Part shown: positions 1 to 64,000 of the stretch, in pieces
Layout: each line of letters starts with the position of its first letter
Position numbering within the stretch: the first letter of the stretch is position 1
Notes under the pieces: generated by a model
What the model was told of the DNA's origin: nothing
The model's database searches: none
The model's input: only the letters and a program-made list of their open reading frames with translations
Source of the DNA: Octopus sinensis
Lineage: Eukaryota
Length of the DNA: 64,000 nucleotides
NCBI RefSeq assembly: GCF_006345805.1
Contig: NW_021833893.1
Coordinates: 336,001-400,000 of the forward strand
Reading direction: 5' to 3'
Program-made: the position numbers and the translations under genes

Positions 1-471
1 CACACACACATGGTTCCAGTTGATTTGACCTTACACACATACACACCACCACCACCACCACAGGTACATACCCACACATACTCAGTTTCTGCCACACACG
101 CACACACAGAGTTACTGTTACACTCACACGCTACCATACACACACAAACGCTATCACACACACATACCACCGCACAGACATCCACACATACACGCAGAAA
201 TCAACCATTCTTCACACTCCTATCCCAGAAAACATTTTCTCTTTGTCCATCTACTTTCAGTCATTCCAAAATGTAACTACACGTGGAGTGTTGGCGATCT
301 TTTACCTCCTTCATCCTTTTCTTTTGGATTTCCTTATGTCTCTTGTTTCCGAAGAAGATCTTTGCTCGAAACGTAAAACAACCACTCTTTCTTTCATTCT
401 CTTTGCGTGTACCACTTCCTCGCGTTGTTTTTTTCTTGTTGTCTTATTCCCCTTTTTTTTTTAATTATATA

Positions 472-1737
472 CATGGGCTGAACAAAATAATGGAATCACC
501 TAGCATCATAGTTTTGAAATATCTATAAAACCGTCAAAAGCTTGTTTATTTTTATGTTTTTTGATTTATTATTAGTGTTACTCAATACGTTTTGCTAAAA
601 TTGATGTTTTTTTCAGATATCATCAGAAAAAGGTAATTAAAATTCATTAAAATGACAGATCTACCGGACTTTCAATGAGGTCAAATTGTTGATGCTCGTA
701 TAGCATGCGCTAGCATAACGAACATAGCTAAAATGTTTGGTGTATCAAAAAGTACTGTCTCGAAAGTAATGACAGCTTTTGAGAAAGAGGGAAATACCTC
801 CTCGTCGAAACAAAACTCCGGAAGAAAACCAAAACTTTCAGATAGGGACAGTCGGACTCTTACGCGAATTGTTAGAAAGGATCACAAAAGTACGGCTCCC
901 AAAATTGCTGCAGAGCTTAATGGCCACCTCGAGAACCCAGTTTCCGCAAAAACTGTTTGCCGGGAGCTGCACAAAGCCGGATTTCACGGGAGGGCTGCAA
1001 TCAGAAAACCACTACTTTGAAAAACAAACATTGCAAAGCGTTTAGTGTGGAGTAAAAACCTACAGAATTGGTCCCTAGAGCAGTAGAAGAATGTTATTTT
1101 CTCGGACGAGTCATCCTTTACCTTATTTCCGACCACTCGCCGAGTATACGTGCGGAGATAGCTAAAAGAAGCATTTGACTGAGACTGCCTTCTTCCAACT
1201 GTTAAACATGGAGGAGGATCTGTGATAATCTGGGGGGCGGGGCTATATCTTGGAAATCCGCAGGCCCAATGGTTTCCCTTCATGGCAAAATTAATAATAA
1301 AGACTATTTAAGCATTCTATCTGATCAAATTCATCCTAGGTTTGCGGAACTGTTTCCGGTGGGAAACTCAATTATATTGGATGGTAATGCACTGATTCAC
1401 ACAGCTAAAGTTGTTAGTGAATGGCACGCGGAGCATTCTAATGAAGTTGAACATCTTATCTGGCCACCACGGTCCCCAGATTTTAATATTATTGAACATT
1501 TATGGTGCATTTTAGAAAAAGTAAGGAATCGATATCCTCCACCATCATCACTACAAGAACTGGAGACTGTTTTAGCTGAAGAATTGACAAAAATTCCTTT
1601 GGAAACAATTCAATCTTTGTACGAGTGCATAGCTCATAGAATTCAAGCTGTAATTACTACCAAAGGCGGTCATACGCCATATTAAAATAAATTTGTTTGA
1701 AATTTTAAGGTGTTTCCATTATTTTGCCCAGCCCCTG
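472..1737 (+). mobile_element. Tc1-family DNA transposon, full length with decayed transposase
   Basis: ~30 bp TIRs (CATGGGCTGAACAAAATAATGGAATCACCT / AGGTGTTTCCATTATTTTGCCCAGCCCCTG) flanked by TA; contains transposase remnants. Confidence 0.93.
652..1685 (+). pseudogene. Tc1 (DD34E-type) transposase pseudogene
   Basis: HTH region (FGVSKSTVSKV, SGRKPKLS, KPLL), FSDES, VKHGGGSVIIWG, DGNALIH, WPPRSPDFNIIEHLW, KGGHTPY; several stops and a frameshift. Confidence 0.92.
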
Positions 1738-1745
1738 TATATAGA

Positions 1746-2160
1746 GGCGCAGGAGTGGCTGTATGGTAAGAAGCTTGCTTACCAACCACATGGTTCCGAG
1801 TTCAGTCCCACTACGTGACACCTTGGCAAGTGTCTTCTTCTATTGCCTCGGGCTAAACAAAGCTTTTGAGTGGATTTGGTAGACGGAAACTGAAAGAAGC
1901 CCGTCGTGTATATATATATATGTATATATATGTGTGTATGTGTGTGTTTGTGTGTGTGTTTTTGTCCTCCCAACGTCGCTTGACAACCGATGCTGGTGTG
2001 TTTACGTTCCCGTAACTTAACGGTTCGGCAAAAGAGATCGATAGAATAAGTACATGGCTTACAAAGAAAAAGTGCTGGGCTCGATTTGCCTGACTAAAGA
2101 TGGTGCTCCAGCATGGCCCCAGTTAAATAACTGAAACAAAAGAACAAAAGAATAAAAGAA
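1746..2160 (+). mobile_element. tRNA-derived SINE, family A (head, internal (TA)/(TG) microsatellite, 3' body)
   Basis: A/B-box-like head GGAGTGGCTGTATGGTAAG...GGTTCCGAGTTCAGTCCC; many other copies in the window. Confidence 0.8.
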
Positions 2161-2175
2161 TATATATATATATAC

Positions 2176-2679
2176 ACAAATTGAGATAGGGGTTGTAAAT
2201 GCAACCATCCATGGGATAAATATATGTTTACTAATTTATATTATTTATTTACATCATTATGTATATGTATATTTTTATATGTATAGGAGTGTGGGTATAT
2301 GCACTCATATGTATATGTATATCTCCGAAGAGGCCTTATGATATTTTTGTAAATGTCTCATTTATAGCTATATATTGACCTACCATAAAAGGCTAATATT
2401 GGTAAAATGAGACATACTTATCTACATGGCCGAAACAGCTGTAAGATATATTCTATACTTATATTTATATTTACTTATATTTATATTCTCTATTTTATAT
2501 ATATTCTACTTATTATACAACATTACTCTTTTATGTACACTTTTTATGTACATTCCTTTATGTACACTGATTTGTTCTGCTTTTTTATGTCTCTTATGTG
2601 GTGGTTTAATAAAGTATGTGATTGAGTATTATCTGGTAATTGATATTTGATTTAGATGTATTTCTCAATTTTCTTATCT

Positions 2680-2682
<3 letters not shown>
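2176..2682 (+). mobile_element. Short ORF-less HHR-bearing element inserted in (TA)n (PLE pLTR or retrozyme-like)
   Basis: Flanked by (TA)n; homologous copy at 37932-38247; contains HHR at 2318-2450 and a downstream AATAAA. Confidence 0.7.
2318..2450 (+). ncRNA. Type I hammerhead ribozyme with extended stem II
   Basis: TATATCT-CCGAAGA-GGCC...(~90 nt)...GGCC-GAAA-CAGCTG-TA-AGATATA: 7 bp stem I, GGCC/GGCC stem II, palindromic stem III (ACAGCTGT), GUA cleavage triplet. Confidence 0.8.
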
Positions 2683-2760
<78 letters not shown>

Positions 2761-3268
2761 GTACTGTTCGTGATTGTAAGATCAACAAAAAGAGTACCTC
2801 ATCTAGTGAGAGATAAATATTATTTGATAAGCACAATATATGTATTTATGTGCTACTATGAATTTCATATACTGAAAGCATGCTAAACAGTGATATTAAC
2901 ATGTCTGGTGTCCTAGTACAATCATTAGATACTGCCAACATGGCACAACGAACTAAGAGTGTGACGATAGGAAGAGAGAAAATGCGAGAAAAGTGAGAAA
3001 GAGGTAGATATAAACGGTGGAAGGCTGAAAAACCGGAAAACGAAACAGAAACCAGCTTTCTTTTTCGTATTCCGATTTTCAACCGCTTACCTTTTACATC
3101 TACAACTTTCTCACCTTTTCTCGCCTTTTCTCTCATTCTACTGTCCCATTTTTAGTTCGTTATGCCATGTGGGCAGTGTCCGGTGATTGTGCTAGGACAC
3201 CAGACGTATTGAATTCACTGATAGGTATGTTCTTAGCACATGAAACTAATAGTAGTACATAAATACAC

Positions 3269-3567
3269 GGAGGTTCAATGGCCCAGTGGTTAGGGCAGCG
3301 GACTCGCGGTCGTAGGATCGCGAAAACACCTAAAGCTCCACGAGGCAAGGGGTGGTGGCGAACCCTGCTGTACTCTTTTACCACAACTTTCTCTATTTCT
3401 TCCTGTTTCTGTTGTACCTGTATTTCACACTCCGCGTCACGCTGAATGTTTACGGTTCACGTGTCTGTGGAGTGCTCGGTTATTTGCACATTAATTTCAC
3501 GAGCAGGCTGTTCCATTGATCAAATCAACTGGAACCATTGTCGTCGTAACCGACAGAGTGCCATACA
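3269..3567 (+). mobile_element. tRNA-derived SINE, family B
   Basis: tRNA-like head GGAGGTTCAATGGCCCAGTGGTTAGGGCAGCGGACTC; ends next to a microsatellite. Confidence 0.6.
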
Positions 3568-5149
3568 ATCATACAGACATACATACACATGTATGTATGT
3601 ATGTATGTATGTATGTATGTATGTATGTATGTATGTATGCACCTATCTATATATATGTATGTATAAATGTATGTGTGCGCGTTTGCGTGCGTAATGGTAA
3701 CAGTCTTTCAATTATACCAGAAGTAAACACTGTCGAATAGAAGTATTCACTATACGAGAAATGTAGAGTGAAAGTAATTTAGAAAGAATTCTGTATTTCG
3801 TGAAATATGTGTGAAGTCTTGCATATATTGATTAGAGATAAGTACTTTTAGAGACTGTTGCTGAGCAGAACAATGCAAACAACGGAGTAGTAGCAGTGAC
3901 ACTCTCATACATTTTAGTAGTATTATCGACTACCTCAATATTATCAACAGTATTATCAAAGATGATACAGCAATAAGAGCGAGTGTAACATCAACAACAA
4001 TAACATCAACAAAGTCAACTATAATATCGACTATGATACCAACGATGTTATCAAATTTCTAATAATATCAACGTTTCCATTGTTGACAGTTGTTTATGTT
4101 TGGGTCCGGAAAGATATTGAACTCAGGATAAATAATATTATTGTATCTTGGGAGGGTCATTTTACTAATAAAGGCAGATTCACTCTCATATTGCGTTTCT
4201 TTATTTCTATCAATAATTTAGCTATTTAAGTAATCAATTGTTTGATTTTAATCCAGCATGGAGACATTTACACCATTGCTCACTCTGCTCGAAGTAGCTG
4301 TTAAAACATCCTCAAATTATATACTACTCTCTTCATAAAAGAAAGACAAGTTCGATAACCTGGTCACAGGAGCTTCTTTAAATGCAGGATGGGTATGACT
4401 GAAATGTCTTAGATCATAATCTTGCTCGATCAGGTTTGACTGTGGGATAAATAACAACAATTGTGACTCCTTATGGTAACGAATCAAGAAAATTATTTCA
4501 AATTGACGTACATTCATTATAATCCAATCGTAATTTATTAATCAGCTCAGCTGAAATGCGCTTTATATTTTTTGTACTACTCAAAATATGTTTTACATTT
4601 TATCTTCAGAATATTTTAGGCGTCACCAAAATGTACATCAATATCATCGATCCTTTCAAATATTTCTCAATGATGTATAGATGCAGCTGTAAATTTTGTA
4701 CCGTCTAAAGCAGGTTAGATAAGACGATCTATGTGTTGTGAAATTTAAGTTAGTTCAGTCAGTCTTTGGATTTAGCATACTTAAAGAATATGGTAATAAT
4801 TTTAATAATAAAATTCTACACTATTGGGACTAACTCCAAACGTCACCACATAACAAAGCATGCTTTAGGTGTAGCTCAAAAGGTATCAGTATTGATTTAA
4901 TACATAAATTTATATAAAAATATATCTGATTGGAAAATTACTATTTTAAAATCTCATGTGAGATATTCAGCAACAGTACTTTGTAGTAAAGGTTGATTGC
5001 CAACATAACATGGCAGTCCTAGTTTTGAACGAATGTTGCTGTAATTTAGCCCCAGGAGTCATCGTCTCCAGCTGGCTATACGACGAGATCTGTGTCCTTA
5101 TATTTTCGAACAAGGGAATCTATCACCCCCATTCAGCTTAAAACAATAT

Positions 5150-5192
5150 CTGTGTATCGCAATTTCCGGGTTATTTCCCTTCATCAGCACAG
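5150..5192 (-). ncRNA. Minimal type I hammerhead ribozyme
   Basis: Minus strand: CTGTG-CTGATGA-AGGG-AAATAA-CCCG-GAAA-TTGCGA-TA-CACAG; perfect 5 bp stem I, intact core, near-palindromic stem III. Confidence 0.82.
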
Positions 5193-5214
5193 AATAATTG
5201 TTCAGCTAGAGGTT

Positions 5215-7000
5215 ATTTCTTTATTCTAGGCACAAGGCCCAAACACAGAGGGGACATACATAGACATGCGGGGACAAACAACAAGTGAAAATGAATAAAT
5301 GAATATAATACAATGATATGAGACGGCCATAGCGGCCCCGCTCCGTGACGAAACCGTGATTTCTTTTTATACAATTAAATCAAACGTTTTTACAATCTTT
5401 TACTTTTTTTGTTTTGTATCGTTCTTTTTCTCCCCCCCCCCCAACTTTTAATAGTCAATTTTCCTTAAAAAAAAAACAAGACAAATTTTACTCCCTTGCT
5501 TTTAAATGTTCATAAAGGGTTTCAAATTTTCTAATTCCACGACCGGTGGGAGCTCGTCAAACTCGACTTCACCCCCCAGCGGTCTTTTTTTTATCTATGA
5601 TGATTACTTTAGCCTTTTCCGGGCAGCAGCCTTACTCTTATTGCCGATTTATATTTTACAATATTTTCTCTATTTGTGTACTTTTGGTATACGTGACCAA
5701 ATGCCACTTGTATTTCTTCGTTTTCACCTCCGTTTGCTTCGGCTCCCGACCTGATCTGTCCGGGCATGCTGAAACATCATAACCAAAATTATAAACGCTT
5801 CCTCTTTCCACCTGTTGTAATGCTGTTTCTTCCTGTGTGCCTTCTTCCACTACTAATTCTGCTGGTGTTTCGCACCTATTTCTTCTTTCCTATCTGTCTC
5901 TTTTACTGGTACTACCTCTTCGGTATTGTTTTCTTCACTTTTCTTCTCTTCGTTTTCCTTCTAGGGACACCTTACTTACATGTGCCCTTTTTGCCGCATA
6001 GGAAGCATGTTGGCGGTCTTCCTTCTACTGTTATTCGAAGTCTGATGTCTTCCGGGAGTATTATTTCCTTTTTCATATCATACAAGTCTTTCAAAGACAC
6101 CTGCATGGCCATCTCGAGGCCATACCCTCACCAACTGACCTTTTTGGTCCTTGTTATCTTGAGGATTTTCGCCTCATCCTCTGCACCGTGTATTATCGCT
6201 GCTACCAGCCATTCTCCCTTCATTTCGGGGGGCACTCTTCCAACTCTCACTCTGGCAACACGTTTGCCACAGTACGTCGAAAGTAGTACCCATTCCGGTG
6301 TCCTTAACAGCTCTGTGGGGTGGCTTATAGTATCTTTTTCGTTGCCAAACCTTACTTCCACTGCCATACTTCGTCCCACGTCTATAGAATGTGGTCAACC
6401 TTTTAACTTTTTCGAGGCACTCCTCTATTGCTTCTTTCGGGGCAACCGCTATCTTGTTCGAGGACGTAGACAACGTCCTGTATACTACCATCCTCTTCGC
6501 TACATTTTTTTTATCAGTTCTTCAGGAGGAGTCAGCTTTAGACTGGCTCCTTCTTTTTTAGCAATTTACTTCCTTCTTTCCATTTTCTTGTCTCAATTTT
6601 TATTTCCTGTATTTCCAGGGTGTTGGCATTTATTCTTTTAAATATTGTGTTAAATTTAATGTAGGCATTCTTGCGTCCAAGGCCAAATTACTCCAGTTTC
6701 ATATTAGCCATTTATTTAATAAGAAATTATAGTGGATTTAATGAAATGATATATGCAATCCCACTCAAAAGTCTCATGAAGCTTTAGTGGATGACACCAG
6801 CGCTGGGCAACCAAATATACACCATTACCCTTTTTTGATGAATATTCTTTTTCGGATTTCGGATTGTGTTTTGTCTCTTCGTCTCTATGCAACCACCATG
6901 CAGAACGCTTGCTATTGTTGAAAGAATCCATTTTCGATTTTAGTTCGCTTTTAGTTCGCTTTTATGCTGTGACAGCAAAGAACAAGTTATAAGACGACGC
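5215..7000 (-). mobile_element. Tx1/L1-like non-LTR element carrying a decayed ORF1 (CCHC zinc knuckle) and no visible ORF2
   Basis: Minus-strand reading from ATG at 6583 across frameshifts; VEGRPPTCFLCGKKGHM*VRCP knuckle at ~5960-6030; basic/acidic C-terminal region. Ends are approximate. Confidence 0.65.
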
Positions 7001-7792
7001 GTTACTTGATTGTTTTGTCCTTCTTCTCTTACTTAGTCCTTAAATCCCTTTCTAAGTTTTATCATTTAATATACAAAATATAATGATATATAAATTTCGC
7101 TAAGTTTGGATATATATTTTCCCCCTGTACCCTTGATGCCTACTTAGATCTCATTGTGACCTTTGTTTTCTTTTTTATGCATTTTTCGATAATCATATTA
7201 TAGTTTAAGTCAACCCTGCCCTTCTTCTTTCTGGTTATCACCTATATACCATTATCTTGCTAGCATCTTCTGAAGTATATTCTTTTATGCAGACATGGCA
7301 AATTTGTAGTTGCAGCAAAATAGGGGGAATGAAGAGTACCTGGCATTAATTAATTTATCACCAGCAGCAAGAACTTAACTGTCAATTCCGAATAGTTTTA
7401 ATTCTAAGTGGTTGCAGAATACTTGCTGCATTGGATCTTTTGATTGTAATAAGGATAAAGATGAATGTAGCTATATCACCATTATTCTTTCTTGACCCCT
7501 ACTGTTATTTGCTTCTGTCACTTTAAATTATAGTAGGCTTTAAGTATTTTCTCCCCAAATTCATTCTGCTACAGTAGTAGTAGTGTAATTCTTTTAATCT
7601 TTAGTTCTGATGGAAAAATTTGCTAAAAAATTATAACGAAGTATCCTGCATATTGAAGACCCATACACTCTTATGCACCCGGGGAAAGCGGTTTATTTCA
7701 AATTGATTTAATGCTTGCATTGATTGATCAGATGGAGCCACTTGAAACGGCTGTAATGCACTAATACCTGGGCATCCTTCGTACTTATTTGC

Positions 7793-7887
<95 letters not shown>

Positions 7888-7891
<4 letters not shown>

Positions 7892-8140
7892 TGGCTGTGC
7901 GGTAGGAACCTTGATCTCAACCTCATGGTTCCGGGTTCAGTCCCATTGCGTGGCATCTTGATCAAGTGTCTTCTACTATAGCCTCGGGCTGACTGAAGCC
8001 TTATGAGTAGACTTGGTAGAGGGAAACTAAAAGAATCCCGTCGTATATATATATCTATATATAGGTATGTATTTGTGTATCTGTATTCCCCCCCCACAAT
8101 CACTTGACAACCGACGTTGGTGTATTTACATCCCCGCAAC
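7888..8140 (+). mobile_element. SINE family A copy
   Basis: Homologous to 1746-2020. Confidence 0.75.
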
Positions 8141-8263
8141 TAATAGAAGGTTTGGAAGTGATGTACAGGTATTATATATTAGAAGAAATAAGGCACTCAG
8201 AAACCTGAATGGTTTTATATTTACAGATTTTTATTAATATGTCACATGTTTTTATAAATCATA

Positions 8264-8303
8264 TATTAGCGCTTGCATCTACTGTAGTAGACTCTTCAGA
8301 TTG
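8264..8303 (-). ncRNA. Degenerate hammerhead ribozyme
   Basis: Minus strand: AT-CTGAAGA-GTCTAC-TACA-GTAGAT-GCAA-GCGC-TA-AT; GAAA mutated to GCAA, palindromic stem III AGCGCT, AATAAA downstream. Confidence 0.55.
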
Positions 8304-8440
8304 GGATGTGTTTGAGATGATTCCTTTCGTTTTATATTATTATTGTGTGTGTAGGGTGGGGAGAGATATAGGATAGTAAAAGAGGGTGAGGAATAGTGAG
8401 AAAGTGACAGAGGGTGTGTGTGTTTGTGTGTGTATGTGTA

Positions 8441-8493
<53 letters not shown>

Positions 8494-8603
8494 CTGTGTC
8501 TGAGTATCTGAAAGGAGTGTCAATGGAAAAGGGAAGGAAAGAAAGAAGGAAGAGAGAAAGAAGAAAAAATTTGCCTACATTTTTACAGCAGGTCAGTTCT
8601 TTC

Positions 8604-8895
8604 AATAGAAAGTGATGAGTTGATTCTCGGCCTTTAAAAATGGTAAAACCAGGTGGCTACTCTGAGTGGGGTCTTGATAAAAGTTATTTTTCAAAAAAAT
8701 GTTTGGATTTATTATCATTGTCATCATCATTGTCCAGTGAGAGAGAGAGAGAGAGAGGGAGAGAGAGAGAGAGTGAGAGCGTGAATGTTTGTGAGTATGT
8801 GCCTGTGTCTCTGAAATAGAAAGTGATGAGTTGATTCTTGACCTTTAAAAATGGCAAAACTAGGTGGGTACTCTAAGGGGGTTCTTGACAGAAGA
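8604..8895 (+). repeat. ~80 bp direct repeat (about 8604-8682 and 8815-8893) separated by (GA)n
   Basis: AATAGAAAGTGATGAGTTGATTCT...GGGTCTTGA occurs twice. Confidence 0.75.
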
Positions 8896-9930
8896 AAAAA
8901 TTGTGTTTACACCTATACAGCTATATATATATATATATATATATATACATACATACGCACACATATCGGTGAAAAAATTATAAGAGAATGAATTAAAATA
9001 ACGATTTGTGTATCATACTAAATGTAAATATACACCGTTGAAAGTCATGCTGCTGTGATTTTTGTCCGAGAAAGAATCTCTTCATAGACATCTGGTTTTA
9101 CTAATACAGTATGTATCGAAACGAAACGAATATCACCGCAGCCGTAACACATTGAAACACTGCAAGGGTTTCGATTCTTCTCGGAGCTTCTCTGCATCCA
9201 CTTGCACCTATTCTCATGTCCTTATTTGTCACATGCATGAACAAATTTCGTTACTACACACACTCACGTATATATGTGTAAAAGGTCCTGGTAGGGTATA
9301 AAGATAGATTTTCAGCAATTCTGCAAATTAACCCCTATATTTAATCCTGTTTAGCTTTCTTTTGCTTTTCCTCTTTCTTCCTCCTTTCTTCTCATTTTCA
9401 TACTTGTCGTCATCATGTCCTAGTCCTCCTCCTCCTTCTCCCCTTCCTCCCCATCCTCCTCCTCCTCCTCCTCCTATCCTCCTCCTCCTCCTCCTCCTCC
9501 TCCTCCTTCTTCTTCTTCTTCTTCTTCTTCTTTCTTCTTCTTCTTTCTTTCTTTCTTTTCACCCTTTCTCGCATGTTCTCTATACTAACTATTTATCTCC
9601 TAACCATAATTTTATTTGCTTTTGTTTCCTCCCTATATAAGTAAAAAAAAAACTGTCTGGGAGACGCACAAAGTTTAGAGCGCACCTTTTACGGAAGAAG
9701 AGCCACTCTAATCTCTAAAATCGCACATTTACGTAAATTTTCACTTCAAATTTTGCGTAAACTGGCGTTGCAAGCAGAGTTGGTACAAAAACAATTGTAA
9801 TGAATCATTAAAGATGTATTTTATCCCGGGTTCCAAAACCTCATGTGTGATGAGATTTTTTTACACATATATGTATGTATATATATCATTGGCACTTATT
9901 AAACTCTCTGTAACTTCTGCCTTATTATTA

Positions 9931-9984
<54 letters not shown>

Positions 9985-9994
9985 TTTCCTCAAT

Positions 9995-10561
9995 GGACCC
10001 GGAAGTTGTTCGCAAACAGCAGTAGTAATTTTCTTCAGCTGGATACATGTCATTGATTGGTTAAAATTACCCAAATACGAAAACTTTAACATGAAATAAC
10101 TTCTGAAATACAAAATTTTGTCAAAAACGTTATGAGTAAACCCTGTTCAATGTAATAATTCTACCAATATCCGAAGTTTCAAAGTGTTTAGTTTAAAAAA
10201 AATAATTAAAAACTCTGGCCGTCAAATTGAATAGATCCCAGCTATGACCAAGGAGCAACACTTTCCCTTCGCTCGACATACGAATAGAACAGAGTGGCGA
10301 CATTTAAAAAAGATGACCCGGAAGTTGTTCCTCTTTGATTACTCCCGCAAGTATCAGTAGCTTTTTCAACTGAATACAAGTCGCTGATTGGTTAAAATTA
10401 CCCAAATACGACAACTTTTACACGAAATAACTTCTAAAATACGAAATCTTGTCAAAAATGTTGAAAGCAAACCGTGTTTAGAGTGAAAAATTATACCAAT
10501 ATAACTGTTTAGTTAAAAGAAAATAATTTAAAAATGTGTGAGCGAAACTGAACAGATCCCA
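9995..10561. repeat. Two diverged tandem ~245 bp units, probably DNA transposon termini
   Basis: GACCCGGAAGTTGTTC...TGATTGGTTAAAATTACCCAAATACGA...AGATCCCA at 9995-10240 and 10315-10561. Confidence 0.7.
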
Positions 10562-11030
10562 TAATTCCTTTAATGCATTGCTATATACATTTCCACAAAC
10601 TCCATTCTTTAGTCATTGTATTCCCCATCCATAGGAATCAAAAACATGATTTTCAAAATCCATGGATTTTAAGGAGAACCATTAATACATGTGCTCGTTT
10701 CATCAGGCAAAGATGCATTAGTGTTCTGGCTTCACTGAGTGTTTGGCTAAGGGATATTTACATCAGAAGGATGTGTGGGGTCTATGGTGATTTGAATTTT
10801 GTTATCATTATCTTATAACTTTCTACCTTTCCTCTACCAACTTGTATCTTTCTGTCGAGCAAACTGTCTCGATTCAATCATCATTTCTTTATTTCTACTT
10901 AGACTTAGTTTATTTTAAATTTAAATTTCTATGCTTATTTTGATTTCATATTTTTTATTCTAATTTTCATTGCTGTCACTAGCAACAAGGCTATCATCAT
11001 AATTTTTTATGTTTAATTACTTGAAACAGA

Positions 11031-11407
11031 TATTGTTATATCCCGGGACGGTCATTTCTTTTCCTTGCCAAATAAACACACGCACTATATACTCATTCTT
11101 ACTTGTTTGTTACTATTCTTTTTCCTGTGCATTCTCTGGAAATCTTTCGTCACCGTTTCAGCGACTTTCCATCCCACGTGTCTCTTCCTGTTCCGTTTAG
11201 TCCATTCTAATGGACTAAGCAGAACTAAACAGAACAGGCGGAGACACGTAAGATGGAAAGTCATGGAAGTGGTCACAGGTGTGTGACGAAAGATTTTCAG
11301 CTTGTGGACATCAAATAAGAACAGTAATAAATAAGTGAAGAACGAATATAAAATGCGTGTGTTTATTTGGCAAGAAAAAATGAACCCCTCACCAAAATAT
11401 AACAATA
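11031..11407. mobile_element. Diverged palindrome formed by two head-to-head PLE 3' ends
   Basis: Arms pair throughout (CTTTCGTCAC/GTGACGAAAG, GACTTTCCATC/GATGGAAAGTC, TTAGTCCATT/AATGGACTAA); right arm resembles the PLE 3' end at 58710-58910. Confidence 0.7.
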
Positions 11408-11984
11408 CTTTTATATTATCAATGTAATTTGTGTTTGTATTTATATGCTTTTATTCTCTTATATGTTTCAACCTTGAAGCTGCGGCCATGCTGGGGTACC
11501 GAATAATTATAATATTATTATTATAATTATTTTATTAGTGTTAATAAATGCTTATTTTCAAATAACTATGAAGATTATCATTAACAAAGAGCTACAATCC
11601 TCGATGTGTTCTTTGAACGAAACAAAACGTACATTGTATAGCTCAACAATTACAAAACATACAGACATATATACTTTATTGTTCATATTAGAATGATCTC
11701 TCCCATAGTCTCATACTAGGCGTGATAAAATTAAGAGTAATTCAGTGATAGTATATGTTCTAACATCTATAGTAAAACATTTTTCTGTAAGGTCGTGGTA
11801 CAAAGTATGATTGTCTAAAAAATGAGTTCAGAATACTTAAATACATTATATGGTTGTCATATAAACTATACGCGTGTGTGTGTGTGTGCGTATGTACTTT
11901 TATAGCTGTATATGTGTGTGCGTGTATATATATCTGCATATCTTATTTGCGCGTGTGTGAATATTGGTTTAACTTGTGGCAATT

Positions 11985-12165
11985 TTAGGGGAGAGATAAG
12001 TCGATTACATGAACCCGAGTATTAAACTGATACTTATTTAATCGACCTCGAAAGGACGGAAGGCACAGTCGACCACGGTAAAATTTGTACTCAGAACGGA
12101 AGACAGATGAAATGCCGCTAAGCATTTTGTCTGGCATGTTAAGGATTCAGCCGCCTTGCCGTCTT
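11985..12165 (-). mobile_element. tRNA-derived SINE, family C (old copy)
   Basis: Homologous to 25705-25936. Confidence 0.65.
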
Positions 12166-13870
12166 CGTGTGCGCGAATATTTATAGTCTTCTAAGAGAGA
12201 AGAAAATAAAAATGGACTCTTCATGTGGGAATGAAATAGTATGAAATTTTGTGTTGTTTCTTATATTTAAACTAATCTACAGAGATAAAGAGATTGAGTG
12301 AAGATACAAATATAAATCTGGCACTTCCACTTTTATTGAATCTGGAGATCCTAGTGGAGGATAAACATATTCTTCTAAAATAGCATATTCCACTAAACTG
12401 AAGGAGCATATGTACTGCATGATAAATAATGATTTAATTTCAAGTAACATGCAACAAAGCAAAAGCTGTGTGATGAATAAAAATGTGAAATACAATATGT
12501 CAGTATTTTTGGAATGTCTTCGAGGTTTGAAATTTATCATAGCAAATGAAAACTACCAATCAATAAATGTAGGTATAAGCTTAAAAATAGTCTCCAGATA
12601 AGTTTGTTTAGAATTTTGGAAATGGCTCTTTCCTGTAGATACGCACTTCGTTTGGTATATATTTAGTTAAGCGTAATATTTTCTCTTGATTCCCTGGTTT
12701 CAGTTTGTATTTGTAGTCATTCACATCACTGGTTCTCTTGAAAAAGCCGCGGAAACTGTACAATCTATTCTGTTTTTGTTGTTTTTTATAATCGAAAGGC
12801 TTCTACTTGCACCAGAAATGCTCATAATATTCACAAGAGCAGAACGATAATTTTTCGGAAAAATACAAAATTTCTGAAGTTTGGTCCATTGAAATTTGAG
12901 TTTAGGGATGTATTTACACAATCATAAATATATGGCTAAAAAGTGGAATACTGAACAGAGAATTACGGCTGTCAGATTCAGATGTGTGCATGTTAAAAAT
13001 ATGCTTTCTAAATGAATTTACAGGTAATTAATTATATTAACAAGGATTATCGCTATATATTCACAATCACTGAACACATAGTTACATCAGTCTTACACAG
13101 GGAATACACTAATAAAGAAAACGAATCTTAATTCGGCAGGCATTGTGTAGCACAATGGAAACATGAAGAGGAGAAATCCGTATTAAAACATTAGTTTGCA
13201 TAATTCTAAAATGTTTTCCAATCTAGTATGTAAACTTAAAATATTCATCAACATGTTTTCTGAATCGAATCATTAACTTCTTTAAGCCACTTCAATGATG
13301 TTTAAATCTCAGATATGCAAAGTAGTAACTCGATGAATTCGGTAATCATCTGTATCATTTTCTAAGTTTGATTTTCTTTTAATTGAAGAGAGAATTTCTG
13401 TTGGTTTGTTTCGTTTTTAATTCCTCGCCTTTTCGGTTTGATTTATTTCCTGTGAGTATAAAATAATGCATGAAAAATACAAATTGTTATTTTGCATTAC
13501 ACAACAAATTCAAGTTAGTGACAATATGAAGTCTCTGGGTCACTTATTTTATCAACAAAACTTACGATCAAAAGGTATAATGATACGAACCTTGTTTCGT
13601 ACGATATGTGATTTTGTATATCTATTGGATAGGGGAATATTAGTGTTGACTCAGCTAAACTATGAGAGAACGCTCCATAAATGTCTAAGGTAACAAAACA
13701 GGGGTTTGATACGAAATAAAAATTCTATTTAAACATCATCATAAACAACGATAAAAGTTCCCATTAATAATTTAATAACATATTTTCTATGTGCCTGTCT
13801 CTTTTTCTGTCATGCATACGCACATACACATACTTGCATATATGTATGTATATGTATGTCTGGGTGTGTG

Positions 13871-13910
<40 letters not shown>

Positions 13911-13934
13911 TTGTTTTCTTTTTGTAAATTCCAG

Positions 13935-13980
<46 letters not shown>

Positions 13981-14174
13981 TACGGAAGGGGGGAGTGCAT
14001 CTTACAGTCTAGGTAGGGGCGCTGCGAGCTGATTTAGGTGTGTACACACCATTTGTCAATAAGCGAGATATATTCTCTGTGACTAAACGCAGTGAGTAGC
14101 TTGTTTCCCAGTTCGAACATGCATCATGTATATTCGGACTGATAATAACATTACAATACATACACCCACCCACC

Positions 14175-14226
<52 letters not shown>

Positions 14227-14234
14227 TATATACA

Positions 14235-14646
14235 CATTCTTCTACACACTTTGTCACTCTTTTACTTGTTTCAGCCATTTGACCATGCTGGAGCACCGCC
14301 TTTTGTAGTTGAAGAAATCGACCCCAGGACTTATTTTTTGTCAACCTGGTACTTATTCTATCAGTACGTTGTTGCCGAACCGCTAAGTTATGGGGACGTA
14401 AACACACCATCATCGGTTGTCAAGTGATGGTGGAGGAACAAACACAGACACAAGAACATACAAACAAATATATACATATATATATACGACAGTCTCCTTT
14501 TCAGTTTCCGTCTACCAAATCCACTCACAAGGCTTTGGTTGGTCCATGGCTCTAGTAAAAATCTCTTGCCTAAGTTGCAACGCAGTGGGACTGAACCCGG
14601 AACTATGTGGTTGGGAAGCTTCTCACCACACATCCACACCTGCGCC
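14235..14646 (-). mobile_element. SINE family A copy
   Basis: Reverse complement of the 1746-2160 family. Confidence 0.8.
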
Positions 14647-14730
14647 TGTATATATATATATATATATATATAATTAGTGAATGGAAGAAATGGAGTTGAA
14701 GGAAGATTGTACAGAATTCCTTTTATTACA

Positions 14731-14810
14731 TTCTACACATGTTTCAAAGGCCACAATTTTCCAAATTCTGATTAAATAAGGATACCATATTGCAGCTTTC
14801 TCTTCAGGAA
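14731..14810 (-). ncRNA. HHR in the pLTR of the left arm
   Basis: Mirror image of 18030-18109. Confidence 0.6.
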
Positions 14811-15449
14811 AAACCAGGAATTACGTTGTCAGAACAAAACAAAACAGAGGCGCAGCAAAGGAATTCGAACGAGGACGCTCCTTAAGAGCCCATGGGTAAA
14901 CTGTTTAACAATGTACGTTGAAATCGGGGGGTTGGTGGGGGCCGACAAAAGGTCCGTTGGAATAAATCCAGGTCAGGCCGCGGTCAAATCTAGTAGGTGA
15001 GGAATTAATGAGAACAAGGGGTGTGGAGATGTTCTGTGTGACCAAAACTAATGTTCTGAATATTTTAAGAATACAGGGTGTATTTTTTAGGTGCGAGACA
15101 AAACCTACCTAAAAGCATGTATGTGTATACTAGCCTATGTGTGCGCCGCCGTATGTTGGCGAGGGGCGCTAGATAATGAGCACTGCTGAAAAAAGCCTGT
15201 CAGGCGGCTGAAAAAATTCTGTGTTCGTGTGTTCGTCTGTGGCTTGCTTGTCTAAAAATTATCATCGTCAAAGAATCATGAGGGTATATAATTCCAGCGT
15301 TTGCTTCTAAAAAACCGACCAATCGCCTAAGGGGAGTAATTTCCCCTTGCAAGAGTTATTCAGAGATTTTTTAAAAAGTTTTTTCAAAAATTATTTCCAA
15401 AAATTATTTTCATTTTAATAGGGTAACAAGGTGTTAATTGTCTTAGGTA

Positions 15450-16639
15450 TCATTTATATGTAAGATAAGTATGACGCCGCCAATGGGGACATCGAAAAGC
15501 CGTCTGTAAAAGCCCGTTTACCAAACGGCCTCTGGCGAACAATATGTGGAAAAGCTCAGAGTTACAAAGATTACACCTCCTTCTGCCCCTATCAAACGGG
15601 AGGGCCACCGAAAAAATCGACCATTCCAGCCTAAAAACTGAATTCGCGTTTTTCAAACGCCAGATAAGTTTGCTAAGTCCTGTAGCTTGGTATTTATTAA
15701 CGTCGCGAAAAGTTGCGAAATGGTTCGATATTCTCAAGGCCAATTTTGACGATGAGGCCCCGACATACGAGTAGACATCCGAATCCGTGTAAACATTGCA
15801 TTGGTAAATGGCATTTCTGATCTTGGAGTTACTAGACAAGAACCTTATTCTATTGGGATTAGCTTCTGATATTAATACTGCGTTTCTGTTACTATATTGA
15901 CTGTGAGAACTGCGGCCGCCTACTACATTATACTCCTCATTATCAATATTAATTAACGGACTATCCCCTGTGTATTCCCTATCACTGAGAACGCTGTGAT
16001 TGCTAGTATCCGTGGACCTACTATCGTCGGAAACGTTGCTAAAGTTGCTATTATGACTCTCTACATTAATGACCCGAACTGCGCTCACCTCCCTATAACC
16101 ATTACTAACTTTATTAACATCATCATTTCTTCTATCGTTAATCCTATTATTTACTCCCTGGTTGGTACTGAGATTACCAGTCACTGTACTGGCTCTTTTA
16201 TCATTATTACTACTATTATTATTCCTACTGCGCGTTAAACTGGAAGTAGACGGAGCTGCGCCTCCGGACAATGGTGATAGGGTCTTAGTAAGCAGCCTAT
16301 TATTATGGGAGGCGATTATCTGGGAAAGGTTTTTTGTGTTGGAGAAAGCTATCCTAACTTTATGTGAATTAACCGTGGAGTAATATTTGGAATTTCTGGG
16401 AAAGTTACTGGCAATGGCTTGGCGAAACAGGAGGGGAAGATTAGTTCTAATCTGCTTACCAAAGGGAATTACAAACCAGATATGTTTATTCCTATTTTTG
16501 TGATGGGTCGGAGAGCCAGCTCTGACATTAGGGTGGGTGATTCTAGGTTGAATAAAAGGTTTTGGTTTAGTATGACGTCCCCCGGACCGTAAATTACCTA
16601 TGTTCCCTAAATTAAATCCAGAAGTACCTGCTCCAACAC
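15450..16639 (-). CDS. 5'-truncated PLE ORF: post-RT linker, Asn/Ser-rich insertion, GIY-YIG endonuclease
   Basis: HIWFVIPFGKQIRTN...HNNRLL linker; NAIYQC...YVGASS...RISNHFATF...TGLSKLIW.LK...CNLCNSE...CPH. The annotated N-terminus (16640-16844) is antisense arm sequence. Confidence 0.85.
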
Positions 16640-16655
16640 TAAAAGAGCCAGTACA

Positions 16656-17390
16656 GTGACTGGTAATCTCAGTACCAACCAGGGAGTAAATAATAGGATT
16701 AACGATAGAAGAAATGGTGATGTTAATAAAGTTAGTAATGGTTATAGGGAGGTGAGCGCAGTTCGGGTCATTAATGTAGAGAGTCATAATAGCAACTTTA
16801 GCAACGTTTCCGACAATAGTAGGTCCACGGATACTAGCAATCACAGCGTTCTCAGTGATAGGGAATACACATGGGATAGTCCGTTAATTAATATTGATAA
16901 TGAGGAGTATAATGTAGTAGGCGGCCGCAGTTCTCACAGTCAATATAGTAACAGAAACGCAGTATTAATATCTGAAGCTAATCCCAATAGAATAAGGTTC
17001 TTGTCTAGTAACTCCAAGATCAGAAATGCCATTTACCAATGCAATGTTTACACGGATTCGGATGTCTACTCGTATGTCGGGGCCTCATCGTCAAAATTGG
17101 CCTTGAGAATATCGAACCATTTCGCAACTTTTCGCGACGTTAATAAATACCAAGCTACAGGACTTAGCAAACTTATCTGGCGTTTGAAAAACGCGAATTC
17201 AGTTTTTAGGCTGGAATGGTCGATTTTTTCGGTGGCCCTCCCGTTTGATAGGGGCAGAAGGAGGTGTAATCTTTGTAACTCTGAGCTTTTCCACATATTG
17301 TTCGCCAGAGGCCGTTTGGTAAACGGGCTTTTACAGACGGCTTTTCGACGTCCCCATTGGCGGCGTCATACTTATCTTACATATAAATGA
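16656..17390 (+). CDS. Mirror copy of the PLE GIY-YIG endonuclease fragment
   Basis: Near-identical protein to the C-terminal part of 15450-16639. Confidence 0.85.
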   Translation: MTGNLSTNQGVNNRINDRRNGDVNKVSNGYREVSAVRVINVESHNSNFSNVSDNSRSTDTSNHSVLSDREYTWDSPLINIDNEEYNVVGGRSSHSQYSNRNAVLISEANPNRIRFLSSNSKIRNAIYQCNVYTDSDVYSYVGASSSKLALRISNHFATFRDVNKYQATGLSKLIWRLKNANSVFRLEWSIFSVALPFDRGRRRCNLCNSELFHILFARGRLVNGLLQTAFRRPHWRRHTYLTYK

Positions 17391-18029
17391 TACCTAAGAC
17401 AATTAACACCTTGTTACCCTATTAAAATGAAAATAATTTTTGGAAATAATTTTTGAAAAAACTTTTTAAAAAATCTCTGAATAACTCTTGCAAGGGGAAA
17501 TTACTCCCCTTAGGCGATTGGTCGGTTTTTTAGAAGCAAACGCTGGAATTATATACCCTCATGATTCTTTGACGATGATAATTTTTAGACAAGCAGGCCA
17601 CAGACGAACACACGAACACAGAATTTTTTCAGCCGCCTGACAGGCTTTTTTCAGCAGTGCTCATTATCTAGCGCCCCTCGCCAACATACGGCGGCGCACA
17701 CATAGGCTAGTATACACATACATGCTTTTAGGTAGGTTTTGTCTCGCACCTAAAAAATACACCCTGTATTCTTAAAATATTCAGAACATTAGTTTTGGTC
17801 ACACAGAACATCTCCACACCCCTTGTTCTCATTAATTCCTCACCTACTAGATTTGACCGCGGCCTGACATGGATTTATTCCAACGGACCTTTTGTCGGCC
17901 CCCACCAACCCCCCGATTTCAACGTACATTGTTAAACAGTTTACCCATGGGCTCTTAAGGAGCGTCCTCGTTCGAATTCCTTTGCTGCGCCTCTGTTTTG
18001 TTTTGTTCTGACAACGTAATTCCTGGTTT

Positions 18030-18109
18030 TTCCTGAAGAGAAAGCTGCAATATGGTATCCTTATTTAATCAGAATTTGGAAAATTGTGGCCTTTGAAACA
18101 TGTGTAGAA
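18030..18109 (+). ncRNA. HHR in the pLTR of the right arm
   Basis: TTC-CTGAAGA-G-AAAGCTGCAA...TTGTGGCCTTT-GAAA-CATGTG-TA-GAA, followed by AATAAA. Confidence 0.6.
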
Positions 18110-18537
18110 TGTAATAAAAGGAATTCTGTACAATCTTCGTTCAACTCCATTTCTTCCATTCACTAATTATATTAAACTTCAATTATCCGCACCAACGCAC
18201 GGTTGCAACACCATATGGTCTTATCTCCAACCGTGTTTTTTCTGCTGTGATTTTTGTTACCCAGATATCGGTTAAACTTTTGAATAATCCGTAACAAGAA
18301 AATTCATCTTTCCATTTAAGCAAATATATATATATATATATATATATATTACTGTTTTTATGCTTAGTTAAAATAAAAACAATTTTACATTAATCTGACG
18401 TTATTTTACAGTAATACTTTTGTAGCGTACTAATTATTATTCTTAAACAAGACTGCTGATGACAGTGACTTCCAAGATTCGACTAGCTAAGCCATCGTCG
18501 GATTCCGATGCATTGAAGTTAGTATTATCTTTATATA

Positions 18538-18894
18538 CAGGGTGGTCCGAAAGCCTTGTCACCACCTGTAAATATTGTTTTAATTTTCTATTATCAAGGA
18601 GAGGGCTTCACAAGAGCGATACCGGAATACCCAACAGTCGAAGGACATTGTATCGGCAGCCTTTGCAACAATCACCAAAGCACAGCTTCGTTAAATATTA
18701 CACAGGACATGGCACCGCATCATTTTGTGTTACGAAAATGATAGTGTTCGAACAAACCTTCACCATATGTAATAGTATCAGTGTCAATGAAAGTAAATAT
18801 ACTAAAACCACTACATGTGTTTCATATTATTATATTGTTCTTCCGTTATTCTTAGTACTATCCGGTAGGTGGGGACAAGACTTTCGGACCACTG
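18538..18894. mobile_element. Tc1/mariner-type MITE
   Basis: TIRs CAGGGTGGTCCGAAAGCCTTGTCACCACCT / AGGTGGGGACAAGACTTTCGGACCACTG; TA at the left end. Confidence 0.7.
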
Positions 18895-19049
18895 CATAGT
18901 CTCTGCTGAGTGAAAATTATATTTGAATATGTGGGTTTGAGTGGGGTGATAATTAGATTCTATAGTTGGTTGTTATGGAAAGGTATAACATATACATACA
19001 TGCATACATACATACATACATACACATACACATATATGTATTGTGTGTG

Positions 19050-19082
<33 letters not shown>

Positions 19083-19117
19083 GTATATGTATGTATATGT
19101 GTGTGTCTGTGTGTGTA

Positions 19118-19395
19118 GGCGCAGGCGAATATGTGTGATAAGAAGCTTGTTTCGGACCACATGGTTCCGAGTTCAGTCCCATTGCGTGGCATTTTCAGCA
19201 AGTGCCTTCTACTATAGTCACAGGCCGTCCAAAGCCTTGTGAGTGGATTTGGTAGACGGAAATCGAAAGAAACCCCTCGTGCATATATAGAATAATTATT
19301 AGGCTTACAAAGAATAAGTCCTGGGGTTGGTTTGTTCGACTAAGGGCCGTGCTCCAGCATGGCCGCAGTCAAAGGACTGAAACAAATAAAAGAAT
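19118..19395 (+). mobile_element. SINE family A copy, internally deleted
   Basis: Head and tail match 1746-2160. Confidence 0.75.
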
Positions 19396-19407
19396 ATATA
19401 TATATAC

Positions 19408-20575
19408 TTGGATAACCGTTCTGAACTAGGAGTATCCTGTATACACTGTGCCACCCGTACTTTTAAGTATTTTAAATAATAACATTCATACCAATTCTAA
19501 ATTTTCAAATCTTAATATCTTGTAACCAAATAAGGGATTAATATACCAAACTGGCTTTTATTTAACCTGCATAGATTATTAAGAAATTTTATAATATAAA
19601 TAAATTTGAATAAAGTGAAATCAGAATTTTTTTATAATCTCCTATATGAGGTTGCAAAATCCTATATATCTAGGGAAATTATTTGGTTCATTTTGATTAC
19701 CTCCCTTCCATTACTTTTTAATATGACTTATAGACTCCTGATATATGTGCTAATTGATAAGGTTTTTTTTTTTTACAGTTAGTAAATATTATATCTAGCA
19801 TATTCTTTTAATTTAACTCATTAATAAAATAAATCCCTATTTACTAACTAACTACGATTATATATTAATAGAAATGGATATATATATATATAAATTTATA
19901 TAAGTATGAAATGATTTCTATATTTTATATCCCTATATAAGATACCAAAATTTATTGGAATCCTTTGGAAAAACTATCTAAAAGATATTTATTTAAAATT
20001 CACAAGCAGAATTATGGCTGTTAAATGGCAAGGGGCATTAGAAATCTCTAGAGCATTAGTAGTCTCTATTCCCCCTACCCCACTAACTTCAGCCACTAAA
20101 TTTTGCTAAAATACATTCAAATAGGCCTAAGTTAAATTCCTCATAATGAGGATGGATTTACGGCTTTGACATTTGTACTACCCCTTCCTCTATCTATAAA
20201 TAGAAAAAAATATTGTTTGTCTTCATTGAATCAAGAAAAGAAACCCCTTCCCCACTGACAGATCTAAATAACAAAGTGAACTCAGTGACAAAAAATCTAC
20301 AGATGGAGAAGGACATACTACCACCATGTTCTTATTGATGAAATTAGCCTCTCTGTCTATATATCTACCCTCTTTGTAATGTTGGCAAATGAAATAAGTA
20401 TAAAAATGTCCATTGTCCATTTAATTAAAACATTCTGTATGTGGCTGAAGATTGCTCAACATTTTAAAACTGATGTAATACTTACAGTGTTTAATAAAAT
20501 GAAGTAGCATGAAACGATTGTACTACACTAACTTGGATATCCTTGTTGCAAATTTTGCTGAACTTATAAATATAT
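19408..20575 (+). mobile_element. 5'-truncated PLE 3' end/pLTR related to the 42581-45660 element
   Basis: Start matches the ORF end at 45542-45640 (NRSELGVSCIH); 20180-20570 matches 42600-42935; flanked by (TA)n. Confidence 0.8.
20440..20527 (+). ncRNA. HHR in pLTR
   Basis: TGTGG-CTGAAGA-TTGCT...AGCAT-GAAA-CGATTG-TA-CTACA. Confidence 0.72.
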
Positions 20576-20674
20576 ATATATATAAAACATACCATCTACT
20601 AGTATATATATATGTGTATGTGTGTGTATTCATGCATATATGTATGTCTGTTTATGTGTATGTATGTGTGAATT

Positions 20675-20865
20675 TGTGTTTGTCCCCCACCCCTGCTTGA
20701 CAAGCGCCGTTCATGTGTTTAAGTCCCCGTAACCCAGCGGTTCAGCAATAGAGATCGGTAGAATAAGCACTAGACTTAGAAAAACGAGTCCTGTGCTCGA
20801 TTTGCTTGACTAAACCCCTCCAAGGCGGTGCCCGACTATGGATGTAGTCAAATGACTGAAAAAAA
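20675..20865 (+). mobile_element. SINE family A 3' part
   Basis: Homologous to 1960-2140. Confidence 0.65.
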
Positions 20866-20876
20866 CCCAAACACAA

Positions 20877-20925
<49 letters not shown>

Positions 20926-22309
20926 TATATATAATAAATTACCGCATCCTACCTAAATTGGATGTTTTCTCGGTAAACGTGCCGAGAAATCATCTCGTTT
21001 AGGCGACAAATGTTAAAAAACAAAATTTCTTCAGCATTGCTGGATGGCACAATTGTATCGCGTGATTTCGTCTTAGAACATTCAGTTTAGGTTGGATGTG
21101 CTAATACGAAGTCTGATTCGTCGCTAGTAGCTAATATTCATACATATATACATCTGTGTGTGTGTGTGTGTGCGTAATCGAAATAAGGCGTCAATGAAAG
21201 AGTTTATGACATCCTTCATGAGCAGTTACAATTTTGTTTGCTGCAACTCTGTTTTTGAATGCTATTTCACGCAGTTCTCTGTAGTTTAAAACGTTAGTGT
21301 AGAACGTAATCATTCATGTATCACAGGAGCGCTCTTACATCCGTTAAAACCGCAAGTATTACGAAATCTTTCACATGGAACTTTCGCATGAATTGGCTGT
21401 TAGAACAGAAACGGTTGTAGCTAGTCATTAAAGAGGTGATACACTCTCTCTTTGTCTTCGTATTTGGATTATATTTTATTCTTCAGCAAAACCCACTCAT
21501 GTGACAACTGGATTTTTTGCACCTGGAGGATTTGATCTTACTTAGGACTACAATTTAAGAGTGTTGATAACCTCAAGCTCGACTCGAGCGGCGCATTGTA
21601 ATGACACCGTTTCACTGCCCGTCCAGAACCTTAATACATACACACGCACACATACATACATTCATATATACATACACACACACTTACATACATCCATCCA
21701 TCCATCCATCCATCCATCCATCCATCCATACATACATACATACGTGCGTGCGTACATACATACATACTTACATACACACAGGCATGCATACATACACACG
21801 ACGCCGTCAGCATCGGACGTGAAGGTGTAGAGGACCGTTTAAAAAGTCCGTTTTGAACGCCTTCCTCTAGAAATATGCCGACTTCTCCAGCCTAAATCGA
21901 TAACTGGTTTATTTCTCCAATAATTTGTAAGAGAAACACCTTTTACTCACCGACGTAGCGTTATCTTGAACAGATTTTAAAATATACTCCTACACCACAT
22001 GGAATCTCGCTAACACGATTATGACTGAAACTAAAACCACCACGGATGAAACTGACAACGTCACCACGAATAAAAAACAGAACTACTTCACCAGTAAGCT
22101 ATTTAAGAAGATGTAAATACAAGTGCAATCAGTGAGTGGAACAGTAAAAACATGCGACCCTTTTCTCAAATTCCCAATCTGAATTTGTGTTATCTACATA
22201 CCAAAGATGGAGCCTTATATCAATGTTGGAAACCGGCTCCATCCTCAGTGAAGATGTATAATAATTAAAAAAATAGAATACACACACACACACACACACA
22301 TACTCCACC

Positions 22310-23655
22310 AAAAACATCGACACGCCATCCAACGAACTATAGAACTATACACTCGAATGCTGTTGGAGAAGATTATGGACGTGATTAGGCGTATGAGCTT
22401 TCCGCTACGTTCTAGCCGCACCAGGTCTGGAGGGTGACAACTATAGCATTAGATTAAGGAAATACCAGCCCAGAATTAAAGACCTCGAACCCTTTGAAGC
22501 GGACCTTCTAGGAATTATCTCAAAAGGGAAATTCCATAAGTCCTCTTCCTCCTTCCAACGTAAACTCCGTGCCGACATTAGGATATTAAAAACTCGGATA
22601 GGTCCCTAATTTTCTCCGATAAGACGAAGAACTTATATCGGTTAGATACCATAGAACAACTACTAGAAAATAACATTACACAGACACACAGGCAACCCCC
22701 GCCCCACATACAGCAGTGAAACTAAAAAATTAGCTAATAATTTAGAGATAGGGGACAGGGTAGAAATCCACGCTAAAAGAAACGCTTTCATCACCATAAA
22801 AGGTCACAAACCGAACTTTGCCTCTAACCCTAAGTGCCGCCTTATCAATCCGGGCAAATTCGAGATCGATCTGGTAGAAGAAGAAAACGCCGCAGAAATA
22901 CAATTTGGTTTGCCCCGCCTTCTCCCTTAATACCATAACGCCCGTAGGTAGACTTTTCCTTTAAATTAATAGATGAATACTTTACATACCTCCATTTTCA
23001 ACAGGTGCAACGTTAGGGTCTCGTTTATCTGTGCCCCTAGTGATAAGAGAATCTTAGTTGGCGCCCCTAAGCAACGGGAAGAGGCGGGTTGTTCATGCAG
23101 GATCCACAACAGTTGCTCGGTAGAAGACCGCTGCGAAACCAAAGGCGTTGTCTATCAAGCCGAGGTGCGGGCGAACCCGGCCAATTCCACCGGTAGGAGC
23201 CATAGCAGCTGTACACACGAGGGCAGAGCAAACAACAGACATCCCTCCCCGCCGCCGCGGCGAACAGCCTTACCAACGTCAACAACTGCAACACCAACAG
23301 TGCCGACTACATCGCCGACGGCACCACCACCACCATCACTAACATCGACCACAGTGATATCGCCTCCAACACCAGCCTTACAAATAGCAGACAGGACAGC
23401 ATACCCACTCACAGTTCTCATAGCAGCAGTAACAGGACGAAAAACTATATCGGCCGCAGCAGCAGCACCCCTAACAGAGGCACCACCATAGACGTGAATA
23501 ATGGTAGCCCTATCCAAGGGAACATCACCCCTCCCACCAGGGAAGATAGCAATAATAACAATAATAACAAATATTGTAGCACCTCCGGCTACACCGGTAA
23601 CAGCGACAGCGCACCCTCCACATCCGGCAGTAACATTACCAACGCCACCATAAAT
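22310..23655 (+). mobile_element. Decayed PLE with the RT catalytic core deleted
   Basis: YTRMLLEKIMDVIRRM, DKTKNLY and AFITIKGHKPNFASNPKCRLINPGK join directly to RRNTIWFAPP...FNRCNVRVSF...CSCRIHNSCSVEDRCETKGVVYQAEV. Confidence 0.8.
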
Positions 23656-25704
23656 ATACGGTCTTTACATTTTTCAGGTTTTGTCATCGGTGGTGAAGGG
23701 AGTAGTAAGGAATTAATGTATTGGTTGTTTTATACTTTTGACTTGCATCGCATGAGCCTTGGCTGGTAGACGACATCGGCAATTCTAATGTGGATTGAGT
23801 GATCGAAAGCTTTATTCACAATGGAGAAATATTTAGCAAACTCCTCTCATAGTTTCATAGGTGTTGCAACAAGAACAGCGTCTAAAATAATTTCAATCAA
23901 CCATTTTAGCTTAGATTTGATGTCTATGTCCCTTATGAAACAAATTTTAAAAACAAGTCAGACACAAGAAACAATTGTTATTTAGTGGCATGATAGATCG
24001 AGATTTTGCTTTTGCTTCCATTTTTTCAGTACTTATGAGCACCCAGACGGTTTATTATATAGGTTTTGTCCATTTTATCTCTATATTGATTGCGATTCAA
24101 TGAAGTTTTCTTTTTCAAATGTTTCTGAAGTAACTTTCGGGTTGCCTTTGAGTTTGTCCTTGTAGCTCAACCATGGTCTTCTGGCGTAAAGAAATATTTA
24201 GCAAACTCCTCTCGTAGTTTGATAGGTGTTGTAAAAAGAGCAGCAGCATCAGAAAATAAGAAGTCACGTATTTTCTATTTTAGCTCCAAAACCCTGTTAA
24301 CTGAAAAAGCCGCAACTAGTCAGGAATTGGATACCTGAATCGCAATTTCCATAAGCACGGTGCGTTATGACTAACAAGATAAGCACTGAAAGAACTGGAA
24401 TAATGACACCACACACCGAAAAAAATAAATAGGAGAATTTGAATAATATCTGTTATATGACGAAAACCTTATATAACATTGATTGCATAAGTAAACTTTA
24501 AAATTCATAATGGACTCCAGATAATGTTATGGTATCAATAACCTTAAGTAATGTTTTAAACAAGATCTAAGACTTTTCTTAAATATCCAGCGACAGGAGG
24601 ATAACGTTTCTCACCATAAGAAGTTAAGGATGCGAATATCTAAGTCTCCATTTTGTCTGTGAAAATGGATAGAGAGATGTGTTGGTGGCTGTCCGATTTC
24701 TGAGATCTCAGTGGAATTTTCCTATATTTAAAAAAATTATGTTTGGCGGGTAGCCTACTGATTACCGTTCATCTTCATTTTCACTCTAGTTAGTATATAC
24801 ATATATAAACATAGATGCATACATATTCACATACGTACACATACATACATACATACATACATACATACATACATACATACATACATACATACATACATAC
24901 ATAGACTGATACATACACCCACATACTTACATTTACAAAGAGTTGTGCATACATACACATATGTATACACGCATACTTAAGTATACACATACCCGCACAT
25001 AAGTACATATATATTCAACCATACACTCTCATATACGTACACGCACGTGCACACACTCATACACTGACACACACGCATACACACTTTCATATGTGCCTAT
25101 GTATATATACGCACGTGATTATAATATCGATACCTAGTATAAGCACAAAATTTTGCATTTTACAAGAAGGCACAACCATTTTAACTCGGTTGTATTGCTT
25201 AGCTGTAATTTCTATAAATTTCTGTAATTTCTATTGATTAAGTTGGCACACTAGATTAAATCAGTTCCTGTACTGGACTTATACGTTCTTTTAACGAAGA
25301 AAGAAGAAAGTAAAGCTAAGAGATTTGAATACATAGATGATATTCTGAAGAAGATAACGCAAATAATCCAGCCACTGGCTGATTTAGTGGTTATTTTAAT
25401 TCTCACTAGTCTCTCCTCATCGCAACCTTCTCATTTCCTTGTTTTCCCATCACATAGTTTCTTATGCCTTGTGCACTTTTGATGGTTTCACTGTAAATGT
25501 GTGATGGTTATAAAACTGCAAACACTGCGAAGGCGTCTTAAATATCCCACTGAAGATAAGTCTTTATCACAAAATCAACATTTTAGCAAAGTGTCCGAAA
25601 CATTCAGCTTACAGTCTTGCAAAACCTAGATAAAAACAATTTATTTCCCGCAGGCCCAACCGGTTTCAATTTTCAGTTGGAATTTAGTACAATTAATTTA
25701 TTTA

Positions 25705-25936
25705 TATGTTTCTATATTACCCACAAGGGGCTAAACATAGAGGGGACAAACAAGGACAGACAAACGGATTAAGTCATTGCATCGACCCCAGTGCATAACT
25801 GGTACTTAATTTATCGACCCCGAAAGGATGAAAGGCAAAGTCGACCTCGGCGGAATTTGAACTCAGAACGTAACGGCAGACGAAATACAGCTACGCATTT
25901 CGCCCGGCGTGCTAACGGTTCTGCCAGCTCGCCGCC
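25705..25936 (-). mobile_element. tRNA-derived SINE, family C (young copy)
   Basis: GGCGGCGAGCTGGCAGAA...GAGTTCAAATTCC head, then GAGGTCGACTTTGCCTTTCATCCTTTCGGGGTCGATAAATTAAGTACCAG, which resembles the MetaSINE central domain from memory. Confidence 0.8.
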
Positions 25937-26736
25937 GTAATTTATTTATTTATAAATGTCATAAAAATGCCATTAGATGCTTCATACGAAATCATTTTAT
26001 TCAGCAACGAGATTTTACATTTACCGCTAATAAGACACTGACCAGTGCAAAGTCGCTCAATCTAGAAGCAACAACTAAATAACTCTCAGATGAATTAAAA
26101 AAAAGCTCATTAAATAATGTTGTCTTAGATACACTACACTAAGAAAAAATAGGGATGGTCACTTGTGGAACGTTTTCGACCAAATGTATTTTTTATATGG
26201 ATCTGATGCAAAACAACCTTTCTAATAACACCTTTTAAAATAATCTTTTAAGTTATGTGTGTATTTGTATATGTGTATTTATATGCGCGTGCTTTTATAT
26301 GTGTGTATGTGTTTATGTATGTTTTCGCATTATATTTCAGCAGCCATTTTAAACATAAATTTCTCCTTAGTTTGTATTACTATTCATTGCTATTTCCAAA
26401 GATACTTTACAGATTTCCTTTAGAGAAATAAGATTTGTAAAAGTATCGATTTCTGCAATATTTACGAATCAAAACCAATTTACAGTAGCATCTGTAATTT
26501 ACTGCATCAAGGTCACGAACACACCACCTAGATCCACCCCTTTATCTTCCACTTTCACCCGCACTTATAATACTTGTCTCCTTTCAATCTTCTATGAACT
26601 AATTTCCTTACATTTAATTTCGTACTAGTTTACTTTATCTTTGCTTCCAGTTTGAGTTTCTAACACTTGTTTATCCCTAGTTTTATTCCCTCTCTCTCCA
26701 TAATTGGTGAAGGTTTATTGGTAACCTACTCTCCTT

Positions 26737-26782
<46 letters not shown>

Positions 26783-26819
26783 CACACACACACACCACAC
26801 ACACACACACTAGTGGGCT

Positions 26820-27200
26820 CTTGTGTAAAAATTTCCTGGAAGCTACGTTCTCACTCTCGACGTCAAGAAAATATTCGACCATGTCTGGCATGGGAATCCG
26901 GTGCGGCTGCTCGCCAATAGGTTCCACGTGTCTTGACTTCCACATTTCTTGCCTCGATAAGTTTCAATCAGAAGGCTCTATCACCGCGTCTCTTGATAAC
27001 ACTTTTCCATCTGTTGTATCAACTCTGGTATACTCCAGTGTTAGGTTTTATCCCCTGCAATCTTCTTAACTTACTACCATAATCAACCGATACGTACTTC
27101 CGTAGACAACATTGCCCTTTATTCTTCCCTAGCCTTCCACTCGTAACCAAGACACATCACGTTAAACCTTCTCTGGCTCGGTGAACAGTGACTTAAAAAA
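26820..27200 (+). pseudogene. Jockey/CR1-group LINE RT fragment
   Basis: LTLDVKKIFDHVWH (cf. LDxxKAFDxVWH), SINSGxxQxxVLSP-like and xVDNIAL-like motifs across frameshifts. Confidence 0.6.
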
Positions 27201-27529
27201 TAACAGCAATATGTCAATTCCCCGTCGTTCACACAGCAACAATGCGGAAATACTATTCATATTAAGGAAACATAATTACTCCACACTTTTAATCATGAGA
27301 ATCACTCAACTAGAGTCCTCATGATCACTACAAATGGTTTATTATCACCTCCGAACTCGCCTAGGAACTTTCAATATTCTGCGCTGGTCAGTTTAGTAAG
27401 ATAAAATTATAAAATTAACAAGTCTAGCCCTCCAGAGGGAAGAAAAATTATAGACTAACAGAGTTCCTAAATCACATTCATCTATGACAATAAACAAGAA
27501 CAAGAAAAACAACAATAATGATATCAAAA

Positions 27530-27940
27530 GGCCTGAAATTTTGGGGGAAGGGGCAAGTCAGTTACATTGACTCCAGTACTTGACTGATAATTATTTTATC
27601 GGCACCGAGGAAGCAAAGGCCAAGTTGACCTCGGCAACATTTGATCTCAGAACGCAAAGACGGGCGAAATGTCGCTAAGCATTTTGTCCTGCGTGTTTAT
27701 GATTCTGGCTGCTCACCGCCTGTATAATAGTTATGGTTTCAAATTTTGTCATTAAAGCAGTAAATTCGGGGTAGGCGCAAAGTCGATTACATCGACTTCA
27801 GTGGTCAGCTGGTACTTATTTTGTCGACCCTAAAAGGATGAAGGTTCAAGTTTACCCTAGTGGAATTTGAACTTCATAAGATGGACAAAATGCCGCTAAG
27901 TATTTTGCCCAAAGTACTAATGATTCTGTCAGCTCGTCGA
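27530..27940 (-). mobile_element. Two tandem SINE family C copies
   Basis: Both homologous to 25705-25936. Confidence 0.7.
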
Positions 27941-27959
27941 CTTAACACCAACAACAACG

Positions 27960-29250
27960 AAGAATGGTCCAAAGGACAATGGAAACATACTAAAGGAGGT
28001 GTGAAGACATATATTGAAACAAAATAAGAAAGGGTTTAAAACTGTTTTCGAAAATTTAAAACAACGTAGTCGGGCAAAAACATTGAAAGTGCAACGCTAC
28101 ACTTATAGTAAATCGCAGTTTCATCAAAACAGGTTATTTACAAATAACCAGAGGCAGATTTTTAAGAGCTTGGATGGAACACAGAAGGTAATATATCCCC
28201 CGGAACAGAGGAAACCCGCCAAATTTGGAATAACACCTGGTGGCAAGTGGTTTCCCGCAACCACGGTACTGAGTGGAGTCATTCCGTGAGACCCGAACTC
28301 CTGAGGCTCCAAGGCAGGATCATGTACGCATAACAAGGGAAGATGTAATCACACGGGTATCAAAACTGGAGAGCGGCAGGGTCAGATGGAATCCAAGGCT
28401 ACTGACTCAAGTGCCTTAGGCTAACATGCAAACGAATTGCTTTGCAATCAGACGATTGCCTACAGAATGGATTGTAGAGGGAAAGACAGCATTGTTGATG
28501 AAAGATCGGTCAAAGGGCAATGAGGTTGGTAATTGTCGATCCATTGCTTCTCTTAAACTCTTATGGAAAGTGTTAACAGGCATCCCCACAAGAAAAATAT
28601 AAGTTCCTTGTGGAAAATCTACTCCCGGTAGAAAAAAATGGATACCAAAAAGGATCCAAGCGCACCAACGACCTCTCTGTAATAGACAAAATCGTAATGA
28701 AGAACTGCAAATGATACCAAATCCGCCGCAAATCGTATGCATGGTCTGGATGGAGTTTAAAAGGGCTTATGACATTCTTCCACATTCATAGGTTTTTGAA
28801 ACACTCACCATGTGTAGAGCTGCTGAGAATGTGCGTGCACTGATCAGCAACAACATGCCTAATCCGAAAACACGTTTTTCTACAACAACTAGCATTTAGC
28901 CGAGCTAAATACCAAAAGAGGTATCTACCAGGGAGATTCTTGTTCACCTGTGCTATTTCTTATAGCTTTGATCCCACTTTCTGTAGTTCTATGCAAAGTT
29001 TTCGCGTACTACAAGCTCAGGAAGAATGGACCTCATCTCAAACACCTCTTCATGGATGATTTAAAACTGTTTGCAAAAACAGAGCCTGAAATAGAGAAGC
29101 TGGTCGAGACTACAGATGTGCAGCAAGGATACAGGAATGGAATTCGGGATCTCAAAGTGTGCCGTGCTCACTTTGAAACTGAAGAAAAAATGCAGATTTC
29201 AGAGGCAATAGAATTGTCAAACGGAGAGCGAATGGGAGACCCATCAACAT
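27960..29250 (+). pseudogene. Old R4-clade-like LINE RT fragment
   Basis: QNRLFTNNQRQIFK, NWRAAGSDGIQGY, NCRSIASL, KRGIYQGDSCSPVLF, HLFMDDLKLFAK; many frameshifts. Confidence 0.75.
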
Positions 29251-32200
29251 ATAGGCTGTTGTCCAACAACGGGAGAGTCTATGACATATATATATATATA
29301 TATATATTATATATACACATACATACATACATACATATATCCATACATACATATATTCATACATATATATATATACATACACATGTGTGTGTCTATGTGT
29401 ATGTGTGAGTGCATGATTGTTAGTGTATATGCAGGTTATAGAGAAATGCACACAAAGACACAGACATTCCTATACAGTCACAAAACTCGCTATAAATAAT
29501 AGCCACGTTTTCTTAAAGTAAATGCCACATCATCTAAAACAAAACGACACATTAGATAATGCATTTACATATATCCTAAAAAGTGGGGATGGTTATAGCT
29601 GGTACGTCTTTGACTATGGATGTTTTCTATCAAGGTGGACTAGCAGAAAACAATACCAACAAATCATGTGTCACGATATACATAGGTGAATAAACATTAA
29701 CGCACGCACGAATTCACGAACATTCATAATAATCATACGCAAGTACTTTTTTGGCCGAAGAAGTTATAATTGGCGCATACAAACTTGTGCACTTGCGTGA
29801 TATGAACTCACTTTGATTACTGAACATATTGGTTGCTGTCAAAAGCCTCTCAGACAGAAACATAACATATAAATAGACCATCACGATAAATCGAGAATCA
29901 TACACGAAATTTCTTTCTAATTTAATATCCTCTTCTTTCTCCTTCCCATGTTATCTCTCTTCCTCTACTTCGTTCTTAACTTGCTCATCATCACCTTCAT
30001 AATTTATTTTACTATAACCATATGTCTACGGACAGGGAGAATGCCAGTCGGATCAAAACTATTTATATAACCTGCTCATTTCTTCATCCACATTTGCTGA
30101 TGACTGTGGGAAGTAAATGAACTTTACACTTTTCATTGTCTCTCTATCATGAAGTTAACCGAATATTTCACTAATATTTCACTGAAAATAAAGAGTGTCT
30201 AATAAATAATAATTTCTGATTTAGGCAGAAGTACAAAAATTTTTAGTGAAGTGGGACTCGTTGATTTAATCAATACCAGTAGTTTAATGAGACTATATTT
30301 TATGATCCTAATTTGCCTAAACGTAGCTGGTCTCACAAAAGATTACACACCTTTTAGGGGGTGGAGCGTAGTCGGTCACCACTACCATCAATTTTCCTTG
30401 CACTCATATTTTTTTTCTCTGAATGAAATTATGAAGTCAGTAATGCCAACGGTTTTAGCGACAAGGTTGCAGAAATGACTCATACCACTACCAACTTCAC
30501 TAGAGAAAATTATCTTCCAGTTTTCTCTAATACGTTAACCGCCCAGAAGCAATGCGTGCAAGAGTAGAAACATAAAAACAGCAAAAATAATAACAAGAAA
30601 AGCAATTGTAACGACAACGAGTGAAATATGTTTCAACAACATAAGCAGCAACACAACAAACAAAATCACCGGTAACAACAGTAGCAGCAAAAAGAACCAC
30701 CACAACAGGAGCGGCTGCAGCAAAAGCAACAACAGCGCGACAGCACCAGCAGTAGGAAAACCAACAACAATAACAATAACAACATCAGCAATAACAACAT
30801 CAATAATAACAACAGCGCCAGCAATAATAATAACAGCAGCAACAACAAGAAATACCAATACACATCCAAGTAGAAAGAGAAAAAAAATAGGAGCAGACAT
30901 GAATCATATGATTAGGGCAAGGCAATTCAGAATCGTAGAGGTCTTCTTGTAAAGTGAAGCCCTCACCAAAAAGCGCTCCATAGATGCCATACGCGATAGA
31001 GAACGCGCCATCTATACAACTTATCTAAAGAGAAGGCCCTGTCTCCTTAGAGAGTTTCTTCTGGGTTGGATATCAAGTTGATGTTGGCCTGTATTAACTT
31101 AGAGAGCAGTAACAGCTCAACGTTAACCGAACAAGTTTGGTATCTTCTCATGATCAGGTGGCTTTCAGATGATTATCAATAGCAGTGTGCAAGTTAGTTA
31201 TTATATTCCAGATACTCTTCCTCAAAGCCATTCTTCTTCATTTATTTGATTTCTAGTTTGCTTTAATTGGTAGTTGAGGAAAGTGTTGTAGACATGATTC
31301 CAACTCTTTGTCATGTTTAAAGAATAGTTGCAGCTTTTCCTATCCACAAGTTCTTTGCGAATTTGCGATGATCTCTTGTTTTGGATGTTTTTTAATTATG
31401 CTCCTGTTACGGTGATATATTACTGAAGAATTTATTTTATCTTCGTTTTCTTTTTCTCAGATTTTTCGCCTTGCTATTGACTTCAATAAGAACTCAGCAT
31501 TTCTCTCATTTCCTATCTCTTTTATGAGTTTATTTTCTTTGCTGTTACCTAGACTTGTATTTCGTTACAGAAGGGACATCCCGCCCTTATCTTAAACTTA
31601 GTGGTTGAGGCGAATATTATTTCCTTTAACTCGGTCTTATTGATGCTCACTCCTTTTAAAAATTAAAACTGACGAAGTTTGAGTTTCGTTTGTTGTTGTT
31701 ACCTAATCGTTGAGGTATGTCATTGGAAGACATTTTCATTGGCCCAATGAAATGCCTATTATTTTAAATCTTAATTATATCTCAGTTTAGATAATCATGT
31801 TTATGATTTCCATCTATAGAAATTACTATTCTTACATTATCTCCGATTCCCCTTTCAATGACACATGATTTGATATATGAATTTACTGATTGTTATACGT
31901 GTAAGTCCATGCGAGAGATTGTTTTATAAAGTTTAAGCTTACCTTTTGTGTATCAATGGGAACACGATTTTCTTATGGTTCGTATCAATATCGCTTCCGC
32001 TCTTTCCTTGTGTAGGTTTTGTAGCTTTTCTTAACAAAACAAGATTTTTCTATTGTTTCTTTCATTGAACGGTAAAACTTTATAGTATATCTCGTACGTA
32101 TCACAAGTAAGTGCATAAATGTCTATTGTGTGAGTGTATTGCTCTGTATGTAGCTGTGTATCATTTACGGTTTCTCATCCTTTTTGTCCCTCTCTTTTCT

Positions 32201-32949
32201 CTTCCTTTTCTTCTCTTTTCTCTTCCCTTTTCCTCTTCTCTCTTCATATCCCTACTGTCTTTATTCATGTAGTGTGGTGTTGGGTTTTACTGTTGGGTTT
32301 TAGATTAGCCTTACTTAATGTTTTTCTAAGAAGGTGTGCATCAACGAACATGACACCCTGGTATTTTTTGCTGCCATACTAAGTGTTGGCCTTATTTATC
32401 TTATTACTGGTCTTTCCGTGCTGTTCCAAGATTTACTCCTGTATAGCAGACAGATTCATTTTACATCACTCTCTATGATGGCTTTGTACTTAACCCTGGT
32501 TCCTTTGTCCACTGTGTTTATTTGTAAAAAAAAAAGAAATGACCATCCCGAAGTACAACAATATCTGTTTCACACATATCTCACACAAGGAATCTTGCAA
32601 AACCAATTGACAAATCTATATGTGCATATATATACGTAAATAAGCGTATATGCACAATAAAGTATGTACACACACGAGCGTATTTAAAACATGCGTATTT
32701 ATTGAATATTAAATTAGTTCAACTTCAAATTGTGGATTGAAAAAAAAATCAATAATATAATTAAATTAATTGTGTAATAATATAATATGATATAGATTTT
32801 GGCCTCTACGAAATTTAAATGAGAAAACTTAAATGCTCTACCCCACCCCAAATGTTTTCAGTAAGCTCATTAAAGCTGTCCTCACCATCGTATTACAATC
32901 AAAGAATAAAATGATAAATAAATAAATGTTATGGAAATAATTAAGTAAA

Positions 32950-32987
32950 CAATAATAATAATAATAAAAATAATAATAATGATAATA

Positions 32988-33051
<64 letters not shown>

Positions 33052-33070
33052 GATAATAATAATAAAAAAA

Positions 33071-33101
<31 letters not shown>

Positions 33102-33102
33102 A

Positions 33103-33146
<44 letters not shown>

Positions 33147-33169
33147 TAATAATAATAATAATAATAACG

Positions 33170-33219
<50 letters not shown>

Positions 33220-33256
33220 TAATAATAATAATAACGATAATAATAATAAAAAAAAA

Positions 33257-33343
<87 letters not shown>

Positions 33344-33357
33344 TTATAATAATAACG

Positions 33358-33410
<53 letters not shown>
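32950..33410. repeat. (TAA)n microsatellite, ~460 bp
   Basis: Seen directly in the sequence. Confidence 0.95.
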
Positions 33411-33411
<1 letters not shown>

Positions 33412-35115
33412 TGCTAAATAGAACTGGATGCGGATATAAATGTTACGGCAAAACGATCAGCCACCTTTTATATATGGATGACCTAAAACTATACGCTGCA
33501 AATGACAAACAGCTTGAAACACTATTAAAGACAGTTCATGGATTTACCAAAGAAATAGATATGAAATTTGGATTAGAAAAATGCGCCAAAGTAACCCTGA
33601 AAAGAGGAAAACTAGGTAAGAGTAACAACATCACACTAGATAAAACCAATGAAATAAAACAATTAGACCAAAGCCAAACTTACAAATACTTAGGAATCCA
33701 TGAACTAGATAAGACACAACACACACAAATGAAAGAGAAAATAAAAAAAGAATATTATAGACGAGTTAGATCAATACTAAACACAGAGCTCAATGCTAAA
33801 AACAAGATAATAGGTATCAACACTTTAGCTGTCCCAGTTATAAGTTACAGCTACAATATCCTTAACTGGACACGAAATGAACTGACCAAAATAGATAGGA
33901 AAACAAGAAAAATAATGACAGGATCTAGGATGCATCACCCAAAATCTGACAGAAAAAGACTATATATACAACGTATAGAAGGTGGTAGAGACATTATACA
34001 GCTGGAAAACTACTATAAAATAACCACCATAGGACTGCAAAAATATCTACTTCAGAAGGAAGGAAAACTGATCCAGATAGCAGCAAAACAAAAAACTGTT
34101 CTCAGTATTTAAGGAAGCTGACAAATACAAACAAGAAATCATACCACCTAATAAACATGAAGAAGAAGAAGAAGATGAAGAAACAACAAAAGCTATAAAA
34201 CAAATGAAATCCAAACTAAAAATAGAACAGCAATGAACCATGATAAAACGATGGCAAGAAAAGCCCCTTCATGGTAAATACTGGACTAAACTAAACGCAA
34301 AAGAAATAGACAAAGAAAAATCCCAGCAATGGTTGAGAAGCTCAGGACTCAAAGCAGAAACAGAGGGATTTTTAATTGCAGCACAAGACCAAAGCCTCCT
34401 CACCAGAAATTACCAAAAACATGTAATGAAAAGAAATATTACAAGTAACTGCAGAATATGTGGAGATGGACAAGAAACAATAAATCATATTATCTCTAGC
34501 TGCCCAGTCTTGGCTAAGAAGGAATATATTCACAGATATGACAGAGTTGGAACCTACATACATTGGAAGCTATGCCAACATTATGGAATAACAACAGAAA
34601 AAAGATGGTATAGGCACACACCAGAAAAGGTCACAGAAAACGAGAAAGCAACCATACTCTGGGATATGCCAATACACACAGATAGAGAAATTAAGGCCAA
34701 CAGACCAGATATAGTTGTCAGAGATCATGAAGAAAAAAATGCTTTCTAATTGATGTATCAATACCGGCTGATGACAACGTGTCTCTAAAAGAAATGGAGA
34801 AACTCTAAAAATACCAAGACCTGGAAATAGAGGTAACTAGAATGTGGAATCTGAAAACAGAAACAATTCCTATCATAGTAGGTGCATTACGCATGATAAA
34901 AAAATATTCAGACAAATACATAACAAAAACACCAGGACTTACAAACACATATAACATACAGAAAATTGCACTACTAGGCACTGCACACATCCTACGCAGA
35001 ACACTTTCCATACAATAACCATCAGATCATCACAACAAATCACAGCACATACCCAAGGCACACAGAGCTGTGCTCGGCAGTGAAGTGAAAGCACGCTATA
35101 AAAATAAAACTACTG
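33411..35115 (+). mobile_element. 5'-truncated R4/Dong-like LINE inserted in (TAA)n
   Basis: SHLLYMDDLKLY RT motif, KPLHGKY, CRICG..ETINHIISSC zinc finger, ANRPDIVV...LIDVSIP restriction-like endonuclease; (TAA)n on both sides; a few frameshifts and stops. Confidence 0.9.
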
Positions 35116-35154
35116 AATAATAATAATAATAATAATATAATAATAATAATAATA

Positions 35155-35196
<42 letters not shown>

Positions 35197-35325
35197 TAAT
35201 AATAATATTCTGTTTATTGTGATAGTTTTGTGATGTTTTTGAAGCTTTGATAATAATAAAGCATATTCGGTATTCCAGTAGTATTTTTTGCTACCTTGTT
35301 TCGCATTTATGTGCTTACTTTGGTA

Positions 35326-35745
35326 TCTGACGACGAGCTCGGGGCGAACCTGGACGTCGACGAGGAGTACCTGACCCGCCTGTTCAGGACGACTTTCGGG
35401 CCAGGGCCCATGGAAACTTCCAGAGATCCCTGGCCTGGCAGTGTTACCGAGAAGCGCTACCCGTTCGGGATAAGCTCTACAGACACGGCTCGAGAAACAC
35501 GGGGCCGACCTGCCCGAGATGCGGTCAGAGCGACGAAACCGTTCTGCACGCACTCGTGCAGTGTCCAACAATTTCCGACCTGTGGGCTTGTGTCCACCAG
35601 ATACATTCTTTCGCCATAGCCACAAGGATGATGAAAATAGCTCTCCCTTCCCGTTTGAAGGAAGGAGGCGTGACAATATTGACGATAGACTCAGCTGATA
35701 AACCGACTCGTCCCACACGTGACAGCAGTTGTTCGACACAAGGGG
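35326..35745. mobile_element. Tx1/L1-like ORF2 C-terminal fragment with internal inversion
   Basis: Plus strand SLAWQCYREALPVRDKL...CPRCGQSDETVLHALVQC (zf-RVT-like); the continuation CVEQLLSR...AKECIWW is on the minus strand, 35740 to 35595. Confidence 0.7.
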
Positions 35746-37807
35746 CTATTTCAAAAGCTGCAACTATAATCCACAATTCTTTCCAAAAGGATCGAAAAGA
35801 CAACGTTATAGCACTCGCAAGTAATGAATGGAAATTGGAATATACGGGAATTAAAAATTTCAACCTATTTAAGAATAAAGTGACCAAAAACAAATTTTAC
35901 ACAGAAGTCTCCAAAATTTGGCGTTTCTTTGTTAAATTCCAAATAAATGAGACAAATGAAATATTTACTAAATGCTGTCAACATGCTTTCATGTTGCAGA
36001 ATCAATATTTAACGCAATATGGCGATTAACTCTGTCACTAATCAAACAAAATAGCATAGGCACTCTGCATTTAAAATCGTCACCTACATAAATCACAACT
36101 TTGAGATCTGTGCTATCAACTGAGATAGGCCTTGTGGGTAGGGATTCGGTTATAGAAAGCTGAATGCAACGTTTCTGGTGCGCCGAGCAAATAGAGACTG
36201 GCTTAGCGAATTAGTTAATGGTCGATTATCAACAATAAATGGTAGTTCAAACTGAAAAATTCGATTAGAGTATAATCTATATGGTCACAGTGAAAGAAAA
36301 ACTTAGAATAGAGGAAGACATAGCTGGAAACGTTGAATAAGTGTTTAGGAAAGGCATCCTAATGTTCTGGCAGCGAAATTGGCCCTAGAAACGGAAAGCA
36401 TGAAAACTGCATTGTGTGAGTTGAGGCGCATGCTCTAAGACGGGAAGAGGCGAGAACCGTTTGATGTACTCGAGTGGCAAAAGTGTCACTAATATACAAT
36501 TAGGTATCAGCGGATAATAATAAGTGCATGTTATACGTGGATTTATGTATTGACTACATATCATACCGAGCTCAACTTTACTTTTCTTCATTCCGTGGGT
36601 GAGGAAACATATACCAGTAACATACGGTGTTGATAATTGGCTGATACCTCCAAGTAAACAAGTGAACTTATACCAATGACAGAAATCAATATTTTTACAT
36701 CGATATATGCACAACATTCGAGAAATGTACTATTGTTATTAGATTAGAAACGAATTTCCCTAAGAAACGCATACCTAATCATACATACATATGAAAGCAT
36801 GAACACAAATGCACACAATCTTGGACATGAATTATTCATTGATTTACACAAGCATAGTTGCATTTCATACAATATGTAGGTGTGTGAGTGTGCTTGTGTG
36901 TATAATGTGTTAACTATTACCGGAGTTTTCCTGGTAAATTCCTCAAAAATTATTTTCTAATTTCTCATGCTATTCACATGCTATATTTACACTTTTCAAA
37001 TGCTTTTAGAAATCCACAGCAGATTCACTGTGATTGACTTAAATATATATCGTAGACTTAATAAAATTAGTCGTAAATAAGCGCAAATCAATAGCTATTG
37101 AAATTTATGAAAAATATCATGAACAGGTATCCAATGGAGTTTGATTATCTGTCAGGTAAAAAGAAAACAACACTACCTGATGAAGTTTTAGTGTAAAAAA
37201 TAACATTTAGCAAAAATATTTAACAGTGTACTTAATGTGGATGTCTGCCAGGATTTAGAATTTGATTTATTGACATATTAAACGTTGTAGATTTGTCCTT
37301 TTATCTCTTGTATTCGTTTTTCGAACCATATCTGTAGAGGATGTTAGTCTCGCAAACTATTTCAGATTATTTCCAGGATTCGAAACAATATGATTTGCGT
37401 CATAGAGAAGTTATAGTGTGCTACATCTTTTAATTGCTTGTAGATGTAAATCTTTCAAAGTTGCTGTTAAGTTATTTTTTCAGAATTAATACTGAATGTA
37501 ATGTGGTCTAATCAATTTTAATGACAAAGTCGTTGGCGTACAACAGTAAAGCAGTGTTATGAGAACATAACACTTGATTATTTTCCTATCAATTTCTCCT
37601 TTTGTGATATTTGCACATCTTGCAAAAGTGAGACAGAGAAGAATAAACTATTGTCCTGTTTGGTTACATAATGAAACCCTGAACGTCAATGCAGTCTCAA
37701 TGAAGGAAATGTTAATCCATGTAATGTGCACTTACGTAATTCGCTTTTGTTTTCAAATAAAAAATACCCCTCTAGCAGAAACTAAACAGTTTGCAACAAA
37801 TATATCC

Positions 37808-37846
<39 letters not shown>

Positions 37847-37874
37847 TATATATATATTAATATATATATAAATA

Positions 37875-37928
<54 letters not shown>

Positions 37929-37931
37929 ATA

Positions 37932-38247
37932 TACAAATTGAGATAGGGGTTGTAAATGCAACCCTCTATGGGATAACGTATATCCAGTATACTGCTGTAA
38001 GATCTAATTTATACTTATATTTATATCTACTTGTATTTATATTCATTTTTATATATATTCTAATTATTATACAACATTACTCTTTTATGTACACTTTTTT
38101 ATGTACATTCCTTTATGTACACTGATTTGTTCTGCTTTTTATATTTAACCTACACTCTCTTATGTGGTGGTTTAATAAAGTATGTGATTGAGTATTATCT
38201 GGTAATTGATATTTGATTTAGATGTATTTCTCCATTTTCTTATCTTG
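37932..38247 (+). mobile_element. Copy of the 2176-2682 element lacking the HHR core
   Basis: Same 5' and 3' ends, ~200 bp internal deletion; flanked by (TA)n. Confidence 0.75.
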
Positions 38248-39425
38248 TATATATATATATATATATATATATACTTTATTTTAAGCAGCAGAAAATTCAA
38301 CAAAATCTGTTGAGTTTCTCGTTGCCGTTCATCAGACAGTTTTTGCTAGAATGGAACCGATATATCAATTCAATCTAGACTCTTACAAACGCTACACCTT
38401 TAAAAAGAAATGGACTTGTTTGATTGGCCCTTTAGAAAAAACGGTCAATCTTCGAGCGATAAACAAAAAGGTCAAAAATATATGTATATATATATAAAAA
38501 CTTATAAAAATTATAAAATCCGAGGAAAAAACCTTACATTGAATAAAATACATATTGACGTTAATGAAGAAAGTATAAATTAATGCATAGAAATTAAACC
38601 TGTTATAAATATTACACTGCAATACATATTTATATTAAAATGTACATATATATATCAACATACACAGAAGGATGCGTGCAAACGCCATACATATACAGAC
38701 GTATGAATATAAATTTAAATATATACATAAATGCATGCGTACATATATTCACGCAAACCATCTCGCACGCAAGTTAAAAACATCTATGTAGCGATTCTCA
38801 TATACTGAGTAAGGTGGGGGGACGAAAGAAAGGAATAGAGAGAAAAAAGGAACGAAGGAGGGGTGGGGAAAAAAACGAAATAAGAAAAAATTATGTATAC
38901 AAGCTGTGTAACGGCATTATTGACATATATGGAGACAAGTATACAGATACACAAGTTCGAATGGATACATATACATACAGTCGTGTATATGTGTGCTTAA
39001 GCACAAACATACGTTCACTTACACATACACAGATACGCATGCTTACAAATACATATCCATGGCTATACACATACTTATATAAAAATTCGAATTTTTGACA
39101 ACATCACTTTTTTAAAAAAAAAACATTGCTTTTTTAAAAAAAAATGGGTGCACTAATAAAAATATATACGAAAGACATATAAAATAAAATATAACACCCT
39201 ATTTTGATCATTTATAAATAATCAAGGTAATCCTATACAATACAATAACATGAAATAAATAAAGCCGAAGGTTTCTGCTAATGTATATGCAGAAACATAA
39301 GACTTTGCTATACGGATTAAAATCCGTATAGTTTGAAACAAAAACAAAAACAAAATCCATCGTAGCGCTCAGAGTTCAAGAGTCAAAATCAAAATTTCAA
39401 AAATCAAAAATACAAAATATATACT

Positions 39426-41561
39426 CTATCCATATGGTATATTTATATTCGACATTTTAAATTTAGCCGCGTGCCTACATAAGTTCATTAGCTCACTTCT
39501 TTGATTCAAAGAATTATTGTCTTTGAATAAGATGTACATTTTCTCTAATAGGCAAAGTTTACACTTGAAATTATTTTTGTATGCTCCATGCCTGTATGGT
39601 GCCGCCCTGTCCAGAATGCTCCATGTCACGTTGAAAGGTGGGGCTTCCTTTTCTTTTAGTTCCCAGACATATTTTGCTAGGCTGGTCCTCTTCCTATTCT
39701 CTGGGTATTTAAATGAATTTTTATGAGAATAAAATCTTGTTTTAAATGAATTTTCTGAAGCCCCTGTGTATGTCTTGTATTCCGATGAGCCTTCCACTTG
39801 CACCTTGGCTCTATAAACTACTCCTTTCACTAGACATTTCCCTTCTAACGGACAGGAGCTTTCGTTTTTGAAATTGCATTTCTTAATGGGCTCGGCACCA
39901 TGTCTAATCTCAATTAGCTTCCTATTATGTTGGCTAATGTAAGAGGCGAAATTTCTGCAACAAGAATAGCTAACCTTCAGGGTTCTTCTATTAAATATCC
40001 TATAGAATTTATGACCCTGCTTAAAATACTTAGAGACTAATCTCAAAAATTGCTTACCTATATTAGTCCTTACGGCCAAATTGAAAGCCGGGTTGAACTA
40101 CAAAACTTTCCTGGTCCTAGTTCTTCGTGCAGCATTATTATCAGCATTAAGCTGGTTGCACTGGATCTTCTCAGAGAATCCACTATTCTTTAATGCGCTA
40201 TCGTAATAAGGTGCAGCATTATGGAATGCTGCCTCGTCCGAAGAAATTGAAGATATTCTTCTACCTACATTGCTGACTAAGTTCCTAAGGATAACCGGTG
40301 GATGGTTCGAATCTTTGCTAATATACGATAGCTTTTCATTGGGCTTAACGAAAGGTTTAAATCTATCCGACCTTACATTAAAATTTACGTCTAAAAAATC
40401 TACACTATTCAGGTTAGCATCTATCGTAACCAGTAAGCCCATCATTTGAAAGAAAGCTATAAGGTCCTTCCTAAGTCTATCTGATTCATGGCCGTTTAGA
40501 TTATGCATGGCTATAAGGCCGTCATCCCTATATAAACCTGCATCTATAAATGGGAATTCTATTTTTAGATTATGGAGAATAAAGGCTCCTATGAGCATAC
40601 ATAACTCAGCCCCGTCGTATGCCCCCATCGGTACATCGAAAAGAGAATCCTTAGTCTTCTTAATCCAGGTGGAATCCTCGAAAAAAAGAAGCGATTTCCT
40701 CGCATGCATAATAATATCAATTTCCGAGCTATCGATGTTGACATACTGCTTGGCGAAGTCCAATGCCCTTAGGAGCAACGTCCTAGATATTGACGGGTAA
40801 AAGTCAATAATGTCGAATTGCGTGAAACTACAATTATTCTTATAGCTAATACCTTTAAACCACTCTATGACTGACTTACTATTCTTCCAAATTCTCAAGT
40901 CTACTTCACTATCTAACTTAACTAAAATACGGTCTAAAATATTTTTGCTAATAATTCCTATCTCAGTTTTAGCCGGATTTATCAATCTACATTTGGGGTT
41001 TCTACTAAAATTGGCTTTATGGTCTTTCAGAGTAATAAAAGCTGGTCTTGGTGAAAGATATTCAATCCTATCGCTAATCTTAAGATCATTAGCTATTCCT
41101 CTTGCTTCTAAGTTCACCTCTTTGTATATATTCGTGTTGTCTTTTTTGTATGTGTCTGTGACACTATTCGAAATCAGGCGCTTATAAACGTCCTTATCAA
41201 GTGCATATAAGTTCCTTGTCTTATCAGAATTAACGAAGATCTTATTCGAGTCGTTAATCTCCTTAATTTTTTCTCTCATACTTCTCTGTAATTGGTTGGT
41301 ATATTTGCGGAATTTAATTTTCCTAATAAGCTCGAAAAGGTCTTTCTCGAAGGCTTCTAATTCCAGAATGGGTGGCGGGTTTCTGAGAGATTTAAATCCA
41401 TATTTGTTTCCTTCTATTTTCTGTTTATTATCAAAGAAGAAGGCTTTCCATCTCAATCTTCGAATAAACTCTTCCGTTTTCTCTATAAGACCTTTGAGAT
41501 ATTGTTTCCGTGCAGGGATAGGTATATTTTTCTGAGAAAAATCCAACGGGTAAAGTTCCAT
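39426..41561 (-). pseudogene. PLE RT-GIY-YIG polyprotein (~711 codons) with one in-frame TAG
   Basis: DKTRN, FDIIDFYPSI, VPMGAYDGAE, YRDD, FLDV; KVL*FNPAF (conserved W, TGG to TAG at 40098-40100) continues in frame to CPLEGKC, GVVY, YTG, CKLCLLE, CRH. Confidence 0.93.
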
Positions 41562-41732
41562 CTTTTTCAGCTGTTTGTTCTTCCTACTTGTGCAGAGTCG
41601 CTCAAACTTTTATAAGGAGCGGGTTACACCGGAGTAAACACATAAATGTGAAAGAAGGTGGAAAAAAGAGTACTCAAATACCAGTGGTAGAGTAATATGC
41701 TTTATTTTAAGCAGCAGAAAATTCAACAAAAT

Positions 41733-41770
41733 CTGTTACTCTGAGTTTCTCGTTGCCGTTCATCAGACAG
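41733..41770 (-). ncRNA. Minimal HHR in the 5' pLTR
   Basis: Minus strand: CTGT-CTGATGA-ACG-GCAA-CGA-GAAA-CTCAGAG-TA-ACAG; the copy at 38307-38339 has a 5 nt deletion in stem III. Confidence 0.75.
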
Positions 41771-42067
41771 TTTTTGCTAGAATGGAACCGATATATCAAT
41801 TCAATCTAGACTATTACAAACGCTACATCTTTAAAAAGAAATGGACTTGTTTGATTGGCCCTTTAGAAAAAGCGGTCAATCTTCGAGCGATAAACAAAAA
41901 GGTCAAAAATATATGTATATATATATAAAAACTTATAAAAATTATAAAATCCGAGGAAAAAAACTTACATTGAATAAAATACATATTGACGTTAATGAAG
42001 AAGGTATAAATTAATGCATAGAAATTAAACCTGTTATAAATATTACACTGCAATACATATTTATATT

Positions 42068-42103
<36 letters not shown>

Positions 42104-42476
42104 GTCCGATTATTTCTATGTCCCCGCGCATGATACAGCTTTTCTTACGGCTTAAGTCTGTATATATAATATATATATGCATATATACATACATATATGA
42201 ACATACTTACATCTATACGTATATATATATATGCATATGTGGGCACATGACGTCACGGATCATAACAACATAAAAGAAAACGAAAACATGAGATACAAAA
42301 TACGAATACATGGAATATGAACTTTTAATTTGCAACAACGAAAGGAGCAAATGGAAAACAGGACAAATAACATAACGAGCGACCCTTCATCAGTACTCGT
42401 TTTTTTTTTCTAATCCATATTTCGAGCAATTCAACGACAAGATACGCCTTTGATATAACAGTTGTTTCCGCAAAGC

Positions 42477-45660
<3,184 letters not shown>

Positions 45661-46619
45661 TTTGATGACATCGATTTTCTTTATGTACATCTCAAGCAAA
45701 CCAGTTATTCTATAAACCTTCAGTCTATCGAAATACAGAACAAAAATTCTTAAGTATCCAATGGAAGAATTTTTTCCATTTAGGTATATGACTTCTTACG
45801 GTAAAACATTTGAATATTTCTTCAGCATGTAGAGTATTGAAAGTAGGACTGTTAATGCAAAGCTATTGACATGCATGACATTTTTCAAAATTCTGTCTTT
45901 CTTGTGATCGACTGAGCAGCATAAAAGAATCTTTTGCATATATCTGTAAACTAATCAGCAGATACAAAGAATTTAATGTGTCTATACAGTTCACGGTGAG
46001 CGAAAATCGCTCAGAGGACGCAATTAAGTCGATCAAATCGGGTATAAATGAAGGATCTGAACGTTTAGAAATAGTCTTATTTTGATTCAGTGAGTGGGCA
46101 GAGCTATTGTGATGCGGAGGAGAAAAAATAGCTATTTGGAAAACATATGATATTGAATGAATAGAGTTGATTTATTGCTTCGGAGTTTTAAATCAAATCA
46201 ATCGAATTTCTTATTACGATCCACACAGAATCTTCAGATGGCAACTCTATTTCCTTGTGTGTTCGGGACGAATAATTCTGTTCCCGTCCTTTTGCATTGC
46301 AAAAGTATAGCTGCTACATTAAAAAAGTTCTATACCATGGAATTAAGATTAAGAAGTAACGATTTTAGAGTAAGAATCATTTCTCTTTTATTTCAAAATA
46401 CACACACTCGCACAAACATGCATGCATACACACACACGCGCACTCACACACACATATATACAACGGGATCATTTCAGTTTATGCCAACCAAATCCATTCA
46501 CAAAACTTTGGTCGGTTTGAAGCTATAGTAAAAACGTTCTCAAGGTGTCGCGCAGCGGAACTGATCCCGGGACACATGTATATGTATATACATACATATA
46601 CAACATACACACACACACT

Positions 46620-46657
<38 letters not shown>

Positions 46658-46680
46658 CATATATATATATATACACACAC

Positions 46681-47552
46681 AAATATTTTATGATTATAAA
46701 AATAATTAGGGTTCAGCTAATTGTTTCACCACATACAGAATTTAGAAATAGGAGTTAAAATTCCTTTTATACTACTATAAGAATCTCCATGACGGTAACT
46801 TACTTTTTAACGAAGGCAAAGTGAAAAACAATGAATCAACAATTATAATTATGTTTATAATTATAAAATATTTGTATATTATTACCTGTAAAGGTTATTT
46901 TAACGTACCGATCTACTTGGTGAAATTATTAATTAATTGATTAATTAATTAATTAATTTAATTAATAAATTTTACCCTTTTATTATTAATTCAAAATTAT
47001 AATTTACTCCATAATAGAATACTGCAGTTTTCTGTGGTACTGCTCGTAGCATACACGTGGGTATAGGGGTTATATAGTGTATTCACATTCGGCTCTGTAA
47101 ATTTTGGAAGTGTTGGTTGGATATCTATTACATGATGTCGCTCGATCGTGTGCATATTTAACTCTAGCACTTTCAAATTTTATAATTAAAAATTCTATAC
47201 CGAAGAGAGAAGTAAGTGAAATTTAAATCACTTTAATCTCGAAACGCGTATATAGTTAATCCTGGTCGTGTTGATTCATTGTTTTTTCTCTTTGCCTCCG
47301 TAAAAAAGTATGTTACCGTCATGGAGATTCTTATAGTAGTAGAAAAGGAAATTTTGACTCTTATTTCTGAATTGGTATGTGGTGAAGCAATTAGCTGAAC
47401 CCTAATTATAATTGTTCATAATTATAAAATATTTGTATAATTTTACCTATAAAGGTTATTTTAACGTACCGATCTACTTGGTGAAATTATTAATTAATTG
47501 ATTAATTAATTAATCAACTTAATTAATAAAAATTGTATCCATTTATTATATA
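46681..47552 (+). mobile_element. ORF-less HHR element with terminal redundancy (561 bp period) and 5' inversion
   Basis: Direct repeat 46842-46985 / 47404-47550; inverted repeat 46681-46841 / 47269-47434; HHR inside. Confidence 0.78.
47195..47255 (+). ncRNA. Type I hammerhead ribozyme
   Basis: CTATA-CCGAAGA-GAGA-(AAGTGA/TCACTT hairpin)-TCTC-GAAA-CGCG-TA-TATAG. Confidence 0.85.
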
Positions 47553-47580
47553 CATACATACATACATACATACATACACA

Positions 47581-47694
<114 letters not shown>

Positions 47695-47696
47695 TT

Positions 47697-48130
47697 GTTT
47701 TGCAAGATTTTTGATGTGAAATCGTGTGTTGAAACAGATAATGTATTTAGGAATGGTCATTTTGCCAGTTTAGCCAATAAATTACACAAAAAAAACAAAT
47801 TACACGAACGTACATAAACAGGAGATACAAATATTACACTAACTAAACATAGACGCACATAGAGATATACGCATGCGCAAATGAAGACACATACAATAGA
47901 AATACAAAATGGCTGACGGTTAGTAAGGAGAGACACACAAATAAGAAAGAAGAAAGCAATGGACCACTGATGCGCTCACAGGAGTGTGACGAAAGAACTC
48001 TGGCTGAAATAAGATTAAGATTAATGTAAAAAATAAATAACGCTGAAGCAAAGTAACAGCAAATATATAGTGCGTGTGTTTTTATCGGCTAAACTGGCAA
48101 AATGACCATTCCGAAATACAACAATATATA
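47697..48130 (+). mobile_element. pLTR of the 57910-58910 PLE family with a 5' inverted segment and a degenerate HHR (47964-48003)
   Basis: 47800-48130 aligns with 58560-58910; 47747-47790 is an inverted copy of 48075-48120. Confidence 0.75.
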
Positions 48131-48149
48131 TACATATTAGATCGGTAGC

Positions 48150-48315
48150 CACTACACACATTTTCTTCTCTCCTTGTTTCTTTCTGTGTTCTTCTGTGGA
48201 AGAGCGTAGGCTCGAAAGGTAAAATACTTTTTCTATTCCCGAGCGTTATGCTAATACATCTGTTTGTTTTGTACACCACCTGTCTTCGTCTTTTGTTTTT
48301 TTCATGAATTCTCCC

Positions 48316-48317
<2 letters not shown>
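48150..48317 (+). mobile_element. ~170 bp element with an HHR-like motif carrying a CUGUNGA core
   Basis: Second copy on the minus strand at 55586-55735; both adjoin microsatellites. Confidence 0.65.
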
Positions 48318-48366
<49 letters not shown>

Positions 48367-49276
48367 CGCGTTTAATATTTAATTTCAAGTATATGTGTTT
48401 ATGTGTCTGTGTGCGTTAAAGATATAAATTAGATGCAATTAACAACAACTATTTGAAGTTATATTTTGATTTAAAAAAACCTCTTACTACAGTTCGCATA
48501 CATTTAACATGCAGTTCGCCTGCATTTAACGGTGAAGAGGAGAAGAGAAGAATAGGGAAGGGTGGGAGAGAAAACCAGAAAGGATGAAGAACAAGAGAGG
48601 GAGAGAGATAGACAGAGAGGAGATAGTAGAGATATAAGAGTGCGCATCGTAATAATTAAGATAAAACTTACTTGGAAAAAGATGCGTGGCGTTCCCTTCG
48701 CTATTCTACTCCTCTGCTCTTTACCGTTCCTTCTCCCCTCTTCCAACTTGACTCTCGTCGCTGCCAATTTCCTTTCTAATGTCTCTTTTCATAAGCTCGT
48801 CTTCCTAGCGTTCATAATAATTTTTCAATCGTCTTGGCTTAACAGGCCTCGCCGTTTGTTTTTACTGTCTTGTTCTCACTGTCCTGTTTTGTTACAACTT
48901 TTACCCTCCGCAAAAAATCCCAAATTTTATTTAATTTGCTTTGCAGGAAGTACTGTTTCAACGAAGTCGCGTATTGTCCTTGCTTTCATACGCGGAGTGG
49001 ATGAAACAGGGACAACTGATGAAGGGGAATATTCCTTATGTTGTATGTCTCATTTCTCTGTTTGTCTTTTCGTTGTTAGAAAAAAGTTTTTGTTTTTATG
49101 TTATCATTCCTCATTGTCTTCAAGGTTTTTTTGATGTTCTGTACCTATATATGCATGTATATATACATATATATGTAGGTATGTACATATATGTATGCAT
49201 ATATGCATATATTTATATATAATTTATATTATATATATATATAAAGTGCGCGTGTGTGTATGAGTGTGTGTATATA

Positions 49277-50112
49277 CGTGGTCTGATCAATAAGTATCCG
49301 GACAGTTGCCATTGTAACGAAGCTGAAGCACGTAGAGTAAAGCCTCTTGACACTGATTGACATTGAACTCTTTTGTGCATGCGTACTAAGTTTAACATTC
49401 TAGCTCACTTCCTCTGTTCACAGTAGTGCTTGGAAGAAATCTGTGTAGCGTGTGATCGTAGCATTGGCCATGATAGAAAAAGTTGAGCAGAGAAAATGCA
49501 TCAAATTTTACCAAAAGCTTTGTGATACCTGCTTAGAGGCCTACGCAAAGTTTTCAAAATGTTTTCGTCTATCTCAACACAATGAAGGAGATATTGTGCT
49601 ACTGAAAGCCGAGTATGTTTTTGGTAAGCTGAAAGCGGTTTTAGCGTCTCATATCCAAATCTTCAGTGACAACGGACTGAACTGAACCGTAACTGATCCG
49701 CACATCCTTTGATAACTCATGGATGGTAATTCGACGATTTCCCCTTACAGCTGCACGCACATCGATGTTTTTCTCAGTTCTGCTGGTTGTGAGTCTCCTA
49801 GAAGGTTCGTGCAATATCGACATTCATTCAGCCATTTTGGAGGCGTCTGAACCACTTGTACACTTGTGTGCAGCTCATACACTCCTCCCCATACACTTTC
49901 TGCAACTTTGCGTAGGCGTCTGAGCAGGTATCGCCACAACTTTCTCTGTCATGGTCAACGCGAAGATCATAGGCTACACACTTTCCTTCCAAGCACTGCT
50001 GTAAATAGCAGAAGTGAGCTAGTTCAAGGTCAATATTTGCCAAGTGGCTCTACTCTGCGTGCTTTAGCTCCGTTACTATGGCAATAGTCGGATACTTATT
50101 GATCAAACCTCG
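49277..50112. mobile_element. Mariner derivative built from two inward-facing 5' ends
   Basis: TA-flanked TIRs CGTGGTCTGATCAATAAGTATCCG; transposase N-terminus on both strands (EQRKCIKF...EAYAK; DAYAKLQKVYGEECMSCTQVYKWFRR). Confidence 0.82.
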
Positions 50113-50127
50113 TATGTATGTGTATAA

Positions 50128-50191
<64 letters not shown>

Positions 50192-50261
50192 GGTGCTACA
50201 ACTGCTACAACTGCTGCTGCTGCTGTTGCTACTACTACTACTACTACTACTACTACTAATG

Positions 50262-50312
<51 letters not shown>

Positions 50313-50339
50313 TAATAAGAAGAAGAAGAAGAAGAAGAA

Positions 50340-51697
50340 GAAGCAAACCCACAAAATTATGGACCAATAACATGTCTTCCTACAATTTAAGGCGCACCTA
50401 TAAAAATTACAGACGAATAATTTGTCTCCCAACAATTTACAAAGCCTTTACTGCAATAATATCGCAGAGAATGAGCAAGCATCTGGAAAAAAACAACCTG
50501 TTTCCAGAAGAGCAGAAGGGATGATGCAAAGGCTCATGCGGCTGTAAAGATTAACTAATGATCAATAAAGCCATAACTGAAGACAGCCGCAGAAAGAAGA
50601 AGAGTCTAATTATAGCCTGGGTCGATTACCGAAAGTATTCCTCACACATGGATCCTAGAAACACTAGCCATGAACAACATAGCACCAATAATCATAAAAT
50701 ATATTACACATTCCATGAATATTTGAAGAAACTGAAACCACTGCTACAAAACAAGCAAAATGCATGAAGCAGACCGCAAAAAAGAACGGGCAGAAACAAA
50801 TTGTGGAGTGGTGGAACCAGAAGCCTCTGCATGGACAGTATATACTTCACAGTCGCAACGCTGGTGTAGATCAAGCAACGACCCATCAGTGGCTTAGAGG
50901 TTCAGGACTGAAAGCACAGACTGAAGTTTTCCTATTGGCGGCACAAGATCAAAATTTACTCAAAAAACTACCAGGCTAACGTTCTTGAAAATGATTCTGA
51001 CCATAAATGCAGAATCTGCGATGTATTTGACGAAACGATAGACCATCTCTTTTCGGGATGTCCTGTGCTGACACCAAACGAATACAAAAATTGCCTCGAT
51101 AGAGTAGGACAGCATTTACACTGCAAAATATGTAAACACTACAAAATCAACACTCCTGCTTACTAGTACGATCATCATCTTGAGCCAGTCGTTGAAGGTA
51201 AAAATGTCACTATCCTCTGGAATTTTCTAGTGAACACCGACAGAACGATCCTAGTAACTCGGCCAGACATAATTATTAAAGATAGGGAAGAAAATACTTG
51301 TAGACGAACAGATGCAAGTGTTCCCAATGATAAAAACATATCTGTCAAGGAATTTGACAAACTAAGTAAATAAAAGAATCTGGAAATTGAAATACAAAAG
51401 ATGTGGCATCATAAAGCGAGAACTAATTTTGTTGTTGTGGATGCCCTAGGTATGATGAAAAGGAATGTCTGAAACATCTAGATAAGATTCCAGGAGAACC
51501 ATGTCTCAAAGAAATCCAAAAAATTGTACTGACAAGTACTGCCCGCTTCTTTCGAAAAACACTATCCATTTAAACGTCTGTGTTGTATTACATGAAGATA
51601 TTTGGCTACTCCCCCCCCCAAGCTGTAACATCAATTATCCTTCACTCGCCCAAGGACACTGAGTGTATCTCGGCAAGTGACTGTGACAAATATGCAG
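50340..51697 (+). mobile_element. Internally deleted R4/Dong-like LINE, second subfamily, in (TAA)n
   Basis: NYRRIICLPTIYK, KPLHGQY, LKAQTEVFLLAAQDQ, RPDIII; (TAA)n flanks. Confidence 0.82.
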
Positions 51698-51708
51698 ATT
51701 ATATGTAA

Positions 51709-51758
<50 letters not shown>

Positions 51759-51763
51759 TGATG

Positions 51764-51796
<33 letters not shown>

Positions 51797-51819
51797 TAGT
51801 AATAATAATAATAATAATG

Positions 51820-51850
<31 letters not shown>

Positions 51851-51867
51851 TAATAATAATAATAATG

Positions 51868-51926
<59 letters not shown>

Positions 51927-51989
51927 TAAAATAATAATAATAATAATGGTAATAATAACAATGATAATGTACATTGTTTTGTCTTAGTA

Positions 51990-52456
51990 TAATAGATGGG
52001 CTACAACAAATATTCTACTCAATGCTACAGATCTGCTTGTCAGTTGCTTGACCATAACCAGTTGAGCATGCCCCTTAGTGGCTGACGAATTGTGCATCTC
52101 TGATCAAGTGGAGAAGTAGTGGGGGAGCATCATAGCCATGTGTTGAGAGGCATACTTTGGGGTTCGGATAATTCACCTGTAGAAACATGGGTGTTTTGTT
52201 CATCATCCTTAAACAACCCTTATTCAGGGACCTTTTGAGCGGGATGGTCTACTTGACCTGAAGAAAATTTTAACTGGGCCCCACCTGCAAGGTCAAGCAC
52301 TGTTTATCTTGATATGGGATCGCTATGTCGCGCACATATGGTTGTGATGCACGTGCCTGGTGTACCCTTTACTAGACGGGTAGTCATGATGTGTATGCTG
52401 GGCTTCGTATATTTTACTCCAATGTCACTTTGATGGCATGCACTGCTCTCTCATTC
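51990..52456 (+). repeat. Interspersed repeat ending in (AAT)n, probably a LINE 3' UTR or SINE
   Basis: GC-richer non-coding block bounded by (TAA)n tracts; family not identified. Confidence 0.4.
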
Positions 52457-52512
<56 letters not shown>

Positions 52513-52546
52513 TAACAATAACAATAATAATAATAATAACAACAAC

Positions 52547-52591
<45 letters not shown>

Positions 52592-52766
52592 TATGATAAT
52601 AATAATAATAATTTATATACACACATCATCACACACTTGGACAGAAACGAAAATATGGGTACAAATAATCTAAACGTAACATAACTAACTTAAATTGACG
52701 AAATTTATACAAATGCACACACACACACACACAGACACACATCTGTATGTATTCTTACCACCTAAG

Positions 52767-53850
52767 TAGAAATCATACCACCTAACAAATATAAAGAAGA
52801 AGAAGAAGAAGAAGAAGAAGAAGAAGAAGAAGAAGAAGAAGAAGAAGAAGAAGAAGAAGAAGAAGAAGAAGAAGAAGAAGATGAAGAAACAACAAAAGCT
52901 ATAAAACAAATGAAATCCAAACTAATACTAGAACAGCAACGAACCATGATAAAACGATGGCAAGAAAAACCCCTTCACGGTAAATACTGGACTAAACTAA
53001 ATGCAAAAGAAATAGACAAAGAAAAATTCCAGCAATGGTTGAGAAGCTCAGGATTCAAAGAGACAGAGGGATTTTTAATTGCAGAGACAGAGGGATTTTT
53101 AATTGCAGCACAAGACCAAAGCCTCCCCACCAGAAATTACCAAAAACATGTAATGAAAAGAAATATTACAAGTAACTGCAGAATATGTGGAGATGGACAA
53201 GAAACAATAAATCATATTATCTCTGGCTGCCCAGTCCTGGCTAAGAAGGAATATATTCACAGACATGACAGAGTTGGAACCTACATACACTGGAAGCTAT
53301 GCCAACATTATGGAATAACAACAGAAAAAAGATGGTATAGGCACACACCAGAAAAGGTCACAGAAAACGAGAAAGCAACCATACTCTGGGATATGCCGAT
53401 ACACACAGATAGAGAAATTAAGGCCAACAGACCAGATATAGTTGTCAGAGATCATGAAGAAAAAAAATGCTTTCTAATTGATGTATCAATACCGGCAGAT
53501 GACAACGTGCCTCTAAAAGAAATGGAGAAACTCTAAAAATACAAAGACCTGGAAATGGAGGTAACCAGGATGTGGAATCTAAAAACAGAAACAATTCGTA
53601 TCAGAGTAGGTGCATTAGGCATGATAAAAAAATATTCAGACAAATACATAACAAAAACACCAAGACTTACAAACACATATAACATACAGAAAATTGCACT
53701 ACTAGGCACTGCACACATCCTACGCAGAACACTTTCCATACAATAACCATCAGAGCATCACAACAAATCACAGCACATACCCAAGGCACACAGAGCTGCG
53801 CTCGGTAGTGAAGTGAAAGCACGCTATAAAAAATAAAACTACTGAATGAT
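52767..53850 (+). mobile_element. 5'-truncated R4/Dong-like LINE (same family as 33411-35115)
   Basis: Highly similar to 34133-35115; expanded (GAA)n; duplicated ETEGFLIA. Confidence 0.9.
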
Positions 53851-54157
53851 AATAATAAAAATTAATGAAGGGACCGGAGATATATTTGGCACTAGTCTTT
53901 ATCCAGTACGACAATCGTTTCGACTCATCTTGCAATTGTCCTTTATGGGTAGGATTTTGTGCATCTAATTGTGTTGCATCAATCTGTGCAATTTGTGTAA
54001 CATCAGGTTACACAATGAAGAGAATGTCCTACTAGTTATACTTATATGACCTATGTATGTTGTTCCAGCCTGCTCTATCTTGGCTATGACCGGCTACAGT
54101 TGTCCATAAATTTATATAACGTAAAGATTAAAGTGATAAAATATGAAGAATACATAC

Positions 54158-54194
<37 letters not shown>

Positions 54195-54341
54195 TGTGTG
54201 TGTATGTGTGTGCATTTGTATAAATTTCGTCAATTTCAGTTAGCTATGTAACATTTAGATTATTTGTACCCATATTTTTGCTTCTGTCCAAGTATGTGAT
54301 GATGTGTGTATATAAATATATAAATCTGTATGTATGAATAT

Positions 54342-54376
<35 letters not shown>

Positions 54377-54491
54377 AACACACACACTTGTACTATTGGT
54401 TCTTAGATTACTATCCCACATCACTCTATTGATTTTTATATATTTCTCAGCCCGAGCTGATTTCGCACATCTCCTAATTTCTATCTACACA

Positions 54492-54714
54492 CAATGAGTG
54501 CACAATGTTAGATATGAAACTTAGCATCATTGTCGGTGCAGTTTAATCGGGGTTGTCACCCTCAGCCTGTTCGAAGTAAAACTGAAGGAATCAACAATTG
54601 TTAATTCCTTCAGTTTTACTTCGAACAGGCGGAAACTGATGAAACTGAACCGACCATGCGGAAACTGCACCGACCATGGTGCTAGGTTACATATCCAACA
54701 GTGTGCAATCACTA
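54492..54714. mobile_element. Foldback/MITE-like palindromic element
   Basis: Outer ~50 bp imperfect inverted repeats plus an inner 66 bp palindrome (54565-54630) with one mismatch. Confidence 0.7.
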
Positions 54715-55429
54715 CAGTTGAAACACGTGTAGGTCCCGAAAAAATGTAAATAACATTTAAATAAAACTACATATATGTGAAAAATCTCCGTTCTCTTAAT
54801 CATTATTAATATTATATACATATGTGTGTGTGTGTGTGTGTGTCTGTGTGTGTGTGTGTGCGTGTGTGTGTACGTGCAAGTGAGCGTGTTTCTATGTACA
54901 TATCTGTTTGTCCATTTCGATTTGAATATGCGTATGATTTTGTATTCATGCCCATCATATGTATAGATGTGTGTGAGTGCAGGCATGTTTTCTCCTATGT
55001 ATTTGTGGATGTGTATCTATGTATGCGCATGTGTGGGTATATGTGTGTATGTGTGTGTGACATTATGTCAGTGTGTGTGCGCGCGCGTGTATTTGTGAAA
55101 ATAACTGTTCCTGTCTCTCTGTCTATATGTATGCATGCGTGTGTGTGTGTGAGTATATGTCTATGTATGTGTGTGCAAGTATGAAATTTCATACATGTTT
55201 ATCGAATATGTACAACTTTGTAACTTCTATTAGCAAATGAAACATGTGTAATAGTGAATAAATAATACCGAAATATTTTCTCAACTCTCTGTTTTGTTAT
55301 ATAATAACTCTGCAAACAATATTCCCAGAATTTTCAACTTTAATATGTATCTCACATCATTGACAACACCTGCATGCTTCATTGTAATACTGGAATAAGC
55401 AAATGTGCTTCAAAGGGACACAGTTTGAT

Positions 55430-55557
55430 TTTCCCAACCACATAGTTCCGGGTTCAGTCCCAATGCGTGGCAACTTGGGCAAGTAACTTCTACTATAGCC
55501 TCAGGTCAGCAAAAGCTTTGTGAGTAGATTTGGTAGACGGAAACTAAACAGAGCCCC
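55430..55557 (+). mobile_element. SINE family A 5' part
   Basis: Homologous to 1780-1905. Confidence 0.65.
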
Positions 55558-55585
55558 TCATATGTGTATATGCATATATATATAG

Positions 55586-55735
55586 TGAGAATTTACAAAA
55601 AGACAAAAGACGAAGACGGGTATGTAAACAACAAAGAGATGTATTAGTTTATCGCTCGGGAAGTGAGAAAGTCTTTTACGTTTTGAGCCTGCGCTCTTCG
55701 ACAGAAAGGAACACAGAAATAAACGGGGAGAGAAG
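55586..55735 (-). mobile_element. Copy of the 48150-48317 element with HHR-like motif (55673-55708)
   Basis: Minus strand: CTTT-CTGTCGA-A-GAGC-GCAG-GCTC-AAAA-CG-TA-AAAG. Confidence 0.65.
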
Positions 55736-55789
55736 TCCAAGAAAAGTTCGACGTGGAGGTGGAGACAGGATAAAACTGGTGCGCATGTA

Positions 55790-56006
55790 TATTCTTTTAT
55801 TTGTTTACTCGTTTCAGTCATTTGATTGCGGCCATGCTGGAGCACCGCTTCTAGTTGAACAAATCGACCGGAAGACTTATTCTTTGTAAGCTTAGTACTT
55901 ATTCTATGGGTTTGTTTTGCTGAGCCGCGGGGATGTAAACACACCAATATCGGTTGTGAAGCGAAGGTAGGGGGAACAAAGACATATAAATACATACATA
56001 CATACA

Positions 56007-56042
<36 letters not shown>

Positions 56043-56585
56043 TATATGTTCCATGGGTTTCTTTCAGTTTCCGTCTACCAGCTACTTTCACAAGGTTATG
56101 GTCAGCCCGAGGCTATAGTAGAAGACACTTGCCCAAGGTGCCACGCAGTAGGACTGGACCCGGAACCATTCTGTTGGGAAGCAAGCTTCTTTATTTCATA
56201 TAATTTGCCACAAGGGCAGTACACAGATAGAAGCTTGTGGGCTGGACATGGACATGGAAGCAAGCTTCTTACCACACAGTCACTCCTATATGTATGTATA
56301 TGCATATATCTATGTATGTGTGTGTGTCTTTGTGTGTGTGTGTGTGTGTGTGTGTGTCTTTGTGTGTGTGTATCTTTGTGTCTGTGTTTATCTCTCGTCA
56401 TCGTCTGGTAATCGATGTTGGTTAGTTTACGTCCCCGTAACCTAACGATTCGGCAAAAAAGACCGATGGAATAAATACGATGCTTAGAAAAATGCCCGAG
56501 GGTCGATTTGTTTGACTAAAACTATTCAAGGTGCTGCCCCAGCATGGCTGCAGTCAAATGAGTGAAACAAGCAAAAGATAAAGAT
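55790..56585. mobile_element. Cluster of SINE family A pieces on both strands
   Basis: 55790-56200 minus strand, 56395-56585 plus-strand 3' part. Confidence 0.7.
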
Positions 56586-57621
56586 GGTGACGAGAAGAGG
56601 TAAGACGCGTTTGCATGGGCAACTGCTAATCTTCTCAAAAACTTTAATAGGCCCGCACTTACATGTGTGGACGACGCTTGGTTGGCGGAATCTAAAATCT
56701 TTGCATCACGGAGAATTCTAGATTTACTTTCACGAAGACCCATCTAATCAACTGTCATTTAGAAAAGATTATAATCTCCACTTGAAGAACATTTCAGTAT
56801 ATATTTTATAAATTAAACGCTTTTTCTGTATCGCCAGCAAAACCTTATTTAGTTTTATGCATACGTGCATTAGTTAGGGTACCGACACATTATTCTTTTA
56901 TGTTGTTCCGTTTATAAGAAATTCATCTTATTAGCTGTTTGCTATCTTTAACTGTTGTAAATTCAACAGCATTTACCTTGATTTGATGTATATAACCATT
57001 TAGATTCCTTCTTCTTAACTTGGGTGTTGTTACCATTTTAACCAACTTCTTTCACCTTTCAGTTCTGTGACGTTCAAATTCAATATTCTAAGGAATATAT
57101 TACAAAATGATTTGATTATCTAGTAAATGTCGACTGTATCAAACAGGAAAAAAAGAAAAAAACATACAAACATATATACATCCTTAGCTACATGCAATAC
57201 ATGAGCAATATATAATAAATTAGTCAGTTAAATGTACTTACAACTACAGTCTCTGATGCACAGAAAACTCTGTACAGATTATTTATATAGTAAAATAATT
57301 TTTTATTCTGAAGTTTCCTTAGAAGATATAAGACGTTGAAATTTGCAGTTCCCTCAAAATCCAAAAATACACGCAAACCATAGGTACAAACATGTATATT
57401 ATTTGTTTATATGTGATGTCTTGCAAAAATAGCTGCGTGATCAGGACGATAGAGGTGTAGGAAGATATGATATAATTGCATGTTTGAAAACCGGATCATT
57501 TCTTCAGTTAAAAGTTTTCTGCGTCTATGTTAGTCAAATTTACTCGCCGGTGATTCTGAAAAATATTTAATGAAGAAAGGTTATTTTCACACTTCGTTGG
57601 GTACATTGGTTTATCAGCAGA

Positions 57622-57691
<70 letters not shown>

Positions 57692-57909
57692 ACACACACA
57701 TATACATAGACGATAGAGAGAGTGTGAAGATTATAATTTTGCACTGCTGTGAATAGCAATTACGTGAAAAGGTTTACAATCCTGCTTGAGTCAAATATTT
57801 ATTCAAATCCAAAATTTCGTGTACTCCATGTTCAGGCGACTTATGCTTGCTTATACATGGCACAGATGCTTCTGTCGCATACTTCAAATTTATTCTGCCT
57901 ATTCGGTGC

Positions 57910-58910
57910 CATTGAATAAGCTAAGGCCAGGCAACCCTATCAAATCCTTAATTGGTAGAACCTACCCTTTTAGTAGAACCCCCTGTACTGATAGGAACTG
58001 TACTGTGTGTAGATTTAGCCCACAAACAAACTGTAAAGCCAGAAATGTAGTCTATAGTATAAGATGTACAGAGGGGCGACGCAGTAACAAGACAACGACG
58101 TACGTAGGGAAAACGGAACGGAGTATAGGAGAGCGGATAAATGAACATTGGATGGAACTTAAGGAAGAGAAGAGCTCAAGAGCACGTCGAGCAGGAACAC
58201 GGGGGCTCACTCAACAACATAGAAGTTAAAATCTTGTCCACTCATAGAATAGACGCAACGTTTAGACAAATTACAGAAGCTACACACATAATAGAAGATA
58301 AACCTAGCTTGAATAGTAAACTAGAATGGAACACTAGCACACACCCCCAACACACCACAACATATGACAGAATAAGATCCCCATTAACTGATATGAACAA
58401 AATATAATACAATACACAGATAAACAAATGGAATCAAATAACTATATACGTTAACAAATTTAAAATAAAAAATTAAATTAAATTCGATACAAAAAAAAGA
58501 AAGAATAGAAAAAAATAATAAGTAGGTATAAACACATGAACAAAATAAAATAAAAATTTAAACGAACGTGTATAAACAAGGGATACAGATAATACAGGCA
58601 CTGCCCCCCCACGAACTTACTAAACATAGACACACATAGGGGTATACGCATGCGCAAATACAGAAACATACAATAGGAATAGAAAATACAAAATGGCTCA
58701 TCGTTAGTAAGGAGAGACACACAAATAAGACAGAAGAAAGCAAAGGACCACTGATGAGGTCACAGAAGTGTGACTAAAGAACACTGGCCAAAATACGATT
58801 AATGTAAAAAATAGAATAAAGCTGAAGCAAATTAACACCAAATATATAGTGCGTGTGTTTTTATTGGCTAAACTGGCAACATGACCATTCCCAAATACAA
58901 CAATATATAT
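57910..58910 (+). mobile_element. 5'-truncated PLE (Neptune-like): zinc-knuckle linker, GIY-YIG and pLTR with degenerate HHR (58748-58787)
   Basis: PCTDRNCTVC...CKARNVVYSIRC...YVGKTERSIGERINEH; frameshifted RQITEA.HI..DKPSLNSK.EW. Confidence 0.8.
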
Positions 58911-59066
58911 ATTTAATATTTTACGACTTCAAAGGGATTTTTCAAGACGATAAACCACCCTTCACAGCGCATAAGCAACACAATACGTTAAATATATGGC
59001 AAAGTATACGTCATACACATACATTAAATATATACCAAGGCCTTGTGAAAGTGAAAGAAGTTGTTC

Positions 59067-59141
<75 letters not shown>

Positions 59142-59199
59142 ATATATATATACGTATATACTTATGTGTGTGTGTGCCTTTGTGATTGTCTTTGTTTCT

Positions 59200-59380
59200 T
59201 GCCGCTACGTGACAACCGATGTTGATTTATTTACGTCATGTACATTCGAGGTTCGGCTAAAAAGACCAAGAGAATAAGAACCAGGCTTTAAAGATAACTA
59301 ATAGGGTCAATTTGTTCGATTAAGCCCTTCAAGTTAGTGCTCCAGCTTGATTACTGAAACGAGCATAAGATGAAAGACAA
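59200..59380 (+). mobile_element. SINE family A 3' part, diverged
   Basis: Homologous to 1975-2140. Confidence 0.55.
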
Positions 59381-60937
59381 ACATGATATGTATGTATGTA
59401 TGTATGTATGTATGCAGGTAAGTATGTATGTATGTATGTATGTGCATGTATGTGTGTGTGTGTGTGTGCGTGTGTGTGTGTGTGTGTGTCTGTATCGTTC
59501 CCATGCTAAGAGTCTTAATGTCTCTTATTGCATATAAATCCGGGTTCTCTACTGCCAATCGTCCACTTTTCTTTTATGCTTCAATACCCTGGATTTTTAC
59601 TTCTTTTACCTCTCTCAATATTCTTCCCATTTTCATCTGTCTTTTCTTTTATACTTTTATATATTCTCCCTGTTTTTGTTCTGTCGCATCATTTACCTCC
59701 TCCTTTCTCTCCCACGTTACTTAATCGATTGTATTTTTTTCTATTTTTCAAGTATTCGTCTACTTTTTACAGGTAACCTATCTTTTTCCCGAGTCATTCT
59801 GTATTCTCCTTGCAACTTACCTTTCTCTTTTTACTACATTAATGTTACCCTTCTTTTTTTCTGTGTAATATCTCTCTATCAATATTTTCACCTCCTTTTT
59901 CAATGAATCCTTTTAAGTTCATATTCCTACCTCTTTCTGTCTTTCTTCTAGTACATTGAAACATTTCCTTGTATTAATCTATATGCATTCATCAGTCTTT
60001 CATCCTTTCCTTCTCTTGCTTTACAAATAAATTCGTATTTCTTTATCTTTCAATTATATCGTGCCTCACTAGTCTGTTCCCTCTATAGCCCATAAACTGC
60101 TCTCTGAAATAAGCTGATTTTTTCTGTTTACTTTTTCTTATTACTTTCACTTCTTTCTATTTATTCCCTTTGGTTAATCTCACACGGTTACCTCTATTTA
60201 TCCCTACCTCTTTTCTCTTTCTCGGCCTTTCTAGCTGTTCTACGTTCAACGTCACTTTTTTCTTTAATACACGAAATCTCTCTTTCTCTCTCGCTCTTAG
60301 TTTCTCTGTGTCACACACGCACATACATGACATATCTTTTCCTCAAACACTCATCTTTTCCCCTCATTCATTATATGTACACACACATACACATATATTT
60401 ATAGCCATTTATATATGTGCATATATATTAGACTAATACACATTCACACACACACGCATACATACACACACATATCACACTCAAGAATTCTTTGCTTTTT
60501 CTCACTCTCTCCAATTTCTCTATCTTTGTAAGTATGTTTTAACTCATCGATCACGTTATTTCTTTCCTTTTTACTAACCACATCTTTCTCTTCCTTTCTT
60601 CCACTGCTTACTGTTTGTCTACCAGCACATCTGCTTATCTATTACACGCTATCTTTATTCTCTAATCTTTATTCCTATTACGTCCCAATCTGCCCTCTGC
60701 CACAAATTTTACAGTTTCTGTACGATACATAATATCGTAATGAAAATAAATCAACCAGCAAGAAGCAAATATATCCGGGCGTTCTGAAATAAAATCTAAA
60801 TGTGTAATTTTGGCATAAATATAAGGCTGTGAGGTTTTGACCTATACACTGAACGAAAGCAAATCCTTATGCATGCATACATGCATATATACATGCATAC
60901 ATGCATATGTATGTATGTAAGTATGTATGTATGTATG

Positions 60938-61001
<64 letters not shown>

Positions 61002-61019
61002 TAGATAGATATATATTTT

Positions 61020-61174
61020 TATTTTATTCTTTTACTTGTTTCAGTTATTTGACTGCAGCCATGCTGGAGTATCACCTTTAGGCTACAGCAGAAGCCACTT
61101 GCTGAAGGTGCCACACTGGACCCGGAACCATATGGTTGGGAAGCAAGCATCTTACCGCACTGCCACGCCTCCGC

Positions 61175-61177
<3 letters not shown>
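61020..61177 (-). mobile_element. Deleted SINE family A copy
   Basis: Head and tail both recognisable. Confidence 0.6.
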
Positions 61178-61253
<76 letters not shown>

Positions 61254-61519
61254 TGTATATATATATATACATATATATATATAAAATCAAAATGAGGGTG
61301 AAAAATTGTATATTAATTTAATAATTAATAAGGGAGTTCACTTTTAGTGGATTCCATCTCATATATGTATGTATATATATATATATAAATCAATTTGTGT
61401 CAAGTGCTATATGTTGTATACTATACAAACAATTTATTTGAAAATAAGTAATAAAACGGCCAACAATATTTTTATATGAAGCATGCGGTTTCGTTCAATT
61501 TTTTCTTATATTATTATCG

Positions 61520-61682
61520 GCATTATTGAGCTATATATTCCGTCCTTACGTTCTGAATTCAAATTTTGCCGAGGTCGATTTTGCCTTTTATACTTTCGGG
61601 TCGATGAGATAAGTACCAGTGAAGCACCGGGGTCGATGCCATAGAATATCACCCTTCCCCAATTTTCCGGCCTTGTAGAAAG
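61520..61682 (+). mobile_element. SINE family C copy
   Basis: TTACGTTCTGAATTCAAATT...GAGGTCGATTTTGCCTTT...AAGTACCAG. Confidence 0.65.
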
Positions 61683-62589
61683 GATATATATAAAGCTAGT
61701 AGATAGGATTATTAAGCTGTATCACTAAATATCGTAGGAAAGAAGTTGTTAATCCATTTGAAATAATAGTTTCTTTTGACAACGAGCACTGATCTACCTA
61801 TATCTAGACTGTGTCGCTCATCATATTCTTATTATCTTGCGAACATTTTCTAATATTCGAGACTGGGTATTGTTAAAATTCTAAGTGGATGTCTATTCAA
61901 TCACTAACATTACGACGCTGATACTACGAAAAGATGGAATGTTGAACATAATAAAGGAACCTCAGCACAAAGTTGATTATATTCTAATATCACTCACTAG
62001 TACAGACATTTTTGGTTCAAGATGGTCCTCGCTCAGATCAGCCAACTGAAATAAGCATCAACATCAACCTACATCCTCCGAGGATGAACGCAAATATTTT
62101 TCAAATATCTAAATTGAGTGTTGAGTTTGCACCAAATTTGTTAAATCAGCAGGTCTGTTTGGATCCCACACCAATTGAATGAGGTTAAACTCGTCCAAGA
62201 GATTTCCATCTGCGATTCGTTAGATTAATGTGAAGAAAACGATCCCTTTCTGAAGAGAACGGTGACAGTGGACGCAAAATGTCTATAACAATATGAAATG
62301 CGAACGGCCATAAGGGAAGCGCGGCAAACTACCACAAACAACCTCCAAAGCAGATTTGTGTTGGTGAATTTAACGTCTCCAATGACCCAGCAGCAGGTGT
62401 TGTTCAAAGTTTGGTCAATTTCTTAGCATTGCTTGATCTCTTCCAGACAGGACCTGCATAATTTGCAAAAGAATGACAAAAAGCTAGAGCTATGGAAAGA
62501 TGCAACCGAAAAATCGCAAAGGCATATGCTAACTGGCAATACAAAAATCTTGGGAAACTAACCAAGAACAATCAGCCATCCCCTGTATA

Positions 62590-64000
62590 TCATCATCTGA
62601 AATCCAGATACAAACTGCTGTCCTTGAATGCCCGTAGTCTATGCAACAAGGTGCATCTTTTTGATTCTTACGTCAAAAGTATCAACCCAGATTTCATCAC
62701 AGTCATGGAAACATGGGCACATTCTGCACTCTGTGATGGAGTTTTCAGCATAGCCGGCTACAACCTGTTCCGCAAAGACCGCATTAATCGCCGTGGAGGG
62801 TGTGTGATGATTTATGTTCGATGAAATCTATCGGCAATCCCCTGTGATGATTTGAACCAATCTCAGCAGGAAGTATTTTTTTGCAATATACACATGACCA
62901 TGTCAACACTTCTGCCTGGAGTTGTTTACCGCTCCCCAAATTATCGTCAAGACGCCCAGCTTTTTGATATCTTCAGAGCTGCTGCCATGAAAACAGCCGC
63001 GTATGTTTATATTGCGGGCGACTTCAATTTCCCTGAGATTGACTGGGAGGCCTTCCGTTGGCCGCAAAGTGCAGACGATTTCCTTGAACTGGTGCTGAAT
63101 TCAAATTGGTCCCAAGTCGTTACCTCCCCCACAAGGAGTAACAACACTTTGGATCTGCTACTTAACGCTTCTCCTGAAACAATCATTAGTGTCACTACTG
63201 AATAATCTTTAGGTGACTCTGATCATTCCATGATCATGGCCGACTTGTCTCTGATTGGTTGTAACAAAAACCACAACCATCTTCAAAGTGCCCGCTTTGA
63301 CTGGAATAAAGCAGACTGGAGCTCTCATTGTACTGAGCTGCAACGCCCAAAACTGGCTCGAATTTTATGCCACTGGAGATGTGGACACTATATTCCAGAA
63401 CATTCTGAATTCAATATGGGCGGCATGTGCAGCATCAGTACCACGCAAGCACATAAACCACCCAATAGTGCAATTTGGGAGACTGCAGCAGTCCGACTTG
63501 CCAGGAAAGAACGCCGTAATGCTGAACAGGAATACAAATTGCACAAATCAGAGATCAACTGGAAAAAGCGCAATAGTTCCACCAACCACCTCAAGCAGGT
63601 GAAAAAAAAGGCAGTGCTTGAATTTGAACAACGCGTTGCAACCAACCCTGACAGCAAAGTGTTCTGGAAGTATGTGCACTCAAAGCAGAGACCTCACTCT
63701 CCAGTTGGTCCCCTTCGCAATCCTCACACAGGACAGATTACTGGCAATCCCAAAGAATGTGCAGAAATCATTGCTGGATGCTATGCCGGCATCTTTACTG
63801 TCGAAGACCAAAATGTTCCATCTTCATCACCACTGACATCGGACTCTATATCTACTATGCAATTTACACCAGCAATGCTACAACGCCACCTTAAGAATAA
63901 ACGCAACTATGCCTCTCCTGGTCTCGATGGTGTTACATACCTACTTCTCAAACGCGGTGGGTACTTTCTTCTAAGCAAACATTCTCTATTCTTCCAATTC
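62590..64000 (+). pseudogene. CR1/Jockey-group LINE ORF2 (APE endonuclease and start of RT), runs off the window
   Basis: LNARSL, ETW, GYNLFRKDR..RGG, VVYRSP, AGDFNFPEIDW, PTRSNNTLDL, SDH, KVFWKYV, SPGLDGV; stops and frameshifts. Confidence 0.85.

What the first reader, a model, noticed from the sequence alone, without database searches (positions are those of the whole stretch)
46681..47552. Retrozyme-like element: 561 nt ORF-less monomer with one intact HHR, terminal redundancy and 5' inversion
Seen: order is inverted B, then C-D-HHR-B-C. C (~145 bp) repeats at a 561 bp period with no ORF between the copies, and the HHR at 47195-47255 has all three stems. Established: non-LTR retrozymes are HHR-containing monomers that form circular RNAs and integrate as partial tandems, probably using PLE enzymes. 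Inference: this is a ~1.25-mer cDNA copy of a circular or multimeric ~560 nt ribozyme RNA with a PLE-style inversion, and is the best candidate here for an undescribed non-autonomous retroelement.
Basis: partly seen in the sequence, partly recalled or inferred. Interest (0 to 1): 0.75.

Follow-up and report, generated by a model that had tools for sequence, protein, structure and literature searches.

The report
Two-armed hammerhead retrozyme-type insertion
This is one aged copy of a protein-less repeat that carries a predicted self-cutting hammerhead RNA and lands in TA repeats, often as two back-to-back arms ending at two fixed sites; a neighbouring protein-coding Penelope-type transposon leaves the same footprint, so an enzyme of that type likely copied it.

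Summary
The repeats are real, and the element belongs to a dispersed, ORF-less family in G000 (1,606-2,144 first-look candidates; 156 distinct insertions examined). The 543-564 nt unit closes on itself (B-C-D-HHR-B). The family hammerhead is well supported: three stem I pairs change on both sides (0/500 shuffles), and a 66-70% identical sister family keeps the fold. The window's own hammerhead is not intact: it has U4C. Arms end at two fixed sites beside (TA)n and are 5'-truncated; 67 insertions are head-to-head, and 46 of 49 classifiable ones pair site A with site B. A protein-coding element with Hydra-clade motifs, 5 kb away, follows the same rule in 12 of 12 two-armed insertions. No ORF-bearing parent was found. 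Four arms cross two cleavage sites, fitting a circle or an uncut multimer; no full dimer or long array was seen, and circular RNA and cleavage are untested. Verdict: a new family of a known kind (retrozyme-type non-autonomous Penelope-like element). The scan already reported this kind, with the two-site rule, on other DNA of this genome.

The parts
46679..46841 (-). Left arm: 5'-truncated inverted copy, unit positions 429 to 35 (most of B plus the start of C); its 3' end is at site A, facing the left microsatellite
   Evidence: blastn 89% to 47269-47434; arm map
46841..47549 (+). Right arm: 709 nt, 1.26 laps of the 563-nt unit (C-D-HHR-B-C); its 3' end is at site B
   Evidence: lap overlap 135 of 144 aligned bases identical
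46841..46986 (+). Segment C, first copy; holds the AT-rich hairpin 46903-46976 between end sites A and B
   Evidence: predicted fold
46987..47193 (+). Segment D, non-coding; long G-U-rich predicted hairpin at about 47097-47183
   Evidence: circular fold z = -6.7; consensus fold of 28 copies
47194..47256 (+). Type I hammerhead motif; core 47200-47206 (U4C at 47201 in this copy), GAAA 47241-47244, predicted cut after 47250
47257..47403 (+). Segment B; its last ~40 nt are the part shared most widely with related families
47404..47549 (+). Segment C, second copy (terminal redundancy); site A corresponds to 47404-47445, site B to the end at 47549
46603..46678 (.). Left flank, (CA)n/(TA)n microsatellite (insertion target)
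47550..47694 (.). Right flank, (TACA)n/(CA)n/(TA)n microsatellite (insertion target); a target-site duplication cannot be told

Best explanation
The stretch is one decayed, two-armed insertion of a dispersed, protein-less repeat family with a conserved hammerhead fold, likely copied into a TA microsatellite by a borrowed Penelope-type reverse transcriptase/endonuclease. Shown: closed unit, no ORF, hammerhead covariation, two fixed 3' ends next to microsatellite, variable 5' ends, head-to-head arms that pair site A with site B. Inferred: the enzyme nicks both DNA strands and primes cDNA at two internal sites of the RNA, 110-140 nt apart and flanking the C hairpin, one site per strand; each cDNA runs backwards, sometimes for more than one lap, and the two are joined at their far ends. 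The template has tandem continuity: I favour a hammerhead-cut and religated circle (about 0.55) over an uncut multimeric transcript (about 0.4). The helper is most likely a Hydra-clade element (about 0.5), not identified. This copy's ribozyme is predicted to be weak (U4C).
For: Family: 1606, 2011 and 2144 first-look candidates, 40 scored each; 62 exact hits of a 23-nt HHR word, 0 for the reversed control. Census of 156 distinct insertions, 232 arms: 111 end at site A, 87 at site B, 34 elsewhere; 67 head-to-head against 2 with a tail-to-tail junction; 46 of 49 classifiable head-to-head insertions are A+B, 18 more have one unclassified end. First set 29 of 31, p = 2e-7; 40 unseen loci 17 of 18, p = 7e-5. 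Microsatellite within 30 nt of the 3' end in 52 of 59 single arms and 79 of 92 outer ends, against 29 of 59 at 5' ends and 800 of 2340 background windows. At 34 non-CpG diagnostic columns, laps of one arm agree 87 of 99, opposite arms 226 of 253, different insertions 59%. Four arms cross two cleavage sites (L003, L143, L147, L165). Stem I: 3 of 6 pairs change on both sides, 57 cells, 0 of 500 shuffles, above all slid controls. Sister family, 64-72% identical, colinear, stem I UCAUG/CAUGA. Sense strand folds better than antisense in 32 of 32 long arms. Protein-coding neighbour family with RWK and DKT motifs: 12 of 12 two-armed insertions pair its two end sites, in (TA)n. PMC11167929 (main text read): a PLE protein nicks and extends both strands and starts RT at two internal RNA sites. 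PMC8557442 (passages and section 11): partial tandems, inverted 5' copies, Hydra elements insert into (TA)n.
Against: No helper found: the unit shares no junction or real homology with the window's Hydra-like family or with 30 Neptune-like loci. That Hydra-like family is younger (95-98% identical) than this family (80-92% to the window unit). No arm of two full units and no array in 156 insertions; none of 62 exact HHR hits lies in tandem at unit spacing. The A-B distance (110-140 nt) is longer than the 30-40 bp PLE tail. The covariation counts sequences, not events (about three or four subfamily changes); the count of pairs with double changes did not beat the shuffle (476 of 500); stems II and III show none. 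5' ends give no clean cleavage footprint: 6 of 33 arms stop within 6 nt of the site, but several keep the GUH triplet. In PMC11167929 HHR cleavage was not needed for insertion.
Confidence: 0.8

Rival explanations
1. The copies are only the 5'-truncated terminal repeats (pLTRs) of an autonomous Penelope-like element whose full-length copies were not sampled.
For: Most PLE insertions are 5'-truncated; only about a tenth of the candidates were examined; bioRxiv 10.64898/2026.07.22.740005 found 24 of 57 Xenopus retrozyme families homologous to TEs, nearly all PLE termini.
Against: 22 of 232 arms are longer than one unit plus 20 nt and read on through B-C-D, so the unit closes without an ORF. 91 5' flanks of single arms share no common extension next to the element (four duplicate loci and one 110-nt repeat). 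PLE protein hits in family loci are unrelated neighbours. The sister family is also colinear and ORF-less at about 30% divergence.
Confidence: 0.08
2. Same element and enzyme, but the template is a linear, uncut read-through transcript from a tandem master locus; the hammerhead is kept for another step and no circle exists. This is an alternative for one step of the best explanation.
For: In PMC11167929 unprocessed RNA was the dominant substrate and HHR mutants inserted normally; arms run through the cleavage site without a clean stop; minimal stem III suggests slow, dimer-dependent cutting; 8 of 9 Xenopus dimers did not cleave in the bioRxiv paper.
Against: No tandem master with two full units was found; no recurrent lap 1 versus lap 2 difference outside the AT-rich ends, as a circle predicts but a young dimer also allows; stem I compensation shows the fold mattered in the source lineages.
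Confidence: 0.35
3. The tandem and inverted pieces arose at the DNA level after insertion (local duplication, fold-back repair in an unstable microsatellite) or by assembly error.
For: The flanks are slippage-prone; the locus lies on a small contig; one copy was amplified inside a 1224-bp DNA unit (L068-L080).
Against: The repeated parts differ by 6-11%, so they are not assembly echoes; the A+B rule holds across chromosomes and replicates; arms nearly always face outwards.
Confidence: 0.03

Closest known systems
Metazoan non-LTR retrozymes (coral, Mytilus, axolotl: PMC7229834; vertebrate survey: bioRxiv 10.64898/2026.07.22.740005)
   Same: ORF-less, low-GC (29%), structured unit with one type I hammerhead; tandem continuity; coexists with PLEs; PLE mobilisation proposed.
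   Different: Longer than the 170-400 nt invertebrate units (within the 51-972 bp survey range); found as dispersed 0.1-1.7-mers, not dimers to long arrays; fixed 3' ends, (TA)n targeting and paired two-armed insertions are not described in the parts of these papers I read; circRNA and cleavage not shown here.
Endonuclease-bearing Penelope-like elements, Hydra clade (PMC8557442) and Poseidon PAc (PMC11167929)
   Same: Partial tandems, 5' truncation, inverted 5' copy, HHR, two internal end sites, AT-rich or (TA)n targets; the Hydra-like family in the window obeys the same a+b rule.
   Different: No RT-EN ORF; end sites 110-140 nt apart against 30-40 bp (PAc) and 71 nt (window Hydra-like family); larger HHR with long stem II and ACGCGU stem III; no sequence homology to a coding PLE found.
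Non-autonomous Chlamys elements such as MRC1 (PMC8557442, passage)
   Same: Non-coding PLE derivatives with pLTRs and head-to-tail multicopy insertions.
   Different: Those share 3' sequence with autonomous partners and mostly lack canonical HHRs; here a canonical HHR is present and the partner is unknown.

Membership tests
Non-LTR retrozyme | Type I hammerhead motif in the unit | tested here: met
   Core intact in 66 of 97 HHR-spanning arms (inflated: many loci were fetched with a core-containing word); stem I covariation. Window copy has U4C.
Non-LTR retrozyme | No protein coding, low GC, small unit | tested here: met
   Longest sense frame 53 codons; GC 0.29; periods 541-564, one deleted copy 496.
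Non-LTR retrozyme | Tandem arrays with at least two consecutive complete HHR units | tested here: inconclusive
   1 of 156 insertions has two whole, decayed HHRs in tandem (L165, 1.7 units); 3 more cross two cleavage sites; no array; about a tenth of candidates seen.
Non-LTR retrozyme | Self-cleavage | not testable with these tools
   Needs an in vitro assay.
Non-LTR retrozyme | Expressed as circular RNA | not testable with these tools
   Only assembled contigs were offered; they cannot show ends, strand or circles.
Penelope-like element (insertion signature) | Partial tandem, 5' truncation, inverted 5'-truncated copy | tested here: met
Penelope-like element (insertion signature) | Two alternative 3' ends (tail) | tested here: met
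   198 of 232 arm ends at sites A or B; spacing longer than the published 30-40 bp.
Penelope-like element (insertion signature) | Microsatellite insertion bias | tested here: met
Autonomous Penelope-like element | RT plus GIY-YIG ORF | tested here: not met
   No ORF in the unit; no ORF junction in family loci.
Non-autonomous derivative of a named PLE family | Sequence homology to the pLTR of a coding PLE | tested here: inconclusive
   None with the two coding families checked; other PLE families of G000 were not surveyed.

The most novel reading that the evidence does not exclude
Penelope-type enzymes insert by obligate twin priming: one complex nicks both strands of (TA)n and starts two cDNAs at two different fixed sites of a single circular, ribozyme-made RNA. 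The rule holds for the coding Hydra-clade element and for a long-lived, ORF-less circular RNA lineage that has diversified into subfamilies and sister families with compensated ribozymes, in effect a genome-encoded viroid-like parasite of Hydra elements.
Probability: 0.3. Interest if true: 0.72.

Novelty: new member of a known kind. Interest (0 to 1): 0.42.

Why it matters
How PLEs make tandem and inverted insertions, and which enzyme moves animal retrozymes, are named as open in PMC8557442, PMC7229834 and the 2026 bioRxiv survey. This family gives a countable footprint (46 of 49 A+B) that a coding Hydra-like family shares (12 of 12), so it names an RNA, two start sites, a target and a candidate enzyme clade for an in vitro test. 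The element itself is an aged member of a known kind, this copy is probably inert, and younger families with the same rule have already been noted in this genome by the scan.

Tried and rejected
Rfam scan of the window: no hammerhead match. A direct pattern search for two HHRs at unit spacing could not be run, so dimers were judged from hit lists and a junction query; a rare intact dimer is not excluded. Helper search: a loose HHR pattern gave 22 hits against 2 for the control; they held unrelated HHR families, chance hits and two sister-family copies, no partner (part's output was cut and L171-L181 were reprinted). Neptune-like family (3941 candidates, 30 loci read): no shared sequence beyond AT-rich matches, no canonical HHR within 800 nt of the query match in the loci displayed (output partly cut). 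RT hits beside L156 and L277/L279 are an interrupted ORF and a neighbour beyond 700 nt of microsatellite. Pfam, PDB sequences and NCBIfam did not name the neighbour ORFs, apart from one weak retron RT hit, E 0.0015; the Hydra label rests on motifs read against PMC8557442, with no tree. Expression: no RNA holder listed; contigs of four runs only guessed to be RNA hold pieces of the family including the HHR, with no B-to-C back-joint listed and C skipped as repeat; this is no evidence either way. One run of organism C laid nothing. Cleavage footprint at 5' ends: weak and not exact. RNAalifold on 28 copies recovered the D hairpin but only 4 of 72 pairs with a double change and not the HHR stem I. 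Sequence look-up in earlier findings found no look-alike. Literature: searches octopus+Penelope+hammerhead, cephalopod+retrozyme and a five-term search found no paper describing this family or the paired-end rule; subscription papers, Repbase/Dfam and the supplements of the cited papers were not seen and may list it.

Full report
Observation. The direct repeat (46841-46986 with 47404-47549, 91%) and the inverted repeat (46679-46841 with 47269-47434, 89%) are real and far beyond chance. With unit position 1 at 46841 and a 563-nt unit, the element is a left arm on the minus strand (429 to 35) joined head-to-head, with one shared base, to a right arm on the plus strand (1 to 563 to 146), between two TA/CA microsatellites. 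The unit has no ORF. The hammerhead layout is present and folds locally at z = -4.1, but the core is CCGAAGA. PMC3088659 (passages) says the U4C variant considerably decreases activity in vitro while keeping enough for viroid infectivity, and that palindromic stem III sequences allow dimeric folds. Rfam did not detect the motif.

Family. The window lies in G000, 2.7 Gb (earlier scan notes call it octopus; I did not verify this). DNA searches gave 1606, 2011 and 2144 first-look candidates, of which 40 were scored each time; these are not copy numbers. Exact patterns gave 62, 62 and 144 hits, with 0 for reversed controls. I held 210 family loci (30 each; 20; 40). After dropping 9 loci of one DNA-amplified insertion, duplicates, clusters at locus edges and pieces under 60 nt, 156 insertions with 232 arms remained. 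Arms over 200 nt are 80-92% identical to the window unit (5th-95th percentile), so the family is old. Contigs from genome-sized runs of organisms D and E (two studies) also hold the family at 94% likeness or more: 429 and 225 contigs laid; the organism A run may be the source sample.

Ribozyme. Among 97 arms spanning the HHR, 66 keep the whole core and 3 have U4C; this is inflated because many loci were fetched with a core-containing word. In the 30 loci fetched by similarity alone, 27 have U4. I aligned 95 of the 97 (dropped L055, deletion in stem I, and L121, 5' half missing). 93.4% of cells pair; three stem I pairs change on both sides (A-U/G-C, C-G/U-A, U-A/C-G), 57 cells, 0 of 500 shuffles and above every slid control; the number of such pairs did not beat the shuffle, and stems II and III show no double changes. 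These are a few subfamily events, one of them with GUC in place of GUA. A sister family (1511 candidates; 20 loci read) is colinear at 64-72% identity, with stem I UCAUG/CAUGA and the same GAAACGCGUA. The whole unit folds as a circle at z = -6.7 (window) and -4.0 (L003), 30 shuffles each; the sense strand folds better in 32 of 32 long arms, partly because it is G- and U-rich.

Insertion footprint. 3' ends fall at site A (unit 560-46, 111 arms) or site B (140-170, 87 arms); the windows are broad because the AT-rich ends blend into (TA)n. 5' ends are spread over the unit. Microsatellite follows the 3' end in 52 of 59 single arms and 79 of 92 outer ends of two-armed copies, against 34% background. 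Of 156 insertions, 67 are head-to-head and 2 contain a tail-to-tail junction. Of the 67, 46 are A+B, 2 A+A, 1 B+B and 18 have one end elsewhere. The window copy is an A+B case. Laps of one arm and opposite arms share subfamily variants (88% and 89% against 59%), so they come from one template or one source. In 12 of 43 simple A+B insertions the two 5' ends lie within 15 nt of each other (permutation mean 6.0, p = 0.003), a modest hint that both cDNAs can stop together; alignment across a palindrome centre may add to it.

Template. 22 arms exceed one unit by more than 20 nt, reading B-C-D-HHR-B(-C), so the unit is closed. Four cross two cleavage sites; L165 holds two whole, decayed HHRs. A transcript that starts at a cut cannot give these; a religated circle or an uncut multimer can. 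No full dimer or array was seen. In the sample unbiased for the HHR, 6 of 33 arms that reach the site stop within 6 nt of it, above the roughly 2-3 expected from neighbouring bins (my estimate), but several keep the GUH triplet, which looks like stalling at the fold or TA microhomology rather than a cut end.

Helper. [quoted passage not shown] These motifs match the Hydra clade, which inserts into (TA)n (PMC8557442 section 11); no tree was built. I read 20 of the 30 fetched loci of this family at about 10 kb, 14 of them chosen because an inverted arm was visible. All 12 with both outer ends in view pair its two end sites, 71 nt apart, each followed by (TA)n. The footprint is thus shared by a coding PLE. 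This family has no sequence link to the unit and is younger (95-98%), so it is a model for the helper, not the helper itself. A Neptune-like family showed no link.

Mechanism. Shown: closed ORF-less unit, conserved HHR fold, two end sites, (TA)n targets, paired arms. From the literature: a PLE protein nicks and extends both strands and starts RT at two internal RNA sites, and does not need HHR cleavage (PMC11167929, main text read). Inferred: twin priming, one site per strand, on an RNA with tandem continuity. Untested: cleavage, circularity, expression, identity of the enzyme.

Comparison. It works like a non-LTR retrozyme (PMC7229834: passages, sections 14 and 17 read) and inserts like a PLE. 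bioRxiv 10.64898/2026.07.22.740005 (parts 1-3 of 5 read, no supplements) already argues that animal retrozymes are non-autonomous PLE derivatives and defines active ones by two tandem HHR units, a test that is inconclusive here. I file it as a retrozyme-type non-autonomous PLE, not as a proven retrozyme. Searches found no paper on this family (listings only, apart from the papers named); repeat libraries were not available. Earlier scan notes report several other families of this kind in the same genome with the same two-site rule; they are unchecked AI notes and add no independent support.

Verdict. Observation partly confirmed; interpretation partly supported; new member of a known kind; interest 0.42.

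Noticed in passing
window 38269-42086 (minus strand): Near-complete coding Penelope-like element with Hydra-clade motifs (RWK, DKT), terminal repeats 96.7% alike with minimal HHRs, one internal stop; 2066 first-look candidates; its two-armed insertions pair two end sites 71 nt apart in 12 of 12 cases.
   Followed up: yes
L315 / L332 (G000:C2:18914530-18924420): Internally deleted, partly tandem copy of that Hydra-like element, joining the start of the ORF region to its 3' part: a possible example of how ORF-less closed units arise.
   Followed up: no
window 42850-45609 (plus strand): A second, decayed PLE-like ORF of another family, broken by stops and frameshifts and holding a (TAA)n run.
   Followed up: no
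window 47700-48315: A different abundant repeat (5462 first-look candidates) in the same microsatellite tract, with an internal inverted repeat (47742-47788 / 48075-48120) and a decayed hammerhead-like motif at 48186-48235.
   Followed up: partly
L172, L176, L269-L288: Sister family, 64-72% identical and colinear over the whole unit, ORF-less, with a differently paired hammerhead; 1511 first-look candidates.
   Followed up: partly
L068-L071, L073, L076-L080 (C30 and small contigs): One truncated two-armed insertion amplified with its flanks at DNA level; two copies 1224 bp apart in L069.
   Followed up: no
L171, L174, L180, L181, L183: Another HHR family (CUGAUGA core, palindromic stem III); L181 has a PLE-like ORF fragment upstream.
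   Followed up: no
L193-L222: Abundant Neptune-like family (3941 candidates) with a long microsatellite-rich 3' UTR and no canonical HHR within 800 nt of the query match in the loci displayed.
   Followed up: partly
window 49274-50115: Element with inverted ends (49274-49369 / 50021-50115; 49400-49485 / 49937-50022) and transposase-like fragments, probably a decayed DNA transposon (label from recall).
   Followed up: no
window 50380-53760: LINE fragments; zf-RVT hit at 52766-53536, E 1.6e-5, just under Pfam's cut-off.
   Followed up: no
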